This document shows positions 1 through 64,000 of a stretch of 64,000 nt of DNA, one piece after another (positions within the stretch are counted from its first letter, which is position 1; each line of letters opens with the position of its first letter). Position numbers and translations under genes: made by a program. The DNA comes from a virus (taxonomy: Duplodnaviria; Heunggongvirae; Uroviricota; Caudoviricetes). The stretch covers positions 253,336 through 317,335 of the IMG/VR virus record IMGVR_UViG_3300009709_000001. One strand, written 5' to 3'. The notes below the pieces were generated by a model. It was not told the origin of the DNA. It saw only the letters and a program-made list of their open reading frames with translations, and made no database searches.

Positions 1-97
1 AAAATTTCGCCTATAGAAGAAAGGTGACCTCTATAGGATTTGGATAGAATTTTTAGTTGCGGCTTGCCTCCGAAAAAAATAATTCGGTGGTCTCTAC

Positions 98-147
98 AGT
101 ATACACGCTGACTGGGATTTTTGCAACCTATTTTACATTTTGTTACA
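98..147 (-). promoter_or_regulatory. sigma70-like promoter with upstream direct-repeat box, firing out of the window
   Basis: Minus strand TGTAACAAAATGTAAA, then TTGCAA-N17-TATACT. Confidence 0.65.
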
Positions 148-155
148 AAGTAACC

Positions 156-189
156 AAAAAAAGGTAGCCTCGTGTTGCCACGGGCTACC
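156..189 (-). terminator. intrinsic terminator
   Basis: GGTAGCC...GGCTACC stem with A7 on its left (U-tract on minus strand). Confidence 0.6.
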
Positions 190-249
190 GTAAGGCGCGC
201 TCAGGTGCAGCGCGCAGCAGGGAGAAACTGTTACATCTATGTTCTTGAC

Positions 250-540
250 TTACGCCGCTTGCGGGCGTAGCATGGCGGGGAGCTGACCCGGCTCGAGCCC
301 GGCTTCGATCATGTCCCAGCCCTTGGGTGCCTTGAGCAGCAGGCCGTCGGGGGTATAGCCGTACGCCACACGCAGGGCCTGCAGCCGCACGTACAAGGGT
401 GCGACAACATCTGCGGCTGCAGCCACGGCAAGGCCTTCGGGGGCGGACTCCAGGGTGTCGAACAGGACATCCGCTTGTTGGATAGCATTCGACAGGGCCA
501 GCAAGGCCTGTCGTGCTTCTTGGTGCGTGATCGTGTGCAT
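250..540 (-). CDS. hypothetical early protein
   Basis: AGGAG RBS, own promoter, GC3-rich codons. Confidence 0.8.
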   Translation of the reverse strand: MHTITHQEARQALLALSNAIQQADVLFDTLESAPEGLAVAAAADVVAPLYVRLQALRVAYGYTPDGLLLKAPKGWDMIEAGLEPGQLPAMLRPQAA

Positions 541-579
541 GTGTGTGGCTCCTGCGGGTGGTTGTTTTGCTATGTATGT

Positions 580-628
580 ACTATAAGATCAACCTCGCGA
601 TGCGTCAACGCCTGTTACATCTTGTTGC
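580..628 (-). promoter_or_regulatory. sigma70 promoter with GTAACA box
   Basis: GCAACAAGATGTAACAG-gcg-TTGACG-N17-TATAGT. Confidence 0.85.
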
Positions 629-995
629 ATCTGCCTTGCGAGGCCGTTGTGTTATACTCGCGTACGGTCATAAACAAAATCTATTTGACACACCGTGGCG
701 AAAACCTCACTAGTGAAAACGCTATCAGTGTTTGCCATAGTACACGGAGCGCGCAAGTGTGTTAGTATGTATTCAACACAGCGCATAACAGCTCACCCAT
801 AACCCAGTCAAGCTCATGGGTATTGCGGCGCGCTGCTGTAGTCAAATAACAACAGCCCTGCGAGACATGCACTAAGCGAGGGAAGGGCACCCTCATAAAT
901 GTTGCCAAAATCCCACAGCGCGAGGACAAGTGAAGATGTAACAGACACCCTAAACTGTAACAAGATATAACTAACATCCTGTTACATCTTGCACT

Positions 996-1169
996 CTACA
1001 GTTCGCTACCAGCCATGAACGCTGCTGTCGCGTCGTCGACTTCCTCTTCGTGTGCCTCTTCCAGTGTGGAGTAGCCATGACGCGAGCCCATGCTCCCCAT
1101 CATGTGCCAGAAGAAGTCCAGGTCCGTCTGTGCGACGGTGTGCTCGATGCTGTCGCAGTGGATGCTCAT
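996..1169 (-). CDS. hypothetical protein (57 aa, MSIHCDSIEH..., not in ORF track)
   Basis: Hand translation; follows 1179-1403. Confidence 0.65.
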   Translation of the reverse strand: MSIHCDSIEHTVAQTDLDFFWHMMGSMGSRHGYSTLEEAHEEEVDDATAAFMAGSEL

Positions 1170-1178
1170 GCTGTGCTC

Positions 1179-1403
1179 CTACCAGGGGATGATTTGGGTC
1201 TTGGCGCGCATGCCGTTTGCCAGTTGCCACACGCGGCACTCCTGCAAGCTGCCAATCATGTGTGCGCTGCACGCGCACACACCGGGGATCTTACCCGCGT
1301 CGCTGACAACGGTGTGGCTGAAGGGCACGTGGGCGCCGTCACTCTCTTCCCAGCGCCTGCGGGTGCGTACATCCTGCTCTGCCAGTGGCTTCTCTTGGTT
1401 CAT
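1179..1403 (-). CDS. hypothetical protein
   Basis: AAGGAG RBS, promoter TAGACT-N17-CATAAT upstream. Confidence 0.75.
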   Translation of the reverse strand: MNQEKPLAEQDVRTRRRWEESDGAHVPFSHTVVSDAGKIPGVCACSAHMIGSLQECRVWQLANGMRAKTQIIPW

Positions 1404-1654
1404 CGCTTCTCCTTGTTGCGATGTATGTATTATGTGTTCATGCGCGCGTGCAGTCTAGTCAATTTACAATCTGTTACATCTGTTTCGCCTCGCAAAGAAG
1501 CCCGCCAGAATGCCTCCTAAGGTGCGAGGCCAAATTGAAAAAGTGAATCCAGGCTCCAAATCCACACAGGAATTGGAACCCGAAAAGGAAAATTGTCAAC
1601 CGAAATTACGTGTGTAAATCCGGTTGACTTTTCTGTGCAGGCCGTTTAGGCTGG

Positions 1655-1888
1655 TTACAGGCCAGCGGCCAGACGGTGACCCTGTGCACGGCGCACGAGG
1701 GCAGCGGCCTTCTTCAGGTGGGGGTTGACCTTCTGGCCGATGTAGGTGCCGCCGAGGGGCGTGGGATTGATGATGGCGCCCAGGATGACGGGGAAGTTCA
1801 GCTTGGGGACACGGCCGCCGCTGCCACGCAGACCCCTGGAGTGGTACTTGGGCTTCGCCTGCTGGGGCTTCTTTTCCTTGTCGGACAT
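1655..1888 (-). CDS. small basic hypothetical protein (MSDKEKKPQQ...)
   Basis: AGGAG RBS; promoter 1923-1971. Confidence 0.8.
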   Translation of the reverse strand: MSDKEKKPQQAKPKYHSRGLRGSGGRVPKLNFPVILGAIINPTPLGGTYIGQKVNPHLKKAAALVRRAQGHRLAAGL

Positions 1889-1922
1889 GGTGTGCTCCTT
1901 TGCACTGTTGGTTGATGTTGTT

Positions 1923-1971
1923 ACTATAACGCCACTTGGTGGTAGCGTCAACCGCTGTTACATCTTGTTAC
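1923..1971 (-). promoter_or_regulatory. sigma70 promoter with GTAACA box
   Basis: GTAACAAGATGTAACAG-cgg-TTGACG-N17-TATAGT. Confidence 0.85.
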
Positions 1972-2165
1972 GCCTGCTCGATGTGCTGGGCGACAATGCG
2001 GGCCGCGCTGTCCACACCATCGTGCATGTTGATGACACCGCTCTCCATGAGGTTCCAGCAGAGGTCGCCGCTGTCGTTGAGGTCGTACTGGTCTTTCACA
2101 GCCTTGTCAACCTCTTTCGCAAAGATGTGGTGTTCAGTGGGATCGATGCTGACGGGCAGTTCCAC
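1968..2165 (-). CDS. hypothetical protein
   Basis: ORF downstream of boxed promoter; start uncertain. Confidence 0.65.
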   Translation of the reverse strand: MELPVSIDPTEHHIFAKEVDKAVKDQYDLNDSGDLCWNLMESGVINMHDGVDSAARIVAQHIEQA

Positions 2166-2230
2166 GTAACACCGATCGGTGTCTCCCAGGGGTTCTTGGG
2201 GCGTGATGCTCTCCTGCTGTTGATGTTGTT

Positions 2231-2279
2231 ACTATAGCTTCACCTCGCGACGTTGTCTACACCTGTTACATCTTGTTAC
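2231..2279 (-). promoter_or_regulatory. sigma70 promoter with GTAACA box
   Basis: GTAACAAGATGTAACAG-gtg-TAGACA-N17-TATAGT. Confidence 0.85.
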
Positions 2280-2331
2280 GAGGCCATTGCAGCCAAAACG
2301 AAAGGGGACTAGAATCCCCTTAGCGCTGTTT

Positions 2332-2535
2332 TCAGTGGTGACGGATGGTTAACCCCTCCACGTCATAGCCGTCGACGTATGCACGCCTATACGCCACGTA
2401 GGGCACCGGAATTTGAAACTTCTTGTACAGGTCGATGACTTCCTGCAGCTTGCCACGGTTGACAGTGTGGCCAGCCTTCACAGCCACTGCCACCGCCACA
2501 ATGGTTGTAGCGGAATTGTTGTCGATTTGCAACAT
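2332..2535 (-). CDS. hypothetical protein
   Basis: Operonic ORF, terminator-like hairpin at ~2295-2322. Confidence 0.7.
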   Translation of the reverse strand: MLQIDNNSATTIVAVAVAVKAGHTVNRGKLQEVIDLYKKFQIPVPYVAYRRAYVDGYDVEGLTIRHH

Positions 2536-2539
2536 GATG

Positions 2540-2854
2540 TTAGTCGTTCCAGATAGTCAGATACCAGCCCGCGAGCTTGGGGTGCGCGCGGAGCGTCTCG
2601 TGTGTGGGCTTGAATGTCCACTGCACCACGTCGTTGTCAGCATCCGTCTCCGGGCTCTGCAGGTACCAATGCGTGCGGTTGCCCGTCTCGGGGTTGTCCA
2701 ACGTGATGCCCACGTCGCACGCATCGTCGTACAGGGGACCAAACGGTTCCATCCCTGCCCTGAAACCCAGGCTGCTAGCCTCTGCGCTGAAATACTTCTC
2801 CTCCGCATTGCGGGTGAAGTCCAGCGTAAGGCGAATGTGGGGGTTGAGTTGCAT
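2540..2854 (-). CDS. hypothetical protein
   Basis: AAGGAG RBS, own promoter. Confidence 0.8.
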   Translation of the reverse strand: MQLNPHIRLTLDFTRNAEEKYFSAEASSLGFRAGMEPFGPLYDDACDVGITLDNPETGNRTHWYLQSPETDADNDVVQWTFKPTHETLRAHPKLAGWYLTIWND

Positions 2855-2879
2855 GGTTGCTCCTTGCTGCTATGTGTTC

Positions 2880-2927
2880 AGTATAGCATCAAGAAGCGCA
2901 GCGTCAACCCCTGTTACATCTGCTTAC
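2880..2927 (-). promoter_or_regulatory. sigma70 promoter with GTAACA box
   Basis: GTAAGCAGATGTAACAG-ggg-TTGACG-N16-TATACT. Confidence 0.8.
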
Positions 2928-3061
2928 AAGGCCAGAATGCCGTTGACAACGTCTCGCGTTTCGTTGTAGAGTTTCAGCAAGGCAGCATCGCCCAGCTGTG
3001 CGAGATGGCGCTCGCTGTGCTGCGAGTGCTCGAGGAGGTATTCGGTGATGAGCTTGCGCAT
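2924..3061 (-). CDS. hypothetical protein (MRKLITEY...)
   Basis: Internal ATG of track ORF 2924-3205. Confidence 0.6.
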   Translation of the reverse strand: MRKLITEYLLEHSQHSERHLAQLGDAALLKLYNETRDVVNGILAL

Positions 3062-3063
3062 GG

Positions 3064-3240
3064 CTAGGCCTGCTTGATGAGGTTGATGAGTGCGTCCTGC
3101 GTGAACTGCCCGTACTGCTGGGCGAACGCGGGGTCCGTGCAGGCGTGCTTCATTGCGAGGGCCACCGCAGTGGCTTCCATGTGCGTTGCCCCGCTCGCCG
3201 TACACTGGGCAACGATTTTGTTGAAAGTGGCTTCGTCCAC
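3064..3240 (-). CDS. hypothetical protein (GTG start, 58 aa)
   Basis: AGGAG RBS; hand translation VDEATFNKIV...LIKQA. Confidence 0.65.
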   Translation of the reverse strand: MDEATFNKIVAQCTASGATHMEATAVALAMKHACTDPAFAQQYGQFTQDALINLIKQA

Positions 3241-3266
3241 AATGTGGCTCCTGTTACGATGCTTCT

Positions 3267-3315
3267 ATAATAGCACCACTTAGTGGGTGTGTCTACCTCT
3301 GTTACATCTTGTTAC
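3267..3315 (-). promoter_or_regulatory. sigma70 promoter with GTAACA box
   Basis: GTAACAAGATGTAACAG-agg-TAGACA-N17-TATTAT. Confidence 0.8.
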
Positions 3316-3556
3316 GCCTGCGCTGCAACCCATCCTCGTGCCGCTTGTTCATGCTGCGCATGGTGGCCCACGCCAATGCGAGGGCGTGCGGCTTGGGGAC
3401 ACGCCAGGTGCCATCCTCGTGAAGGACTTCATCCGCGTGTCCACCTCGGCAGGGGATGATGTAGCAGTCGTCGTCGAAATCCCACACCACTTTCACCTCG
3501 TCCGCGGCTTCCTGCTGCAGGGTGAGGGGCAAGCAGTAAACGCCTTCAATAAGCAT
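3302..3556 (-). CDS. hypothetical protein
   Basis: AAGGAG RBS, own promoter 3579-3623. Confidence 0.75.
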   Translation of the reverse strand: MLIEGVYCLPLTLQQEAADEVKVVWDFDDDCYIIPCRGGHADEVLHEDGTWRVPKPHALALAWATMRSMNKRHEDGLQRRRNKM

Positions 3557-3578
3557 GGGAACTCCTTAACATGCCTAC

Positions 3579-3623
3579 AGTTTAGCACCGCTATATATAC
3601 TGTCAACCGCTGTTACATCTTAC
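3579..3623 (-). promoter_or_regulatory. sigma70 promoter with GTAACA box
   Basis: GTAAGATGTAACAG-cgg-TTGACA-N16-TAAACT. Confidence 0.75.
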
Positions 3624-3790
3624 CCGCCTTGGGCCTCGTGATGTGTACTTTTGTAAAGCATTGTAAAGGAACGTAAAGCAGCAAAAAACGGTAGACAGCC
3701 CCTCGCGATTCTGATATAGTACATACATGGACAGCAAACAAGCAAACAACAAAGGCAAGCGCGCTGTTCATAGCGCTTACGCAACAAATC

Positions 3791-3834
3791 TTTACAATGT
3801 AACGGTTGACAGCAGCAGCGCAAACGGTTACTAT
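3791..3834 (+). promoter_or_regulatory. divergent sigma70 promoter with box
   Basis: TTTACAATGTAAC-gg-TTGACA-N17-TACTAT. Confidence 0.8.
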
Positions 3835-3871
3835 ATAGACACTTCCAACCCACAGTGCAAAGGAGCACAAA

Positions 3872-4429
3872 ATGGCAGACAAAGGAATCCGTCCCGAAGC
3901 CCTCCGTAAGTTCCTGCAGGACCTCCCGTCCCGCGAGAACACTCGCCTGGGCAACCGCAACTTCCGTGCAGGCGTCATCACGCACCTGATGGAACAGTTC
4001 AAGATCCCGCTGCACAGCGCGGCGACAGCGTACAACAACGCTTTCATCGCTGCGCGCGAGATGGCGGCGGGCAACGTCGAGAAGAAGATCGAGCCCAACG
4101 CGGAACTGGCAGCGCAGCTGGTGGGCCTGGGCCGCCCCGAGGACAAGAAGGGGGGCCGCAAGAAGAAGGCGGTTGCTCCGGCAGCGACCCCGGGCACGCC
4201 CGAGGTGGGCGGTGCGGCAAGTGACGTGCTGTCCAGCAACATCCTGGGCAGCGGCGAAGACGAGGGCGACGGCGACGAAACGCCCCCGACAGCCAAGGTG
4301 AAGGTCATCCAGCGCAACGGCAAGGCGGGGCCCTGGGAATTCGACGACGAGGCGGCCGCCCAGGAGTTCCTGGGCGAGAACACCGGCAAGGTGGGCCAGC
4401 CCAAGATGTTCATCGAAGGCAAGGAGTAA
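3872..4429 (+). CDS. putative helical DNA-binding protein, SAATxYN paralog family
   Basis: AGGAG RBS; FRxxV...SAATAYN...LGRPEDKKGGRK shared with 41152, 47651, 35969. Confidence 0.75.
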   Translation: MADKGIRPEALRKFLQDLPSRENTRLGNRNFRAGVITHLMEQFKIPLHSAATAYNNAFIAAREMAAGNVEKKIEPNAELAAQLVGLGRPEDKKGGRKKKAVAPAATPGTPEVGGAASDVLSSNILGSGEDEGDGDETPPTAKVKVIQRNGKAGPWEFDDEAAAQEFLGENTGKVGQPKMFIEGKE

Positions 4430-4436
4430 TCCGGAA

Positions 4437-4455
4437 GGGGGCGAAAGCCCCTTTT
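4437..4455 (+). terminator. intrinsic terminator
   Basis: GGGGC-GAAA-GCCCC-TTTT. Confidence 0.8.
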
Positions 4456-4481
4456 CGTTTGGCCGAAAAAAGGAGATCGAG

Positions 4482-4700
4482 ATGGCAAGCGCCGTTTATG
4501 AAGTTGACCACGAAACCCGTCTGGTTATGCCAGACACGGATTGGTCTTGCCAAGTCCTCGGCAAGATCGTGCAGCAGGGCCACGCGGTAATCAAGGTCGG
4601 AGAATCCCCCGAGTTGGTTGCCCGTGTGGAACGGGAGCGCACGCAAGCTGAACTCGACCGCCGGGACATCCTTGTCGCTGGCACGGGCATCGCACCCTAG
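4482..4700 (+). CDS. hypothetical protein
   Basis: AGGAG RBS. Confidence 0.75.
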   Translation: MASAVYEVDHETRLVMPDTDWSCQVLGKIVQQGHAVIKVGESPELVARVERERTQAELDRRDILVAGTGIAP

Positions 4701-5165
4701 GTCGGTTTTCAACGCAAGAAGGGCACTCCAGGTGCCCTATTCTCACGAGTAGATTGTCGGCAGTGAATAAGACAGTTTGGTGTCTTAGGCCGAGTAATAT
4801 GTTATGCCGATCTACTTTGCGACGCTTGCAATGTTTCTATTCTTGAAAGATTGCAGTGGCACCAACCTGTGCACAGGTCTTACCCTCAGATCACAAATCA
4901 AACAGCTCCATTGTTTCGATTGTCCTCGTATGCGAGGCAGAGCCCATGATTAGACCTGGTTGTTCATCTAGGATAGCTACCTATGCGGCTACACTAGGCA
5001 TTGCGAGGCAGGATTAGCCGAAAAAGGTGGAATCTAAAGAGCTGTCTCGCGTTTGAAGGTGCAGGTGCAGGTGACAGGCTTGCGTCAGAACCTGTCGCAA
5101 ATTTCCAATTTTGATTTCCAAATCTGAATTGGAAACCTAAAAAGGAAAATTGGGCCTGTTAGTTG

Positions 5166-5390
5166 CTACGAGCCCTCTGAGTCATAGCGGCCAAGCAACT
5201 CGTTAGTATCCGGCGGTTTGCATGCGCTGCAGGGGCTGTCCTTGTACTGCCGATCCTGCTGTGCAAACACGCGGTTAGCGTAGCACATAAGCAACACCAT
5301 ACCGAAGCTGATGATGGCTCCACCCGTAGCACCAATACCGATGCCGAAGATACCCATCACACAGAAGAGATACATGAAGAACTTAATCAT
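5166..5390 (-). CDS. small membrane protein
   Basis: Two hydrophobic segments; start MIKFFMY. Confidence 0.7.
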   Translation of the reverse strand: MIKFFMYLFCVMGIFGIGIGATGGAIISFGMVLLMCYANRVFAQQDRQYKDSPCSACKPPDTNELLGRYDSEGS

Positions 5391-5613
5391 GGTTGCCCTT
5401 GACAACTTCGATGTCAGCGACGTTGGAATAGATCCAGCAGACAGCGCCGATGCATGCCAACGTGTTCGCAAGCGGAACCACACTCCAGAAAATGGTCCAG
5501 ATGATGTTTGCCACTGTGAGGCTGTCGCCTTTCTTAATTGCGAACATCCAAGCAATGGGAACCAGCACGGCGTACAGTGCAATGCACAGCAGGTATAATT
5601 CAATCGGGCCCAT
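5383..5613 (-). CDS. small membrane protein, PxxN family
   Basis: TM segments, VPLANT motif. Confidence 0.7.
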   Translation of the reverse strand: MGPIELYLLCIALYAVLVPIAWMFAIKKGDSLTVANIIWTIFWSVVPLANTLACIGAVCWIYSNVADIEVVKGNHD

Positions 5614-5658
5614 AGCAGTCCTTTCTTACTGCTATTGTACGCGCTGGGCCAAAGGCTG

Positions 5659-5952
5659 TCAATCCCTCAGCCGCAGTTTGTGAAGATCGATGCTGCGACA
5701 CACCATCTGGTTGTGCATCTCCCTTGCGGTGTGGCATGCCCTGTAGAAGTTTTCGTTGTTATCCGGACTCACATGGATGGTGTAGTGTCCAAAGGGATTC
5801 TGCCCCAGGTCACCCTTGTCTTCACAGATGAGGATGCCGTGGCACACATGGGAACTCTCGTTCCACTCCACTTCGACACCGTTCTTGAAGTCCGGGTCGT
5901 ACATGCGGCGGACTTCAAATTTGGAGACAGTCTCGACAATGGTTGCCATCAC
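5659..5952 (-). CDS. hypothetical protein
   Basis: ATGA-coupled operon. Confidence 0.75.
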   Translation of the reverse strand: MMATIVETVSKFEVRRMYDPDFKNGVEVEWNESSHVCHGILICEDKGDLGQNPFGHYTIHVSPDNNENFYRACHTAREMHNQMVCRSIDLHKLRLRD

Positions 5953-6311
5953 ACTTCCTTCCAGAACCAGGGTTGAATGATCTGTCCGGCACCGCTATAG
6001 CATTCATAGAGGTGCCGTGCTTGCTGCACTTTGATGCCGCGCAGTGCCTGCGTCACCGCATCACGGGCTTCCTTGCTGGTTGCCGACCAGGAGATCTCCC
6101 ACAGGGTATCCGAAAGCCAGTAGTCCCAGCGGCAGATGTCCCAGCCCGGGAAGTCCTGTAAGCAATCGACCGCATCCCACAGACGGATGCCATCAATGTT
6201 CTGGTCGTCGTGGTGTGCAACATTGAGCACGAGCTTGCCATGCCAATTGTGGTGCGACAGGTCCTTGAGTTCCACACAAGGCCAGTCTTCTTCGAGCTCA
6301 GCGGTTGTCAT
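5949..6311 (-). CDS. hypothetical protein
   Basis: ATGA-coupled operon. Confidence 0.75.
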   Translation of the reverse strand: MTTAELEEDWPCVELKDLSHHNWHGKLVLNVAHHDDQNIDGIRLWDAVDCLQDFPGWDICRWDYWLSDTLWEISWSATSKEARDAVTQALRGIKVQQARHLYECYSGAGQIIQPWFWKEV

Positions 6312-6595
6312 GGCTTGCGAAGCTCCTCTTCGAATTGTTCCCAGACGGCCTGTTCATTGCCGCACACTTCGGCGAACAGCATGTTCAGAACTTCGGTCAT
6401 GGCATCCGGGCTGTGCCCCAGCATGCGTTGAGTAGCTGCGATGAAGCCCTCGATGTCATCGGACATCAGGTAGCTGCGCATCGCCTCGCAATGCTGCACC
6501 ATGCTCAACGTGCCATCCTGGCCCCAAAGTGCTTTGGTATCCTGAATGTGCAAACGGACTTTGGTGAGCGCTTGGTTAACGCTATCGACTGACAT
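6308..6595 (-). CDS. hypothetical protein (MSVDSVNQ...)
   Basis: AAGGAG RBS; promoter TTGACA-N17-CATAAT. Confidence 0.75.
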   Translation of the reverse strand: MSVDSVNQALTKVRLHIQDTKALWGQDGTLSMVQHCEAMRSYLMSDDIEGFIAATQRMLGHSPDAMTEVLNMLFAEVCGNEQAVWEQFEEELRKP

Positions 6596-6654
6596 TAGGT
6601 GCTCCTTGCTGCTATGTAGAACATTATGCAGCAAAGGACCGGTCATGTCAACAG

Positions 6655-6963
6655 TTACTTGAAGGCCGATTCCCGCAGCACCACGCAGAAGGAGCGCTTG
6701 CAGCATGCCCAGTAGGGACCCTCGATGAAGTATCCCCCGAGGTAGGCAGCACCGTAATGCTTCTTCAATGCGGCGTCCAACTTCTTCTGCTTTTCTTGCG
6801 TGGCTTCCCACACATCGTCAGCCAGCCAGAGTTTCAGGCGCCGTTGACCATTCTTCCGCAGATGCGTGAAGGTCACGCGGGCATATTGACCCGATGTCTT
6901 GGGGTTGAAACCAGCTTCCTTCATGGCAGTCATGAGTGGCGCCTTGTAGTTCATCCTTGCCAT
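6655..6963 (-). CDS. hypothetical protein
   Basis: AAGGAG RBS. Confidence 0.75.
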   Translation of the reverse strand: MARMNYKAPLMTAMKEAGFNPKTSGQYARVTFTHLRKNGQRRLKLWLADDVWEATQEKQKKLDAALKKHYGAAYLGGYFIEGPYWACCKRSFCVVLRESAFK

Positions 6964-7021
6964 AACCTGCTCCTTGTTGCTATGTCTACATTATGCAGCT
7001 ATTGCAACGGACATACGACCG

Positions 7022-7168
7022 TTAAATGGAGACCAGCTCCGACCAATTGCGAGTGAAACCCTTCCTGTATTCTCGCCATTCTTGTGAATAGCAAGTGTAG
7101 GGATTAGCATATAATCCCAGCTTGGCATCTGCCTTGCCAAGGTTGTACGCATGATCATTTCGTGGCAT
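7022..7168 (-). CDS. hypothetical protein (MPRNDHAYNLG...)
   Basis: Internal start of track ORF. Confidence 0.55.
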   Translation of the reverse strand: MPRNDHAYNLGKADAKLGLYANPYTCYSQEWREYRKGFTRNWSELVSI

Positions 7169-7487
7169 CAGCGAACCAAACGTAGGCACCAGCCATGAAC
7201 AGCATCGAATCCCACGTCGGCTTGTCTTCGTCGTGGTCCATGTGCTGGTCGTAGTGGTCCTCCTGGATGAGGAGAAGATCGCGCAGGCCTTGACCTTCAC
7301 CCGGCTCGCACTCGTCGAAGCTCGTGGTGATGTCCGTACATCCGTTCCAGATGTATTCGTCGAACATGCGTGCGATCTCTTTTCGACCCGCACTATAGTC
7401 GACGCCCTTATCCATGTTCTGGAGGCATTCGATGATGTAGTCAGCCTCCTGTAGTGCATCCTGCGAGGGCGTATAGTCGTCAGACAT
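7155..7487 (-). CDS. acidic hypothetical protein
   Basis: AGGAG RBS, start MSDDYTP. Confidence 0.7.
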   Translation of the reverse strand: MSDDYTPSQDALQEADYIIECLQNMDKGVDYSAGRKEIARMFDEYIWNGCTDITTSFDECEPGEGQGLRDLLLIQEDHYDQHMDHDEDKPTWDSMLFMAGAYVWFADATK

Positions 7488-7494
7488 AGGGCTC

Positions 7495-7710
7495 CTAGTT
7501 ATGACGGCAAAGCTCTTGGGAGCCGAAGCCGTACTTCTGTTTGATGCGACAGAACAGATCCGAATCGATATGTACTGCACCCTTTTCGTCGGTCCACGCC
7601 ATAACGAAAACGGTTGCGTGCTTGTTCCGTTCCATGCTAGTGACAGACACAGCGGTCAACCGCAGCTTGCCTGCACCCGTCTCTTCGGGCTTGAGATTGA
7701 GGATGCTCAT
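7495..7710 (-). CDS. hypothetical protein (MSILNLKP...)
   Basis: Operonic. Confidence 0.65.
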   Translation of the reverse strand: MSILNLKPEETGAGKLRLTAVSVTSMERNKHATVFVMAWTDEKGAVHIDSDLFCRIKQKYGFGSQELCRHN

Positions 7711-7894
7711 TGCAACCTCAGCTGGCCGCCGTCGTAGAAAGCCGCCTTGGTGATCTCCACCGTCGGTGGCCCGCCTTGTCGGCACAGTAGTAGACGCGAA
7801 CCTGGTGGCCGCAGCGGCGAGCTTCGGCTACCGGCGCATCGGCCTCCTGCTGGGGGACCTTCAACGTCAGGACAGCGGTACCACTTGCAATCAT
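7707..7894 (-). pseudogene. small ORF with apparent 1-nt deletion (~7770)
   Basis: 188 nt from ATG to TGA; adding one base gives a 62-aa ORF; possible sequencing error. Confidence 0.45.
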
Positions 7895-7903
7895 TTTCGA
7901 CTC

Positions 7904-8215
7904 CTACAGAAACGGTCGGACAAACTTGTCAATGAGAAACTCTTTGGCAGCATGCTCCGACTTGAAGACCTGGCTGCCTTTTGCAACCATTGCTCGTATG
8001 CTAGTCTGCCATGACACTAGTATAAAGTTAGGGCTATACACCCGTATAGAGCCATCCAGAATAGCGGGCCGGGAATACGAAACTTCCCAGAAAGCTTTTC
8101 CATTCGCCTCAGCCTTTGTTACAGTGCCACCAAAGGGATTCGTCAACCCACCAAAGATCACCGTATCCGCTAGATTAATAGCAACCTGCTGTCGTGGTGA
8201 GATGGGCTCTTGCAT
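7904..8215 (-). CDS. hypothetical protein
   Basis: Promoter TTGACC-N17-CATAAT at ~8223-8251. Confidence 0.75.
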   Translation of the reverse strand: MQEPISPRQQVAINLADTVIFGGLTNPFGGTVTKAEANGKAFWEVSYSRPAILDGSIRVYSPNFILVSWQTSIRAMVAKGSQVFKSEHAAKEFLIDKFVRPFL

Positions 8216-8259
8216 TCTTGTATTATGCTACGAGCCTCGCATTTGGTCAACAGATTATT

Positions 8260-9200
8260 GAATACACATACGAGGCAAAACCCTACTTCAACCTCGCGAC
8301 ACACAACCATAAAGCTCAATATGCCCGCGAGGCCATGTGAAACCCTGTGTTAAGCTGTATAGATCAGCAGTAAGGAAAACACGTACAAGCCCGAGGTTGA
8401 AACTCTGGCCCGCCCTCGCGATAGAAAGCTTCCCCGTAACTGTTTCATGCGAGGCCCGAAATCCGCATTCGAAACTCTAGTTACATCTTGTTACAATTGT
8501 TACACATTGAATCACAGAACCTTTACTATAAGAAAAAGAACCTAAGCTGAACCTTTGTGTAGAAAAATTGTTAGGGCGTTTTCTGCCTCGTATGCATAGC
8601 GTATAGAAAAACTACGTAGTGTAGATTCAATGCGAGGCTCTATGTAGTGTAGAAAAACACTGTGATCCACACCAGTTGTTTTTCAATGTAGTGCAGAATC
8701 AACACAGTGCGAGGCCGAGGTATTCACTGTGGGGAGAGGGTTTCTACCTTCGAGTAACCGTAAAGGCATAGACCGGTTCGAAAGGTTCGGCCTAGGGTTT
8801 CTTTAGAGTAAAGGAAGGTGATAGCCTAGGGTTTCTCTCGAAACATAAGCCTATCTTTGCAGCAGGGTATCGAATCGATTGCCTACACGGTTATCGACAG
8901 AGTTTCACGACGACATCGAGACTTCGACACCAAGACTGAGACTTTGGCCGAAATCAACGCCAAGACGGGCATCGACCGAGACTTTGGCCTCTACGCACAG
9001 AAATCGAGACTTTTCGACACAGACGCGCTCCTAGACACGCATCAACGCACCATCACTGCGATCTACGTGGGAATTCTGTGTGAAATTCCTATCTTCACCT
9101 TGAAAATCCTCTACACAGCCTAAGGTGGGTTTCCAATTTGAAATCTCAATTCTTCGAGAGAGATTCATGCAAAAAACCCGATTCTAGTTTCGTCCTGGAT
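8260..9200. repeat. ~950-bp non-coding region with several short repeat families
   Basis: CGAGG..GAAAC(C/T)CT at ~60-bp period, GTAGTGTAGA x3, TAGGGTTTC x2, GAGACTT x4, triple GTTACA box at 8480-8504. Confidence 0.75.
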
Positions 9201-9208
9201 TTCGGTTG

Positions 9209-9466
9209 TTAAACGGACGAATTCAAAGCTTTACAGCATCTGGGTTTATCATGTTTCGACCATGTCAAGAGATTTGCATAGAACAGCGGAATCCCACCTT
9301 TTACTATAATAACAGTTTTTTCTTGTAAAGGTAAATCATACCCGTTATCAATGAAGAACTTATCTGGAATTATGTGATACAGTATCACATAATCATATTC
9401 TGTCATAGTGTATTCAACTATGTCGTATTTCAGCTTTAGGAAGAGCTTATCTTCTGTTGAGATCAT
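9209..9466 (-). CDS. LKY-array paralog 25
   Basis: MISTEDKLFLKLKY. Confidence 0.85.
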   Translation of the reverse strand: MISTEDKLFLKLKYDIVEYTMTEYDYVILYHIIPDKFFIDNGYDLPLQEKTVIIVKGGIPLFYANLLTWSKHDKPRCCKALNSSV

Positions 9467-9695
9467 ATTGGTGAAGATTGGTGAAGAAATCTGCGAGATT
9501 AGGTATGTAGTTATAATCTATCTGAATAAGAATATCAGACACACCGAATATACTCGTGTAATTATGCATAGTGAAAAACTCTTCGGGTATTGAATGACCG
9601 ATGTTGAGTAGCCACAAATTTAAGTAGTCGTCTACACTTGTTTCTACTATACTGTATTTCAGCTTTAGGTAAACTTTATCTTCAGTGCTGATCAT
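9447..9695 (-). CDS. LKY-array paralog 24
   Basis: MISTEDKVYLKLKY. Confidence 0.85.
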   Translation of the reverse strand: MISTEDKVYLKLKYSIVETSVDDYLNLWLLNIGHSIPEEFFTMHNYTSIFGVSDILIQIDYNYIPNLADFFTNLHQYDLNRR

Positions 9696-9907
9696 AGAGT
9701 CCTTTCATACATAACCAATATCCTGTACAGTTCGCATTCGAATTCTTCTACAGTGCGGAAGTTAGGAGAACACACTGCTTGCCATATTTCCATATAGACA
9801 TTTTCTGGAACTAGGTGACGAAATATGGCAAGATCTGTTCTAATAGAACATCCGGACCAGGCGGGATACTTCAGTTTGACGTGCAGGAGTTCTTCAGCGC
9901 TGATCAT
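9692..9907 (-). CDS. LKY-array paralog 23
   Basis: MISAEELLHVKLKY. Confidence 0.85.
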   Translation of the reverse strand: MISAEELLHVKLKYPAWSGCSIRTDLAIFRHLVPENVYMEIWQAVCSPNFRTVEEFECELYRILVMYERTL

Positions 9908-10035
9908 ATTCTTGTAGGGCTGCGTAGAGTTGGTTTAGATTCTATAGCTGCTGTGAAGATGACTTGGTAGTCATTCACTATAGGTTTACTGAGTTTATAC
10001 TTCAGTGTTATCAACAGTTTGTCTTCGCTGTTCAT
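9894..10035 (-). pseudogene. short, frameshifted LKY-array paralog 22
   Basis: MNSEDKLLITLKY...; C-terminal LYAALQEYD lies in another frame. Confidence 0.6.
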
Positions 10036-10279
10036 ATTCGAGAATGTCTGTTAGTAGTTCATTGTACTCGTGTTCGTGATACCATTCATTTCTTGATAGA
10101 CTTACACCTATATCGGGATTGGCCGGGTCTTGGTAGTCTACCACTGTTATGTTGGTATAACCTTTAGCCTTTAAGAAGAAGAATAATCCGGCATCGTACT
10201 TAATGAAGGCGGTCCGGGTCCTACTGAAGATTTCTGCATTGTACTTCAGTGTTATGAACAGCTTATCTTCTGGATTCAT
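9995..10279 (-). CDS. LKY-array paralog 21
   Basis: MNPEDKLFITLKY. Confidence 0.85.
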   Translation of the reverse strand: MNPEDKLFITLKYNAEIFSRTRTAFIKYDAGLFFFLKAKGYTNITVVDYQDPANPDIGVSLSRNEWYHEHEYNELLTDILEYEQRRQTVDNTEV

Positions 10280-10508
10280 AGTCGGCTAGGTCAGCCATCA
10301 ATATGCACATGAACTCGAGTGTATCGTAGTAGTCATAAAACCTATTCCTAGTTTTTAGTTGGCCGTGAAGTGTGTATGCATAATCGATTAGGAACTCATC
10401 GGGTAACGACATCATGGACTTTGGATAACGATCGAACATGCCGAGTTGGAATCTCTTTTCGGGTAGGTTGTATTTTAACCTAATGAATAGTTCATCTTCG
10501 TTGTTCAT
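10263..10508 (-). CDS. LKY-array paralog 20
   Basis: MNNEDELFIRLKY. Confidence 0.85.
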   Translation of the reverse strand: MNNEDELFIRLKYNLPEKRFQLGMFDRYPKSMMSLPDEFLIDYAYTLHGQLKTRNRFYDYYDTLEFMCILMADLADYESRR

Positions 10509-10761
10509 GATTTGGCTCCAGTTCCATTAGTATATTCGATAATGCTTCAAGTGCTTCTTCGGGTTTATCGCTGTAGATTTGAAGTAGTTGAATTCCGGGT
10601 TCGCCTGTGCTGAAGGTGTATACTCTGAAGTTCTCGTGTGTGTAGTGACCGATATATTCGGCTTGTTCTTCGGTTACATAACACACAACTTTTCGTAAGA
10701 GGTTAGTTTTTATACCGATGCGGTACTTCAGCGTTAAGTAGAGCTTGTCTTCTGCATCCAT
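10492..10761 (-). CDS. LKY-array paralog 19
   Basis: MDAEDKLYLTLKY. Confidence 0.85.
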   Translation of the reverse strand: MDAEDKLYLTLKYRIGIKTNLLRKVVCYVTEEQAEYIGHYTHENFRVYTFSTGEPGIQLLQIYSDKPEEALEALSNILMELEPNHEQRR

Positions 10762-10982
10762 TCTAGTAAGTCTTTCTTTAGGTGGTACATGAAGTCTAAT
10801 GAGTGGTAGGCATGCCCGGGTCGACTGTTTAATCTAACAAAGGTACTGGTATCGATATATCCGTATTCGAGTAGGAACTCGATAGGTATTTCTCTTGAGT
10901 ACTCAACCCACTGCACATAGTCGGCAAAGTGTACCGGAAGTCTATACTTCAGCTGTAGGTAGGTTTCGTCTTGACTGTTCAT
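10734..10982 (-). CDS. LKY-array paralog 18
   Basis: MNSQDETYLQLKY. Confidence 0.85.
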   Translation of the reverse strand: MNSQDETYLQLKYRLPVHFADYVQWVEYSREIPIEFLLEYGYIDTSTFVRLNSRPGHAYHSLDFMYHLKKDLLEWMQKTSST

Positions 10983-11199
10983 ATCGCATTAGTTGGCTGA
11001 TAAAGTATTCGGTACTAATCTCTTTGTACTTCAGGTTTAACAACACATCGTTGAACATGAAATTATACTCGGCTAGAAAGTCAGGTGGCAGAGATTCGGC
11101 ATAGAGTTTTCTTGCTCTAACTTCTTGTGGTGTAGTCGGGTATGGAGGTGGCATTCCATACTTCAACACTACCATCGATTTGAGTTCAGCATCATCCAT
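10942..11199 (-). CDS. LKY-array paralog 17
   Basis: MDDAELKSMVVLKYG. Confidence 0.85.
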   Translation of the reverse strand: MDDAELKSMVVLKYGMPPPYPTTPQEVRARKLYAESLPPDFLAEYNFMFNDVLLNLKYKEISTEYFISQLMRYEQSRRNLPTAEV

Positions 11200-11420
11200 G
11201 TTGCTAGGTGTTCGATTAGTTCTTCTGGTGTTAGATAATGATGTTCGTAGTCTTCATCCATCATTGAATATCCGAAGTGTGATGTGCTTAGTCTTAGATC
11301 GTGTCGGAATGCTATTGGCAGGTTGGTTAGATATTCGATACGTTGTCTACGTTCTGGATTGTATTGATCTGGTGGCCATCCGTATTTCAACACTGCAAGG
11401 GTTTTGAATTCTTCTATCAT
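11169..11420 (-). CDS. LKY-array paralog 16
   Basis: MIEEFKTLAVLKYG. Confidence 0.85.
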   Translation of the reverse strand: MIEEFKTLAVLKYGWPPDQYNPERRQRIEYLTNLPIAFRHDLRLSTSHFGYSMMDEDYEHHYLTPEELIEHLATWMMLNSNRW

Positions 11421-11662
11421 TGGTTGACACTGTATTGTGGATTGGCTAGAAGAAACTCTACAAGCTCGTTTTCGAGTTCCGGCCAGGAAGATCTAATTCG
11501 ATATAACTTCACCAATGGAGATTGAGTTTCGCTAGTGTACCTGTATTCTCTGTAGAAGTTAAAACGCCAAGGCTGACGTCCGATCATTTTTAGGAACTCC
11601 CATGAATCGCCGCCAGAGATAAGCTGTAGGCAAGTTCTTAGTTCGGATTCTCGTGTGTCCAT
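11417..11662 (-). CDS. LKY-array paralog 15 (divergent)
   Basis: MDTRESELRTCLQL. Confidence 0.75.
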   Translation of the reverse strand: MDTRESELRTCLQLISGGDSWEFLKMIGRQPWRFNFYREYRYTSETQSPLVKLYRIRSSWPELENELVEFLLANPQYSVNQ

Positions 11663-11898
11663 TTTGTTAACTCATCGATTAGGCGATTGATAAACTCGGG
11701 TGTATCAAACCAAATACCACGAACAATCAATGTTAAGTTACCGTTTGTACCGCAATATCCGTGATCGGTTAAGAACTCCCGCGGTATGCTTTGATACAGT
11801 TTCTGATGCATTGTGTATCCATAAATCCACTCCGGAAACTTTACTCCGTACTTCAGTTCAAGGAAGACTTTGTCAGCTTCAAGTTGTTCGCTGTTCAT
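11638..11898 (-). CDS. LKY-array paralog 14
   Basis: EADKVFLELKYG. Confidence 0.85.
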   Translation of the reverse strand: MNSEQLEADKVFLELKYGVKFPEWIYGYTMHQKLYQSIPREFLTDHGYCGTNGNLTLIVRGIWFDTPEFINRLIDELTKWTHENPN

Positions 11899-12145
11899 AT
11901 TCTAAGAGGTGATAGCACAATTTATCAAATCGGATGCTTCCGTCAACGTAGACACCAATATCAATTTCAGGTCCGATTCCGATAACGGATTGAACAAGCA
12001 TTACAAGCATTCCGTGATCAACTAACCATTCGTACAGTGAATCCCTGTCGGCAGTATTGAGGTAAACCCATTTGTGATTAGGGAACCTTTCTATCCTATA
12101 CTTGAGTGTAAGATATAGTCGGTTCATTTCGGATATATTGCTCAT
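11879..12145 (-). CDS. LKY-array paralog 13
   Basis: EMNRLYLTLKY. Confidence 0.85.
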   Translation of the reverse strand: MSNISEMNRLYLTLKYRIERFPNHKWVYLNTADRDSLYEWLVDHGMLVMLVQSVIGIGPEIDIGVYVDGSIRFDKLCYHLLEYEQRTT

Positions 12146-12383
12146 AGTATAGAAACTGTTTGAAGAATCTTAGCTTTGAATTATTGTCAGGACAAACCAT
12201 CAATTCGATCTTGTTGTATGTGCCGAATTTGAATGTGCGAAAGTCTTCGGGAAATATCTGAACATCAATAACACTCCCATCAAGTATCTCTTTACCGAAG
12301 CGTAGAGTAAGATAGGTGCATTCTTCGTCAGTAACGTCTTCGACGTTAATTTCTACTTTGATCGTATTCAAGGAGTTGGTCAT
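12096..12383 (-). CDS. LKY-array paralog 12
   Basis: DEECTYLTLRFG. Confidence 0.8.
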   Translation of the reverse strand: MTNSLNTIKVEINVEDVTDEECTYLTLRFGKEILDGSVIDVQIFPEDFRTFKFGTYNKIELMVCPDNNSKLRFFKQFLYYEQYIRNEPTISYTQV

Positions 12384-12582
12384 AGAAATGGTCTACTTCA
12401 TTGTCATGAATGATGTACATGGGATGGCACCAAGTATTCGGATAGTTATAGTGGTCAAAGAATTCGAATGGGATTAGGTGCTTGGACAGGAAATGACTGG
12501 TTTCGCGGGAATGCGTTTCTGTATCTTCGAAGTTGATTTTATACTTCAACCGCAAATACATTTTATCTTCACTCTTCATCAT
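12346..12582 (-). CDS. LKY-array paralog 11
   Basis: MMKSEDKMYLRLKY. Confidence 0.85.
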   Translation of the reverse strand: MMKSEDKMYLRLKYKINFEDTETHSRETSHFLSKHLIPFEFFDHYNYPNTWCHPMYIIHDNEVDHFYDQLLEYDQSRN

Positions 12583-12805
12583 ATGTCAGCAATCTGTGTA
12601 TCAAGTCTAATCTTGGACCTTCGGTGAAGAACCACATTACCTCTTCAAAGTCGTAATATCGATCAAAGAATTGTTTCGGAAGTTCTTTGCGCCAAATACC
12701 AGGGGCCTTTCGGAAGTCACGTATACCGTACTTCAACTTAATGAAGATCATATCTTCGTCAGTCGATAGTCGGTACTTGCCCGTTTGTGGATTGATCAAA
12801 CTCAT
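12569..12805 (-). CDS. LKY-array paralog 10
   Basis: DEDMIFIKLKYG. Confidence 0.85.
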   Translation of the reverse strand: MSLINPQTGKYRLSTDEDMIFIKLKYGIRDFRKAPGIWRKELPKQFFDRYYDFEEVMWFFTEGPRLDLIHRLLTYDEE

Positions 12806-12980
12806 AAAGTCTTTGATACAGGTATTCTAGGAACTCTTTGTAATCATCGAAGCGATCGGAAGCGAGTGCCCTGAACATTTCGTTATAGATTTTTGGAGGG
12901 CAGAGCCTTCGGAAATTATCGCCCTTGAGTGGGTTCCCGTATTTTATTTCTAAGTATAATCGGATTTCACTCGTTATCAT
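12759..12980 (-). CDS. LKY-array paralog 9
   Basis: MITSEIRLYLEIKYG. Confidence 0.85.
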   Translation of the reverse strand: MITSEIRLYLEIKYGNPLKGDNFRRLCPPKIYNEMFRALASDRFDDYKEFLEYLYQRLYEFDQSTNGQVPTID

Positions 12981-13284
12981 CGGTGTGTTCTATTGTTAGG
13001 CCTGGATATCCACGTTCTAGATAATAGATGCGAAGCAGACGATCGAGTACCATAAGGCCGGATTGATAATCGATTGCGTATTCTTGACAATACTTGAATG
13101 TCCGCATCATTATCTCTCGTCCACCTTCTGTAGTAGTGTTCGAAGATGCATCCCTGAATACAGTGAGTTCAATGAGTTCGTCCGGCAATGAATCCAGATA
13201 ACCCATAAGGTTTTTCTGCGGATCAGGATGGATCAGCTTGATCATCAACTCTAGTTCTTTGTCTTCTTCTAAGTCGTTGTTCAT
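12967..13284 (-). CDS. LKY-array paralog 8
   Basis: MNNDLEEDKELELMIKLIHPDP; resembles 14003. Confidence 0.75.
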   Translation of the reverse strand: MNNDLEEDKELELMIKLIHPDPQKNLMGYLDSLPDELIELTVFRDASSNTTTEGGREIMMRTFKYCQEYAIDYQSGLMVLDRLLRIYYLERGYPGLTIEHTDDNE

Positions 13285-13522
13285 AATCGAAAATTGCCTT
13301 ATATACGGACTTTGTGGTTCCCCAAGACGGCAGTAACCATCGATAAGGGCCCGGTGCCCACATCGAAGGAGTTTTAAGAAGTTCTCTGAAGCCACACGCC
13401 TCTGGATAGCCTTGTGGGAGATTGGCGAGGTAAACATACCTATCGTGTTCTCCTCTGTTGTAGGAGTAATGTGGTACGGGACCCAGTCTCAGTGCTATCT
13501 CTAATCTGTCTTCTTTTGTCAT
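13223..13522 (-). CDS. LKY-array paralog 7
   Basis: MTKEDRLEIALRLG. Confidence 0.8.
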   Translation of the reverse strand: MTKEDRLEIALRLGPVPHYSYNRGEHDRYVYLANLPQGYPEACGFRELLKTPSMWAPGPYRWLLPSWGTTKSVYKAIFDYEQRLRRRQRTRVDDQADPS

Positions 13523-13754
13523 ATTCGATTAACATCTCGTAGATATATTCTGAATCATAGAATGCACCTGTTGCCCATGTTCGAAATGCAGTTCCCTTGT
13601 CTTCGTTGAGTAAGCCAGATTCGAGCAGAAACTCGGTAGGTAGTCCATACAATGCCTTCAGGCGTTGTCCACTTTTTATTTCCGGCACATAATATTTCAA
13701 CTGGATCGCTGTTATCTCTTCAGCTGTCGGACTTATTTTCTTTTCTTCGGTCAT
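13440..13754 (-). CDS. LKY-array paralog 6
   Basis: AEEITAIQLKY. Confidence 0.8.
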   Translation of the reverse strand: MTEEKKISPTAEEITAIQLKYYVPEIKSGQRLKALYGLPTEFLLESGLLNEDKGTAFRTWATGAFYDSEYIYEMLIEYDKRRQIRDSTETGSRTTLLLQQRRTR

Positions 13755-13998
13755 ACGCAAGTAGGTTTTCCATGAATTCGGGAAAGAACTTTTCAATATT
13801 CTTTTGCACGTAATCGTCCACCTCTGGTACGATGTCATAGTATCCGGGTGTCACTGAAGGTCGTATGTATCCGTGATAGATGAGGAAACCTAATGGCAAG
13901 TGTTCACACTCTATACGGACGCGCGGAGACCGATTGTTGTCAACAGTCAGGAAGACATTGTACTTCAGCTTCAGGTATAGTGTATCTTCGGGGCTCAT
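13720..13998 (-). CDS. LKY-array paralog 5
   Basis: MSPEDTLYLKLKY. Confidence 0.85.
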   Translation of the reverse strand: MSPEDTLYLKLKYNVFLTVDNNRSPRVRIECEHLPLGFLIYHGYIRPSVTPGYYDIVPEVDDYVQKNIEKFFPEFMENLLAYDRRKENKSDS

Positions 13999-14002
13999 AA
14001 CC

Positions 14003-14263
14003 TTATTCGTACTTCATGAATTCTAGATTGATTATGTGGTTGAGTGTGATTTGGATGAATGGTTGTCGTACCTGTTCAAACATATCGTATTGGATCACAA
14101 TCGATCTTACGGTAGTTTCGTAATCATCCCTTAATATCGGACTATGTATCAAATCTAGTGCCGATTGTGGAAGACTACGGATATATCCTTCGAAGTCAAC
14201 AAATGGATCCGGATGACTTAACCGTATGAATAGTTCTATTTCTCTTCTTTGCTCTGGGGTCAC
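14003..14263 (-). CDS. LKY-array paralog 4
   Basis: EIELFIRLSHPDP. Confidence 0.8.
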   Translation of the reverse strand: MTPEQRREIELFIRLSHPDPFVDFEGYIRSLPQSALDLIHSPILRDDYETTVRSIVIQYDMFEQVRQPFIQITLNHIINLEFMKYE

Positions 14264-14514
14264 AATTCACAACCATTTTCGAAATTGATTAGTTGCAGGA
14301 GCATCCATTCGTAATCTTCCTGAAGAAGCGCCCAAGCTTTGCTAACCTTATGGTGTAGACGAAATTCCAGAGGTAGGCGATTAAAGAATTCAACTACTGG
14401 AACCCACATCATTTCATCGGGCAACGGACCGTATCGAAGTTCTAGATAGGTGCGATCTTCATCCCTCAATTCTTTGATCAAGAAGGTCTCGGTGCATCTC
14501 GACTTCGTATTCAT
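14260..14514 (-). CDS. LKY-array paralog 3
   Basis: DEDRTYLELRYG. Confidence 0.85.
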   Translation of the reverse strand: MNTKSRCTETFLIKELRDEDRTYLELRYGPLPDEMMWVPVVEFFNRLPLEFRLHHKVSKAWALLQEDYEWMLLQLINFENGCEL

Positions 14515-14764
14515 TCAAGTCCTTAATCAATCGTTCGATGAATTCTTCTTCGTCCACGTTCATACCGTGAATGTGATGCCCTTTGGTCAGCACTACCGGT
14601 TTCTCTAGATAGGTTCTTACTTCGGATGCATATCCGTACAACAAACGAAACTCTTCCGGTAACTTCTTAGCATACTCTAGCCAAGTTTCCGGAACGAAAG
14701 TCTTTGGCAGTTGCCCGTATCTTAGTTCAACATACAGGCGGTCTTTGGTATCAGCTCGGAACAT
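14459..14764 (-). CDS. LKY-array paralog 2
   Basis: DTKDRLYVELRYG. Confidence 0.85.
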   Translation of the reverse strand: MFRADTKDRLYVELRYGQLPKTFVPETWLEYAKKLPEEFRLLYGYASEVRTYLEKPVVLTKGHHIHGMNVDEEEFIERLIKDLNEYEVEMHRDLLDQRIEG

Positions 14765-15011
14765 ATACTGTCAACTCCTTGGCCATTCTTCTTGCGAAGT
14801 GAAGATTTGTGAATCGTAACCCACGATTGATATACTGGAGGTTAGTCTTACCGTCCGGTGCCTCCACCCAGTATCGAAATTTGATGTTAAAGTCACGCGG
14901 TAAGGACATCGTGAATTTATGATATTCAGTCGCATTGTCAAACCGCTCTGGCATCTCGACACCATATCGAAGTTTTATTATTACTTTTTCTTCGCCATTT
15001 ATCGGCTTCAT
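14751..15011 (-). CDS. LKY-array paralog 1
   Basis: EEKVIIKLRYG. Confidence 0.85.
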   Translation of the reverse strand: MKPINGEEKVIIKLRYGVEMPERFDNATEYHKFTMSLPRDFNIKFRYWVEAPDGKTNLQYINRGLRFTNLHFARRMAKELTVYVPS

Positions 15012-15107
15012 AATATCATTTTACGCTTATTTTAAGAAAGGTACAAATGGACACTTTCTAACGACCAATCAACGTCCAATTGCACGCATGCAGTGATTGG
15101 TGAAAAA

Positions 15108-15362
15108 TTATTCATCCTTCTTCACATAGCGTTCACGTTGCATGAAGTCCGTATCAGCTATCCATATGCCGATTAGATACGCAACAATAATCATATTCAT
15201 GATTGGTATCAACGAGGCAATCACGACTAGCATCATGGACGACATCACAGAACTCAACTTGTAGAAACCATAGTGTTTCGCAGTCAGATATTCTGTCCAT
15301 GCGCCGACACCAATAATGATTAGTGAACTGATGATATAAAGTAACGTACCGAGTGCTATCAT
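15108..15362 (-). CDS. small membrane protein, PxxN family
   Basis: 2 TM, LIPIMN. Confidence 0.8.
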   Translation of the reverse strand: MIALGTLLYIISSLIIIGVGAWTEYLTAKHYGFYKLSSVMSSMMLVVIASLIPIMNMIIVAYLIGIWIADTDFMQRERYVKKDE

Positions 15363-15363
15363 A

Positions 15364-15543
15364 TTATTCTTTTAAGAGTTGACGGACGACCCAAATGGCC
15401 GATACCGTATTAACGAGTGGTGTATAAATGAGAAAAGTGCTCTCGATATCGTCCAGAAAGATTTCGTCCCGCCGTAGGAGGATAACGAACCCTATGAACG
15501 AAACAATCGCACTGAGGATATAGATTGCAATGAGAATAGTCAT
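15364..15543 (-). CDS. small membrane protein, PxxN family (59 aa, not in track)
   Basis: MTILIAIYILSAI...YTPLVNT. Confidence 0.75.
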   Translation of the reverse strand: MTILIAIYILSAIVSFIGFVILLRRDEIFLDDIESTFLIYTPLVNTVSAIWVVRQLLKE

Positions 15544-15791
15544 TTTCTCATTGCAACCTTTCGCATAGATGGACTATTCAACCAATCCTCAACCATTGTC
15601 CAGATGCCGAGAGTTGCAGCAATAGCATTCACAAGAGGAATACTTGCCGAAAAGATACCACCGACCGCATAGAGTACGACTTCTTTTCTGGTTAGATAAC
15701 CAGACTTATTCAGTTCTTTCTTTGCGAAATAAGCCGCATTCACGGCAGTAATGGCAGCCGAAATCCAATAGATTAACCAAAACCAGAACAT
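15540..15791 (-). CDS. small membrane protein, PxxN family
   Basis: IYWISA...SIPLVN. Confidence 0.8.
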   Translation of the reverse strand: MFWFWLIYWISAAITAVNAAYFAKKELNKSGYLTRKEVVLYAVGGIFSASIPLVNAIAATLGIWTMVEDWLNSPSMRKVAMRK

Positions 15792-16057
15792 TATTCGTCC
15801 TCCTTAGGTTTCTTAACGAAGAACTTCTTATTCCACAGATTGGCATCTTCCATGATTGCATGACCGATACCGAAGATGAATACCAGAGTCGCAAGCGTAT
15901 TGATTATCGGCACAAATGCAATTATTGGAATACCGATTACGGAGACACAAATATCACTAAGTGTGAGACATCCTTGATCATCCCATTGTGCCCAAAGCAT
16001 CAATCCACAACAGGCAAGCGCAATGATTGCGCTCAAGATATAAATGGCCAGAAACAT
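15791..16057 (-). CDS. small membrane protein, PxxN family
   Basis: IYILSA...FVPIIN. Confidence 0.8.
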   Translation of the reverse strand: MFLAIYILSAIIALACCGLMLWAQWDDQGCLTLSDICVSVIGIPIIAFVPIINTLATLVFIFGIGHAIMEDANLWNKKFFVKKPKEDE

Positions 16058-16074
16058 TTCGTCCTTTCGTTCGT

Positions 16075-16335
16075 TTAACTTATTCCGTATCGTCCAAAAT
16101 ATTCGGACAGATCGTCCATCAATTCCCAGTCAGTTACTTGATCAATTTTTCTTGACCAGTCCCATTTATTATCTTTCTGGACGTATTCGCGATACTTGTA
16201 TCTAATTAGAAAGTCGTCCGGAAATTGGGTAAGGTAGGCCGTTCTCGCGTACCAGCCTTCCCATCCAGTCAACTTACCCATTGGTGGATGACCGTACTTT
16301 AGGACAATGATTGTTTCAATTTCCGGCACGGACAT
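16075..16335 (-). CDS. LKY-family protein
   Basis: MSVPEIETIIVLKYG. Confidence 0.8.
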   Translation of the reverse strand: MSVPEIETIIVLKYGHPPMGKLTGWEGWYARTAYLTQFPDDFLIRYKYREYVQKDNKWDWSRKIDQVTDWELMDDLSEYFGRYGIS

Positions 16336-16521
16336 ATTTGTATAATTCGTCTTCGACAAGCATCTTGGTAGTTGCCTTTATCCAGAATCCATCGGTGTAG
16401 TTGAACATCTCTTTGAATTTGTCCGGCAGGCCTAGAATAAATGCAGCACGCTCGACCCTGTCAGCGGGCACTGGCCCAAACGTAATTTTACCAGCGTCTG
16501 GATTTCTTTTATGGATGACAT
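16316..16521 (-). pseudogene. LKY-family ORF with apparent 1-nt homopolymer deletion (~16478)
   Basis: 206 nt; adding one T gives MSSIKEIQTLVKLRFGPVP... Confidence 0.55.
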
Positions 16522-16711
16522 ATAGGAAAAGGGCTTTTGATAGCCCTTAGTTTAACACAGCTGGATAGAAACTCTCAACTTGAGCGCACAGCCCAAGCAC
16601 GCAAACAACCTAGAAATCAAGCACTAAATTGCACGGAAAAACGCAAATGCAGCACTGGAAAAGTGCTGCACAGGGTCTGGGCTTGCGTGCTTTTGCACGC
16701 GCTGCAATGTT

Positions 16712-16879
16712 TCAGAGCTTAACCAGATGCAGGAGTTGTCCGGCAACGTTCCAGCAGGCCAAGCACATCAGATGAATGATGATAACACGGCCCGCATAGG
16801 TGACTTTGCCCCACCTGAAGAAAGCGCCGACAACCATTGCTGTGATGAACAATGTGAAGACTACATGGAGCGTGAACAT
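16712..16879 (-). CDS. small membrane protein
   Basis: Hydrophobic; promoter upstream. Confidence 0.6.
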   Translation of the reverse strand: MFTLHVVFTLFITAMVVGAFFRWGKVTYAGRVIIIHLMCLACWNVAGQLLHLVKL

Positions 16880-16954
16880 TTCAATCATCCTCAAAATTGC
16901 GATGGACAAATAGTAACAGGAGCCGAAGCCCCTGTCAACCACGTTGCGAAGCGT

Positions 16955-17548
16955 TTAGTGCTTCGTGCCGTCGCCACCAAAGGCGCGCAGATCGAAGTTG
17001 CCGTCGCCAGGCTTCACGTCGGCGGTGTTGTGTTCGACACCAGGCCCGGGAGGGAGGCCGTCGATCTCGGCCGGCAAGTTGTCGAGGTTGCCCAGGACCT
17101 TCACCTGCACGTGGTCGGGGATACCGAGGGCCTGCCGGAGTGCCGCTTCGATGCCGGCCGCGGGCTTCGGCGCGTAAGGGCCAGTCTTCATCATACGGTG
17201 CACGGCGTCGTCGTACTGTTCCTTGGTGCCGCCGGGGATGTTGCGTTCCAGGGACTTGCGGATGCTGGCCGCCACCATGGCTTCCATCTCCTCGCGCGGC
17301 GGCGGGTTGTCGCTTTCCATCAGGTCGTTGATGCGGACCATTTCGCGGGTGGATTCCTGCATGTGCGCGGGCAGCAGATGGCAGTAGGTCTTGCCGATGT
17401 AGTACATTGACGGCAGTTCACGGAACTGGGCCGCCATCATGTAGGCCTCCGCCAGTGCCGCCGGCCCGTGTTCGGCCAGGTCGTCGATGAGCATCTTGGA
17501 CACGGTGTCCATCATCTCGCTGAGTTTCGGTCGACGTTGCGTTTCCAT
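16955..17548 (-). CDS. hypothetical protein (GC-rich)
   Basis: GGAGG RBS; promoter TTGACA-N17-CATAAT. Confidence 0.85.
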   Translation of the reverse strand: METQRRPKLSEMMDTVSKMLIDDLAEHGPAALAEAYMMAAQFRELPSMYYIGKTYCHLLPAHMQESTREMVRINDLMESDNPPPREEMEAMVAASIRKSLERNIPGGTKEQYDDAVHRMMKTGPYAPKPAAGIEAALRQALGIPDHVQVKVLGNLDNLPAEIDGLPPGPGVEHNTADVKPGDGNFDLRAFGGDGTKH

Positions 17549-17627
17549 GGTTAAAGCCTCCTTGGCTTTGCGTTGATCGTGCTCTAATTATGTGGCAGGG
17601 CACGTGGTCTGTCAACAGATTATTGAA

Positions 17628-18188
17628 TTAGTATTGCGACAGAATATCGTCGATTCTTTTTTGTCTTTTCTGATAATGGACGATAATAGCACCGATTTGG
17701 ACTCTCTCAACATGCAAGGGATCTTTCTTTCGACCCCTCTGTGTCTCGGAAGATTTTCTTTTCTGTTCTTCGGTTCTGTGTAATCCAGTTCTCGATGCCG
17801 ACATCTTAGCGCGTGTCGAATCCTTTGTTGCCACCCTTCTCAATTGGGACTCGGAGTTCTTTTTCTTGCGGGCCTCGCTATGTGGAACTTTTCTTGCATC
17901 GGACATTCTTCTTTTAATCCATCCGAATAATTTATTGTTTGTTCTTGTGCCATCACCGGACTGTGTCATTAGCATGGCAGCATAAACCAATTTTGGATTA
18001 TCTGGGTGCATTCTGACAAGAAGCTGATGTGCAAGATAATGCTCTTCGGGCGTAAGACGAACAATGTTTATCTTATCATCATTGCCACCCATGCACTTAG
18101 GAATAATGTGGTGGCGTTCCGTATACTCGGATATTGTTCTATATTTTGCGCGATAGATAAGGCAGTAGTAGATGAATTCGTATTTCAT
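17628..18188 (-). CDS. free-standing HNH homing endonuclease with NUMOD3-like tail
   Basis: ERHHIIPKCMGG...LTPEEHYLAH; HSE..K..S repeats. Confidence 0.85.
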   Translation of the reverse strand: MKYEFIYYCLIYRAKYRTISEYTERHHIIPKCMGGNDDKINIVRLTPEEHYLAHQLLVRMHPDNPKLVYAAMLMTQSGDGTRTNNKLFGWIKRRMSDARKVPHSEARKKKNSESQLRRVATKDSTRAKMSASRTGLHRTEEQKRKSSETQRGRKKDPLHVERVQIGAIIVHYQKRQKRIDDILSQY

Positions 18189-18199
18189 CCACTATTTAC

Positions 18200-19072
18200 T
18201 CAGAAACTTGCAGGTATCCCGATTTTTCCGCAATTAGCCTTATACGTTCCACGGGCCAGCTGGCGATCGTAGCCGTTCACACGCATCATTTCGGCAATGA
18301 TCTGTTCGTATGTCTTACCGGAATGAAACCAGTGATAGATGATCTTTCGGCTAATGGAGGCCTTGCTTTCACCGGTATTGATAGAAACTGCAGGACCGGA
18401 GGCCGAGGGGGATGGTCGTACAGTAGCAGGGCGCACTACAGGCGCAATCTGTCCAACGCTTGCAGGGGCTGTAACCGTGCTTGCAGCGCGTTTTCCAACA
18501 AACGGCCCCTGCTTTTGTGCCAACGTATGACCGTCGACACCCACAATGTAATACGTGGAACCCGGCAACACCGAACCCCAGCTTGCCTTCGTGTAATCCA
18601 ACGGAATACCGACTGCAAGCTTTGCATGCCACTTTTCATTCAGTCGCACAGTCTTACCGGTTGTGGTAACATATTCGAACGTGCGGCCCTTTCCGTGCAC
18701 CGTTTCTTGAGTGTGAAGACGTGCCCCAGTTCCACCGAGTGCCCTGCAAACCGAATACCAGCCTGCATCATGGCCGTATCCCAGTTCCGGCCGCATATCA
18801 CAAACGATATGTGCAACTTCATGCGGCAGGGTTTCGTTGATCATTTCATCGGGATTCCGATGAAGCATATCTCGGTTGAACTTGACCTTTGCCCACAGGA
18901 CTTCTCCTGCGTCATTCTTCCTCGTAAGTGCCCATCCGGCCACCCGACCACGAAGATTGAAGCTCACCTCCATATTGGAGAGGTCGACCTGATATGCGCG
19001 CTTGACGGTTTCGACAAGCTCCTTGAAGCGTGCAAGGAGACGTTGTTCCGGAGTTTGGGTGGTCTGCATCAT
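18200..19072 (-). CDS. SprT-like Zn metalloprotease with C-terminal helical DNA-binding-like module
   Basis: LRGRVAG, TLPHEVAH (HExxH), GHDAGW. Confidence 0.85.
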   Translation of the reverse strand: MMQTTQTPEQRLLARFKELVETVKRAYQVDLSNMEVSFNLRGRVAGWALTRKNDAGEVLWAKVKFNRDMLHRNPDEMINETLPHEVAHIVCDMRPELGYGHDAGWYSVCRALGGTGARLHTQETVHGKGRTFEYVTTTGKTVRLNEKWHAKLAVGIPLDYTKASWGSVLPGSTYYIVGVDGHTLAQKQGPFVGKRAASTVTAPASVGQIAPVVRPATVRPSPSASGPAVSINTGESKASISRKIIYHWFHSGKTYEQIIAEMMRVNGYDRQLARGTYKANCGKIGIPASF

Positions 19073-19374
19073 GCTTCCTTCAGGCCTTCGACCTCGCAGG
19101 AGTTGTCATCTTCACCGTGCGAAATACGAGTGAATTCGGCTGCAATCCATTCTTGCATGGGCAGCACGGGCTTCGGACGCATGCCACGGAACTGGCTGTC
19201 GTACCAGTCGTTCTTCAGGACTTCCATCGGGCTGTCCATCCGTTCGATGATGATCACGCAGCTATGGAATCCATGCACACCGGAATGCTGCATCACAGTC
19301 ACTGCCATTTCACGGTCCCAGAACATATACTGCTGGTTTGCTGAAATGTGAATTTGGTTAGGCTTAACAATCAT
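19069..19374 (-). CDS. hypothetical protein
   Basis: AGGAG RBS, promoter upstream. Confidence 0.7.
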   Translation of the reverse strand: MIVKPNQIHISANQQYMFWDREMAVTVMQHSGVHGFHSCVIIIERMDSPMEVLKNDWYDSQFRGMRPKPVLPMQEWIAAEFTRISHGEDDNSCEVEGLKEA

Positions 19375-19511
19375 GTTCTCAACTCCTGCTTGCGATGTAT
19401 GTATTATGTGCAAATGGTCGGAAATGGTCAATACCTGATTTCACAAAAGGCGAAAAGGACCGCACGGATCCTTTTCGCGAATCGAACGCATCCCCGTGGA
19501 CTGCGTGTCGA

Positions 19512-19988
19512 TTACTCGGCCTTGGCGTCGGCGGCCGGGGCAGCAGCGCCGCCTTCGGTGGTCGAAGCAGCCGGGGCCTCGGCCTTCTTGGTCGGCTTCT
19601 TGCCTTCGATCGGGGCAGCGACACCCTTGTCGGCGACCTTGGGCTGGTTGGCCTTGTAGGTGCCGCGCGCCAGCTGGCGGTCGTAGCCGTTCACGGTGAT
19701 CATCTCGGCGATGATCTTCTCGTACAGGGCCGTGGCGTCCAGGCGCTCGCCTTCGGGCAGGGCGTTGTTGGCTTCGGTCAGCGACACCATGATGCCGCGG
19801 GACTTGTCGGCCTTCGACTGGGGCTTCGGCTCGGCCTTGGGCTTCTCGACGGCCGTCACGGTCAGACCGCCGGTGGCGCTGGCGTCGGTGGAAACGGTGG
19901 GCTCGACGACGGTGCTGTCATTGGCGAAGCGGGTCAGCGACGTGGCAGCCAGCGTGGCGAGGGCGAGGGAGGTGTGGAGCTTCTTCAT
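19512..19988 (-). CDS. Ala/Lys-rich protein sharing the C-terminal module of the SprT gene
   Basis: YEKIIAEMITVNGYDRQLARGTYKAN; very GC3-rich. Confidence 0.85.
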   Translation of the reverse strand: MKKLHTSLALATLAATSLTRFANDSTVVEPTVSTDASATGGLTVTAVEKPKAEPKPQSKADKSRGIMVSLTEANNALPEGERLDATALYEKIIAEMITVNGYDRQLARGTYKANQPKVADKGVAAPIEGKKPTKKAEAPAASTTEGGAAAPAADAKAE

Positions 19989-20153
19989 AGCGATTCCTTA
20001 GCGGAAGAGTTTGGCCAAAATCGGCCGGGGCATCACGACGCACCATGCGTCGAGAATCGGTTACAACTTACTTGGCGCTTTGTTTGTTGCGGCGCTTTGT
20101 TTGTTGCGATGTCTGTATTATGTCTGCTCTGCTGGACGACGTCAACTGTTTTT

Positions 20154-20684
20154 TTAGGCTTTAGAAAGCGCCGTTGCAGCAATTTTCTTGTTTGCGGAAT
20201 CGTAGGCACGCATGTGAAGCTTGATGATGCCACGAAGACGCGGAATTTCATTGCGATCGAAACGTTCGTTCCAGCCAGACTCCTTTCGCGCAAGGAATTC
20301 AGCTTCTTCGAGGCTCAGCCGTCCTGGATAAGGCCTGAAATCCCGAAGCTTCTTTCCGGACTTCGCAATGCCGTCGGAGTCCACGAAGTAATTCACGCCA
20401 TCGATGTCCACTTCAAGGGCAACGTGGGTGAAGTACACACCACATTCTTCCCATGCCTGGAGATTGGGCACAGAGGAGGGCATTCTCCAGCGCACCTTAT
20501 CGATGTTTGTGCTTCCGATGTTGGCGCTGTCGGAAACCACGACTACCGAACATGGAATTTCTCGTTTCTGGAGTTCTTTGCCTAGAAGCGAAGCGTATAC
20601 GCAACAACCACCGTGGTTGATATCCGTAATCGCATCACTTGCAGCCGCTCCAAGGCTAAGCAATCGAGTAAGGAGGATGTTCAT
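20154..20684 (-). CDS. putative Cys-His-Asp (transglutaminase/papain-like) protein
   Basis: GGCCVYA...FTHVAL...YFVDSDG. Confidence 0.5.
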   Translation of the reverse strand: MNILLTRLLSLGAAASDAITDINHGGCCVYASLLGKELQKREIPCSVVVVSDSANIGSTNIDKVRWRMPSSVPNLQAWEECGVYFTHVALEVDIDGVNYFVDSDGIAKSGKKLRDFRPYPGRLSLEEAEFLARKESGWNERFDRNEIPRLRGIIKLHMRAYDSANKKIAATALSKA

Positions 20685-20686
20685 GA

Positions 20687-20995
20687 TCAGAAGAACGAAT
20701 GAGTGAGCTTGGTGTTCAGAAATTCGTTGATGGATTCGAACGGGCCGACTTCGTCGTTTTGGATTTCCCAACCGTTGCGACGGGCACCACCGAGGATGTC
20801 GCTGTCGTCGCCACCGTAGAACTTGAAGTCTACGGCGAACAGGTTGTCATCATCCTGAAAGAGGATGGCATACCACGCTTCGGCGCTGCGAACTGCGACT
20901 ACTTTCGACAACAGTTTTTCGTCCGCGAAGCCATAGACCTCGATCAGCTTCTTGAAGTGTTCGGGGATCTGCGAAAGGGTAGAAATCTTGGGCAT
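20687..20995 (-). CDS. hypothetical protein
   Basis: AGGAG RBS, own promoter. Confidence 0.8.
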   Translation of the reverse strand: MPKISTLSQIPEHFKKLIEVYGFADEKLLSKVVAVRSAEAWYAILFQDDDNLFAVDFKFYGGDDSDILGGARRNGWEIQNDEVGPFESINEFLNTKLTHSFF

Positions 20996-21076
20996 TTGCT
21001 GCTCCTGCGCGTGATGTTGTTATTATGTGATCAGCGATGGAGACTGTCAATCGGCTTTTGAAGTTTGCGCCGATCC

Positions 21077-21265
21077 TCACGTGAAGATTTCCATCTGTGC
21101 GAAGCGCTCGTGATGTACCATGCGGGTTTCGCCGGGAACATCGGTTGTCACGATGAAACAGGAACCTGCCCAGCCCAATGCCGTGTATTCTTTGCCCACG
21201 GTCATCACGTCAGCAGACGTATCGTTGGGCGCTTCATTGAGCTTGACTTGGGAGGGGAACTTCAT
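21077..21265 (-). CDS. hypothetical protein (MKFPSQV...)
   Basis: Operonic. Confidence 0.65.
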   Translation of the reverse strand: MKFPSQVKLNEAPNDTSADVMTVGKEYTALGWAGSCFIVTTDVPGETRMVHHERFAQMEIFT

Positions 21266-21266
21266 T

Positions 21267-21542
21267 TCAGTCTTTCTTATCGGATATGGGTCTGGTTCCC
21301 ATGTGGTTTGCATGGATGGCTATTGCTAGGCCGAAAGTTAGGCCTACCCAGAACAGCGCCCAGATGGAGACTGCCAGGAAGAACACGGTGGCGAGTGTGA
21401 CGATACCCGCAAGGCTGGTGGCCGCGTACAGGGTTTGGGCATCGGTCATCTTGACGATGCCCTCCATACAGAAGACTGTCACCAACCAGAGGATCTCCAT
21501 CCCCAGAATGATGAGGAGTGCAGGAAAGAATTCCATGTTCAC
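21267..21542 (-). CDS. membrane protein
   Basis: Multiple hydrophobic segments. Confidence 0.7.
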   Translation of the reverse strand: MNMEFFPALLIILGMEILWLVTVFCMEGIVKMTDAQTLYAATSLAGIVTLATVFFLAVSIWALFWVGLTFGLAIAIHANHMGTRPISDKKD

Positions 21543-21784
21543 TCTCCCGGATACAGGGAGTAGTAGATCTTCACACCCACCAGGGTGGAAAGTGCGGCAC
21601 CGAGGAATCCAAGGGGCCCATACAGCACCATCGGCGGGACAGCATTCATCAGCCAGCCAAGCACGGTGAACGGGACGAAAAGCTTTTGTGTCCAGCCCGT
21701 GAATTGATTCATGGCGAGCAGAAAGACGTGGGCCTCGGCCGCCACGAAGAACATGGCGATGAAGAAGCGATAATCGATGTCCAT
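21539..21784 (-). CDS. membrane protein
   Basis: Hydrophobic, GGAG RBS. Confidence 0.7.
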   Translation of the reverse strand: MDIDYRFFIAMFFVAAEAHVFLLAMNQFTGWTQKLFVPFTVLGWLMNAVPPMVLYGPLGFLGAALSTLVGVKIYYSLYPGE

Positions 21785-21785
21785 C

Positions 21786-22124
21786 TCACCACCCCTTGCG
21801 GTAAAGGATAGCCCATGCAGTGCCGGCAATCAACACGACCACCGGCAGGTTGGGCAGGCGAGTGCCCCACGTGCGTTCCGAGACCTTGAAGCTGTTGGGA
21901 TCCTTGCCTTCGGATTCCAGGCGACGCTTCACCATGGCTTCGTAGGCGTTGTTCTTCTCGTGCGTGAAGGCCATCACCGTGGCACCCACCATGCGCTTGA
22001 AGACGCGGCCCTGTTGCGGATTCTTCTGGCCGCCAGTCAGCTTGACGGCAGTCAGGGTATCCAGGCCGATGAAACTGCCGCCCGAGATGTCCTGGACAGC
22101 GTTGAGGAGAGCTTTGGGTGTCAT
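21786..22124 (-). CDS. hypothetical protein
   Basis: AGGAG RBS. Confidence 0.75.
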   Translation of the reverse strand: MTPKALLNAVQDISGGSFIGLDTLTAVKLTGGQKNPQQGRVFKRMVGATVMAFTHEKNNAYEAMVKRRLESEGKDPNSFKVSERTWGTRLPNLPVVVLIAGTAWAILYRKGW

Positions 22125-22185
22125 CTTGACTCCTGTGTTGCAGTATCTAAATTGTGCTACCTGCTACGCGGATTGTCAACAAGTA

Positions 22186-22572
22186 TTAGAAACGACTCTG
22201 GTCGATGGAGATCTTGCCGAATGCTTCGAAGTAGATGCCGTCCGGGTACACCATCGCGAGCTTCGTACCCATTTTCATCTTGACGGTGTCGAACACGCCC
22301 TCCTTCTGGAGCATCACGGCAATCTTGCCAGTGGAACGGCTTTCCCAGAGCTTCACCACACGCATGCCATTCAGTTCCAGATTGGCAATGCGAGCAGCTT
22401 GAATGTCGGTGGCCTTTGCCAATGCAGCAGAGAAGCGTGCATTTTGATTGGCACGGCGCCGCCTGCTGCTCGCCAATTCAGCTTCGATGCGAGCATCTCG
22501 TTCCTCGTCCGTTTCATTCATCAGACGATCGATCAGCTTCAACAGCCTGGCGATTTCGGTGCTTTGGCTCAT
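22186..22572 (-). CDS. coiled-coil hypothetical protein
   Basis: AGGAG RBS. Confidence 0.8.
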   Translation of the reverse strand: MSQSTEIARLLKLIDRLMNETDEERDARIEAELASSRRRRANQNARFSAALAKATDIQAARIANLELNGMRVVKLWESRSTGKIAVMLQKEGVFDTVKMKMGTKLAMVYPDGIYFEAFGKISIDQSRF

Positions 22573-22635
22573 GTTTTCAACTCCTGCTTATGATGTTTGT
22601 ATTGTGCCGCACCAATCGAAATAAGTCAATACGAC

Positions 22636-23076
22636 TTAATCAATTGCATCAACAGTGATGGAAGTGTGGGTATATCTGGTGTTGGCTGTGGATTTGTCAT
22701 CCGGGAGAATGAAACAGGGATTCACATTCCACCATTTCTCCGGACGATGGTCATCGGATATGCATCCGTCGGTAGCCACGAAGATCGTCGGGTCCAGAAT
22801 CTTCTGCGCGTCAAGGAAGTTCCATAGAAAGGTCAGGGACATCGGTCCCCAGCAATCTTCGAATCGTGGAGATTCCACAATTTCTCGGTAGTTCACCTGA
22901 GAATAGCACTCATACCGCTGGATGGTGGCATTCATCACGATGATATGAGCCGTGAAAGGCTCTGTGGACATCTGTTCACAAATGACAACTATCTTTTCAC
23001 GCCACTTCTTCAAGTCCCACGACATGGTCGAACCGGAAACGTCAAGCACGAAAACGAGGTTGCGATGAGCACTCAT
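22636..23076 (-). CDS. vWA (MIDAS) domain protein
   Basis: VFVLDVSGST (DxSxS) and IFVATDG. Confidence 0.75.
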   Translation of the reverse strand: MSAHRNLVFVLDVSGSTMSWDLKKWREKIVVICEQMSTEPFTAHIIVMNATIQRYECYSQVNYREIVESPRFEDCWGPMSLTFLWNFLDAQKILDPTIFVATDGCISDDHRPEKWWNVNPCFILPDDKSTANTRYTHTSITVDAID

Positions 23077-23696
23077 GATTGGCCTTCAGATCGGTTATTT
23101 GGTGGCGATCGTTTTTCCGGGGATCTGCCCGGTGGACACGCCGTCATGTGCATGAATTACTTCATACATGAAGGTTGCACTTGCCAAACAGAGGAGGAGA
23201 AGGGAACAGACAACCGAAATTGCCAGCAAAATGTTGCGAACAACGTTCATTTCTTTTCCTTCCACAGACCGAAGAACGGCTCAATGGTGCGGGTGAAGTA
23301 TTTCGGATTTGGCCAATGGATTTCGCTGACGGAAAGGCAATTGCCGAAATCGTCAACGACTACCTTCCATTTGATCATCCCAGACTCCTTTTCCAAACAC
23401 CGGTGAGTATCGTCCTCACAAACACCCTACCAAATTCCAACCTCTCGGTCCGGGGCATGGGCACTGAATTACGAAGTGGGCTATCTACAGCTTCGGTGCT
23501 TGGAAAAAGAAACTAGAACAGATTATTGAACAATTTGCAAACCACGCCTGCAATGATTTCCAGGCAGACAAGGATCACAAATGCGAGTACCAAAGTTTCC
23601 GAAATCATCTCGTACTCCTTCAATAAAAAAGGGAGGATGTCTTGACGTGATAGCAGCACACGCCCTACCACGGAGTGTCATCCTCCCGAAACCACA

Positions 23697-23939
23697 TCAG
23701 GTTGGCGTCGGCGCCTTCTTGAAGAAGCGTTCACCGATCGATTCCATGAGCTTTCGCCACATGAATTCCATCAGCATGAACAGGATGCCAACGATTGCGC
23801 CCAGCGCCGCCCCGCTTCCCACCGTCATGTAGAGGTAGAACAGGCTGCACACGGATCCCACCAGGGCCATCACAGCCAGGAACAGGATCGTTTCGATCCA
23901 CCACGGTGGGCGGACTTTGGGGTTCTTCACGGCATCCAT
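23697..23939 (-). CDS. membrane protein
   Basis: 2 TM. Confidence 0.7.
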   Translation of the reverse strand: MDAVKNPKVRPPWWIETILFLAVMALVGSVCSLFYLYMTVGSGAALGAIVGILFMLMEFMWRKLMESIGERFFKKAPTPT

Positions 23940-23940
23940 G

Positions 23941-24345
23941 TCAGTTCCTCACTTCGGCGACAGTTGCAGCATCGGCACCCATTTCGGTCAGGTGCTCCTT
24001 CAGGGACATTTCGGTCCAGCGCTGCTCATCGGCAGCCTTCTTGGCCTTGGCATCCGCTTCGACCTTCGCCTTGGCATCCGCTTCAGCCTTCGCCTTCGCG
24101 GCGGCCTCCTTGGCCTGCGTCGCCAGCACATTGGCGATCTCCTTGGCGGCCAGCTTCAGGGGCTCGGAAGCCGGTTCCGTCTGCGGCCAGCCCAGGCGTT
24201 GCTTCAGCGCGCGGCGGATGAAGTCCTCGTGCTTGACGACGGCGATTTCCTTCGGCGTGCGGGCCTTCGCCAGCAGCATCACGGCACGGCGGTCATCCAC
24301 GGTCACCACGTTGCGGCGGGCAATCTTGCGGTTCGTCTTCAGCAT
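23941..24345 (-). CDS. Ala/Lys-rich hypothetical protein
   Basis: AGGAG RBS, GC3-rich. Confidence 0.8.
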   Translation of the reverse strand: MLKTNRKIARRNVVTVDDRRAVMLLAKARTPKEIAVVKHEDFIRRALKQRLGWPQTEPASEPLKLAAKEIANVLATQAKEAAAKAKAEADAKAKVEADAKAKKAADEQRWTEMSLKEHLTEMGADAATVAEVRN

Positions 24346-24406
24346 GTCAGCTCCTTTTGCTGTTTGTGTTGCGATGTTGTTACTTTAGCGCCTGTTTGTG
24401 GACGCG

Positions 24407-24697
24407 TCAAGCACTTTGTGAAAGCATGTCCGGCGGCGCCAGCTCGGAAAGCACCTTGTTTGCCCAGTCCAGCGCCTCGTTCCAATTCTGGCTGAGTAGC
24501 ATGTAGGTAACTTCTCCCCAACCCTTGTGGGTAGCCCAGGAAGCCTCGGCTTCCTCACATGCCTGCCTCAAGGATTTACTATAGAAATCCCTTGGCGGAA
24601 CTCCCTTGTAGCATTCCCTGGAAGCCACATGGTCATAGCTGGCTTCACGGATGTTGGCAGCCAGACGGATGCACTCGGCGAGATTGACGTGGGACAT
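24407..24697 (-). CDS. hypothetical protein, paralog of 24698
   Basis: SYD.VA...FY.KSLRQA..EA. Confidence 0.8.
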   Translation of the reverse strand: MSHVNLAECIRLAANIREASYDHVASRECYKGVPPRDFYSKSLRQACEEAEASWATHKGWGEVTYMLLSQNWNEALDWANKVLSELAPPDMLSQSA

Positions 24698-24961
24698 TTA
24701 CGGCTCCTGATGTTGAATTACGAAATCGGCCCACTCGTTGGTTTCATCCCAAGCTTTCACCAGCCTGTCGAAGATGGTATCAGCGAATGCACGACCGCCA
24801 TAGAAGCGTAGAGCCGCTTCGTTTACCGCCTGTCGAAGTGACTTGCGATAAAAGGAATTGATGTCAACCAGCCCAGTGCGAGAGGCAGCCACTTCATCGT
24901 AGCTATCCTCTCGCAGTTTCACTGCCAACTTCACAAGCTTGGCGAGATCGAGCATGGTCAT
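24698..24961 (-). CDS. hypothetical protein, paralog of 24407
   Basis: SYD.VA...FY.KSLRQA..EA. Confidence 0.8.
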   Translation of the reverse strand: MTMLDLAKLVKLAVKLREDSYDEVAASRTGLVDINSFYRKSLRQAVNEAALRFYGGRAFADTIFDRLVKAWDETNEWADFVIQHQEP

Positions 24962-25132
24962 AGGTCACCTTTTGATCGGGTAACCAATAGGGGCCATGGC
25001 CGAAGACAGCCGTCGAAACTCCTGCCGGGCTTCACGAACGCGTTCGATGCAATCCATGTAGTCGGCAATCGGCGCAGTGAACTGCGTGCGCAGATAGTGT
25101 TCGACGAACCGTTCTTCGTTCATGACATGGCC

Positions 25133-25390
25133 TTACTTGCGCTTGGCGCCGGACTTCTTCACGTTCGGGAAGCCGTTGCCATGGCCGCCGGAACGGTTGT
25201 TGTGGCTGTGGGTGCGCATGCCGATGCGCAACTTGCCTTCGCCGTAGTGGCGATGGTCGGGGCCCAGGTGGACCTCGTGTTCGAAATGGCTGGGCTTGCC
25301 GTCCTTGCCTTGGATGAACTGGCCGCGGGCCTTCTTGGCTTCGACCTTGCTCTCGAAATCGGTTCCGTTGACGACGAACAGACGCTTCAT
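25133..25390 (-). CDS. basic His/Gly-rich protein
   Basis: GGAG RBS, GC3-rich. Confidence 0.8.
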   Translation of the reverse strand: MKRLFVVNGTDFESKVEAKKARGQFIQGKDGKPSHFEHEVHLGPDHRHYGEGKLRIGMRTHSHNNRSGGHGNGFPNVKKSGAKRK

Positions 25391-25488
25391 AGTGTTTTAC
25401 ACTCCACGTTGAGGGTTGATGATCTGCGCGCCATTGCAGCGCGCAGTGTCTTAACTATACCTGCTAACTTGGAAATTGTCAACAGGTT

Positions 25489-25716
25489 TTAGAAGAACAA
25501 ATTTGGGTCCTTGGCCTTCCGCAGTTCGAAGGAAACGTTGTGGAGGTATTGTCCGAGTGCTCGCATGACATCCTCGGCGGAACAGTTCGGATGACGAATT
25601 TCCCCGTTGACCTTCACAAGGTAGGCAATGCCCGCTGGATTTTGCAGGCTGCCAACCGGCGATTGAACAACCTCGAGGGTTGAACTTTCGCCCAGATCAA
25701 CTTCGATGATGGTCAT
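25489..25716 (-). CDS. hypothetical protein
   Basis: Coupled operon. Confidence 0.7.
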   Translation of the reverse strand: MTIIEVDLGESSTLEVVQSPVGSLQNPAGIAYLVKVNGEIRHPNCSAEDVMRALGQYLHNVSFELRKAKDPNLFF

Positions 25717-25982
25717 TTCTGCTCCTGCATTGGATTCAAATCCACGCCCGGGTTCATCAGTTCGGCCTCCACGGCCTCCAACTGCGCCTGCATTGCGTCC
25801 AAGATGAACAGGGTGTCCACGAGCACCATGTTCACACAGCCACTCTTCTTGATGTCGGTGACCGACGTAACCGAAATGCAGGCGCGCTTAGCGTCATCCG
25901 AGCTGCCGACATCCAGCAGGCGTTTCAGGTTTTGACGCTGATAGACCAGCTTCTGGACGGTGTCGAGTTGATGAATATTCAT
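25713..25982 (-). CDS. hypothetical protein
   Basis: Coupled operon. Confidence 0.7.
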   Translation of the reverse strand: MNIHQLDTVQKLVYQRQNLKRLLDVGSSDDAKRACISVTSVTDIKKSGCVNMVLVDTLFILDAMQAQLEAVEAELMNPGVDLNPMQEQK

Positions 25983-26157
25983 GTTTGTAATTTCTTGGTT
26001 TTTGTCTTGGACGCCTGTTTCAGCAGCATAGTCATTGCCAGCCGCCGATTATCGGCTTGGTGCTTTTCCGGAAAGAACTTCTTTTCAAACCAGAACATGA
26101 ACAGACCTGTAGGAATGCCTACGCCGATTGAGAAGAGGAAAAGCACCAAGTAGAACA

Positions 26158-26643
26158 TCAGGCCATTTCCTCTTCTCTGAACAGTTCCAGCAGGCCGTTG
26201 GCCGAATTGCGGATTTGCAGCTTGGCCTTCTTCTGGCGCACATGCTTCTTCAGCAGTGCGAGAGCGTCTTCGCGGTTGTCGAAGGTGTCCACGACTTCGC
26301 CGTTGCTGACCTTCTCGGCAACGTATTCGAGCGTGCCGTCTTCGATGGCTTGCAGGGTTTCGTATTCGCCCGGTGCGAAACTGCGGCTTTCCAACCAGTT
26401 CATCACCTTACCCGGTTTCACCTCGTCAGTGTTGGGTTCCAGCAGCGCTTCCATGCTTGCGCGATGTTCGGCGACGGTGATGCTGGAGACGCCACCGGTT
26501 TGTTGCCGATGCTTCCGGATGCGCTCACCCAGTTCTTCCTGCTGGCGACGAAATTCGGCACGGCAGCGGGCCACCATCTTGTCGCACCACATGCGGCAAG
26601 CGTAGATGTATTGAACGCGCTTCTTCAGTGTGCGGAGCTTCAT
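26158..26643 (-). CDS. hypothetical protein
   Basis: GAGG RBS, promoter upstream. Confidence 0.8.
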   Translation of the reverse strand: MKLRTLKKRVQYIYACRMWCDKMVARCRAEFRRQQEELGERIRKHRQQTGGVSSITVAEHRASMEALLEPNTDEVKPGKVMNWLESRSFAPGEYETLQAIEDGTLEYVAEKVSNGEVVDTFDNREDALALLKKHVRQKKAKLQIRNSANGLLELFREEEMA

Positions 26644-26696
26644 TTCTGACCCCTCTGTTACGATACCTATACTTTAATGTAGGGTGAGCGGATTGT

Positions 26697-27005
26697 CTAC
26701 CGCTTACTCCAAATAGTTGATTCAATTTGTTTGATAAACGAGTTTCTTCCGAGAAGCAATGATTTCACGTTGTTGAGTTCCGTCTCGGAATTGCAATCTG
26801 CAATCATTTGCAGTGCATCTGTTTCCAAATCGGAAAGCAATTTTCGGAAGGCACCCGCCTTCGTATGTTCTTCGTTTGCACGCATGAAGATGTTTCTGTA
26901 TTCTTCGACCGAACCCAGAAACGACCTATGTTCGCCGAGCTTGCCAAGTGGCCGTTCAGCGTTGAGCTGCGCCATGAACTTGTCCCACAGATCTTCGGCA
27001 ATCAT
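26697..27005 (-). CDS. hypothetical protein
   Basis: Start MIAEDLW inferred. Confidence 0.65.
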   Translation of the reverse strand: MIAEDLWDKFMAQLNAERPLGKLGEHRSFLGSVEEYRNIFMRANEEHTKAGAFRKLLSDLETDALQMIADCNSETELNNVKSLLLGRNSFIKQIESTIWSKR

Positions 27006-27006
27006 T

Positions 27007-27465
27007 TCATCTGCTCCCGCGATTGATGCGTGCTTTACGTGCATGCTGATCAAGTGGCCATCGTCCTCGCTGTTGGGCACGGATCAGACTATCGACATTG
27101 GTAAAGATTTCGGTTGTGTTCCAGAACCAGTGTCGCTTCGGATCGACCTCGCGATAGTGAATGAGAACAATGGGTTCATCTTGAAAGATTGCAAATTGGC
27201 TTGCAGTGAGATCCAAGATGTGATCTTCGACAACTGGAAACACATGGGACTGACCAGTTTTCGGGCAAGTCCACATATGAATCTCGGATTTGATTCCCTT
27301 TTCGGCCCATCTTTCGAACTGTTCCGCTGTGGCCCGAGCACACCAGCCACGAAGACCCATGTCGTTTCGGACACTTTGAATTGGATTTCGATCGGATTCT
27401 GCTTCGATGTCGTATCGGCAGTCCTGTGCATCGGCAAGCAGGAAGTCACGGAATTCGGGTGTCAT
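27007..27465 (-). CDS. putative Cys-His-Asp papain-like fold protein
   Basis: GWCARAT...SHVFPVV...ILDLTASQF. Confidence 0.55.
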   Translation of the reverse strand: MTPEFRDFLLADAQDCRYDIEAESDRNPIQSVRNDMGLRGWCARATAEQFERWAEKGIKSEIHMWTCPKTGQSHVFPVVEDHILDLTASQFAIFQDEPIVLIHYREVDPKRHWFWNTTEIFTNVDSLIRAQQRGRWPLDQHARKARINRGSR

Positions 27466-27833
27466 GCCTTGGCGAGTTGTTTGGGATGGAGATGGGCCTT
27501 CTTGCGCCACTTCACTTCCAGGTTACGAATTTCTCGCTTCCCGTCGACGAAATAGCACATGGTGTCGTAACCGAATTCCTCCAGGGCGAAACCAATGCTT
27601 TCGGCAATGTCTCCACCCTCGATACGAATCATCACGCTGGTGAGATTCTTCTCGTGTGCGGCCAGAATACCGGCCACGACCAGCTTCCATTCGACGACTT
27701 TCGGTATGGAACCCGATCTGTCGTTGAGCAGATCTTTTGCCAGTGGCAGCTTTGGATCCTCATCCGGCGCCGAAGTGATAAGACCGGCAAGACCCGTCGC
27801 AAGCCGAAGCTTCCATGCATTCCATTTCTTCAT
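27462..27833 (-). CDS. hypothetical protein
   Basis: ATGA-coupled. Confidence 0.7.
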   Translation of the reverse strand: MKKWNAWKLRLATGLAGLITSAPDEDPKLPLAKDLLNDRSGSIPKVVEWKLVVAGILAAHEKNLTSVMIRIEGGDIAESIGFALEEFGYDTMCYFVDGKREIRNLEVKWRKKAHLHPKQLAKA

Positions 27834-28042
27834 ACCTTGCCTTTCAGATCGGGATCGAGAACGGTGCGATAGGCAACCACCGGTTGCCGTTGTTGCGCCA
27901 ACGCAACCTCTACCGGATAGCTCTGGCGCATAGGAATCGGATGCGGAGCCTGAAGTGGCGACACGCCTTCGCGAGCGAGAGCCTCTTGAAAGCACCTGTC
28001 GCAACGGAATTCGAACGGCACATCGTGGGAGCAACGCGGCAT
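27830..28042 (-). CDS. hypothetical protein
   Basis: AGGAG RBS. Confidence 0.6.
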   Translation of the reverse strand: MPRCSHDVPFEFRCDRCFQEALAREGVSPLQAPHPIPMRQSYPVEVALAQQRQPVVAYRTVLDPDLKGKV

Positions 28043-28052
28043 GATCAACTCC

Positions 28053-28247
28053 TTAGAAGTATTGATGCGTAATGAAACCGCCGAGGAGAGAACCTGCGGC
28101 CAGGCAACCCAAGATACCGGTGAACTTGTTCTGTTTGGAATTGGTCGCCCCACCGGAAAGTTCGATGAGATGACGGAGGATCACGGCAACGAGAGTTGCA
28201 ACAATCAGGGCGAACTGAAAAGCATTGATGATCATCTCAGGCCTCAA
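28053..28247 (-). CDS. small membrane protein
   Basis: 2 TM. Confidence 0.7.
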   Translation of the reverse strand: MRPEMIINAFQFALIVATLVAVILRHLIELSGGATNSKQNKFTGILGCLAAGSLLGGFITHQYF

Positions 28248-28392
28248 ATGGCTTTGGCAGATGTCATTAGTTTATTGCTTCTAGTGAATAAAAGCAAGAG
28301 ATTACTTTCTAAATCCTGAATGTAATGTAAGAACCAAAATTAGGATTTGGAGTTTGGTTTACAAATCTGATTTCAATTTTTGATCTGGATTT

Positions 28393-28614
28393 TTAGAATC
28401 CATTCTCGCGATGATATTTAATCAGCTTCTTCAACATCGCATCGTCAATTATCGAATTATATTCGGATTCTGTAAGGCTACCATCCCTTAACTGTCCATA
28501 TAGCATATAGACTAGGACTTTATATGCTGTCCGAAGAACAGGCGAAGGAAATTTCTTTTCATCGAGCGGGAGGTATTTCAACCTCACGACAACTTCTAAT
28601 TCTTCATCATTCAT
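28393..28614 (-). CDS. LKY-family protein
   Basis: MNDEELEVVVRLKYLPL. Confidence 0.8.
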   Translation of the reverse strand: MNDEELEVVVRLKYLPLDEKKFPSPVLRTAYKVLVYMLYGQLRDGSLTESEYNSIIDDAMLKKLIKYHRENGF

Positions 28615-28859
28615 GGTGGTATCGCAATGTTGAGATGATATTGCGCCATAGCATCGATAACAGCTCGGGATCTCATCGCATAAACTTCATCTCTTGTAAG
28701 CTTCACGCTTCCGCCGGAATCAAGACTTTCATTATAAAGGATTCTCATTCTTTTATTATAGATTTCTCTAGCACCGGCAGGAAGCCAGCTAACATCTCCA
28801 TCATTTAACGGAAGATATTTCAGAGTTAGGATTAGCCTAAGCTGACCCTCATCCATCAT
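28611..28859 (-). CDS. LKY-family protein
   Basis: DEGQLRLILTLKYLPL. Confidence 0.8.
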   Translation of the reverse strand: MMDEGQLRLILTLKYLPLNDGDVSWLPAGAREIYNKRMRILYNESLDSGGSVKLTRDEVYAMRSRAVIDAMAQYHLNIAIPP

Positions 28860-29071
28860 TGGCGACGTTTCTTCCAATCGTAACCTTCCGGGAGTACATC
28901 CGACACACCACGTTTCCCAACGGAGTCGCCGAATACAGTGCTAATCACGACATGGTTCATGCCGGCATTACGCAAATTGTTGGCCAGTGTCAGTGCTGGA
29001 CCTAATTCAGTTTCGCCCAGGAATTGCACCTGGGGCATTTCGTTTTCTATCCAAAATATTGCTATGTTCAT
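28856..29071 (-). CDS. hypothetical protein
   Basis: Clean ORF ending YDWKKRR. Confidence 0.75.
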   Translation of the reverse strand: MNIAIFWIENEMPQVQFLGETELGPALTLANNLRNAGMNHVVISTVFGDSVGKRGVSDVLPEGYDWKKRRQ

Positions 29072-29095
29072 CTGTGCATTTTAGCACAGTAGGAA

Positions 29096-29353
29096 CTATT
29101 CGTCAAGCAGATCAGCGTGGTAGCAATAGAAGGCGGCCTCCAATGTCCGATATGCATTATCTCGATTAGCCGGCTGCTTTAGCATGATAGCGATATACAA
29201 TCGCTTCGCACTCATGCTCTTCGTTGTAGGTGTGAGTATATGTGCGGTGACATTGATCACTTCATCGGGTAACAAGTTCACGAACTCCAGTTTACCTTCC
29301 ATGAAGAATGGATACTTCAGTCTATAGAATATTTCAGTTTCGTTGTCCATCAT
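29096..29353 (-). CDS. LKY-family protein
   Basis: MMDNETEIFYRLKYP. Confidence 0.8.
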   Translation of the reverse strand: MMDNETEIFYRLKYPFFMEGKLEFVNLLPDEVINVTAHILTPTTKSMSAKRLYIAIMLKQPANRDNAYRTLEAAFYCYHADLLDE

Positions 29354-29828
29354 AATGGTAGAATAGGAATCGCATCAGTTTTATTTCCAGATCTCTACCA
29401 TAACTAGCATAGATATGTTCCAAGAATGAAACGGTAAAGATGTTGCCATGCATGGCAAATGATGCGGGATAAACATTGCCTACTCGGAGCTTTACCATTT
29501 CGGGCAAAGAATCGACATAATCTTGATCGAAACGAATAGGCTGAAATTTGAGTATGAGAAGGCTTCGAAGCTGTTTGGCTTCATCATCTCTCATAAATTG
29601 CTTGTTCTGGTAGTATTGCCGGAGATTGGCACGAAGAACTTCTACCACACTGCCCGGCATTGGTCGAGGGTTAGCATGAAGGACAAACTCGCTAATGAAA
29701 TCTGTTCTATCCTCAAAGCCCGGATAATAGGTGTGTAGAAACTCATACGGATATGTTTTCCAGCATTCCTCACTCAGGTCAACCTTGCCGTGCTTCAATC
29801 GAATCATTGTATCGAATTCGTCGCTCAT
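29334..29828 (-). CDS. LKY-family protein with two fused units
   Basis: DTMIRLKHG and RSLLILKFQP. Confidence 0.75.
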   Translation of the reverse strand: MSDEFDTMIRLKHGKVDLSEECWKTYPYEFLHTYYPGFEDRTDFISEFVLHANPRPMPGSVVEVLRANLRQYYQNKQFMRDDEAKQLRSLLILKFQPIRFDQDYVDSLPEMVKLRVGNVYPASFAMHGNIFTVSFLEHIYASYGRDLEIKLMRFLFYHYDGQRN

Positions 29829-30121
29829 GGCCGGATAATGTTTTCCATATCGTTTAGGATTTCTCGCAGTTCCTGTACCATACCACGAATACTGTTGTTT
29901 TCTTTTTCGGAGATATCCCAACGATTTTTAATCACGTCGGCCATCAGTGCTGGATCATTTCGAACGGCCTGATATCCGATTTCTGCACCTTCTTTGGTAC
30001 AAAAGATGCGGCTTACCACACTGTACGCCCAGATATTGAGCACACCGTCTGGTAAGCCTTCCAATTCCTCCCTGGTGGGAGGAACTGAAATGGGATGTCG
30101 TATTACATCGAATAACGACAT
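29825..30121 (-). CDS. hypothetical protein, FDx(I/L)RxPxS type
   Basis: MSLFDVIRHPIS; resembles 30493. Confidence 0.7.
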   Translation of the reverse strand: MSLFDVIRHPISVPPTREELEGLPDGVLNIWAYSVVSRIFCTKEGAEIGYQAVRNDPALMADVIKNRWDISEKENNSIRGMVQELREILNDMENIIRP

Positions 30122-30128
30122 CCTGGCC

Positions 30129-30428
30129 TTACATGAACTGGTGAACGACCAGTGCGAATAGGAAGAACACGGTCGGGCTGATGAACTGGGCAGAGAATTC
30201 ATGCGCCAGTACTTCCGAATAGGACCTGTCACCCAATCCTATGGGAGTCTGGTGTGTCAGGAAGCCGACCACCAACATCAGCCCGATGGCCGGAACGATG
30301 GCAATGGGCGCGAGCGCGAACACGGGCACGATAAACCACAGCCACAGCTTCGACAGGATGAAACCCTGCCAGATGGCGCCAGGGATAGCCATGATGACCG
30401 AGAAGGCAAGAGCAATGAGAGCTTCCAT
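30129..30428 (-). CDS. membrane protein
   Basis: 3 hydrophobic segments. Confidence 0.75.
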   Translation of the reverse strand: MEALIALAFSVIMAIPGAIWQGFILSKLWLWFIVPVFALAPIAIVPAIGLMLVVGFLTHQTPIGLGDRSYSEVLAHEFSAQFISPTVFFLFALVVHQFM

Positions 30429-30492
30429 GATGATTTGGGAAGTAGTTGATGGAGCTTTAATTGTTGCAGGTTGAATGAAAGCAGTCAAGCTC

Positions 30493-30753
30493 TTATTCAT
30501 TGTATTTGGCAATTGCTTCGCGCAATTTATACATCATCGTCTCAAGACGGTGATCGTTCACACTCTGAAGCCACCATCTCATATAATCGGGTGTTTCATT
30601 TCCGTAGACGTAGGGTGTGTCTTCAACGCGTATCCGCTCTTGAATATCACACCACCACCTATTACGAAGATAGACTGGTAATCGATCTAGTAGGTCACCG
30701 TTAATAAGCTCGTGCCTGCTAACGGGCCAACGTAACGTGTCAAATACTGTCAC
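30493..30753 (-). CDS. hypothetical protein, FDx(I/L)RxPxS type
   Basis: MTVFDTLRWPVS. Confidence 0.75.
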   Translation of the reverse strand: MTVFDTLRWPVSRHELINGDLLDRLPVYLRNRWWCDIQERIRVEDTPYVYGNETPDYMRWWLQSVNDHRLETMMYKLREAIAKYNE

Positions 30754-30856
30754 TGTAAATCCGCCTGTTTTATGCGTGAAATAACGTGCTACAAAGCACG
30801 CAAAGGGTCAGCGCAATGTTTGCAGCATGACCCTCTGTTTTTCCACGTTTAATTTT

Positions 30857-31081
30857 TCACTCGTCAATCCATCGACCTATTTTCTCAACGCTGTGCGCCA
30901 ATAAGATGACAAATGGAAAGATTGCTGCGAATACGAACCCGAGGAGCAGTGACTTCGCCACTAATAACCCCATTGAGAAGAAGGTTAGGGCAAAGACAAG
31001 GGATGCCAGAATATAGGCAACTACCGAGACCAGAATGATCTTCTTGGTCTTTCTTGACATTGTAGGTGTATCTTTAAACAT
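30857..31081 (-). CDS. membrane protein
   Basis: 2 TM; promoter TTGACA-N17-CATAAT. Confidence 0.75.
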   Translation of the reverse strand: MFKDTPTMSRKTKKIILVSVVAYILASLVFALTFFSMGLLVAKSLLLGFVFAAIFPFVILLAHSVEKIGRWIDE

Positions 31082-31126
31082 GCCTTATTATGCAGCATGT
31101 TTAAGAAACTGTCAAGATTGGAGCAG

Positions 31127-31336
31127 TTATTCGGGTGCGCTGCCGTTTTCATTGAGGAGGCTGACGAGCTCCTCGACCGTGTAGGGCTTGCTGATGATAC
31201 CTTCGTTGATCAGCACGAATTGTCGGTCGTCTGTGGCATCTTCCAATTGGCCGATGGAGACCTTGCTCACATCCAGCTTCTTCAGGAACAGGCGACGACC
31301 TGCGCGAATGTCGGGGTTTTCCCAGATGAATTTCAT
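31127..31336 (-). CDS. hypothetical protein
   Basis: ATGA-coupled. Confidence 0.7.
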   Translation of the reverse strand: MKFIWENPDIRAGRRLFLKKLDVSKVSIGQLEDATDDRQFVLINEGIISKPYTVEELVSLLNENGSAPE

Positions 31337-31839
31337 GAATTGATTGGTCCGTAGAGTTTCACCTGCTCACGATACCGACCACGGCCGATAAACTGAGCGT
31401 TCAGGCAGCTGTCCTTTTCGAAACCAGTCCAGCAATACACACCAAGGCATTTGGGGCCTTTGGCATGCCCCATTTCAGAGCGAGCGAACCGTTCGATGCG
31501 TGTCTTGATGCTGCGCACGGTTTCGCCTGTGCGAACAAAGTCATCGACAATCATGTAATCGGCAATTGGCCGGCGAGTATTCACTTCGACCTTTCGTCCA
31601 TGGGATTTCTCGCCCTTTTTGCGGACATAGATGATCGGAAGTCCATAGCGTTCGGCAAGCAGAAATGCAATGGCCGAACCCGAACTGCCGGTGTAGGCGA
31701 TCGCATCAGGCATGTGCGGAACGTGCATACGGAATTCATGCACTGCACGACGCAGAGTTTCAGCCAATTGTTCCGGTTCCAAGACCATCCAGCCATAATA
31801 GCTGGTACGACCCAATTGAACTCCTTTGCTCTTGCTCAT
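31333..31839 (-). CDS. type I phosphoribosyltransferase-like protein
   Basis: PRPP-binding motif YMIVDDFVRTGETV; IYVRK. Confidence 0.85.
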   Translation of the reverse strand: MSKSKGVQLGRTSYYGWMVLEPEQLAETLRRAVHEFRMHVPHMPDAIAYTGSSGSAIAFLLAERYGLPIIYVRKKGEKSHGRKVEVNTRRPIADYMIVDDFVRTGETVRSIKTRIERFARSEMGHAKGPKCLGVYCWTGFEKDSCLNAQFIGRGRYREQVKLYGPINS

Positions 31840-31872
31840 ATCTTTGTGACCTTGCTGTACTATTCTGCTATT

Positions 31873-32343
31873 TTAAGGCAGTGCCTGAATAGAGTCAACA
31901 ACATTTATCACTTGATAGAAATCCCCGGCAACGATAACCATTTCGACCAAATTGCCAGTATTCGTTTTCGTGTAGTCGCGACCACCATCGATAAAGACAC
32001 TCTGGTCAGTGGAATGGCGCATATCCCATCGGCCACTACTGTAGACAATCTCACCGTCTTTCGCAACTGCACCGACAATATTGCCTTCGACGGCACTGGA
32101 GCCATCGCAAATATAGGTTTTGTCTTCACGGCCATGCAGCCCGAAATAATGAGAATGTCCGGGCATGGGTTCCGGTTGATAGAAGATGCTTATGCTGGAA
32201 GTGCCCCAATTACCGGCGCGATCTCTGATTGGAAGCATGCCGACAAATTTCGCGCCATAGTGCGCCTCAATTTGGTCAATTTTGAATGGGCATTCCGAAC
32301 GCTGGTTGTTAACTCGTGTCAGCTTTTCAAGAACTTGCGCCAT
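31873..32343 (-). CDS. conserved-looking phage hypothetical protein
   Basis: FIDGGRDY motif. Confidence 0.75.
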   Translation of the reverse strand: MAQVLEKLTRVNNQRSECPFKIDQIEAHYGAKFVGMLPIRDRAGNWGTSSISIFYQPEPMPGHSHYFGLHGREDKTYICDGSSAVEGNIVGAVAKDGEIVYSSGRWDMRHSTDQSVFIDGGRDYTKTNTGNLVEMVIVAGDFYQVINVVDSIQALP

Positions 32344-32521
32344 TTTCCAGCTCCTTGTTGTGCAATTTCACAATGTGCTCGGCTACATCTTGACCGATAT
32401 TGAATGCCACGGTAGGCCGCATCTCGTACTTGACCTTGAATTCGGGATTGTATTTCTCGATAATCAGATCAACATAGATGCTACCATCGACAGCAATCCA
32501 TTTCTGTTTCTTCGTGCTCAT
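32327..32521 (-). CDS. hypothetical protein
   Basis: GGAG RBS. Confidence 0.65.
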   Translation of the reverse strand: MSTKKQKWIAVDGSIYVDLIIEKYNPEFKVKYEMRPTVAFNIGQDVAEHIVKLHNKELENGASS

Positions 32522-32681
32522 TTCAACGGCACTCCTTCGTGAAATTTATCCGCAAGCTTTCGTAGCTTCTTCAGAGTTCTTCCGAAGCCCGTATATCTTG
32601 GAAGACCGAATACCTTACGCAGATGCCGACTATGTTTCAGCATGTGGTAAGTTCTATATGCGGTCGGATTTTTTCTTTTCA

Positions 32682-33050
32682 TTAGATCCCGCGTTTCAGT
32701 TTCTCGGCAAGCACCATCTGCATGATTTCTTGGGCAAATTCGTCCTCGCCTTGTTCCAGGGCGCGTGCCGCCAGATTCCGAAGGTCTTGAATGAGGACAG
32801 AGATGATTCCGCCGAGCGTATGTCCTTCGTTGCGGAGGGTACGAGCCTGCGTTTCGAACTCACTCGCATACAGCACCGCATCGGGCCCATAGAAACGGGG
32901 ATCAAGAAGCAGGTTGTATTCCCCGGCGACATCGGCAATGTCCTTGGCCTCTTTCAATCCCAGGCCAGTCAACGTACGAATTGCCTTGATGCAGGCAACC
33001 TTATTGGACATATGCGGTGCAATGACCAGGCGCAGAGTGCTGTTATACAT
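32682..33050 (-). CDS. ribosomal protein bL12 C-terminal-domain-like protein
   Basis: NKVACIKAIRTLTGLGLKEAKDIAD matches bL12 KxxxIKxVRxxTGLGLKEAKDLV. Confidence 0.75.
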   Translation of the reverse strand: MYNSTLRLVIAPHMSNKVACIKAIRTLTGLGLKEAKDIADVAGEYNLLLDPRFYGPDAVLYASEFETQARTLRNEGHTLGGIISVLIQDLRNLAARALEQGEDEFAQEIMQMVLAEKLKRGI

Positions 33051-33120
33051 TCGTATTCTCCAAAGGAAAAGGTAGTGTTAAATTATAGCATTACCCTTTG
33101 GCGGATGTCAAGCTTGGTGC

Positions 33121-33344
33121 TTAACTCTTCCGCGCCCGGAAGATGCCCAGGATGGTGCCGATGAGGATGGCGGCGGCCATCCTCATCCAGAAGCCGAAGG
33201 TGATCTGCGGGACGAAGGCACCGGCCGCGGCACCATTCATCGCGTCAGCGATCAGGGTGTTGACGGACCAGATGATCAGCCAGGGCCGATGAGGATGGCG
33301 AAGATGACGAAGGCGATGAAGCCGATGACGGCGAGTCCGTTCAT
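33121..33344 (-). pseudogene. small membrane protein ORF with apparent 1-nt deletion (33283-33285)
   Basis: 224 nt; adding one C gives a 74-aa ORF (...IGPWLIIWSVN...). Confidence 0.6.
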
Positions 33345-33395
33345 GTTGTTTCCTTGAATCAGGTTGAGGATCAGGGTTAGTTGCCAGTCGAGAAA

Positions 33396-33743
33396 TTAAC
33401 TACTGGAGGCAACGTTTCCAGCAGCCAATGCTTTTCGCAATGCCTTCGCTTGCGCTTCTTCGAGAAGCTGCTCAGCGTACATGGCAATGCGGGGAGTTCC
33501 GCGAACAGATTCCCTCCACCAGGCCTTTTGCCGTGGGGTAAGGAAGCCTGTACGCTTGAAGAAATTAGCCATGGAAGTCCCGCGCGGTGCATGCGCAGCA
33601 CTGAATCCACGACCATTCAGATATCTGGTCGACTCGCTGACTTGTTCGTCGGGAGTCTGTCGGTTGTTCAGCACAACCAATGCTCGGCACAGAGCACGGT
33701 CGTTATTCAAGAGCAGGGAGACAATCTCCGCTTTGGTAGTCAT
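33396..33743 (-). CDS. hypothetical protein
   Basis: RQTPDEQ...NGRGF. Confidence 0.8.
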   Translation of the reverse strand: MTTKAEIVSLLLNNDRALCRALVVLNNRQTPDEQVSESTRYLNGRGFSAAHAPRGTSMANFFKRTGFLTPRQKAWWRESVRGTPRIAMYAEQLLEEAQAKALRKALAAGNVASSS

Positions 33744-34036
33744 TTCTTACCCTTGTGCCACCAGTCTCTGGCATCGGATATTGCACCGAACATCAACAGC
33801 ATACTGATGATCGTGAAAACGAGGCACACGCAGAATAGGAGTATCCAGCAGGGGAAGGCAAGGATTCGAACAATCCAATTCTCCTTGCTGTCACACATCA
33901 CCATCAGCGCACAGTCACGAAGATAGAACAGGAAGCCAATCAGGAAAATGGCGCCGAACAATACTCCGATCACGGAGGCTACAATCAAAAGACCGTAACC
34001 TGTATCCGAGAGGCCGAAGATATGTTCGGGCGCCAT
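33740..34036 (-). CDS. membrane protein
   Basis: 2 TM. Confidence 0.75.
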   Translation of the reverse strand: MAPEHIFGLSDTGYGLLIVASVIGVLFGAIFLIGFLFYLRDCALMVMCDSKENWIVRILAFPCWILLFCVCLVFTIISMLLMFGAISDARDWWHKGKK

Positions 34037-34048
34037 GACAGCCTGCTC

Positions 34049-34303
34049 TTACAGGTTGTCGAATTGGCCGATGCGGTACAGCACACGGTTGTCCACCGTG
34101 AAGCCGTGCTGCAGGGCCGCGTCACGCAGCTGATAGGCCGACGGCAGCGTGGGGTTCTGCAGACCAGCGAACAGCTGGTTGACTTCCTTCTGCAGACGCG
34201 TGCGGTCGTCTTGACCCGCACCCACCGTGCTGGCGAGCAGCGCGTTGTCGTCGATGGCCTTGATCAGGGCTTGTGCGTGCTTGATGAAGGTACGCGATTC
34301 CAT
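34049..34303 (-). CDS. hypothetical protein
   Basis: GC3-rich. Confidence 0.75.
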   Translation of the reverse strand: MESRTFIKHAQALIKAIDDNALLASTVGAGQDDRTRLQKEVNQLFAGLQNPTLPSAYQLRDAALQHGFTVDNRVLYRIGQFDNL

Positions 34304-34397
34304 CTGTCTCTTTCTTCACATGGGGCATAGGCTCTGGCATGCCCCTAACCAGTAAACTAATTATGCCTGATTACGTAAGGTTTGTCAAGCAGTTATT

Positions 34398-34880
34398 TCA
34401 ATCTTTGAATACGGAGACCCATTCGCCATCGATTTTCGTTTTAAAGGATTTCAGTAGAGAACCTGGCTGTTCCTCTTCCTTTACGACCACCGGTTTCTTT
34501 TCCTTCTTCACGATAGCCTTCTTCACCGCCAAGAATTGCTCGCATTGGCTTTCAGTTAAGGAACGCATATGACAGGTTATCGGTTCGACGGTCGTGTGGC
34601 CAGCTTGAAAGAACATCTTGCTCGTTCCGGTAGCCTTATTCCACAACTTCGTATTCACACCAAGCGGCACCAGTTCGACCAAAAAGTCATAACTGGGTGC
34701 CCAGGGCATGTTGAGAGGTGGGCCATCACGCGGAGTAAGAGGCCATCCGGTTACTCCCGAATATTTCGCATGCAGGAACTGCGCTTCGGATTCTTCTTCG
34801 TCGTTGCGAGCCCTGTATGCTGATAGGAATGCATGACGAGATTTCTCGTCATGAATTGCTGGATCGGGATGATATTTCAT
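34398..34880 (-). CDS. hypothetical protein
   Basis: Start MKYHPDP, ATGA-coupled. Confidence 0.7.
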   Translation of the reverse strand: MKYHPDPAIHDEKSRHAFLSAYRARNDEEESEAQFLHAKYSGVTGWPLTPRDGPPLNMPWAPSYDFLVELVPLGVNTKLWNKATGTSKMFFQAGHTTVEPITCHMRSLTESQCEQFLAVKKAIVKKEKKPVVVKEEEQPGSLLKSFKTKIDGEWVSVFKD

Positions 34881-35230
34881 TCCAGTTCTTTGATCAATGC
34901 ATCGAGCCAACGGAAACGATAGTCCTGCACCAATTTCTTGCGAGTGAATTCGCCCATCTCGTCGAACTGCTTCCCGAGCCTGTTGGACAGGAAGGTCTCG
35001 ACAAAGGCAAATTTGCCCAGGAGATTGCTGATGTATTCAACTGCAAGATCTTCTTCTTCGCGAGTGATCTTTTCGCATCGTTCGGCGTTGGAAATTGCGT
35101 AGCAGATGTACTTCGCCTTACCTTGGCCGAAGTTGGGTATCTCACCGGCTTCGATTTCATCAGAAGTCAACAGATGTTTTTTCGCGGCGCCCAGCGCCTT
35201 GCGAATTGATTGCTTATCGTATTCGTTCAT
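34877..35230 (-). CDS. ICxAI...RWLDAL paralog 3
   Basis: ICYAI; DYRFRWLDALIKEL. Confidence 0.8.
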   Translation of the reverse strand: MNEYDKQSIRKALGAAKKHLLTSDEIEAGEIPNFGQGKAKYICYAISNAERCEKITREEEDLAVEYISNLLGKFAFVETFLSNRLGKQFDEMGEFTRKKLVQDYRFRWLDALIKELE

Positions 35231-35238
35231 GTTTTACC

Positions 35239-35625
35239 TTACGGATTCCATTTCTTTTCATTACTGAATTCGACGATCATGGCATCGACCCAGCGATGAC
35301 GATAGTCCTGAAGCAATTCAGCACGCTGCGGATTGCCACAGAGGCCATCGATTTGATCGTTCAGCCAGGTTCCCACCGAGTAATGTCCGCCGAGCATGCG
35401 CATGATGTGATTGATTGCGTAATCGGCTTGACGACGTGTGATCAATCCGGCGGCCGCTGCGCTATTGATAGCGAAGCAGATATTGAATTCCTTTATCACA
35501 TTGGGAATCGGATCTGCTATCACCATTAGGCCCAATTCCTTGCCGTTACGGAGGAACTGCTTGCAGGCCTTCAATGCGGCCACGATGCCGACACATCGTT
35601 CATGTTCGTAGCGATCGAAGCTCAT
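35239..35625 (-). CDS. ICxAI...RWLDAL paralog 2
   Basis: ICFAI; DYRHRWVDAMIVEF. Confidence 0.8.
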   Translation of the reverse strand: MSFDRYEHERCVGIVAALKACKQFLRNGKELGLMVIADPIPNVIKEFNICFAINSAAAAGLITRRQADYAINHIMRMLGGHYSVGTWLNDQIDGLCGNPQRAELLQDYRHRWVDAMIVEFSNEKKWNP

Positions 35626-35972
35626 TTCGAAAACTCCTCAATCAATGCATCAAGCCAGCGATGACGAAAGGCTTGCATTTCGTGCTGAAATGCAGGGTAA
35701 TCGGTTTTGCTGAATTCTCTTGCGCCGGGGATATTTGCAATCACCCAACTGTCCAAGAAGGCACATCCAATGATACGACGGCCGATCACACTTTCAGCCA
35801 TATCGTTACCCAATCTCATTTCCCTTGTGTGATGCAAGGGCAATGAAAGATCGAGTGCACAGCAGATGTATCTACTCTGACCCGGGTTCGGAAAACCTGC
35901 GGCAGCCAGCAGGAAATCCTTTGCCCTTCGAAAAGCATCGGCTACTGCCAGCCGATCCCTCTTATTCATCAT
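35622..35972 (-). CDS. ICxAI...RWLDAL paralog 1
   Basis: ICCAL; FRHRWLDALIEEF. Confidence 0.8.
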   Translation of the reverse strand: MMNKRDRLAVADAFRRAKDFLLAAAGFPNPGQSRYICCALDLSLPLHHTREMRLGNDMAESVIGRRIIGCAFLDSWVIANIPGAREFSKTDYPAFQHEMQAFRHRWLDALIEEFSK

Positions 35973-36481
35973 GCTGCCACCTTCTTGGGCAACGGATAGC
36001 GCTTGATTTCCTTTTCGCCGCTATCCAGGCGATAGGTTTCGCCGCTGTTGGGACCCAGTCCTTGGATGAGCACCCAGGTCTTACCAGGCCACACTTGAAC
36101 CTTCCGGTCGAACGTCTCGCTGGCATCGCCCTGCTGCAGGAACGACTGGCATCGACCGATTTCGTAATCGTTGCCGGATTGGACGAGCTCCAGCACACTG
36201 AAGCATTCGTTGTCATCCTGCATGACGGGACCAGTGGACTTGGCCTTGGTAGAACCCGGCTTCTTCACACCAGCGGCCTGCGCCGCGCGGCCCAACCCTT
36301 CAATCGGGGGACTTGCCTTCTTGGCGGTGTTGTAATGGGTGGCAGCAGCCGAGAGGCTGCATTCCAGCTCATCCATGAGCTGGACCATCACTGTTTTTCG
36401 GAACAACCGTCCATCGGTACTTGCCAGCGCGATGTGCTGGTGGTAAATCTCGAATGCGCGTTCCTTAGCAGTTTTGGACAT
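35969..36481 (-). CDS. SAATxYN-family putative DNA-binding protein with extra C-terminal domain
   Basis: FRKTV...SLSAAATHYNTAKK...GLGR. Confidence 0.75.
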   Translation of the reverse strand: MSKTAKERAFEIYHQHIALASTDGRLFRKTVMVQLMDELECSLSAAATHYNTAKKASPPIEGLGRAAQAAGVKKPGSTKAKSTGPVMQDDNECFSVLELVQSGNDYEIGRCQSFLQQGDASETFDRKVQVWPGKTWVLIQGLGPNSGETYRLDSGEKEIKRYPLPKKVAA

Positions 36482-36490
36482 AGGTTTCCT

Positions 36491-36646
36491 TTAACGTTTG
36501 AAAATCAAGCTAACCGCACCGGCCAGAACAGGCACGGGCCAGAAGAGCATCACACCCAGTGTCCAGAGTGTGAATTCGGCATTGAGTACCAGATCGAGAA
36601 TGATCCCGATCAGCAGATAGATAACAACGCACAGAAAGATGGCCAT
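36491..36646 (-). CDS. small membrane protein, WP family
   Basis: MLFWPV. Confidence 0.7.
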   Translation of the reverse strand: MAIFLCVVIYLLIGIILDLVLNAEFTLWTLGVMLFWPVPVLAGAVSLIFKR

Positions 36647-36648
36647 GA

Positions 36649-36825
36649 CTAGTCCTTTTTGTCCCACAGGTCGATAATCAGACCCAGCACCACAAACGGC
36701 CAGAGCAGGACAAAGAAGAAGCACGCCCGCCGGTGTCCGTAACTCATCGTCACATCGCTTGCGCTACCCTTGATATCTGCCCACAACAGGACAGCACCAA
36801 CGAACAGATAGATGATTTCGAGCAT
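36649..36825 (-). CDS. small membrane protein, WP family
   Basis: VLLWPF. Confidence 0.7.
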   Translation of the reverse strand: MLEIIYLFVGAVLLWADIKGSASDVTMSYGHRRACFFFVLLWPFVVLGLIIDLWDKKD

Positions 36826-36838
36826 GTTGTTAACCTCT

Positions 36839-37039
36839 TCAGCGTTTCTTGGCGAGTGCGTTGCTCCACCTATCGGCGAGCCCAACGAACCACATGGCCG
36901 CGAACATGAAGACAAACATAGGCCATTGCCACATCAGCGCCCATGAAAGTTCTTCGCCATCGCCCCAGGACAGCCACAATGAGCACAGAGCACCAATGGC
37001 GAAGTAGGCAGCCAGGCACCAAAGTACGATTTCGATCAT
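36839..37039 (-). CDS. small membrane protein, WP family
   Basis: MWQWPM. Confidence 0.7.
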   Translation of the reverse strand: MIEIVLWCLAAYFAIGALCSLWLSWGDGEELSWALMWQWPMFVFMFAAMWFVGLADRWSNALAKKR

Positions 37040-37215
37040 TTCAGACCTTTCTGTCCGCCGAGTGTCCAGATGATGAGCCACCCCACGATTAGCACCAATG
37101 CAATCGGCCAAAACACTGCCGAAAGCAGGCGAACGAACCAGCCCTGGTTGAATTCGAAAGCGTAGACAACGCCGCCAATCAACAACCAGAAGAAGATGAG
37201 AATGCCGAGTAACAT
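37036..37215 (-). CDS. small membrane protein, WP family (not in track)
   Basis: Hand translation, AVFWPI. Confidence 0.65.
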   Translation of the reverse strand: MLLGILIFFWLLIGGVVYAFEFNQGWFVRLLSAVFWPIALVLIVGWLIIWTLGGQKGLK

Positions 37216-37216
37216 A

Positions 37217-37399
37217 TCAACCTTTCAATTCAAGAAGAACTGTCGGACCCGGTTGTGCCTCGACTTGCCTTTTGATTTCGTCGAGACCAGCAACGTAGAT
37301 GCTGTCGCTCGTGTAACCGTGTTCAGCTTCTACTTTACGGCGCGCCTCGATGGCGACACCAAGTGCTGACAGGAAGTTCACTTTCAACATCGTGACCAT
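37217..37399 (-). CDS. hypothetical protein
   Basis: GGAG RBS. Confidence 0.7.
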   Translation of the reverse strand: MVTMLKVNFLSALGVAIEARRKVEAEHGYTSDSIYVAGLDEIKRQVEAQPGPTVLLELKG

Positions 37400-37402
37400 G
37401 AA

Positions 37403-37606
37403 TTACTCCGGCAAATCGCCCTTGTTGTCATGGTAAACGACTTCCCACACGTCGAGTCCTTCTTCGAAGAACAGATCGCAGGAACCAAACGGTTCTGACC
37501 AGCGACCGCCGACGTTGGCCGTACCATCGGGCTTGCGGCGGCGAACAGCGGCATAGCCCATGCCACTGGGGCAGTCGTTGGGTTCGTTGGGATAGTGGAA
37601 AGCCAT
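37403..37606 (-). CDS. hypothetical protein
   Basis: AGGAG RBS, promoter upstream. Confidence 0.7.
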   Translation of the reverse strand: MAFHYPNEPNDCPSGMGYAAVRRRKPDGTANVGGRWSEPFGSCDLFFEEGLDVWEVVYHDNKGDLPE

Positions 37607-37676
37607 TTGCGTATTGCTCCTAGTTGCCTACATAATAGCAAATTGGCACTGGATTGTCTACAACTATTTGAAAGAC

Positions 37677-38345
37677 TCAATCGAGTCCATACATTTCGTC
37701 CAATAGATCAAGGTCATCTTCGTCGACCCCGTTCAATTGACGCCACATCACAGCCCGCTCGCTTCTTTCCTTAGGAATAAATCCTTCGGGAGGAACGGGT
37801 TTATGCTTTTTTCTTGTTGGATGATTGTGTTTTTCTCGCTTGAAGATGCCGCCAGGTTCACCTTCGAAGTCGTCGGAATATCGGAAATCCTGTCCATTCT
37901 TGGACATATGGGAGAAGTTCACCAGCTGAACGTTTTCGCCCCATTTCGACTTGTAGTCTTTCGGCAACTGTTTGTAGGGTACGAAGAGTTGCACATGGAA
38001 CGTAGATCGTCCCTTGTTGTTGATGATTTCTTTTGTGGGATCGACTGTGAAGCGCCACTTGCCTTTTCCGGCATGCACATTAAGCCAATCGATGAATTCC
38101 AGATAGCACTCAAGAGTGAGTACCTTGATCTTCAAATCCGTTGTAGGAATCAGCTCAGACGGATCATCCTCGAGCAATAACCGATTTTCAAACAGCCGTG
38201 CTTCGATTGTACGAGCAGTCGCGCCACTCTGCCAAGTTGCATCGCATCTTTCGCAGAGTTCGTATTCCGAATCGGAACTGAAGGTTTTCGTATCTGCTGA
38301 ACAGAGCCAGCAGATATATCCAATCTTCGCGCGTTCGAGAAACAT
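37677..38345 (-). CDS. hypothetical protein with N-terminal CxxC..CxxC
   Basis: CWLC...CERC. Confidence 0.7.
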   Translation of the reverse strand: MFLERAKIGYICWLCSADTKTFSSDSEYELCERCDATWQSGATARTIEARLFENRLLLEDDPSELIPTTDLKIKVLTLECYLEFIDWLNVHAGKGKWRFTVDPTKEIINNKGRSTFHVQLFVPYKQLPKDYKSKWGENVQLVNFSHMSKNGQDFRYSDDFEGEPGGIFKREKHNHPTRKKHKPVPPEGFIPKERSERAVMWRQLNGVDEDDLDLLDEMYGLD

Positions 38346-38346
38346 T

Positions 38347-38661
38347 TTAGGACTTCCGGCCGGTCTTCCATTCACGCAGGACCTTCAGCGTCGGAAGCTG
38401 ACCCTCGTCGTTCAGCCACGTCAAGAAGCGCTGGAGTTGATCGGAATGCATCGACTCGATTTCTCGTTGCCAGTCGGTCTTAACCGGAACACTCACCACT
38501 TCGATGCTGTCGCGATCATCGAGTATGATTTTGACAGCCGATCGTGCGCCTTCGACATCGTCAATCTCCAGGGTCAGATCACCATGGCCGACATCGGCAC
38601 GCACAATGGTCTTGCCAACGAGGCTGGCAACGATTTTGTCCAGTTCACTTCTTTGTTGCAT
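38347..38661 (-). CDS. hypothetical protein
   Basis: Start MQQRSEL inferred. Confidence 0.65.
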   Translation of the reverse strand: MQQRSELDKIVASLVGKTIVRADVGHGDLTLEIDDVEGARSAVKIILDDRDSIEVVSVPVKTDWQREIESMHSDQLQRFLTWLNDEGQLPTLKVLREWKTGRKS

Positions 38662-38887
38662 GATGCTTTCCTTCAAGTTCCGTCTGGCAGGTAATGCAAG
38701 TGCGGCAACCTTGAACAACAAGTCGCCGTCCTTCGGGAATTTCGTTACCGCATTCTTCGCATTGCGAAAGTGAGGGACCGGTGTTCATCCTTGCCCTCAC
38801 TGCTTCGATTGCGTTTAGATGGATGTGAATGGCACCATGGATTTGTCCGAGTTCTTCTTCTGCAATATTTGAGTGCTGTATGTTCAT
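38645..38887 (-). CDS. TraR/DksA-family C4 zinc-finger protein
   Basis: CEECGNEIPEGRRLVVQGCRTCITCQ; N-terminal acidic helix. Confidence 0.85.
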   Translation of the reverse strand: MNIQHSNIAEEELGQIHGAIHIHLNAIEAVRARMNTGPSLSQCEECGNEIPEGRRLVVQGCRTCITCQTELEGKHHATKK

Positions 38888-38954
38888 GATAAATAATGAT
38901 GCCCATCGCGATACTGTAATATCCATGGGCTCTAATACTACACGAAGCATTAGT

Positions 38955-39617
38955 ATGGATATTTATCCCTCGAAAAAGGGCTTACCTTACGTTTATTACG
39001 GCCTAAACAAAGAAACCGGACAATTTTACTACGGGTATAGAGAAAGGAATGTTTATTACAATCTATCTTCCTCTGATGACTTAGGCAAATTATATTTTAC
39101 ATCTTCTAGGAAAGTCAAGCAAAATTTCAGTCAATTTGAGTGGACAATTCTTGCTGAGTTCTTTGACAAAGAATCAGCATACTGGTTCGAGCAAGAACTT
39201 ATTTCCGAAAACTGGAGTAATCCCTTACTAATCAACAAGCATTTTAGTCGACCCGGTTCTCATGCCTTTAAGAACAACGGACATTCGGAAAAGACCAAGA
39301 AAAAACTATCCATAATACTCTCGGGTGAAGGAAACGGCCACTACGGAAAAAAGCATTCACCAGAAACACTACAAAAGATGTCCGATAAAAAGAAAGGTAC
39401 TAACAATCCTTCCTATCAGAGGCCAGTAAGTCAAGAGACTAAAGAAAAACTTCGGCAGGCATCTACGGGTGCAAAATTCTCCGAAGAACGAAAATCAAAG
39501 CTATCCGAAAAGGCAAAGCAACGAAAACTGCTGGATTGTACCATTTGTGGTAAATCTTGCCCTCCTGGGCAATTAGCAAGATGGCATAATCTCAATTGCA
39601 AACATCGGATTACTTGA
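38955..39617 (+). CDS. free-standing GIY-YIG-like homing endonuclease with NUMOD3-like repeats
   Basis: YVYYG...FYYGYR...YFTSS; HSEKTKKK, HSPETLQK; antisense to neighbours, AT-rich. Confidence 0.8.
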   Translation: MDIYPSKKGLPYVYYGLNKETGQFYYGYRERNVYYNLSSSDDLGKLYFTSSRKVKQNFSQFEWTILAEFFDKESAYWFEQELISENWSNPLLINKHFSRPGSHAFKNNGHSEKTKKKLSIILSGEGNGHYGKKHSPETLQKMSDKKKGTNNPSYQRPVSQETKEKLRQASTGAKFSEERKSKLSEKAKQRKLLDCTICGKSCPPGQLARWHNLNCKHRIT

Positions 39618-39945
39618 TAACGTAGATCCAGCCGGTGGGAGTGGTCTTCTTCTCCACACCGTTCAGAGTGCAGTAGGCTTCAAATTCGTCCCATTTTGCA
39701 TGAAGCTTGTCGCGCGGGCGAGCACCTTCAGCCTTCACAGTGATTTCTGTCTTGCGGAAGTTCGGAGCGAACACACGACCGCTGTCAGCATGAATTTCGG
39801 AAGCCCAGGTGCGTACCTTGTTGGCAATCCGTTTCAATTTCTGCGTGTGCAGGCCTTCGTTTGCTTCGTTCTGCTCACGAATATGAGTGAGAACCTTGAC
39901 CGGATTTTGTCCGGTGGTGTCCCGATCATCAGTGATTTCCTTCAT
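39610..39945 (-). CDS. hypothetical protein
   Basis: AAGGA RBS. Confidence 0.75.
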   Translation of the reverse strand: MKEITDDRDTTGQNPVKVLTHIREQNEANEGLHTQKLKRIANKVRTWASEIHADSGRVFAPNFRKTEITVKAEGARPRDKLHAKWDEFEAYCTLNGVEKKTTPTGWIYVIK

Positions 39946-40007
39946 CTAAGGTACTCCAAAATGCTATGATAGAAATGGAACCATAACAAGTCTACAGGAA
40001 AACGAAA

Positions 40008-40223
40008 CTACTCCCTTGTGAACTGATATCCAAGAGGCACACTCGGCCGGAACAGAATTCCCGCACCAGTCTTTTCGTGCTGCACAGATAGGACAAGGTG
40101 CGCTGCTGTGATGTTCAGGATGTGCGGCACTCCCTTAGCGTCGACATAGCCGACAGAAAGGTAATCGCCATCATTCAACCGGACCGTTGCAACTTTGCCA
40201 TCGGCAGTGGGGCTGATTTCCAT
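40008..40223 (-). CDS. hypothetical protein
   Basis: Coupled operon. Confidence 0.65.
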   Translation of the reverse strand: MEISPTADGKVATVRLNDGDYLSVGYVDAKGVPHILNITAAHLVLSVQHEKTGAGILFRPSVPLGYQFTRE

Positions 40224-40594
40224 CAGCTGAGCACCGGCAAGATCCTGGGTTCCGGGGCGAACAAGTAGGCCCGTTCATCATTCACCTCAATGACCGTGCA
40301 TTGGATCAGTGACCTCGAGATCACCTCGGGACCAACGTGAATCACCTCACCCTGTGCACCGTAGATTATCAGATGATGGCAATCCATAAAGGTGTTCAGA
40401 ACGTGGCGTGCCATGGGTTCACGAACCGGGTATTCGTTCGCATAGCCGACAACAGCCGGCAGCTTGTCAACCACATTGGTGATGGTCACGCGGACGTTGG
40501 AGTTCGCATCCATCACCAACGGGTTAATCTTGAGTGGACCAGTAGTCATAAATTGCTCCAGTTTGACTATCCAATGAAGATTGTGTTGCAACAT
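40223..40594 (-). CDS. hypothetical protein
   Basis: Coupled operon. Confidence 0.65.
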   Translation of the reverse strand: MLQHNLHWIVKLEQFMTTGPLKINPLVMDANSNVRVTITNVVDKLPAVVGYANEYPVREPMARHVLNTFMDCHHLIIYGAQGEVIHVGPEVISRSLIQCTVIEVNDERAYLFAPEPRILPVLS

Positions 40595-40741
40595 TGGGGT
40601 CGAACGACCCCAATGTTCTCAGGCTGCCGCGGCCGAAGACGGTGCTGCAATTGCCGACGTTGCCATCACCATGCCAAAGGCAAGAATGGTCTTAGTGAAC
40701 TTGGAAAGAAACATGATTTCTCCAGTGGTTGATGTTGATAA

Positions 40742-41065
40742 TCACCAGGATTTGATCTCTACCGGGAACTCGTTGATGTGTTCGTCCCACGCCTGTCGGG
40801 GCCACGTGGTGCTGGATGTGTTGAGCTTCAGCTCGTACCGCATCCACTTATGAGCCAAATCGATAAGAAGGCAGGAATGTTCATCCGGCAGCTCCAACAT
40901 CATGTAATAGACATTCTTGCCTGCCAGGTCCTTCTTATCGAAGTAGCACACCTGGAAACCTCTCGACTTCAATAACTCTGCCGCTACTGCACGATCATCC
41001 TTCTTTGAAAAAGAGACAATCGTAATCGGATCGGTAGGTTGTGTAGAGCCAAAGTCGATGAACAT
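40742..41065 (-). CDS. hypothetical protein
   Basis: GAGG RBS. Confidence 0.7.
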   Translation of the reverse strand: MFIDFGSTQPTDPITIVSFSKKDDRAVAAELLKSRGFQVCYFDKKDLAGKNVYYMMLELPDEHSCLLIDLAHKWMRYELKLNTSSTTWPRQAWDEHINEFPVEIKSW

Positions 41066-41151
41066 GCTTATTACCTCTATTAGTCACCCGAAAAGGAGCA
41101 CATGGCTCCTCTCGGGTACGGGGAAGACGCTCCTCCCCGGTTTGCGCCGTC

Positions 41152-41562
41152 TTAGGCCGTGACCGCCTCGGGCGTGACTTCCGGCTCCTGCAGCTTCAGC
41201 TTGGCCTTGCCTTTGGTGTTGTTCGCCACGGTGATCATCAGATTGGCCTTCTCCTTAGAGATGCCGGTAGCCACGACGCTGCCGTCCTTGACCTTGATGA
41301 CGGTCACGACGTGGATGGGCTTGCGGCCACCCTTCTTGTCTTCGCTGCGGCCCAGGCCGGCAACGGACTCGGGGTCATTCTCACGCTGCGACTTCAGAGC
41401 GAAGTTGTATTGCGTTGAAGCAGACGCCACGCTGATTTGGAACTGGTTGACGGCCGCGTCCATGACCTTGCGACGGAACTGGGTGCCCGTCAGTTCACCG
41501 GCTTGAAACGCCGGCAGGTTGGTCAAGAACATATCGGAAACGAAATCACGGATACCCTTCAT
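41152..41562 (-). CDS. SAATxYN-family putative DNA-binding protein
   Basis: FRRKV...SVASASTQYN...GLGRSEDKKGGRK; own promoter TAGACA-N17-CATAAT. Confidence 0.8.
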   Translation of the reverse strand: MKGIRDFVSDMFLTNLPAFQAGELTGTQFRRKVMDAAVNQFQISVASASTQYNFALKSQRENDPESVAGLGRSEDKKGGRKPIHVVTVIKVKDGSVVATGISKEKANLMITVANNTKGKAKLKLQEPEVTPEAVTA

Positions 41563-41687
41563 TTGAAACTCCTGAAGTTGGTGAGTAAACTAACTATGGA
41601 TCACTTAACCTATGCCTTTATTATGTGTTATCTAGAGAAATTTGTCTACAGATAATTTGTAACAAAATGTAAAACGGGTCGGTCATG

Positions 41688-41717
41688 AAAAAGCCCGCTC
41701 ATTGCGGGCTTGCTTTT
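41688..41717. terminator. bidirectional-type intrinsic terminator
   Basis: AAAAAGCCCGC-TCATT-GCGGGCTTGCTTTT. Confidence 0.75.
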
Positions 41718-41732
41718 AAAGCTGAACGCCGA

Positions 41733-41978
41733 TTAGGCGAACATCTTAAATTGACCACCAAATTCATCTCTGCGCGAGACAGAATAAGAAGTTTTTCCAC
41801 TAGAATTTTTTCGAGTGCGGACACGAAGACCTGCATTGCGCATATCTGTCATCCTTGCCCTAAGGTTCTGAATTTGGTAAGTGGCACGAGCTTGTGCAGC
41901 CGACATTTCTCGATTGGTACCGCGAAGGTAGCTTTCGAGAAAGCTGTTTTGAGTGGTTGTGAGTTGAGTAAATGCCAT
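41733..41978 (-). CDS. winged helix-turn-helix protein
   Basis: MSAAQARATYQIQNLRARMTDMRNAGLRV. Confidence 0.75.
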   Translation of the reverse strand: MAFTQLTTTQNSFLESYLRGTNREMSAAQARATYQIQNLRARMTDMRNAGLRVRTRKNSSGKTSYSVSRRDEFGGQFKMFA

Positions 41979-42051
41979 CTGTGGCCTCCTGTTAAGTTAT
42001 GTTACATTCTAACATAATGAAAACAAGATGTCAACTATTTCAACTAAATAT

Positions 42052-42261
42052 TCAACAGTTTTTAAGCAGCCATTGCAAATATTCGATGTCGATTGAGGGA
42101 TCGTTAGATCGAATGAGAACAAATTCATCGATGCCAAGTAGAAGATGAACGTTACCATCTTCGTATGTCTTTATACTGGCGACGGTTCCTTCGAATCTGG
42201 CAACTTTATCGCTGACGTGAACAACCTGCCCGGTTGCCAATGTGTAGATGTACTCAGGCAT
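42052..42261 (-). CDS. hypothetical protein (MPEYIY...)
   Basis: Internal start of track ORF. Confidence 0.55.
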   Translation of the reverse strand: MPEYIYTLATGQVVHVSDKVARFEGTVASIKTYEDGNVHLLLGIDEFVLIRSNDPSIDIEYLQWLLKNC

Positions 42262-42644
42262 TCTTGAACCAATTCCACTTGATTTTGAGGAAGACCAATT
42301 GTTCTTTGTTCGACCCCAGGATCTTGCGGAACTTGTTAGGATCGGTGATCTGTTGTCCATACAGGTACCAACCTTGCCAGCCGTCATTGAAAATTGCTGC
42401 AGGACCATCGGTGCGATGCAGCTTGCCGTTTCTATACCAGCATTTGCTTTCAGGTGTGATCTGTGCAGGTCCATCTTCTCGATGAATCTTGCACGTGACT
42501 GCAACGAGTCATCCAGCGGTTATTACGTCATGCCCTCCAGGGCCCACTGCACCAACAATTATACACATGATCAAATAATTGTCAAGAGAGTATGAATTGC
42601 GTTCCAAATCCATAAATACTGTTATAACTACTCGAAATCGTCAA

Positions 42645-43700
42645 ATGCCAAAATCCAAAATCCTATTCATCTGCAAAAACCGTAGCTACGGAAACCAACC
42701 TGATTACGAACACGAATACAGCAACTCATATTGTGATAAGAAGTCCTCTGGGCTTATGAATTCGGTTAAATTCGTAGTCGATATGCTTAACAGAAACAAT
42801 GTCGAAAGCAAGTATGTCGAAGTTATCGATAACAATTGCATCGATAGAGAAGTAACAAGATATCGACCAACTCATGTTGTAATTGAAGCGTTATGGGTTG
42901 TACCGGAGAAGTTTGAGATTTTGATCAAGCTACACCCAACAGTGAAATGGATTGTTCGTCTTCATAGCGAAACACCTTTCATCGCAGGCGAAGGTATTGC
43001 TATGGATTGGATCTATGGTTATGCCAAGTATGATAACGTTACATTGGCCTGTAACAGCTTGAGAATTTTGGATGATATGGAGTATGTAACCAAGAAACAG
43101 GTTATGTACCTTCCGAACTACTATGATGTATCCCTTTCCACGCCTCGCATTGTGAATCCTATTCCGAAGGATCCAGATTTCATAGACATCGGTTGTTTTG
43201 GAGCAATCCGTCCACTCAAAAACCAATTCCAGCAGGCTATCGCAGCAATGGAGTTCGGCACTAAGGTCGGCAAGAAGATTAGATTCCATATTAATACCAG
43301 TCGCGTTGAAGGCAAAGGGGAACCAAACCTAAGAAATATCCGTTCCTTGTTCAAGAATAACTTGCACGGACACGAACTTGTCGAACACGGATGGATGAAC
43401 CACGACGTGTTTGTTGGACTTATCGGTCAAATGGATTTGATGCTCCAGGTCAGTTTTACTGAAACTTACAATATCGTTGCCGCAGACACTATCTCACAGA
43501 ATGTGCCCATTGTTGCCTCTAAGGAAATCCAGTTTGTAAGCCGCCTTTTCCAAGCGGATTGCACTAGTACACCAGACATAGTTTGCAAGCTACGCAGGGC
43601 TAGGATTTTAAGCAGGCTCGGCCTTCAATGGTTGAATAAGTTTAAGCTAGGAATCAATGCCCGACTATCACAGCACCAATGGCTTTCGATATTTAGATAA
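42645..43700 (+). CDS. GT-B fold (GT4-like) glycosyltransferase
   Basis: IGCFGAIRPLKNQ and QVSFTETYNIVAAD (ExF...E/D-type motif); start MPKSKILF inferred. Confidence 0.75.
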   Translation: MPKSKILFICKNRSYGNQPDYEHEYSNSYCDKKSSGLMNSVKFVVDMLNRNNVESKYVEVIDNNCIDREVTRYRPTHVVIEALWVVPEKFEILIKLHPTVKWIVRLHSETPFIAGEGIAMDWIYGYAKYDNVTLACNSLRILDDMEYVTKKQVMYLPNYYDVSLSTPRIVNPIPKDPDFIDIGCFGAIRPLKNQFQQAIAAMEFGTKVGKKIRFHINTSRVEGKGEPNLRNIRSLFKNNLHGHELVEHGWMNHDVFVGLIGQMDLMLQVSFTETYNIVAADTISQNVPIVASKEIQFVSRLFQADCTSTPDIVCKLRRARILSRLGLQWLNKFKLGINARLSQHQWLSIFR

Positions 43701-43724
43701 AAAAAGACAGCCCGAAGGCTGTCT
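43699..43724. terminator. intrinsic terminator
   Basis: AAAAAA-GACAGCC-CGAA-GGCTGTC. Confidence 0.75.
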
Positions 43725-43889
43725 GAGAATGGTTGCAGTTTAACGTGTGCCTACGACGGCTATCTATCGCATCTGTTGCGTGTGAATTACGTTCAAGCTT
43801 TTGCTTCGCGCCACAAACCATATATGATGCCGTCATCTAAAGATCGGGCACCGTTAAAAGGGAGTTTCTAATGATTCCCCATGTTTCAT

Positions 43890-44090
43890 AAAAAAGGCCC
43901 CATTAAATGGGGCCTAAGAGTTGACCCGCAGGCTTTCGCCGTTGGAAACTCGGGCTTTACGGTCTACCGAAACGATGTACGGTGTCTTGCACATCTACAA
44001 TCGGGTTTACCGTTAGGGGTCCTGTTCATTATACACCGGGAGTCGAACCCGGCCCCAGCCGCTTTGTCGGAAAGGGATTTCCCTTTCTCT
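43890..44090 (-). ncRNA. candidate structured ncRNA with T-arm-like hairpin, ending in a terminator
   Basis: CCGGG-TTCGACT-CCCGG; nested helices GACCC/GGGTC, ACGGT/ACCGT, GATGT/ACATC; GGC-GAAA-GCC; GGCCCCA..TGGGGCC-U6. Confidence 0.45.
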
Positions 44091-44279
44091 TTAGAAAGCA
44101 GGTATCTTGGTCAGGTCAAATTCTCGACCCAACTTGTCCATTGCCAGTGTCTCGAAGATGAATCGCCGACTTGCATCATGGGCCCTCCTTTGAGGACACG
44201 GAGACGCAGGGTGCGATAAACAAATTCATCTTCGGCTTTTCCAGATCGACCTGTGCCGCATAGATGGTATCTTCCAGGT

Positions 44280-45473
44280 TCATGATTGCTCCTCGGTTGC
44301 GGGTGATTCAGTTTCGGTTGCAGCAGCATTGTCTGCTTCTCGCTTGGCCAGCAAGCGCTTGAACTTTGCCTCTTTGGTCAGACAGGTGTCTTCGGCCAGT
44401 TCATGCCAGTCATCGGGATCGCTCTTGACGAGCTGTGCCACCTTGATCACCATACGCAAGGAGACTTCGCGCAAGAACTCCTTGTTGTTGATGACGAAGT
44501 CTTGCACCTCCAGCGCCTGCTGCGGATGAAAGTCGAACTGAGTCAACATACCATCACGGATAACTTGACGAATGCGCAAGATCTGATCGCGCAGGCTGCC
44601 GATTGCCAAGTCCATGTAGTGGCAGCGACTGATGATGGCTGCCAAATGAGAAGCAATGCGGCTGCCGCGCGCAATGGTACGCTCGAAGTCGACGTTGGAG
44701 ATAAAGATGACGCTGCCTTCGAAATCAAAGAAGTCCGGAATTTCGTCCTGCCGGAGAATACGGGACTCCTTATTCCAGCAAATGCGTCGTCGATTGCCGC
44801 TGTTCAGCGCCGCCTTCAACAACGACAACGATTCTTCATCGAACAGAATACCATCGCAGTCGTCGAACACCAGAACACGGCCCGCATCCTTGTTGTAGAA
44901 CAACTTCTGATACAACCCGATGGAGCTGACACCGCCTGACACGATTTCGAAATCGGGTTCTTTGCCGGCCATGATCTTGAACATATTGTGCTTCTTCAGC
45001 GTCTCTTCGACGCCATGACTCTTGCCGACACCTGGGGGACCAGTAACCACCAATCCACGAATGGTGCCTTGCGCACACTTGTCAGTGATGCGATCGAGTC
45101 GTGTGAACGTCTTTGCGATGCGTTCCATCGCTTCTTCATCCGTTTCGCCTTCGATGAATTCCTGCTCGTAGCACTGAACAACATCGAAGCTTGTGTTACC
45201 CGAAATGGATGCGGCGCCTGCCTCCTTCTTGGAAGCAGCGGCGTCGACAACAGACTGTTCGGAAACTTCGTTGCCTGCATCATCGATCAGCTTGAATCCA
45301 TCCCGGGCACAAGTGACACGCTGCGAATTGGGATGACCTTGCTTGGCGTCGGGGTTGTAGATGGTGATAAAACCACCATTTGCACCGTCCTTCCAAGGCT
45401 GTACCAGATTGAATACACCCGTCACGTCCACACCACGATAACGACCCTTCAAAATCTGGACACGAATTGGCAT
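44280..45473 (-). CDS. P-loop AAA-type ATPase
   Basis: Walker A GPPGVGKS; Walker B VLVFDDCD; SRC arginine finger. Confidence 0.9.
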   Translation of the reverse strand: MPIRVQILKGRYRGVDVTGVFNLVQPWKDGANGGFITIYNPDAKQGHPNSQRVTCARDGFKLIDDAGNEVSEQSVVDAAASKKEAGAASISGNTSFDVVQCYEQEFIEGETDEEAMERIAKTFTRLDRITDKCAQGTIRGLVVTGPPGVGKSHGVEETLKKHNMFKIMAGKEPDFEIVSGGVSSIGLYQKLFYNKDAGRVLVFDDCDGILFDEESLSLLKAALNSGNRRRICWNKESRILRQDEIPDFFDFEGSVIFISNVDFERTIARGSRIASHLAAIISRCHYMDLAIGSLRDQILRIRQVIRDGMLTQFDFHPQQALEVQDFVINNKEFLREVSLRMVIKVAQLVKSDPDDWHELAEDTCLTKEAKFKRLLAKREADNAAATETESPATEEQS

Positions 45474-45570
45474 ATGCAGGTTCCTTATGTGTGGTTAAGT
45501 AAGCCTTTATTATGCACTATTTTGTGCATTTGGTCAATAAGATCTAACTATTATTTTGGTTCTACGAAAG

Positions 45571-45714
45571 GTAATCGCATAGTCCTGCAGCCACGTGGAA
45601 ATGGTCGCCTTCGAGATACTAGGTCAGGTTAACCTATTTCTCCCGATGGTCTGGACTTCTGTCCGCACCTTACGGGCTTCTCCCTGCAGGACTATGCGAT
45701 CACTTTTACAACAC
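45571..45714 (-). ncRNA. candidate ~140-nt sRNA closed by a 20-bp stem
   Basis: Arms 45571-45590 and 45684-45703; own promoter TTGACA-N17-TAAAAT (45721-45749). Confidence 0.6.
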
Positions 45715-45789
45715 TCCGCTATTTTATTTGTTGGTTAGAAAATTGTCAACTGGAAGTTGAATCAGATCTTCTCCAAAACCAAAAATGAG

Positions 45790-46089
45790 TCAGGATTTGT
45801 TGTACTTGGGGTCTTTGCGAATTTGCTCAAGAACTTCGGAATTTGTTCTTCTTAGAGATTCGATTATCATCTCTTGTAGTTCATGTTCACTGTGAAGACT
45901 TACTTGAGGAAACTTGAGCTTGAGTACCATTGCTTCTTCCGAAGATAATGGTGCAGAAAGAATTCCTTGCTCATCCATGAAATCTCTTTCCTGGGAGTAA
46001 GGTCTCTTATTTTCAGATTGAAGATACGCAATCACTTCTTCAATGTATTTCTTATCCTTGTGCAAGACAAAGATATGGTAATGTGTCAT
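45790..46089 (-). CDS. small protein with C-terminal LK(F/Y) motif
   Basis: EEAMVLKLKFP. Confidence 0.75.
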   Translation of the reverse strand: MTHYHIFVLHKDKKYIEEVIAYLQSENKRPYSQERDFMDEQGILSAPLSSEEAMVLKLKFPQVSLHSEHELQEMIIESLRRTNSEVLEQIRKDPKYNKS

Positions 46090-46376
46090 GCTGACCTGCT
46101 CTTATAATCATCTATCAGGTTTAATGGAACATCACCAAATTTTTGAAACCTAGCCACATTCCCGAATTTTAATTTCACTTTGACGTATTCTTCCGATGTA
46201 ATAAGAATATCGACAACAACTCTATTGCCACTTGTCCAGAAGATTGATCGAATGCGATTGTTACCGAAGGTTGCTAGTTCAGCGAAGAAATCTTCCTTAG
46301 CATCACGATCAAGAATTACTCTGCAGACTGTCAATCCAGGATCGGAATCTGAATTTCGGTTTTCAATCCTCGTCAT
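46086..46376 (-). CDS. small protein with C-terminal LK(F/Y) motif
   Basis: EEYVKVKLKFG. Confidence 0.75.
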   Translation of the reverse strand: MTRIENRNSDSDPGLTVCRVILDRDAKEDFFAELATFGNNRIRSIFWTSGNRVVVDILITSEEYVKVKLKFGNVARFQKFGDVPLNLIDDYKSRSA

Positions 46377-46602
46377 GGACTTGGCAATCGTATTTCAGTG
46401 TCCAGCATGTCAGATCATCGGGCATCAGATACGAATAGACAGTGTCATATTTATAACACGGTGCAGGTGTGCCGAAGAAGTCATTCGAAACTAGTTCACA
46501 CATATAGACAAGGACAAGGACTTGTTCAGCCGATGTTCTTGCCTGATTAGCATTCACATAATCACGAACTTCGGGATCAACCGTTATGATTGCTACTTTC
46601 AT
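46363..46602 (-). CDS. small protein with C-terminal LK(F/Y) motif
   Basis: DDLTCWTLKYD. Confidence 0.75.
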   Translation of the reverse strand: MKVAIITVDPEVRDYVNANQARTSAEQVLVLVYMCELVSNDFFGTPAPCYKYDTVYSYLMPDDLTCWTLKYDCQVHDED

Positions 46603-46849
46603 CTTTGCCTATTAGTCGATGGAAGATACCAGGTTCCCTTTCGATCACTGTTACCTCCCAGCCCGAGAGCTTCAAAATCGTGCCAAACTCTTCCGGTGCT
46701 TCCACATAGTAATCGGTAAGATTTAATCCATCACGCCGGGTATCGATGAATCTCCGCCTGGAATTAGGGAAACTATCGATAAATTGCAGCAGCTCCCACT
46801 CAAGCAAGCTGTCTGACCCGTTGTGATGAAATACTACGCAAAAAAACAC
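46577..46849 (-). CDS. small protein with C-terminal LK motif
   Basis: EEFGTILKLSG. Confidence 0.7.
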   Translation of the reverse strand: MFFCVVFHHNGSDSLLEWELLQFIDSFPNSRRRFIDTRRDGLNLTDYYVEAPEEFGTILKLSGWEVTVIEREPGIFHRLIGKDESSNHNG

Positions 46850-46852
46850 GAT

Positions 46853-47050
46853 TTACCAGCGTGCAACCGTTTGTTTTTCGTTGCAGTTAGGGCACACGAT
46901 GTAGTAATACGGATCCGAATCACCGAGATAATCGCGCAGCTGACCTTCGTTGACATCGGGCTTCAGATACTCTAAACCCACACCACAGCTTCTGCAGATG
47001 CATCGACGTACTACAGAGGGATCGGGTACAGGATTGACGACCTTGACCAT
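46853..47050 (-). CDS. C4 zinc-ribbon protein
   Basis: CRSC...CPNC. Confidence 0.7.
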   Translation of the reverse strand: MVKVVNPVPDPSVVRRCICRSCGVGLEYLKPDVNEGQLRDYLGDSDPYYYIVCPNCNEKQTVARW

Positions 47051-47595
47051 TATGGTGCCACGATGAGGTTCTTGTTCGACATCCATTGGCACGGAGCATC
47101 GATCTCGCCGCCCTTCAGAATACCAGCATTGCCGATAATCTCTTCCATGCAACCGGTGCTGATTTCCAGTTCCAGTCCGCGAGGATCGAGAATGCGCCAC
47201 AGCTTGTTCGAAGTGGAGTAACGAGACACCGACTTCAGGATCTTGAAGCCACTGATCGGAACATTGTCCCAGACTTGAGGCTGAAACCTCAACGGTTCAT
47301 CGACCGGATAGGTCTTGTAGGTACGAAGCGTGTAGTCGTATTCTCCGGTGCTACGCTGGCCAACAGCGTAGAAGACACCATTACGTTCCACGACGTTTAC
47401 ACCCCATTCTTGATATGCCCAGGTCATTTGTGTCTGGCGCTTGTTCTGCCAGGTCTTCTTGTTCGGCTCGTAAGCATTCAAGAAGCCGAATGCCCACGGC
47501 ATGGGTACATTCTTTCCGGTGTTCGAGTCGTACTCATATTGCATCTTGCCGACGACAAAGAGTTGCTTAGGAAGGGTGGGTGCAGACTTGGCCAT
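47050..47595 (-). CDS. hypothetical protein
   Basis: Long clean ORF. Confidence 0.8.
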   Translation of the reverse strand: MAKSAPTLPKQLFVVGKMQYEYDSNTGKNVPMPWAFGFLNAYEPNKKTWQNKRQTQMTWAYQEWGVNVVERNGVFYAVGQRSTGEYDYTLRTYKTYPVDEPLRFQPQVWDNVPISGFKILKSVSRYSTSNKLWRILDPRGLELEISTGCMEEIIGNAGILKGGEIDAPCQWMSNKNLIVAP

Positions 47596-47650
47596 ATAAA
47601 CTTTCTAAACAGAGGAAAGGCCCCGAAGGACCTTGCGAGCTTGATTGCTC

Positions 47651-47980
47651 TTAAACGGTCTCGGCTACTACCTCAGCAGCCGGAACAGTGATAACTTTCT
47701 TACCGGAACCGAGAGGGCGACCACGTTTGCCGGCGCCCTCTGGCTTTTCCTTTTTCGGATCGCGCCCAAGCTTCAACGCAGGGTCAGCCGTTTCAGCCGC
47801 CTTCTTCGCTGCGTTGTACATCGTCGCCGCGGAGGCAACGGAAACTTGCAGGTCGGCGATGATCTGGGCAATAACAGCAGCCCGGAAGCTCTTGTTGCTG
47901 TTGAACACGCCCTTCTTGAAATCTTCAACACGCGAGGCGAAAATGGCATCGGCCTTGCTTTTCTTACTAGCTGTGGTCAT
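47651..47980 (-). CDS. SAATxYN-family putative DNA-binding protein with AT-hook-like KRGRP
   Basis: FRAAV...SVASAATMYNAAKK...LGR...KRGRP. Confidence 0.8.
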   Translation of the reverse strand: MTTASKKSKADAIFASRVEDFKKGVFNSNKSFRAAVIAQIIADLQVSVASAATMYNAAKKAAETADPALKLGRDPKKEKPEGAGKRGRPLGSGKKVITVPAAEVVAETV

Positions 47981-48058
47981 AGGGTTCTCCAGATTATACG
48001 AATGACCGACTAAAACACAGCCACCTTAACTCAATATTATGCTTCTTATTGAATTAAG

Positions 48059-48301
48059 TCAAATGTCCAGCAGCTTGATTGAAAAGTCAGCATCGAACTC
48101 GCCATGCACCCAGCGAGAAGATTTGTCGTGCATTCCTTTGCCTATTGGTGCAACAAACAACCAGGGACCTGCCTTGGTTGGGCTAAAGAGGATGTGGTTG
48201 GTTTCGGCAAGCACGTGCCAAATCGGTCCGTGTTCACGCACACGATTTTTACCTTTTTGAGACTTGCCCTGTAGTTCGATACGTTTACCGAGAAAGCTCA
48301 T
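48059..48301 (-). CDS. hypothetical protein
   Basis: KSQKGKNRVREHG. Confidence 0.75.
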   Translation of the reverse strand: MSFLGKRIELQGKSQKGKNRVREHGPIWHVLAETNHILFSPTKAGPWLFVAPIGKGMHDKSSRWVHGEFDADFSIKLLDI

Positions 48302-48608
48302 ATCTTCTTGTTTCTGCCAAATCCGTGAGCGCCACGTGCAGTTGGACTTCGAAAATGATCAGGTTTTCGTGGATGTCGACATTCTTGCCAGTATCCTTGT
48401 GAACCCAGATTTCTTCCAGACGACCCTTCCAATCGAACCCTTTTCCGATCATGACGAACACGTCAGTGGTGGTGTTCTTGATCTTGAAGCTGCGTTCCTT
48501 GAACACGGCTTTGATCCATTCGACCAAGCGCAAGGTGCGCTCAATCCGAATTTCCACGCGGCCGTGTTCGTTGGAACTGATGTGGGTCGTTGAAATGATG
48601 GTCATCAA
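48285..48608 (-). CDS. hypothetical protein
   Basis: GGAG RBS. Confidence 0.7.
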   Translation of the reverse strand: MMTIISTTHISSNEHGRVEIRIERTLRLVEWIKAVFKERSFKIKNTTTDVFVMIGKGFDWKGRLEEIWVHKDTGKNVDIHENLIIFEVQLHVALTDLAETRRYELSR

Positions 48609-48859
48609 TATCTCCGTTGGATTCCGGTGTAGGGGCGTTTCTTTTGGCCAGGCCGTGTCACACGGACCGCACCCTTCGGGCCCGACCGTGCTGCATTGAG
48701 TTGCGCAGTCACTTCTTCCACATCGCCCTTCACCGTGGCGTCGACGATATGCGAGAAGTAAATTGTGGTGTTACCGGTATTGCTCCGGTCACATAAGAGG
48801 ACATTGTCGGTTTCGACTGCAACGGGGTTGCCAGATGTCGATTTGAAGAGAATGATCAT
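48605..48859 (-). CDS. hypothetical protein
   Basis: ATGA-coupled. Confidence 0.7.
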   Translation of the reverse strand: MIILFKSTSGNPVAVETDNVLLCDRSNTGNTTIYFSHIVDATVKGDVEEVTAQLNAARSGPKGAVRVTRPGQKKRPYTGIQRRY

Positions 48860-49098
48860 GCTTCAGCCTCTTCATCATCGGGAAGCTGTGCCAGCAGCGC
48901 GGCCCTGTCAGTACTCGTATCGACAATGATGCCTGCTCGCCGCTTGTTCACCGTGTCGACAGTGACGGGACGTACCTCCCACAGCGCACACGAACGCACG
49001 TTGCAGGCTTCCACCTGTTCGCGCCACGTGCCAGGTGCTGCGGAGTCATAAGTGCAATCCTTGCACTTCTCTTCGATTGCCTTCTTCAGCGATGCCAT
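48856..49098 (-). CDS. C4 zinc-binding protein
   Basis: KAIEEKCKDC...C....CALWEVRP; AAGGAG RBS. Confidence 0.75.
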   Translation of the reverse strand: MASLKKAIEEKCKDCTYDSAAPGTWREQVEACNVRSCALWEVRPVTVDTVNKRRAGIIVDTSTDRAALLAQLPDDEEAEA

Positions 49099-49167
49099 GT
49101 TGGCTCCTTGTTGCGCGATACCTACATTATATGAGATATCGCGCGAGTTGTCAAGCGGTAGTTGGGA

Positions 49168-49452
49168 TTACTTACCGACCTGGCCCTTGACTGTATTCGG
49201 ATCCTTGACGCCGACAGGCTCGTACAGATCGAAGCCGATCAGATAGACGGGGATGACCAGCGTCTCGCTAAAGATGATGGCGCAGATGATAGCGCCGGTG
49301 CTCATCTCATATTGGATATTCGGATTCATCTTCTCGTCCTTGTTCAGGAGGCCGTAGGTGTCGTAGGTGACACCGTTGATCTCCTTGGGTTTGGCACAGC
49401 CGGTCAGCAGGAGAGTGGCAGCCAGCAGGGTGGCCGTGAGCAGCTTCTTCAT
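49168..49452 (-). CDS. lipoprotein
   Basis: Signal peptide with lipobox LTGC. Confidence 0.85.
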   Translation of the reverse strand: MKKLLTATLLAATLLLTGCAKPKEINGVTYDTYGLLNKDEKMNPNIQYEMSTGAIICAIIFSETLVIPVYLIGFDLYEPVGVKDPNTVKGQVGK

Positions 49453-49949
49453 GATCGTTCCTTTCGAGTTAACAACACATATTCGTCGAGAAAGGGTTTC
49501 CCGACATCCTTTGACACATACGTTTCACCTTGCATTCCTTGCTCGGAATAATCGATGTTACGTATCGCGTCCCAACTAAAACCATATTTTCTGAGACCCC
49601 ATCGAAAGGTTCTCAACCAACCGTGGTCGGTATAAATCAACCCATGTTCGTCAATATCCCAATCATCCTTGGAGAACCATGCTGTCAGCTCGCCAAAGTC
49701 ATGACCAGAGGTCGGGACACGAAGTTCGTGAATTCGAATTCTTTTCAGTGGGCGGCCGGACCAATATCCCTGCCCATTACAACTTGTCTTAATGTCCACT
49801 AGCATTCGCTTATTGTAAGCGAATTCTTTGGCAAAGTCAAATGATATTTTTGCATAGAGAAAAGCCTGGAGAACATGCCCCCAGGCCCCACCGTTTAAAC
49901 TTACCGTTGCTGCAACCGACGAATCAGAAGCAGTCCCCCGATCATCCAA
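49449..49949 (-). CDS. hypothetical protein
   Basis: Long ORF, start uncertain. Confidence 0.6.
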   Translation of the reverse strand: MDDRGTASDSSVAATVSLNGGAWGHVLQAFLYAKISFDFAKEFAYNKRMLVDIKTSCNGQGYWSGRPLKRIRIHELRVPTSGHDFGELTAWFSKDDWDIDEHGLIYTDHGWLRTFRWGLRKYGFSWDAIRNIDYSEQGMQGETYVSKDVGKPFLDEYVLLTRKERS

Positions 49950-50365
49950 ACTACCCTTAGGTATTCTGTAGATCGATCTTCCGTTTTAAATAATCAAAAA
50001 TATATTGCATTACATCGGGCTCATCCCCGGAGTAAGTGGCCGAAGAAATCTTCTTCTTAGATTGGAGTAAGATGGATCACTTGGATAAAATCTCCATTTG
50101 GTTAGAGAAGGTATCGGGCGCCGCCCATCGGACAACCCAATCAAAACAAGTTAAAAAGTGTAAACTAAATCCATGATTGTTTAGCCTTGCCAGCCAGACG
50201 TGCCATATTCGGTCACGCCACAAACAGTGGGCAATGTCGTTCAAATTCGACACAGTACGGCTCAATGAAGCGAGGAACCTTCTTTCGAAGCATACTCGCA
50301 TTCCTACAAGCTTCATCAGGGGAGTTCTGCCACTAACAGATCTCGACTCCTGGCCGTTTCGTTCC

Positions 50366-50644
50366 TTATGAACTCGTCAGCTGTGTTACGGTGGTAACAA
50401 ATGTCACATCACCATCGGTAAAAATTTTCGGACTTTTACCGATAAACTCCAAAAGAAAATCATCCCATGTCCATCCAAGCTCGTTGAGCTGTTTATCAAC
50501 CTCTTCTGTAGTAACCGGATTAAATCCGAATTGATTATAGAAGACTTCGCATGCCTCCGAATAAGGCGCCCTCTTCAAGATCTTGAAGGTTTCGTCTTCG
50601 GGTGTTACGACATCGACAACAACGCGGTTTGGATTGAGTTTCAT
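50366..50644 (-). CDS. EEDTF..L(K/R)R family protein
   Basis: PEDETFKILKRAP...GWTWDDF. Confidence 0.75.
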   Translation of the reverse strand: MKLNPNRVVVDVVTPEDETFKILKRAPYSEACEVFYNQFGFNPVTTEEVDKQLNELGWTWDDFLLEFIGKSPKIFTDGDVTFVTTVTQLTSS

Positions 50645-50811
50645 TTCAAGACGTACTCTTTTTCAAAGGAGGTCCAGTCCCATCCATACATAGCAATGAT
50701 CTCTACAAAACATTCGAAACTAATCAATTCGTTGATCAAGAATTGGTAGACATAGACACATTTCTCCAATGGTTCTCTTCTCAACTTGTTGAATGTGTCT
50801 TCTTCAGTCAT
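50641..50811 (-). CDS. EEDTF..L(K/R)R family protein (not in track)
   Basis: MTEEDTFNKLRREP...YGWDWTSF. Confidence 0.7.
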   Translation of the reverse strand: MTEEDTFNKLRREPLEKCVYVYQFLINELISFECFVEIIAMYGWDWTSFEKEYVLK

Positions 50812-51179
50812 CACCAGCTCACCTTAATGCGTTCCGGCCTGCCATCTTGAATATAGAAATCTTTTACTTCTTGAACCGCACTTTCCGGAATTACAGCCGT
50901 AGCATACAGCCATGTACCATCTTCCGTACCGTCGAGCATTTCGGCTGTGGCGTGCCAGTTATATTCCGGTACCAAGTGTCCAGCCATCTTGCCCTTAGTG
51001 CCGTAGTTCTCAAGCTTGGTAACTCGACCAATGTTACCGGCACTAACCGACCGGCCTCCCATATAGACAAAATCACCAACCTTGACTCCGGGATTTACAT
51101 CACCATCCTCATAATAGACACGCTGGTCCATTTTAGGCATCTTCAATCGACCAGTCTTTGTTTTTGTGAAATATGGCAT
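50811..51179 (-). CDS. hypothetical protein
   Basis: GGAG RBS. Confidence 0.75.
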   Translation of the reverse strand: MPYFTKTKTGRLKMPKMDQRVYYEDGDVNPGVKVGDFVYMGGRSVSAGNIGRVTKLENYGTKGKMAGHLVPEYNWHATAEMLDGTEDGTWLYATAVIPESAVQEVKDFYIQDGRPERIKVSW

Positions 51180-51189
51180 CTCTACTCCG

Positions 51190-51683
51190 AATAGCTACGG
51201 GGGTGCCCCTCTCCAGAAGAACAAGTCTTCAGAATTTCAACCCGTCTTCAGCTTTACCTATATCCATTACGCTTACGCGAAGTAACTTAGGATATAGATG
51301 GAACATGGTTTTAGAGGCCATGTTGCTGTATTAGAATTTATCGTCCCTTCAGACTATCCACTCATCGCCGTTTCGAACGGGCGAACACTGAAGCAGTGGC
51401 TCTACACGGGCTTATGTGCTATTAACCCACTGGGCACGTTTTATGGGTAGGTGGAACAAGGAATTGATTGTCGAGATTACTCTCGGTCACCCAGAACACA
51501 CTGGGGCCTTGCCCTAAGATACCCGCACGGGATTTCTCCCCGGCCATAATGTTTATCGACATTTCTGTCTATCCGGAATTTAACCGGCCAAAGAACAAGT
51601 GTTAGCCTTCCACTAACATGCCCGCATAAGTATCATTAGATACCCTACGTTGTGCTTCTTGGGTGGGACACAACGATACCTTT
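51190..51683 (-). ncRNA. large (~500 nt) structured ncRNA, GOLLD/ROOL-like candidate
   Basis: ORF-free; minus-strand GNRA hairpins GACA-GAAA-TGTC, GGGA-GAAA-TCCC, CGAGA-GTAA-TCTCG, GTTAGT-GGAA-GGCTAAC and long stems. Confidence 0.7.
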
Positions 51684-52324
51684 TCAGGTAGTCTGATTCA
51701 ATGATGATAATCTCTTAAGTTCGGCATTGAGTTTTCTAGTTTCGGTTCTTTTTGCGATCGATTCGGGCGTTAAAGATTTACCTTGCCTGGATTTCTTATA
51801 TTTTTCTCTATATTCCTCGGATTGCCAGTTTTTCTTCGCTCGCTCACTTTGTTGATTTCTTCTCTCTTCACATTGTATTAAATGAATTGCAGAAGATCGG
51901 TAATTATCATCTTTCCATCTTTCCATCTTTCCAGTGCTCTGACACTAGCATCATTTTTCAGCTTTTCAGACTTCCAGGCTTCTGTTACAGATCGAGATTT
52001 CTTTATTTTTGTTTCGATTGTATCTTTTCTTCCCGATGTTCCGTCTCCTCCATCGGTTTTATTCATTAAAATTCCTGTTCCGAGATCTTTTCGCCCATAC
52101 CACCGAATATAGAATCTCTCCAGGGCCAGCGAGCCAATTTCGGTTAGTCCTGATTCGAGGATGACAATATTTCTTCTATCTGCGGGCAATTTTACTACAC
52201 GAGAACTTTTTTGATATGCTCGATTTCCAGAACCTTTGCCAATATAATAGGGTGTTCCTGATTTTGCAGTTATAGAATCCTTTTCGCGAAGATAAGCATA
52301 AACATAATAGTTGATTTTATTCAT
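51684..52324 (-). pseudogene. GIY-YIG-like homing endonuclease frameshifted by an 8-nt triplication
   Basis: YYVYAY...[11 protein letters not shown]; (TGGAAAGA)x3 at ~51908-51931; two copies restore the frame. Confidence 0.8.
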
Positions 52325-52621
52325 CTATTATTTATTTTCGCAAATTTTCACCAAAGCCTGGTTACGGTTGCTATGCATCATCCAAAGCGGGATCATGCAG
52401 GTGATGCCAAAGACGACACCGAGAACCACTGCACCAATGTACATCAGTCCTACCACCATGATTGTTCCTTTTCTTGTTCCTGCCGAACCTTCAGTTCTTT
52501 AGCATCCTTGAGCTCCTTGATACGTGCTTCATCACGCCGCTGCGCATCCCGAATAGAGATAGCAGCTTCGACACAGACGACGCCGATAAGGATAACAAAG
52601 ATGGTAAAGACGTAGATCATT

Positions 52622-52834
52622 TCACTCCTTGTCTCTTGCAGACCGTAGTTCGGCCAACTTCTTCTGCATACCTCGGAGGCTCGTGCCAGGCTGGTTGACT
52701 TCACACCACGATTCTTCGGGTGCGGACAGCTGGTCATTGTCCGAAGATGGGTTAGCTGTCCGCACGTGATGAATATACATTGCCACAGCGGCAACAACCA
52801 ACACAACGAACAGAACGAACAGAACTGCAATCAT
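52622..52834 (-). CDS. small membrane-anchored protein
   Basis: N-terminal TM, AGGAG RBS. Confidence 0.75.
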   Translation of the reverse strand: MIAVLFVLFVVLVVAAVAMYIHHVRTANPSSDNDQLSAPEESWCEVNQPGTSLRGMQKKLAELRSARDKE

Positions 52835-52893
52835 CGTTAACTCCTATCAACTGTGTTTATTATGCTTGCATCTTAAACGGCTGTCAACTGGCT

Positions 52894-53076
52894 TTAACGC
52901 ATATCGTCAGCCGTGACATATTTGGTACCATCGGGCATATCCCAGTCAGCCGGGAGATCTTTTGCCACATCGACAATCAGGTCGTGCAATGCATAACCTT
53001 CCACACTCAGTACATCCAGGTCACCCTCTTCTTCGAGGAGTGCCTGTGCCCTGGCGACAAGCTTAGACAGTTTCAC
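52894..53076 (-). CDS. hypothetical protein
   Basis: Operonic. Confidence 0.65.
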   Translation of the reverse strand: MKLSKLVARAQALLEEEGDLDVLSVEGYALHDLIVDVAKDLPADWDMPDGTKYVTADDMR

Positions 53077-53223
53077 CGGTGTCCACTGTAACGACGCAGA
53101 TTTCCTCGACTACGTCATAGACGTAGCCAGAAGCAAGAGCTTCGCGTGCTTCACGAGCAACGTATTCCGGAGTCTTGCTTTCGTCGTCGAGTTCAAGCTC
53201 AACGATAAGGCGAATTTTGTTCT

Positions 53224-53460
53224 TCATAAAATATCCTTTCCTGTGTGTCTTTTTAACCCATTAACACGATGATTGAATTCATCGTAATCCCATCCAGCTG
53301 CGGCAACCATTGCCTTTCTCTGAGCAACAATCTCCATATAATGATCGAAGCCATAGACCGTAGAACTGGACTTAATAACTCGATCAAGAAGAGAACTAAA
53401 CGGTTCTCGTTTCAGCGCAGTGAAGGTATCATCTTCGGTATACATATTAGTGGCACTCAC
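53224..53460 (-). CDS. EEDTF..L(K/R)R family protein
   Basis: TEDDTFTALKREP...GWDYDEF. Confidence 0.75.
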   Translation of the reverse strand: MSATNMYTEDDTFTALKREPFSSLLDRVIKSSSTVYGFDHYMEIVAQRKAMVAAAGWDYDEFNHRVNGLKRHTGKDIL

Positions 53461-53540
53461 GAATGAAAGAGGGGCTTTTCTTTACGGTCATATCATTCCA
53501 GTGCCTGTGCTTTGGTACTTATGGGCCACGCGCCCTGCCG

Positions 53541-54170
53541 TCACACCGGAGGGAACTCGAATTCAATCTTGTTCGCGTCGTTCATTTTCACCCAGAAGCG
53601 CACAGCCTTGGCTGGGACTTTATCCATTCTCGTTGCCCTATACGGGCACTGGCGCATGGTCGCCTGGGAACGCATGCCTTCCCAGTAGAAGGTGATGGAA
53701 TCAAAATCTTCCTGACCCTTACGGATATAGATGCGATCAACTTTCAGAATCGCGCCTGCCGGAATTGTTGCCGATACTGAGGTAGCACCGGTTTGCCATT
53801 TGCTCCTCACATCTCGCATATCCCCAGTGACCAGCATCAGCGAATGATTGCGTTCATCGTTGTAGAGATCGAATGTCCAATCAGCCGTAAGTTGCAGGCG
53901 ATCGCCGAGTTGGGGAATGTAGAGCTTCATGTCATACCTTTCTTCGCAAGGATTCCTATAATAGTTGTCGAGTTCCTCTATTGTCCAACTGTACGATTCT
54001 AAAAATTCTTTTTTCTTCGCATCATCCCCGAGAAGCTCTAAGAATTTTCCTCGATCCATCACGTTGACAACTTCTTCAAGCTCCGCAATTGAAATTCTTT
54101 TTAAGCAAAGGAATGTTTGAGTTTCGTCGCCTAACTTTTTATCAATCATATGGATGAGCCTTACACTCAA
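53541..54170 (-). CDS. EEDTF-family N-terminal unit fused to an MKLYIP domain (possibly two genes)
   Basis: DETQTFLCLKR...SWTIEEL, then MKLYIPQLGD. Confidence 0.6.
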   Translation of the reverse strand: MSVRLIHMIDKKLGDETQTFLCLKRISIAELEEVVNVMDRGKFLELLGDDAKKKEFLESYSWTIEELDNYYRNPCEERYDMKLYIPQLGDRLQLTADWTFDLYNDERNHSLMLVTGDMRDVRSKWQTGATSVSATIPAGAILKVDRIYIRKGQEDFDSITFYWEGMRSQATMRQCPYRATRMDKVPAKAVRFWVKMNDANKIEFEFPPV

Positions 54171-54234
54171 TCGTGACTCTTACTCGATCCGAGAGTCCAC
54201 CGGATATTAGCCGTTGTCATACCGGCAAGGTTCT

Positions 54235-54471
54235 TCAATGCCGTGACATCTTGCCAATTTCGGCGCGAATATGATCAAAAAATGCAATCTTGTTATGTTT
54301 GATTTCTTTCATCATGAGACCTTTGTCAATTCCATAATCACGGAGATAATCGTGTGTTATTCTTCGTAATGTGAGTTCGATATGATTATCATCGAGAATG
54401 GTATCGACAAAGGACCCGGCGCCCATGTCGTAGATAATACCCACGACACCTTCGTAATTTAATTTTTTCAT
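54235..54471 (-). CDS. hypothetical protein
   Basis: ATGA-coupled. Confidence 0.65.
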   Translation of the reverse strand: MKKLNYEGVVGIIYDMGAGSFVDTILDDNHIELTLRRITHDYLRDYGIDKGLMMKEIKHNKIAFFDHIRAEIGKMSRH

Positions 54472-54674
54472 GGCATTGTCCCGATTGCTCTGCAATATTC
54501 TTTGTAACCCCATCCGTGCTTGCGAAGAAATTCGCTCGATGCTACTGATGCAGGAACATCGCCACCACGACCTTCTAGGTATTCTATCGAATTATGATAT
54601 ACTGCCATAATCTTCATCATTTCAACTAGAGGAGGTCGCTTCAGTATTAGGTATAGTTTTTCTTCGTTATCCAT
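54468..54674 (-). CDS. EEDTF/LKY intermediate family protein
   Basis: MDNEEKLYLILKRPP...HGWGYKEY. Confidence 0.75.
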   Translation of the reverse strand: MDNEEKLYLILKRPPLVEMMKIMAVYHNSIEYLEGRGGDVPASVASSEFLRKHGWGYKEYCRAIGTMP

Positions 54675-54677
54675 TTC

Positions 54678-54869
54678 TCAGCGCTGCTCGAACACCTTGG
54701 TATCGACAAAAAGGATTTTCTTATCGGGCACAGCCATCACATGATAACCACGCTCGTGAATCTCCTTTGCACAAGTCCAGTAATCGTTGACATTACGGTA
54801 TGATTTGTGTGGATACATGGGTTCAAGTTCTTTGATTTGAATCCAATGCCAAATCTGAAATTCAACCAT
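54678..54869 (-). CDS. hypothetical protein
   Basis: AAGGA RBS. Confidence 0.7.
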   Translation of the reverse strand: MVEFQIWHWIQIKELEPMYPHKSYRNVNDYWTCAKEIHERGYHVMAVPDKKILFVDTKVFEQR

Positions 54870-54940
54870 GATTAATCCTTAAATATTGGGCGCACACTCA
54901 TTCGGCAATGTATGCGATGCAGATAAGCTGTTCCCTAAAA

Positions 54941-55237
54941 TGGTGCCCCGGGCCGGATTCGAACCGGCACGCTACTTTATTCGCTGCGGATTTTCTTACC
55001 ACTATAGCTTTCGCTACCATCTCTGTTTGTGGTCTGGGCTATACCTTAACCATTGCTTTCGCTTTAGGTTCCTGCCGTCTAGTCTCTACACGTTCAAGAA
55101 TATTTCTATTCAAGCTTCGCTCGGTATTAGCAGTTTAAAGCCTTCACCGAATTTGACAGGTTCTACTCCGAATGTTTCCACTCGGGCACTCAAATTTGTT
55201 CTAAGTCCGCTGAGTCTACCGGTTTCTCCACCGGGGC
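54941..55237 (-). tRNA. trnL: tRNA-Leu(UAA) interrupted by a group I intron; exons 55203-55237 and 54941-54994
   Basis: Spliced 89-nt cloverleaf GCCCCGG..GCGGA-CUU|AAAA-UCCGC, long variable arm, GUUCGAAUC, encoded CCA. Confidence 0.93.
54995..55202 (-). mobile_element. 208-nt group I (IC3-type) self-splicing intron, no ORF
   Basis: 5' exon ends in U, terminal G; P UCAAAUUCGGUGAA, Q AAUACCGAGC, R GUGUAGAGACUAGACGG, S AAGGUAUAGCCC. Confidence 0.92.
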
Positions 55238-55326
55238 ATTATTTAATGATTATTGATCCGCGCTTCCTCGGGGCATTCACCTTAACGTTCAATCTCCCCA
55301 ATTCGCTTATTACTTACCGTTAATCG

Positions 55327-55569
55327 TTACAAGATGATTTCCCTAAGCGAGAGATCAGTCTCATAAGGTATTTTCTTGTCATCGAAGGTTACAAGGCATG
55401 CCACATTTTCTGAAAATGCCTTTTTCTCTTTTTCCAGCATCCGGGCACCTTCGGCAAGACTATAGAATCGATAAGACTTATTTTGATCTCTAGAGAAAAG
55501 GCGAGAATCATGGAACATCATCCAGGATTCTGTTATACCATCAAAGATTCCATATGTCTTCGTTGTCAT
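55327..55569 (-). CDS. hypothetical protein
   Basis: Clean ORF. Confidence 0.7.
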   Translation of the reverse strand: MTTKTYGIFDGITESWMMFHDSRLFSRDQNKSYRFYSLAEGARMLEKEKKAFSENVACLVTFDDKKIPYETDLSLREIIL

Positions 55570-55571
55570 AT

Positions 55572-55913
55572 TTAATCGCCGCTATCGATATCGTAATTGT
55601 ATCCGCATTTGGTGCAGGTGTAGATTGTGTAGCACCGGCCAGCATTACGACCGGTGAAACTATGAGTACAACCTTTACCGTTTGCTGGATCAATCCTGGT
55701 ATAGCCCATGGCCTTCCCGCTCATGTCTTGACCACCACAATTGCAGCATGCTCGATGAGTCTTACCTGTATTCCATTTGTATGCCAGTTCTTGTTCGGTC
55801 AGTTCAATCTTGCCTGTCCCTTGACAAACAGGACAGGTGTCATAACCTTTCGGCACAGGATACCAGGAAATATCGGGAGAAGTAGCCATTTGTTTTGAAT
55901 TAGTCGATGTCAC
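55572..55913 (-). CDS. Cys-rich DnaJ-type zinc-finger-like protein
   Basis: CPVCQGTG, CCNCGG, CTKCG. Confidence 0.7.
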   Translation of the reverse strand: MTSTNSKQMATSPDISWYPVPKGYDTCPVCQGTGKIELTEQELAYKWNTGKTHRACCNCGGQDMSGKAMGYTRIDPANGKGCTHSFTGRNAGRCYTIYTCTKCGYNYDIDSGD

Positions 55914-56031
55914 AGCTCAGTGGTCGCAGTGTAAACATGAACTCACATCGGGTAGATAGCACTAAGATTATACCTTAACACCCTGAAAATGCCATCTACG
56001 GTAAATCGGAATGCTATTCCACAGTTGAACT

Positions 56032-56334
56032 TTACTTCTTGGTGCGGCCACCAGCGAGCAGCTTATGCACCTTTTTGCGCACGAACTCTTGGTTGTGGAC
56101 GTAGGACTTGAGCTTGGTTTCTTCCGGCAGCACGAGCTTGATGGCGTTCGCCGATTTCAGACGGCCTTCGGCCTTGATACGGCCTTGCTTGCGAAAGAAG
56201 TTGTCCTTGCGGCTGCATTCAGCAACAGCGACGGTGACATCCTGGCCTTCGCGCAGGATAGCCAGCGTCATGCCGCCCTTGGTTTCGATTTGGCCCATAC
56301 GGTCATAGGCGCGATAATGCATGAAAGTGAGCAT
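56032..56334 (-). CDS. hypothetical protein (GC3-rich)
   Basis: Own promoter TTGACA-N17-AATAAT. Confidence 0.8.
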   Translation of the reverse strand: MLTFMHYRAYDRMGQIETKGGMTLAILREGQDVTVAVAECSRKDNFFRKQGRIKAEGRLKSANAIKLVLPEETKLKSYVHNQEFVRKKVHKLLAGGRTKK

Positions 56335-56393
56335 GTTGGTCTTTCTGTCTAAGATGTGTAATTATTACGCGATTCTTGGAAATTGTCAACTGG

Positions 56394-56624
56394 CTAAATG
56401 TGCTTGTCGGCAATATGCTGATACCTTACCTGGAAATTCCAGGCATCCTTAGTGGCTTCTTGTCCGTCTCTATATCGATAGGTAACGTCATAAGACCACT
56501 TTCCATCGCCCCACTTGCGAATGGAAACAATTTCACATTTGATTTTGCCGGAGACACTTTCCCATTGTTCACCGGCATAGAATGCTGGACCAGTGGCTGG
56601 GTGCCACTTCTTTGCGCCGTTCAC
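56394..56624 (-). CDS. hypothetical protein
   Basis: ATGA-coupled. Confidence 0.7.
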   Translation of the reverse strand: MNGAKKWHPATGPAFYAGEQWESVSGKIKCEIVSIRKWGDGKWSYDVTYRYRDGQEATKDAWNFQVRYQHIADKHI

Positions 56625-56851
56625 GACTGTTCAGTATTCGGGCACAGATCGGCAAAGAGCTTGGCCCAAAGTTCTTCGGAGCGTTCGCGCAGCTCGTTGA
56701 ATTCGCGGTGGATATCCAACTTCACTTCCATTGTGCGAACAGAAATAAGCATATTCACGTTCGCTTGTGCATCGCGAACAGCTTGATCGAGATTAAACAT
56801 CGAATTCTCCATAAAATTAGTGATAACGCCCCTAGTGGTGCCGGCCAACAT
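56621..56851 (-). CDS. hypothetical protein
   Basis: Real start probably MFNLDQ. Confidence 0.65.
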   Translation of the reverse strand: MLAGTTRGVITNFMENSMFNLDQAVRDAQANVNMLISVRTMEVKLDIHREFNELRERSEELWAKLFADLCPNTEQS

Positions 56852-57094
56852 AAGTCGTCATCTGTATACTGTTCAAGTCCTGCCCTGGTGCCGGTCCGGG
56901 GTGATTAGGATACGAAAACAATATACCGAAAATAGTGATAGCCGCGAGAACAGTGATAATGACAAACATATGTTCTCCGCTATCGGTAACTAGGGCCGTC
57001 GCGCCTTGTATCGAGCTGTCAATGCACCCGCTCCAATTTGCCGCCTTTCGGTGTCACCTGGCGCTTAACTCAGCGCACTGCCTTCACACGTGGA

Positions 57095-57667
57095 TCAATT
57101 ATAAGAGGCATTTTTGGATTTGTCAAATAATCTTTTTGTTGCCTCAGTCGATCGATGAAATACATATTCCCAATCTTCTCTGCTTCCCGATTGTGAATCA
57201 TATTGTGATTTTGGAATTCGTTTCTTATTACCTAGCTTATCGATACAGATTATCATTACTTCACCATTTTCAAAATTCGGATTTGAATTTACAAAATTAT
57301 GAGTTCCTGATTCTTTTCTTCGTGCCTGATGTTCTTTCTGTAGTTGACCGCCAAGAAAATTATGTGTGCCTTCGGCAACTCGTTTAAGAGCCGCTGTTTT
57401 GGCCTGTTCAGATAAAATTTTCTTCTGAACATCATTTATGTCAGGCCGCCAATTCATTCGACGAGATATGGCATATGCTGCCATAATATCGCCCTGACTC
57501 CAATGGATATCAAAGTGATCATCTATCGAAATACAAGATAAATTTTCTAATCTATTGTCATCATGATCACCATTTATATGGTGTATCTCATAAGACTTTC
57601 CAGATTCGTCCACCGGTATAGGACCGTATGTATCTTCCCAGATTTTTCTATAAATAGGTATACTCAT
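57095..57667 (-). CDS. free-standing HNH homing endonuclease
   Basis: YRKIWE...YEIHHINGDHDDNRLENL...DHFDIH. Confidence 0.85.
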   Translation of the reverse strand: MSIPIYRKIWEDTYGPIPVDESGKSYEIHHINGDHDDNRLENLSCISIDDHFDIHWSQGDIMAAYAISRRMNWRPDINDVQKKILSEQAKTAALKRVAEGTHNFLGGQLQKEHQARRKESGTHNFVNSNPNFENGEVMIICIDKLGNKKRIPKSQYDSQSGSREDWEYVFHRSTEATKRLFDKSKNASYN

Positions 57668-57694
57668 ATACCTATTTATCTTCACACGGTACTT

Positions 57695-59671
57695 TTATGA
57701 AATTGTCAAACTAGGCGTAGAGGTCACTAGTGTGATAGTGGTGCTATTCCTAAATTCGTCCCATTTCGTAAAAGTGTCCTTCACCTCTTCGAATTCAAAC
57801 TCGGGGAGTAGTTCACGGAACTCTTCGCCTGAGAGTGTATTCTTCTCCAGCAGTTTCTCCACTACTCGAATGAGTTGTGGTTTGAATGCGATAAGAAGTC
57901 GTGTTGCTTCTTCATAGCTTTTCTGCAACAGTCCTTCAATTGCAGCATCGGTTCTTAATGTCGGTTCTACACTGGTCGGTGTATATCCTGGAGAAGGTTT
58001 CAACTCTCTTGCTAGTTTTCCACCAAAACCATAAAGTCTATTGTAATTGGACGCAACCTGTGTTGCCTTGAATAGATCTTCTACAGCACCAGTTGAAGTC
58101 TTGTCTTCACCGAACACAAGCTCTTCTGCAGCCCGGCCAGCAAGTAATACGGTAATGGTGTTGAGTAGAGAAACTTTAGTCTCTCCCTCATCCTCCAATT
58201 CCGGAACCATATAACCACCCTTATACGAAGCAGTGTTGATCTTCACTTCCAAAGGTGATCTATTGAACAGAACAGCGTACACAATCGAATGTGCAGCTTC
58301 GTGAACAGCAACCGCAAGTGTGAATTCCTTGCTTGTAGCCTTCTTCTCAAAATCAACATCCAGGTTAACTGGAATCTCGAGTTTGTGATCACCGGCATCA
58401 CCAATCATTACCGATCTTTCAGAATCGATATCGAGTGAGATGCTAGTTAGTTCGGTTTTAATTGCCCAAGCCGCAATCTGTGCCAACGAATCACCAAAGA
58501 TTGATTGGACAGAAGAAAGAACTGGTCTTGTACCTTGTGTTGGATATACCGAGTTATTGTAGATTACCGCTTCAGCATTAGAATCCAATTTGAATTCAAT
58601 GCCAGTAAGTCTATTCATTCCGGTTACATATTCATTGCACGCACGGCGAATGATCTGTTCATAAGCACGACGATTAATCGACGGATAGATAATATGTGTA
58701 TTACCGAAACGGGAAATCTGTTCAGGCTTGAATCTCTTCTTCAGAGAAGCCTTGATATCCATTACGTTCACGCGCTTGGTCTGCTGGAAGAATACATCAG
58801 CATCAGTATCGCAGTCGTCGACTAATTGTGCAGAAGTGTATGCTTCATCTAGATTACCCGAAATAAAGATCAGACACTTGGTATAGTCGAGTTGGCTACC
58901 CACGGAACTCTTCATTGCTTCAGCAACAACTCGATAGAGTTTCTGGGAATCCCACAACATAATTTCAGAAATGGGTTCTGTAAGCTTGAGCTTATCCTTA
59001 ATTCGTTTTGCCTCGTAAGGATAAATCTTGAACTTCGATTTCTCAACCGGCTCGTCATCGTCATCGTTGTCGACAACCTTGCCATCGTCACCAATTGTAA
59101 CTTTGGTGACTTTCTTATTCTTACCCTTGACTGCATCTTCCTCTTCGGAAAACAATGCACTGGCTAGAATCATTTCGAGTTCACGGAACATCGAAATATC
59201 AGCAGCAAACTTGCCGTCGCTTAGAAGCATCCAAACGTCTTGGAAACGTTCGAGCTTAACTTCGAGTCCTTGGGAATCGATTGTGCGATAACGTTGGAAT
59301 TCATCCAACAGGACAATACCGGGTTCGCCCTGTGCGATTGTCGATTCGCCGAGTAGAGATGCAAGTGTCTTTGAAAAATACGAACTGGAGGTAGCAATAC
59401 CGTCCATCTGTACTTCCATGAACTTATCTTTAAATCCGAGCAGCTCACTAAGTCTGCGGATTAGATGTGTCTTCCCAACACCGGTAAGTCCCCACACGTT
59501 TACGATAACAGGACGTGTTAGAAGTTCTGGAAAGGTGTACCATGTAGTGACAGAATTGATAATCCTGTCGATTGTATCGTCAAGGCCAAAGAACTCGGTC
59601 TTGAGGATCGCTGCAACTTCTTTTAAATACCTACTCTTTCGTTCGATTTCTTCTTTATTGAATTCAGTCAT
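57695..59671 (-). CDS. AAA+ ATPase fused to an FtsH-type M41 Zn-protease domain, no TM helices
   Basis: GLTGVGKT, LLDE, FKPEQISRFG; VHEAAH, LLAGRAAEELVFG, STGAVEDL. Confidence 0.9.
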   Translation of the reverse strand: MTEFNKEEIERKSRYLKEVAAILKTEFFGLDDTIDRIINSVTTWYTFPELLTRPVIVNVWGLTGVGKTHLIRRLSELLGFKDKFMEVQMDGIATSSSYFSKTLASLLGESTIAQGEPGIVLLDEFQRYRTIDSQGLEVKLERFQDVWMLLSDGKFAADISMFRELEMILASALFSEEEDAVKGKNKKVTKVTIGDDGKVVDNDDDDEPVEKSKFKIYPYEAKRIKDKLKLTEPISEIMLWDSQKLYRVVAEAMKSSVGSQLDYTKCLIFISGNLDEAYTSAQLVDDCDTDADVFFQQTKRVNVMDIKASLKKRFKPEQISRFGNTHIIYPSINRRAYEQIIRRACNEYVTGMNRLTGIEFKLDSNAEAVIYNNSVYPTQGTRPVLSSVQSIFGDSLAQIAAWAIKTELTSISLDIDSERSVMIGDAGDHKLEIPVNLDVDFEKKATSKEFTLAVAVHEAAHSIVYAVLFNRSPLEVKINTASYKGGYMVPELEDEGETKVSLLNTITVLLAGRAAEELVFGEDKTSTGAVEDLFKATQVASNYNRLYGFGGKLARELKPSPGYTPTSVEPTLRTDAAIEGLLQKSYEEATRLLIAFKPQLIRVVEKLLEKNTLSGEEFRELLPEFEFEEVKDTFTKWDEFRNSTTITLVTSTPSLTIS

Positions 59672-59679
59672 TCATGCCT

Positions 59680-60375
59680 TTATTCTTTTATTAAAATTCC
59701 ATTCTTGTAGACATAACCGTGCTCGATATGAGTCTCGCCGAATGCCCTGGTTTTGCTAATCCGGTAGATGTCGCAGTTACCCGGATTGCGTTGTGTATCC
59801 ATCCATTCGTAAGGAAGATGCAACCATTGCATAATGAACGCACGTAGAACAACACCGTGGCAGACCACAATGATATTGTCGATTTGATGCCTGTCACTGT
59901 CGCGGTGAAATGTCCCGAAGGATTCATACACCCGACGTGCAACGTCGAAACGACTTTCTCCCAGCGGCATACGCGGCCAGAAACGACCTTGATACTTTTC
60001 AGCCAGGTCGTAATGTGCATGTTCGAGCGGAAACACCTTCGGGAGTTCTTCATCGGGGACATTATCGAACAAACCAAACTGCTGTTCGCAGAGGTTGATA
60101 TGTTCTCGTTTGTCGATGTTGAATTCATCCTTCAGCGAAGCGAAGATGCGTTCGGCTGTATCGCGTGTTCGGATATACGGACTCACCCACATACGGATGG
60201 GACCATATACTCGATCTTCTTTTAGAAGAGTAGCCAGAGCAGGTCCAGCCGCATCAGCTTGTTGCTGACCAAGTTCAGTTAATGGAATTGCATGGTCGGG
60301 CATGCTGCCCTTGGCAGCAAATCGATTGACGTTTGCCATTGACTGTCCATGGCGTACAAGGTAAATGTTCTTCAT
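59680..60375 (-). CDS. histidine phosphatase (phosphoglycerate mutase-like)
   Basis: LVRHGQS, SPYIRT, EQQFG, VCHG. Confidence 0.92.
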   Translation of the reverse strand: MKNIYLVRHGQSMANVNRFAAKGSMPDHAIPLTELGQQQADAAGPALATLLKEDRVYGPIRMWVSPYIRTRDTAERIFASLKDEFNIDKREHINLCEQQFGLFDNVPDEELPKVFPLEHAHYDLAEKYQGRFWPRMPLGESRFDVARRVYESFGTFHRDSDRHQIDNIIVVCHGVVLRAFIMQWLHLPYEWMDTQRNPGNCDIYRISKTRAFGETHIEHGYVYKNGILIKE

Positions 60376-60415
60376 ATAGGCAATTATACGCTAAGGCGTG
60401 TTGGAGATCAAATAC

Positions 60416-60637
60416 TCAATTCCAAAGAGACCGGTAATTGAGTACGAAATTAGCATCTCGAAGAAAATGTAGCGAGAGTGTGACCATATCTTCATCAGTG
60501 ATATCGCATTCGATTGTAATCCAACGAGTTCCATCATCGATGACTACAAGATCACCAAACCCAGATTCGGCAAGCCATTTCATGCCTGCAGTTGCCTCGG
60601 GACGATCGAGTGTGATATTAAAAAGATGAGGTTTCAC
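60416..60637 (-). CDS. small protein with C-terminal LxL motif
   Basis: DEDMVTLSLHF. Confidence 0.7.
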   Translation of the reverse strand: MKPHLFNITLDRPEATAGMKWLAESGFGDLVVIDDGTRWITIECDITDEDMVTLSLHFLRDANFVLNYRSLWN

Positions 60638-60864
60638 AAAGTCTCCGGGAATCCATGGATTTCGTCGGCTTCGGTTATGTTAATTTGGTCGCCATGTTTG
60701 AGCCTCATCAGAACAGCCTGTTCGTTGGAAACTAACAGTTCAACCCAAACTGTTCTATCCGTATAGGTACGTGATCTTCCCATAGGAATTCCAGTCTCTC
60801 TTCGCCACCGGACATCGGCCATGTAGCCTTCAAGAGAATGCATCCAGTATGAGATCTTCTTCAT
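60634..60864 (-). CDS. small protein with C-terminal LK motif
   Basis: NEQAVLMRLKHG; paralog of 60861. Confidence 0.75.
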   Translation of the reverse strand: MKKISYWMHSLEGYMADVRWRRETGIPMGRSRTYTDRTVWVELLVSNEQAVLMRLKHGDQINITEADEIHGFPETL

Positions 60865-61076
60865 AACTCTTCGTAGTAGTCGGATTCTGTTATTGTTGCA
60901 TCAGGATGACGTAACCTTAACAAAACCGCATGTTCTTCTTCGACATGAAATTCGAGGACATAATTGTCACGTCCATCCTCAAGATACATTGGCGTCGGAA
61001 TGTTATTCTCAGACCGCCATTTGATATCGATATTCCAATCGTCGGTACTATGGACCCAATATACAACCTTTTTCAT
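60861..61076 (-). CDS. small protein with C-terminal LR motif
   Basis: EEHAVLLRLRHP. Confidence 0.75.
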   Translation of the reverse strand: MKKVVYWVHSTDDWNIDIKWRSENNIPTPMYLEDGRDNYVLEFHVEEEHAVLLRLRHPDATITESDYYEEL

Positions 61077-61633
61077 AACTTGTCCGACTTATAGAACTTG
61101 TGTCCGTCAATCATCACAACCATCTTGTATTGCTTCGACCATTTCGGATATTTAAATTTCTTCAGGACCATTAGCTTCGGTGCAAGATAGTGTGTCGCAC
61201 CAAAGGTGGGATCATCGGCTTGATTACGCATTACCTTCTGCGCAACGATGAGTGCCTGCTTCCAGCTCTCCTGATCGATAATATTCTTTTGTGTCGGTTC
61301 TAGATGTGGACTAAGTGCGGCAGCCTGTAGCGCAGGATTGTTGTTAAAGATGCTGTATTGCTTAGGGGCTAAAACCACATTGCAAACCGTCTTATTTTGT
61401 GCTTTCCCAGCGCGGTTAAGAGCCGTAAACGCTACAGCTACCTGACCCTGCAAGCTTTCCCCTCGGGCTTCACCATACACCATTGTGGCCAGGCACTTCT
61501 CCTGCTCGGTGTTATATTCTTTTTCGAAATCTTTAACGACAGGGCAATATCTAAGTTCACTGTGGCCCAGAACACTAGGCACAATTACAACGAATAGGAG
61601 TAATGCTTTAAGCATACCCCTATTATAAAGCAT
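61073..61633 (-). CDS. SleB/CwlJ-like cell wall hydrolase
   Basis: CLATMVYGEARGE...AVAFTALNR...QYS...GATHY...GHKFY. Confidence 0.9.
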   Translation of the reverse strand: MLYNRGMLKALLLFVVIVPSVLGHSELRYCPVVKDFEKEYNTEQEKCLATMVYGEARGESLQGQVAVAFTALNRAGKAQNKTVCNVVLAPKQYSIFNNNPALQAAALSPHLEPTQKNIIDQESWKQALIVAQKVMRNQADDPTFGATHYLAPKLMVLKKFKYPKWSKQYKMVVMIDGHKFYKSDKL

Positions 61634-61667
61634 TCCAGGCGCAGGGCCTAGAGGTCTAGTTCAAAAT

Positions 61668-61886
61668 TTAGGACCACCCGTCTTCAAATATTTGCTTGCC
61701 GCCGAATGTCAGAATAAATATCTCGGCAATTTCTTTTTTTGAAATTATGACCAAAAGTTGTTCTCCACCAGATGCGAATCTCGGATATGCTTGCCAATCA
61801 TGGGTGCCATAACCGGCATTCTTATTTAACCATCGGGCCATTTTTTCATTGCGCTCGAGGTCAGAGTGAACTAGAATTCGATACAT
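61668..61886 (-). CDS. small protein with C-terminal FxLxFGG motif
   Basis: AEIFILTFGG. Confidence 0.7.
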   Translation of the reverse strand: MYRILVHSDLERNEKMARWLNKNAGYGTHDWQAYPRFASGGEQLLVIISKKEIAEIFILTFGGKQIFEDGWS

Positions 61887-62079
61887 TTTCTTTTATTAAT
61901 TCTCCACCGTATTTAAGTAGATATGCCAACACTGTAGTGTGGTCTTCAATCGAAATTACGAGCATTCTGCTACTCTTTACTAACTGGCACGTCCAATTTG
62001 GCTGATTTTCTGTTAACCAGGCAGACATTTCGTCTGTCTGGTATATCGTCTCGGGCACTGGTATTTGAACCCTGAACAT
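61861..62079 (-). CDS. small protein with C-terminal LLKYGG motif
   Basis: VLAYLLKYGG. Confidence 0.7.
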   Translation of the reverse strand: MFRVQIPVPETIYQTDEMSAWLTENQPNWTCQLVKSSRMLVISIEDHTTVLAYLLKYGGELIKENVSNSSSL

Positions 62080-62484
62080 AAATTAGTGGCAATCGCGAAT
62101 TAGTGATAGATCAAGTAGTGATGGCACATTGTTTCCATTTTATTGGAACGATCCCAGTTACATCTTATAAATCCATTGCCGGTACCGCTGTTGCACTTCG
62201 GCACCAATACATCATTCACATTGTGAATGGGTAAATCCAATAGTAGGTAAAAACCATTTCACAGCACGCCTCAGAAACTGTTGATTTTTACATATTCACT
62301 TACCTGATACGACAAATTCTGAGTGATTTGCCGTACCTTTATTCTTCTTCGGGAACTGCTCGAACAAATTCCTAATAGTTATCGTCGGATAGTTGTTTGC
62401 GAATGTGTTCTTCGTCTTCGGCATACATGGACAGTGTTGTTGTGGTCCCGGAGACTCTGTTGTAAACTTTAACTTTCCACCAAA

Positions 62485-62733
62485 TCATGCATGCATTCCG
62501 ATAAGCTTCTCGATAAGATATTGCTCGCTATTGATGCACGCCGGAGCCTTCGTATCACGGAACATCGCAATATGCTCTCGATTGATAGCCTGAGCGCAGT
62601 TAGCACAAACCCAACTGTTCTTATATCGGTGATAATGTGTAGCCTTCGGTTTGAATCTTGCCATACCGCAGTGCAAGTTGGCGCAAGTTTGGTTAAGGTT
62701 ATTCTCGCCGTAGTGAACAGAAGTAGTCAACAT
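62485..62733 (-). CDS. zinc-finger hypothetical protein
   Basis: CANLHC...CANC. Confidence 0.65.
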   Translation of the reverse strand: MLTTSVHYGENNLNQTCANLHCGMARFKPKATHYHRYKNSWVCANCAQAINREHIAMFRDTKAPACINSEQYLIEKLIGMHA

Positions 62734-62898
62734 TATCTCACAACCTTTTCATTGTTAAGGGATTTAAACTACTTTTTTCTTCTCTTGACTTTTTCATTTT
62801 TCTTTGGCCCCAACACCGATGTCAACATGAACAGCCCAATCAACGCAAGGAAGAAAAGCAGAATAAGAGTGACAACGACGAATAAACTATACATGATA

Positions 62899-62950
62899 TG
62901 GTAGGCCAGGATGGATTCGAACCCTTTTGTGCGCCGTACAGAGCTCGAAA
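62899..62950 (-). pseudogene. tRNA 3'-half remnant
   Basis: GGGTTCGAATCCATCCTGGCCTACCA with no matching 5' acceptor strand. Confidence 0.6.
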
Positions 62951-62953
62951 TAT

Positions 62954-63028
62954 TGGTGGGCGGCCCGGGACTCGAACCCGGATTGAACGATTATGAGTCG
63001 CATATTCTAACCTTTAAATTAACCGCCC
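62954..63028 (-). tRNA. tRNA with CAU anticodon (Ile2 or Met; C4-G69 favours Ile2)
   Basis: GGGCGGT...GCGA-CTCATAA-TCGT...CCGGG-TTCGAGT-CCCGG-GCCGCCC-ACCA. Confidence 0.9.
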
Positions 63029-63121
63029 GGATTTCTTTTAATTCGATAATGGAAAGTTTGTTAGGAAAATAATTTCATTTTGAGATATCTCTCGGTCCTA
63101 TATCCCTTTACCTCGAATTTA

Positions 63122-63346
63122 TTATTTATAGATGATGTTATTCGTATTCTTTCCCGCTTCCTTGTTCATATACCATGCGAGCAACTTGGTTTGTACCTGG
63201 GTAGCAATGCTGCCGTAGGCGGGATCGTAGGCGAAACGAATGGGAGAATCCACCCATGCTTGACGCCGCATGAATGCACGTACAGCATCTCGATGGGCCT
63301 TTTTGGAGGGGTCGAACTCGACAGTAGCCGGTAGCGTGAGAAGCAT
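63122..63346 (-). CDS. hypothetical protein
   Basis: GAAGGA RBS, promoter upstream. Confidence 0.7.
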   Translation of the reverse strand: MLLTLPATVEFDPSKKAHRDAVRAFMRRQAWVDSPIRFAYDPAYGSIATQVQTKLLAWYMNKEAGKNTNNIIYK

Positions 63347-63387
63347 AATTTTCCTTCTGTGTCAATAACTGCCGTTATTATAGCAGA

Positions 63388-63663
63388 TTATGCAGTCCTG
63401 TCAACAAGATTTTGGATACGCTCACAGGCATCGGAATCGGGATCAATGACATTCATCTCCACCAAAAGCCAATACATTATATCAGATTTAGTCCCGTGGT
63501 GTTCGCCTGCATATTCCTGGACATAGGATTTTATATCATCTTTGAGATGACCTTCGCATCCACGGGTATCTCTCCAGTGTTCGACCAATCCCATATCGGA
63601 TTCGATAAATTGAGCAAACTGATCGAGCGTCAATTTGAGTTTTTTGAAATCTGAGAGTTTCAT
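63388..63663 (-). CDS. hypothetical protein (MKLSDF...)
   Basis: Internal start. Confidence 0.65.
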   Translation of the reverse strand: MKLSDFKKLKLTLDQFAQFIESDMGLVEHWRDTRGCEGHLKDDIKSYVQEYAGEHHGTKSDIMYWLLVEMNVIDPDSDACERIQNLVDRTA

Positions 63664-63742
63664 TGGGCCCAACCTTTGCGAGGTCCCCACTGCTTATAGA
63701 TTGCAGATTTGCATTTCCGGCGATCACAGATTTTTCGTACCT

Positions 63743-63982
63743 TCATGCTACGTCCGATGCTTGTATAAAAGGATTATTCCCCCAAGGGTCAATCAACCAC
63801 ACGTGTTCGTCACAGCGATACAACCTGTAACCACTTTTGTCATCGCCGAAATAAGTGCCCTGCTCATCTTTAGGCAACAGATAGCGATCTCCGTGCCTTA
63901 CGCGAAAGATACGACCGACAATTCCACCGGAACTCATTCGACAAAGATTTTTGTACCAAAGATCTACACCGCGGACTGCCAT
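63743..63982 (-). CDS. hypothetical protein
   Basis: Clean ORF. Confidence 0.65.
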   Translation of the reverse strand: MAVRGVDLWYKNLCRMSSGGIVGRIFRVRHGDRYLLPKDEQGTYFGDDKSGYRLYRCDEHVWLIDPWGNNPFIQASDVA

Positions 63983-64000
63983 TTCTTCTTCGAGTTCGAG

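Follow-up and report, generated by a model that had tools for sequence, protein, structure and literature searches.

A tandem array of small genes with overlapping boundaries

The question raised by this locus is whether a conserved tyrosine near the end of one small protein, whose codon also provides the start codon of the next gene, is kept for the protein or for initiation, and whether the overlaps between these genes enforce translational coupling. The window, by which we mean the whole stretch of 64,000 nucleotides analysed, is from a giant, uncultured phage. On its minus strand, 25 small paralogs of about 80 aa each follow one another in tandem, which gives 24 junctions (Table 1). Profile searches with eight members against Pfam and PHROGs yielded no match below an E-value of 0.04, and the proteins belong to an undescribed family. 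In the AF2 model, which is confident (pLDDT 89), the tyrosine is located within a long C-terminal helix, while searches of the PDB with Foldseek and VIA-align and of the ESM Atlas gave no convincing fold match (best E-value 0.65 for Foldseek, Z 4.1 for VIA-align in the wide search and TM 0.46 for the ESM Atlas). A consensus scan of positions 8600-17000 identified no promoters or terminators above the shuffled level.

Table 1. Positions of the array, its junctions and related features.
Feature	Position	Strand	Description
Tandem array of 25 diverged paralogs	9209..15011	-	43-105 aa, ~21% mutual identity
Array downstream starts, first half	14764, 14514, 14263, 13998, 13754, 13522, 13284, 12980, 12805, 12582, 12383, 12145	-	
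Array downstream starts, second half	11898, 11662, 11420, 11199, 10982, 10761, 10508, 10279, 10035, 9907, 9695, 9466	-	
Typical junction	10263..10281	-	TAT GAA TCC AGA AGA TAA (YESRR*) over ATG AAT CCA GAA GAT AAG (MNPEDK)
Longest overlap, 83 nt	13440..13523	-	start 13522 in upstream TAT-GAC, then 26 further codons of the upstream gene
Trp-type junction AAA-TGG	11638..11663	-	conserved aromatic is Trp; ATG one base earlier, other phase
Further Trp-type junctions	11199, 10761	-	
Natural control, Tyr as TAC	14507..14515	-	Tyr codon 14509-14507, no ATG; start 14514 two codons earlier in AAT-GAA
Second TAC case	Tyr 12366-12364	-	start 12383 in a different TAT-GAC
ATGA 4-nt overlap	9904..9907	-	likewise at 9695 and 11420; GTGA version at 14263
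Two more family genes upstream of the array	16075..16546	-	
First of these family genes	start 16521, stop 16319	-	1-nt frameshift splits the copy (16319-16546)
Second of these family genes	start 16335, end 16075	-	start in TAT-GTC of the first
Four small membrane-protein genes	15108..16057	-	good SD sites; flanked by the two family genes on one side and the array on the other
Second, distant family-like cluster	28396..29828	-	ATGA junction at 28614
Possible two-unit fusion ORF	29337-29828	-	next start 29353 in TAT-GAT
SD-less first-of-run/solitary starts	15011 (array first gene), 16521, 29828, solitary copy		-0.1 to -3.3 kcal/mol
SD-less relatives' starts	L003:7613, L003:9498, L005:7910, L005:9751		

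The array proteins share the N-terminal motif EDKLYLxLKY, and the array starts are well fixed, since the ATG is in most of the genes the sole in-frame start codon upstream of this motif. This bears on the possibility that the overlaps are an annotation artefact, with the true starts located further downstream, or that programmed frameshifting joins the units into larger proteins. No genuine case was found among the co-directional overlaps >60 nt that Palleja et al. examined in annotated genomes (PMC2478687), and the window contains one frameshifted copy as well as one possible in-frame two-unit ORF at 29337-29828. The latter had been put forward as a fusion in the original prediction, and two fused units are plausible from the sequence, although the second half matches the family profile weakly. 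Against artefact or recoding, the ATG is situated at a constant distance before EDKLYLxLKY, the same N-terminus is present in 29 homologues from other samples, no recurring slippery motif was found and, as weak evidence, there were no fused relatives of at least 185 aa. We consider an origin in annotation or recoding most improbable.

Junction types and overlap lengths

At 16 of the 24 junctions the start is contained in a NAT-G codon pair of the upstream gene and begins at the second base of the first codon. Twelve of these pairs are TAT-GA (Tyr-Glu/Asp), and TAT-GT, AAT-GA, GAT-GA and CAT-GA occur once each. The remaining junctions comprise three of the xxA-TGG (Trp) type, four 4-nt overlaps of the form ATGA or GTGA and a single 4-nt gap, at which an in-frame TAT-GAG follows right after the upstream stop. 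The original prediction had counted 17, 3, 3 and 1, respectively, so that one junction differs while the pattern itself is real; its quoted example at 10279 is exact, and the recurrence that it noted at 16335 and 29353, in TAT-GTC and TAT-GAT, is borne out.

The array overlaps range from 4 to 83 nt, with 19 of the 24 junctions in the interval 14-83 nt and 12 at 25 nt or more. Overlaps of at least 11 nt were found at 19/24 array junctions as compared to 1/78 adjacent non-family gene pairs, taken from the source phage and from two relatives (Fisher p 4e-15). The long-overlap junction is specific to the array's family and goes beyond chance. Phase 1 is the commoner phase, with 16 versus 7 cases in the array and 11 versus 0 in L003, one of the relatives.

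The upstream stops land in various downstream codons, several of them in Asp-Lys or Asp-Glu, as in the typical junction of Table 1, a 17-nt overlap whose upstream stop is located within the conserved Asp-Lys codons. Downstream of Tyr-Glu/Asp the tail is variable in sequence and neutral in length: the observed mean overlap was 27.4 nt, the mean expected from synonymous reshuffling was 27.3 nt, and the reshuffling detected no selection for short overlaps. Because the lengths match the neutral expectation, the C-terminal tails appear to be passive read-on; they are out-of-frame readings of the next N-terminus, as had been suggested. Around the starts, nucleotide conservation is limited to a T at -1 and an A at +4. 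When the ATG closest to the upstream stop is taken in each of the 32 long overlaps, it is in the frame of the downstream gene in 27, and in 23 of these 27 it is the annotated start. The depletion of extra ATGs inside the overlaps was not significant, with the starts themselves excluded from the background.

Conservation of the junction in relatives

The same junction design was found in two diverged relatives, L003 and L005. Another candidate relative, L001, was dropped as uninformative, being the same phage (99.995% identical). Long overlaps account for 19/24 junctions in the array and for 10/11 and 3/4 in the relatives, and the NAT-G type for 16/24 array junctions, 11/11 of those in L003 and 3/4 of those in L005; the relatives also contain a few 8-nt junctions (Tyr-Glu-stop, TATGAATGA). 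In both, the order of family genes, membrane-protein genes and array is maintained. With a mutual identity of only about 21% among the paralogs, recent inheritance does not explain why the junction is retained. The sequences support a dual-coded junction that is retained through deep divergence and travels with the repeat unit, in agreement with the earlier suggestion that the duplicated unit includes its junction.

Beyond these loci, 46 family representatives were identified among 1.84 billion, of which 17 were from the source phage. Blastn searches with the array found nothing in the phage and plasmid collections. Of the family alignments, one was without a conserved stretch, and a second found no loci of relatives in viral contigs or metagenome contigs. 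The contigs carrying P0023 and P0028 contain overlapping arrays, as read from their gene tables alone.

Starts without Shine-Dalgarno sequences

The array starts are without a Shine-Dalgarno (SD) sequence, the mean score being -2.1 kcal/mol as compared to -2.2 for random ATGs and -6.3 for neighbouring genes (p 6e-6). Scores in L003 were -1.75 for family starts and -6.35 for neighbours. The start regions are A-rich and less folded (-3.9 versus -6.1 kcal/mol, 0/5000 random sets). It is plausible that the absence of SD sequences reflects reliance on upstream ribosomes. However, eight starts with no overlapping family gene upstream also appear SD-less (Table 1); seven of the eight were scored, L003:9498 is outside both SD sets, and the sequence upstream of three of the relatives' starts shows no SD-like run. 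Since first-of-run and solitary starts are SD-less too, coupling is not required to explain the SD-less starts of the array.

Such observations could mean that free 30S subunits initiate de novo at each A-rich, unstructured start, and that the overlap is the outcome of neutral stop loss with no role in expression. The neutral overlap lengths, the SD-less genes that are not overlapped, and the weak structure and high A content of the starts would agree with this, and the loss of stops is known to extend genes at the 3' end and to create long co-directional overlaps (PMC2478687). On the other hand, a start inside the overlap would be occluded by ribosomes passing over it during elongation, and the overlap is maintained in at least three diverged phages despite the 4- and 8-nt alternatives that exist within the family. 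We regard independent initiation as possible, with the odds somewhat against it.

The role of the terminal tyrosine

We compared the tyrosine column among 58 family genes for which DNA was available, 51 of which aligned at that column. An aromatic residue is present in 49 of the 51, with Trp or Phe in place of Tyr in some genes. All 20 Tyr codons that host a start are TAT, whereas the 18 that do not are divided into 9 TAC and 9 TAT. Within the array, the terminal Tyr is encoded by TAT in 13/15 cases as compared to 49% elsewhere in the array (p 0.003), a comparison proposed with the original prediction and in line with it. Glu or Asp follows the Tyr in 19/20 start-hosting cases and in 9/18 non-hosting cases, and basic residues are common after the Tyr even where there is no overlap. 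The solitary family copy between tRNA genes has TAC-GAA, the L002 sub-family retains Glu-Tyr while the next gene starts 3-5 codons later, and representatives from other metagenomes retain L-x-E-Y-[ED/KR].

The original prediction had viewed the Tyr-Glu/Asp at the C-terminus as mainly an initiation signal, and the overlap as selected to enforce coupling along the array. The TAT bias, the excess of Glu/Asp at hosting codons, the SD-less starts and the position of the nearest ATG in the downstream frame in 27/32 long overlaps all point in this direction. Against it stand the genes in which the Tyr is retained as TAC, which cannot yield an ATG, with the start elsewhere. Judging from the alignment, the Tyr is a protein-level residue, because it is retained, half of the time as TAC, in the 18 genes without a hosted start, the solitary copy and the L002 sub-family among the genes that keep it, and because Trp or Phe takes its column elsewhere; only the choice of TAT reflects the start codon. 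The neutral placement of the stops, the SD-less first-of-run genes and the overlap lengths also weigh against enforced coupling; half of the overlaps are longer than ~25 nt, a length at which coupling was lost in one study of E. coli constructs (review PMC12548453). We therefore judge selection for initiation and enforced coupling to be clearly unlikely, while coupling as such along the array is plausible from the sequence.

Comparison with known overlaps

The array junction is a variant of ordinary gene overlap. The coupled stop/start classes -4 (ATGA), -1 (TAATG) and -8 (NTGNNTGA) (Huber et al. 2019 PMC6728339; 2023 PMC10666635; review PMC12548453) are also formed by co-directional overlapping neighbours with the downstream translation signal inside the upstream coding sequence, and the four plain ATGA/GTGA junctions of the array and the 8-nt forms of the relatives have this layout. 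Overlaps in these classes are at most 8 nt, whereas 19/24 in the array are 14-83 nt; the array has no SD sequence in the upstream coding region, where one is common but not obligatory in the known classes; its start lies inside the codon of a conserved Tyr; and the stop position is unconstrained.

In the RNA phages fr and MS2 the coat and lysis genes overlap (-38 nt and -50 nt, respectively); these overlaps operate by reinitiation or by RNA unfolding after termination (PMC12548453), and the start is again located tens of nt upstream of the stop of a translated gene. Dependence of initiation on the upstream ribosome has been experimentally shown for fr and MS2, whereas for the array it is putative, and theirs is a single regulated pair in an RNA phage while the array presents about 20 repeats of the design in a dsDNA phage operon. 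Composition has been given as the explanation for long phase-1 same-strand overlaps (Sabath, Graur and Landan, 2008; PMC2542354), and the array shares with these a start across two upstream codons (NAT-G), a predominance of phase 1, two open frames and extension by stop loss. It differs in that the start-forming pair is a conserved motif of a tandem family, which recurs in each unit and is conserved between phages.

A probable overlay of motifs at the repeat boundary

The explanation that we consider probable is that two protein motifs are overlaid at the repeat boundaries, with the Tyr present for the protein and the boundary duplicated with the unit; help from ribosomes is a part that we infer. 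The motifs would be L-x-E-Tyr-Glu/Asp, which ends the C-terminal helix, and Met-Asn/Thr/Ile-x-Glu-Asp-Lys, which forms the N-terminus, such that the TAT of the Tyr and the G of the following GAx supply the ATG of the next gene and the A of GAx opens its second codon. Old tandem duplications would have multiplied the unit and carried the boundary along. This boundary would since have been maintained by selection acting on the Tyr, the N-terminal motif and the requirement for a start codon, with about one third of the junctions having drifted to neighbouring solutions (the Trp version, ATGA, or NAT-G a few codons off). Past the Tyr, the upstream protein would run into the next gene out of frame and end at the first stop encountered, frequently the TAA in the GAT-AAR of Asp-Lys, which yields ...YExRR*. 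The starts may function without an SD sequence, in surroundings that are rich in A and poor in RNA structure. Assistance is probable from ribosomes that are translating the upstream gene or terminating on it, which would hold the RNA open or reinitiate a short way backward, as in fr and MS2.

A stronger variant is that the Tyr-borne ATG and the A-rich N-terminal codons form an SD-independent start module, efficient only for ribosomes just off the previous unit, which would reinitiate backward over 14-83 nt. We think this rather unlikely. If it were true, each unit would be a plug-in cassette, 25 proteins would be produced in fixed proportion from one entry point, and a mechanism of the fr/MS2 lysis type would operate at operon scale in a dsDNA phage.

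The array is a clean natural example of a tandem family fixing a boundary used in two reading frames, with mutual constraint between a conserved residue in one protein and its neighbour's start codon, and its TAC, Trp and shifted-start variants are built-in natural controls. For annotators, it indicates that long co-directional overlaps can be genuine and family-specific, even though they are commonly discarded as errors. The array also adds an undescribed family of small proteins, SD-less and with a confident but unmatched fold, that has expanded to 25 copies in giant phages. Should translation indeed run from each unit into the next, long-range reinitiation in bacteria could be studied conveniently in this array.

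The tandem array and its protein family

The window lies in a single contig of 385,394 bp and contains an array of 25 head-to-tail genes encoding proteins of 43-105 aa, located in an island of 42% G+C flanked by segments of 55% G+C. The proteins have in common an N-terminal motif (M-x-x-E-D-K-L-Y-L-x-L-K-Y-G), a central motif (L-P-x-x-F) and a C-terminal helix with L-x-E-Y-[ED] at its end. The paralogs are only about 21% identical to each other and adjacent copies are slightly more similar (22.7% versus 20.5%, p = 0.015), which argues that the genes are old tandem duplicates. Comparisons with Pfam and PHROG gave no match for the family, and fold searches gave no convincing match. A profile search among 1.84 billion representatives recovered 46 family proteins, 29 of which were from other samples. 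Unit 22, cut short at 43 aa, has no C-terminal helix, and its end overlaps unit 23 through an ATGA.

Additional copies were found outside the array. One of these is interrupted by a 1-nt frameshift that separates ...KLRLG from PVPADR..., and a second assembly of this phage (L001) shows the identical sequence; the orthologue in L003, a locus from a diverged relative, is intact. In a 164-aa ORF the first half matches the family, while the second half has the family motif order (LKF ... LP-E ... FYHYD) but scores only weakly against the profile; the ORF may represent two units fused in frame. In a solitary copy outside the window, which sits between two tRNA-Ile(GAT) genes, the ATG follows the upstream tRNA's 3' end after 6 nt and the stop codon falls within the initial 7 nt of the downstream tRNA, so tRNA processing would yield a message that is almost leaderless and has no stop codon.

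Table. Coordinates of family genes and associated features (window positions unless a locus or the genome is indicated)
Feature	Coordinates	Strand
Array of 25 genes	9209-15011	-
Unit 22	9904-10035	-
Stretch at the first array gene	14975-15011	-
Two-helix membrane-protein cluster	15108-16057	-
Two-helix membrane-protein clusters, relatives	L003:8585-9498; L005:8948-9678	
Family member	16075-16335	
Family member, frameshifted	16319-16546	-
Intact orthologue of frameshifted copy	L003:7613-7852	
Further family members	28396-29828	
164-aa ORF	29337-29828	-
Solitary family copy between two tRNA-Ile genes	genome 171967-172185	
Solitary copy with tRNA-Ile(GAT) genes	genome 171967-172266 (L007:1401-1767)	
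Junctions with shifted start	L003:11410-11431; L002:60-80	
SprT-/RadC-like synteny stretches	L003:4995-7283; L005:5655-7412; L001:5943-6812	

Start codons and overlaps at the junctions

Starts were chosen by family alignment, resulting in 24 array junctions. The ATGs are located at a fixed distance upstream of the conserved motif and are usually the sole in-frame start codon available, for which reason we consider them trustworthy; family homologues from other samples have the same beginning. At 16 of the 24 junctions the ATG begins with the middle base of an upstream codon (NAT-G), namely 12 TAT-GA (Tyr-Glu/Asp) and one each of TAT-GT, AAT-GA, GAT-GA and CAT-GA. The others were xxA-TGG (three), ATGA or GTGA (four) and a 4-nt gap (one), a census that differs at a single junction from the 17, 3, 3 and 1 of the original prediction. 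The overlaps are 4-83 nt long. Overlaps of at least 11 nt were observed at 19 of the 24 junctions versus 1 of 78 adjacent same-strand non-family pairs in the gene calls of this phage and two relatives (Fisher p = 4e-15); the pattern is no general property of this phage genome.

Beyond the conserved Tyr, the tail of the upstream protein is an out-of-frame reading of the next N-terminus, as had been proposed, and the stop is often contained in the GAT-AAR or GAT-GAA of Asp-Lys or Asp-Glu, which yields an ending in ...YExRR*. In 3000 redraws of the synonymous codons of the downstream genes, a mean overlap of 27.3 nt (sd 3.8) was expected, and 38 junctions gave an observed mean of 27.4 nt; the position of the stop is therefore under no constraint. 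The tails resemble 3'-end extensions gained passively, one of the known ways in which long co-directional overlaps arise (PMC2478687), and the phase-1 excess agrees with the compositional model of Sabath et al. (PMC2542354).

Origin of the conserved tyrosine

We aligned 58 family genes with available DNA to the profile. Of the 51 genes that align at the conserved column, 49 have an aromatic residue there, and in a confident AF2 model (73 input sequences; pLDDT 89.4) the Tyr lies within a long C-terminal helix. Twenty Tyr codons host a start, necessarily all TAT, whereas the 18 non-hosting codons are 9 TAC and 9 TAT, the same as the background ratio. Glu/Asp is near-obligatory after start-hosting Tyr (19/20) and follows 9 of the non-hosting ones, with Lys/Arg after 4. 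In the window, TAC encodes the Tyr at 14509 and that at 12366, with the next ATG moved a few codons upstream to another NAT-G, and the solitary copy reads TAC-GAA. At the Trp junctions the ATG takes the form A-TGG and lies in the other phase, and thus the start follows the residue, not vice versa. The aromatic column, the non-hosting codons, the moved starts and the Trp variants together argue that the Tyr, and partly the following acidic residue, is a feature of the protein, contrary to the suggestion that the motif is selected for initiation instead. What the start codon itself contributes is the choice of TAT and the near-obligatory Glu/Asp; the terminal Tyr is TAT in 13 of 15 cases versus 49% elsewhere in the array (p = 0.003).

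Translation of the array

The array starts lack a Shine-Dalgarno (SD) sequence: the mean duplex energy was -2.1 kcal/mol versus -2.2 at random ATGs and -6.3 for 29 neighbouring non-family genes (p = 6e-6 versus array), with values of -1.75 versus -6.35 in L003. Four membrane-protein genes of the same island have SDs, so their absence is a property of the family. The start regions are A-rich and less folded (-3.9 versus -6.1 kcal/mol; matched by 0 of 5000 random sets), and conservation at the nucleotide level is limited to T at -1 and A at +4.

These features fit initiation assisted by upstream ribosomes, as in the coat-lysis overlaps of fr (-38) and MS2 (-50) (PMC12548453), and the ATG closest to the upstream stop is in the downstream gene's own frame in 27 of 32 long overlaps. 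We consider ribosome assistance plausible, at slightly below an even chance. The junctions had been suggested to enforce translational coupling, but family genes that are solitary or first in a run have no SD either, half of the overlaps are at least 25 nt, a range in which one E. coli study saw coupling disappear (PMC12548453), and there is no selection on stop distance. Each gene may instead initiate independently without an SD, a reading that we hold to be a serious and only slightly less probable candidate. The first array gene has a TAAAAT hexamer ending 6 nt upstream of its ATG and no SD; a leaderless transcript is conceivable, though the -35 match is poor.

Conservation in related phages

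DNA sequence was available for three diverged arrays. The loci L003/L004 and L005/L006 retain the junction design and share the window's order of family genes, small membrane proteins and array. In the L003 array, TAT-GA was found at 8 of the 12 junctions J9-J20, of which 11 count as family-family pairs; L005 has it at 2 of its 4 family junctions. Overlapping family junctions in both were in phase 1 in all but one case. In the sub-family represented by the third array, L002, 3-5 codons rich in Lys/Arg come after Glu-Tyr, and the next start gives a 4- or 8-nt overlap. At one junction each in L003 and L002 the start is shifted 4-5 codons beyond the conserved Tyr and Arg-Ser codons (AGG AGY) spell an AGGAG SD; thus, SD and SD-less solutions both occur within one family.

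The membrane-protein clusters consist of three or four paralogous small two-helix proteins with strong SDs, always with a few family genes on one side and the big array on the other, and this conserved synteny hints at a functional link. A SprT-like gene is located upstream of the family region in L001, L003 and L005, as is a RadC-like gene in L003 and L005, indicating conserved synteny across the phage group.

Co-directional gene overlap, NAT-G starts and coupling are textbook phenomena. What sets the array apart is the use, at about 20 boundaries in a row, of a conserved residue in a tandemly repeated protein as the source of the neighbour's start codon. Judged from the sequences, this design operates without an SD, is associated with long neutral overlaps and is conserved in at least three phage lineages.

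Follow-up and report, generated by a model that had tools for sequence, protein, structure and literature searches.

A structured, abundant non-coding RNA of T4-like jumbo phages with a conserved 5' domain and variable 3' parts

We describe a new family of phage non-coding RNA that is genuine, structured, abundant and conserved. In the phage analysed here, the minus strand from 51693 to ~51190 of the window (the whole stretch of 64,000 nucleotides, bases 253336-317335 of a 385-kb IMG/VR jumbo-phage genome with direct terminal repeats) probably encodes a structured non-coding RNA that is stable and highly expressed, and which belongs to a T4-like jumbo-phage family outside Rfam 15 and for which action in trans is the most likely mode. 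The new family rests on three supports, namely compensatory base changes, high RNA abundance in nature and an invariant core of 83 nt. In this phage the conserved 5' domain of ~170 nt appears to carry a structured 3' extension of ~330 nt and, judging from the sequences compared, the RNA is a conserved head with exchangeable tails; the minimal ~170-nt form of one relative (L090) and the extended forms of others offer a natural dissection on which studies of structure and function can build.

Results

The locus sits in a run of small minus-strand genes, in a small-gene region close to the phage tRNA genes, with an ORF pair upstream (51878-52324 and 51684-51926) and a 122-aa ORF downstream (Table 1). 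An earlier note on this DNA had described an ornate non-coding RNA of ~500 nt in an ORF-free intergenic region, and such a region is indeed found between the stop of the endonuclease ORF (51684) and the ATG of the 122-aa ORF (51179), the ORFs inside it all having 53 aa or fewer. The 122-aa protein family has no match in Pfam, PHROG or NCBIfam; among the neighbours of its members (L002 3270-4369; L097, L100) are an RNA-ligase-like gene in one jumbo phage and YqeY-like and NMNAT/NUDIX genes in others. ARAGORN called no tRNA or tmRNA in the region, its sole call being tRNA-Met at 62954-63028. A tRNA-Leu(UAA) gene interrupted by a group I intron lies 3.3 kb upstream of the RNA; in the relative L090 the tRNA-Leu(UAA) is uninterrupted (3226-3311) and lies 6.5 kb upstream of the RNA.

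Table 1. Coordinates of the RNA, its hairpins and the neighbouring features in the window.
Feature	Position	Strand	Remarks
tRNA-Leu group I intron	55014-55212	-	RF00028 43.1 bits, E 1e-9; gathering score of 50 not reached
Broken free-standing homing-endonuclease gene	51684-52324	-	GIY-YIG-like N-domain, then NUMOD3-like repeats
Conserved 5' domain, seven hairpins	51525-51693	-	R2 homologues, covariation, RNAalifold
H0	51690-87 / 51680-77	-	Loop holds endonuclease-gene stop
H1	51675-69 / 51654-48	-	Conserved 14-nt loop UCCCACCCAAGAAG
H2	51644-39 / 51634-29	-	Hairpin of R2 model
H3	51617-12 / 51606-01	-	GGAA loop
H4	51587-84 / 51576-73	-	7-nt loop
H5	51569-66 / 51561-58	-	Hairpin of R2 model
H6	51540-37 / 51532-29	-	GAAA loop
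Invariant core, 83 nt	51547-51629	-	3' strand of H2 to junction after H5
X2 RNA contig, 458 nt	51208-51665	not given by contig	100% identical, mean word depth 116
3' extension, ~330 nt	51190-51524	-	Same X2 RNA contig as 5' domain
Parts of 3' extension	sub-domain 51524-51445; block 51433-51336	-	Plus hairpins CAUGG/CCAUG and CUAUAUCC/GGAUAUAG
CGUUGUG / CACAACG	51675 / 51654	-	Stem of the earlier note, confirmed
GUAUC / GAUAC	51643 / 51634	-	Stem of the earlier note, confirmed
GUUAGUGGAAGGCUAAC	51617	-	Hairpin of the earlier note, confirmed
GACAGAAAUGUC	51569	-	Hairpin of the earlier note, confirmed
GGGAGAAAUCCC	51540	-	Hairpin of the earlier note, confirmed
CGAGAGUAAUCUCG	51485	-	Hairpin of the earlier note, confirmed
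CCACU / AGUGG	51399 / 51362	-	Stem of the earlier note, confirmed
CAUGG / CCAUG	51322 / 51308	-	Stem of the earlier note, confirmed
CUAUAUCC / GGAUAUAG	51297 / 51265	-	Stem of the earlier note, confirmed
122-aa gene	50811-51179	-	Directly 3' of RNA; Shine-Dalgarno GGAG 51188-51185 after RNA

The proposal of an RNA had been made to depend on the existence of a transcript and on covariation among homologues. The transcript is present as an abundant RNA contig of a moss metatranscriptome (run X2), in which words of the region occur: it is ~20 times deeper than the contigs flanking it (depth 5.4 for 50299-50984 and 6.6 for 51707-52084), bearing in mind that metatranscriptome contigs cannot give strand, true ends or true level, and that an unstructured stretch at 49996-50246 also reaches a depth of 47. 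Since X2 depth varies from 0 to 116 across the stretch, carry-over of DNA is unlikely. No joint skipping the region was found among the X2 RNA contigs mapped on 49000-55500. As no promoter or terminator of the RNA's own is recognisable, the RNA is probably cut from a longer polycistronic transcript and would then outlive the mRNA.

The second abundant X2 contig, at 49996-50246 (depth 46.7), has an unremarkable fold. On the minus strand, 50077-50386 has a DNA-level match in L090, in a gap of 697 nt free of genes (10369-11066), and a 79-aa ORF at 50077-50316 may be non-coding, because the lengths of the X3 relative's indels at 50233-50294 are not multiples of three. A weak Hammerhead_3 match on the same strand (50351-50394; 19 bits, E 0.23) is probably due to chance.

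Folding energy provides moderate evidence for structure, which alone would not settle the question. Against dinucleotide shuffles the folding z-score is -3.58 for the minus and -1.57 for the plus strand; after GC correction the energy lies only 1.4 SD below that of the phage's own genome (-1.4 SD, top 8%), and at least three GNRA hairpins per 500 nt correspond to the top 1.2% of genome windows. The minus strand is taken as the RNA strand because of its G-U pairs, its GNRA loops and a strand asymmetry in folding energy of 18 kcal/mol. All stems listed in the earlier note were recovered on that strand by a motif check, and the sequence reported as repeated, ACUUGUUCUU, does occur twice (51600 and 51226). 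When the sequence is folded singly, a closing stem of ~33 bp is obtained and the two ends of the X2 RNA contig face each other in the fold. Processing by RNase III from this closing stem was considered and dropped, given that the same bases form H0 and H1 in all members and that contigs cannot show ends.

Three homologues were found in other jumbo-phage contigs (L090, L092 and L095). The first, a 326-kb JGI contig, was reached through a 77%-identical homologue (P0016) of the 122-aa protein, and a single-sequence covariance model of the core matches it at 9846-9987 (E 2.5e-15), directly upstream of P0016. A pattern combining the strings that this phage and L090 have in common without change led to IMGVR_UViG_3300045971_000577, a 369-kb record with terminal repeats that contains the loci L092 and L093, while L095, an ENA contig, was reached through a homologue of a syntenic 94-aa protein, its RNA sitting in a gene-free gap of 953 nt. 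The model R2, which spans 51693-51525 with hairpins H0-H6 and to which the four sequences align at 54-225 bits, matches L092 (G006) with 83 bits (E 9e-24), L090 with 77 bits (5e-22) and L095 with 54 bits (8e-15). Contigs of close relatives (SRR29660192 and ERZ27252311) are known from gene tables alone; in the tables of such relatives no gene is called over the 533 nt that precede the 56-aa gene of an ENA contig, nor over the 372 nt that precede the 122-aa gene of a Logan contig.

In the alignment, which has only four distinct sequences and favours the structure of the model, to which it was fitted, 98.4% of 129 cells hold standard pairs, and 26 of the 35 pairs are changed on both sides (18/35 in a three-sequence version). 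None of 500 shuffles reached any of five measures, and only 1-6 double-changed pairs were left when the 3' partners were slid by 1-3 columns, so that chance is an unlikely explanation of the covariation. RNAalifold independently predicts the same hairpins, and adds invariant extensions around H3 (GGGCA/UGUUC) and H4. The CGUUGUG/CACAACG stem of H1 is found in the relatives as GUCCCG/CGGGAC, CGUCCUG/CAGGAUG and AUCUGCG/CGUAGAU with the same 14-nt loop kept; GUUAGU/GCUAAC of H3 becomes GGUAGU/GCUACC and GACGAU/GUCGUC; and GACA/UGUC of H5 becomes GUCC/GGAC, UACC/GGUA and GACU/AGUC. Several loops and junctions are near-invariant, that is CCACCCAAG in L1, UGCGGG, GUGGAA, GUUCUUUG, GGUUA..UCC and GAxAAACA. 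We regard this comparative evidence for structure as decisive. A candidate pseudoknot between AAGAA of L1 and UUCUU of a junction was dropped, being without compensatory support and not compensated in L095.

The covariation on which the earlier note had made its case depend is thus present, and five of its stems (CGUUGUG/CACAACG, GUAUC/GAUAC, GUUAGU/GCUAAC, GACA/UGUC and GGGA/UCCC) are kept by compensatory changes within the 5' domain. A sixth, CCACU/AGUGG, has its counterpart UCCAU/AUGGA in one relative, and the others (CGAGA-GUAA-UCUCG, CAUGG/CCAUG and CUAUAUCC/GGAUAUAG) lie in the lineage-specific part, without comparative support. As for the extent of ~500 nt, the conserved unit is 51693-51525 alone, since the remaining two thirds, on the 3' side, differ among relatives and are missing from one; the 5' edge lies ~10 nt further upstream than had been proposed, H0 including the stop codon with which the upstream gene ends.

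Within the 5' domain, a syntenic 26-kb contig (X3) matches the 83-nt core at 100% identity and shows roughly 8-16% differences in the alignable part of its coding flanks; a further contig (X5) is identical over 51547-51607. The sharp edges of this identity could also have been caused by mosaic recombination. The sampled words of the core are listed in 10 runs of 6 studies, four of which runs are covered by the contig alignment. Of the four words sampled from the core, half occur in two further runs (X10 and X12, RNA libraries from other habitats), which is no evidence of habitat or expression.

Further searches returned no homologue. By blastn, no match to the region was found in 50,697 phage records, and neither blastn nor nhmmer found the RNA in 80 loci around relatives of the endonuclease; no paralogue was found in the phage's own genome. 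Exact 22- and 25-mers of the core gave no homologue in viral, genome and metagenome contigs, nor did a degenerate core pattern search. The neighbouring 92-aa and 209-aa proteins led to no RNA homologue, and the AAA protease led only to phages at 42% identity, all without the RNA. Model R2 gave no match in 45 other phage records, and around the 122-aa gene's nine distant homologues it likewise found nothing over 10 kb. Such null results are weak evidence, as the collections may omit records very near this genome. Distant jumbo phages carrying the 122-aa gene family lack the RNA, and the family, known so far from a narrow clade, appears to be confined to that narrow clade of T4-like jumbo phages.

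Outside the 5' domain the members diverge. A block of ~100 nt (51433-51336) aligns to L092, where CCACU/AGUGG corresponds to UCCAU/AUGGA and GUCU-GAAG-GGAC to AACC-GAAG-GGUU; L095 has nothing similar to the 3' extension and carries a different one; L090 is without it, its 122-aa gene beginning 14 nt after the 5' domain in an intergenic gap of 186 nt. These differences could also be read as the sign of two or more RNAs, the ~170-nt 5' domain being the whole functional RNA and the 3' ~330 nt either a separate, lineage-specific small RNA or a structured spacer or UTR assembled together with it. We hold this for possible, if rather unlikely: the 5' domain stands alone in the gap of L090, the 3' parts have only ~100 nt in common between this phage and L092 and another block of ~350 nt between L092 and L095, and the X3 and X5 relatives align at 80% identity or above over the 83-nt core only, but a single RNA contig runs without a break through both, nothing resembling a promoter or terminator separates the 5' domain from the 3' extension, and from the core to the next gene X3 has 351 letters against 357 nt here (51546 to ~51190).

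The ~350-nt block common to L092 (~4714-5051, minus strand) and L095 (~3364-3697, plus strand) is non-coding, 70% identical and absent here; in L092 it contains repeated UUAUAGAUAA boxes followed by an intrinsic terminator (~4640-4615), and in both contigs it may represent further small RNA genes. Directly upstream of the RNA the same two contigs carry an element of ~116 nt (5510-5624, minus strand, in L092 and 2978-3091, plus strand, in L095; 72% identity) in which the hairpin CCGG-UUCGAGA-CCGG is T-arm-like and, in L095, the closing stem is acceptor-like. This element, uncalled by ARAGORN and Rfam and absent from this phage and L090, may be an unconventional tRNA-like gene.

The position of the RNA directly upstream of the 122-aa gene here, and 14 nt upstream of it in L090, is consistent with a cis-acting leader that controls translation or read-through of the next gene, the abundant species then being a terminated or processed leader. 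The ~20-fold excess of the RNA over the contig of the downstream gene agrees with this, as does the single-sequence fold, which pairs the 3' flank containing the Shine-Dalgarno sequence with the 5' flank. That pairing, however, competes with the conserved H0 and H1, no terminator was found, and the downstream gene varies among relatives: this phage and L090 have the 122-aa gene there, L095 has one of 54 aa, and the X3 and ENA relatives probably have the 57-aa gene; moreover, no such RNA lies within 10 kb of, or directly before, the genes of 122-aa protein homologues at 38-51% identity. A leader function is therefore unlikely in our judgement.

On its 5' side the RNA adjoins the endonuclease gene, whose stop codon UGA (51686-51684) falls in the loop of H0. 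This gene matches PHROG 15526 at 1e-18 and, weakly, PHROG 314 (homing endonuclease); its family, widespread among phages, counts 393 relatives in IMG/VR, of which 20 were measured at 172-277 aa, and a Pfam scan of 18 relatives found NUMOD3 in 7 and the I-TevI DNA-binding domain in 1. The N-domain was given no name by Pfam, NCBIfam and PDB sequence searches, and is read as GIY-YIG-like because of the invariant Y7, Y9, Y26-Y27-I28-G29, R35, E69 and N88. A tandem triplication of an 8-nt unit, (GGAAAGAT)x3 at 51932-51909, splits the gene into the upstream ORF pair; with two GGAAAGAT copies it would form a single ORF of 210 aa with the same stop, and an RNA contig of the library has the same sequence there. 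The gene is absent beside the RNA in L090, L092 and L095, and its 90% cluster contains this phage only. As relatives have the RNA without the endonuclease, we consider the gene an incidental selfish insertion, which would have arrived later at the 5' edge of a conserved RNA gene and is now broken.

An adjacent homing-endonuclease gene, together with many GNRA hairpins and a real group I intron in the same window, could also suggest that the RNA is a group I intron of that gene, whether complete, remnant or permuted, the more so as there are R- and S-like strings, CAGACUA (51694-51688) and UAGUCUG (near 51352), which are exact reverse complements of each other and could pair. The 5' strand of such a pairing falls within the endonuclease ORF and beyond the abundant contig, L092 and L095 do not share its first bases, and no P3 partner was found. 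As a whole, this reading is very improbable. The hairpins of the conserved fold follow one another in a row, with no P3/P7 topology. RF00028 gives nothing here at E<=10 nor in G006, as against 43.1 bits (E 1e-9) for the nearby tRNA-Leu intron, by which the sensitivity of the covariance model is demonstrated in the same phage. Furthermore, no gene is interrupted, tightly packed small ORFs reaching the endonuclease start and the flanking ORFs being complete and unrelated; in relatives the 122-aa protein is full length by itself, no spliced joint is seen in the RNA contigs, and the RNA is kept in relatives that have no endonuclease; nor was any sign of a permuted group I intron found.

With Rfam 15, the whole window at gathering score yields tRNA-Met alone, the GOLLD, ROOL and OLE models giving no match, and at E<=10 only chance-level matches are obtained on 2.5 kb and on the 571-nt region. 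The homologues are likewise without a match to any known family. The weak matches to pemK (E 1.2), ALIL and WT1-AS were put down to chance. The absence of RNase P, tmRNA and group I/II signatures reported in the earlier note agrees with the lack of any Rfam 15 match in the region, but GOLLD, its best guess, is contradicted: at the level of covariance models we reject membership in GOLLD, ROOL, OLE, RNase P, tmRNA and group I/II alike. A divergent member of GOLLD or ROOL would share the phage origin, the ornate fold with GNRA loops and the location a few kb from tRNA genes, and yet in four family members no covariance model matched at any threshold tried, and the conserved unit of ~170 nt is far smaller than GOLLD and ROOL; we find this reading extremely unlikely. 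The alternative that the earlier note had left open, a new large RNA class, stands in substance, the RNA being transcribed, structured and of a family absent from Rfam 15, with a conserved unit of ~170 nt and not 500. Seven hairpins kept by compensatory changes, conserved loops and junctions and four members characterise the new family.

Discussion

Few large structured RNAs of unknown function exist, and their study has more than once opened up new biochemistry. For the RNA presented here, action in trans would imply that the invariant unpaired segments are offered to a conserved partner, possibly a protein of the host or the phage, or else an RNA connected with tRNAs and RNA repair, while the variable hairpins and the 3' modules may serve as scaffold. 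No partner of the RNA was identified. Antisense action on the phage genome was discarded, since no target stands out and the number of complementary 12-mers (28 against ~23 expected) is at chance level; a CsrA sponge acting through GGA motifs was likewise set aside, only three GGA being seen by eye in the 5' domain. The tRNA genes, the tRNA-like element and the homing endonuclease nearby link the RNA to the tRNA-centred arms race between phage and host.

A more specific proposal places the RNA as a new functional class in the tRNA and anti-defence sphere, either as a decoy built on the H4 arm or as an RNA-only assembly of the kind formed by GOLLD and ROOL. As a decoy, the invariant H4 arm and the junctions next to it would capture either a nuclease of the host that targets tRNA or an enzyme that handles tRNA, the 7-nt loop of H4 (UUAGGAU or UUAAAUU) being shaped like an anticodon loop; as an assembly, the RNA would be built on its GNRA loops and on a receptor-like CCUAAG/AAUGG element at 51291-51264. 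We give either form little credence at present, and retain a structured RNA that probably acts in trans as the preferred reading.

Among known systems, the group I introns of phages that carry homing-endonuclease genes, of the T4 td, nrdB and nrdD type, resemble the locus in that a structured RNA with GNRA loops adjoins a GIY-YIG-type endonuclease gene in a T4-like phage. In contrast to them, the new RNA interrupts no gene, has no RF00028 match and is kept without the endonuclease in relatives. The tRNA cluster of T4 also encodes stable RNAs, species 1 and 2, that is RNA C and D, of about 120-140 nt. Likened by description, these too are stable non-coding RNAs of a T4-like phage, near tRNA genes and with a GIY-YIG-type gene adjoining; compared with the T4 cluster, the RNA of L092 and L095 follows a tRNA-like element. 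SegB is a GIY-YIG endonuclease encoded in the T4 tRNA gene cluster, and the place of segB among the T4 tRNA genes parallels that of the endonuclease gene beside the new RNA (PMC2330249), although the latter gene, unlike segB, is broken and specific to this phage. GOLLD, ROOL and OLE form RNA-only assemblies, GOLLD and ROOL being homo-oligomers by cryo-EM (PMC12286853). Like GOLLD and ROOL, the new RNA is phage-encoded, has multiple hairpins and GNRA loops, lies in the neighbourhood of tRNA genes and is abundant; unlike them, it has no Rfam match and is so far found in four jumbo-phage contigs and their near-identical relatives.
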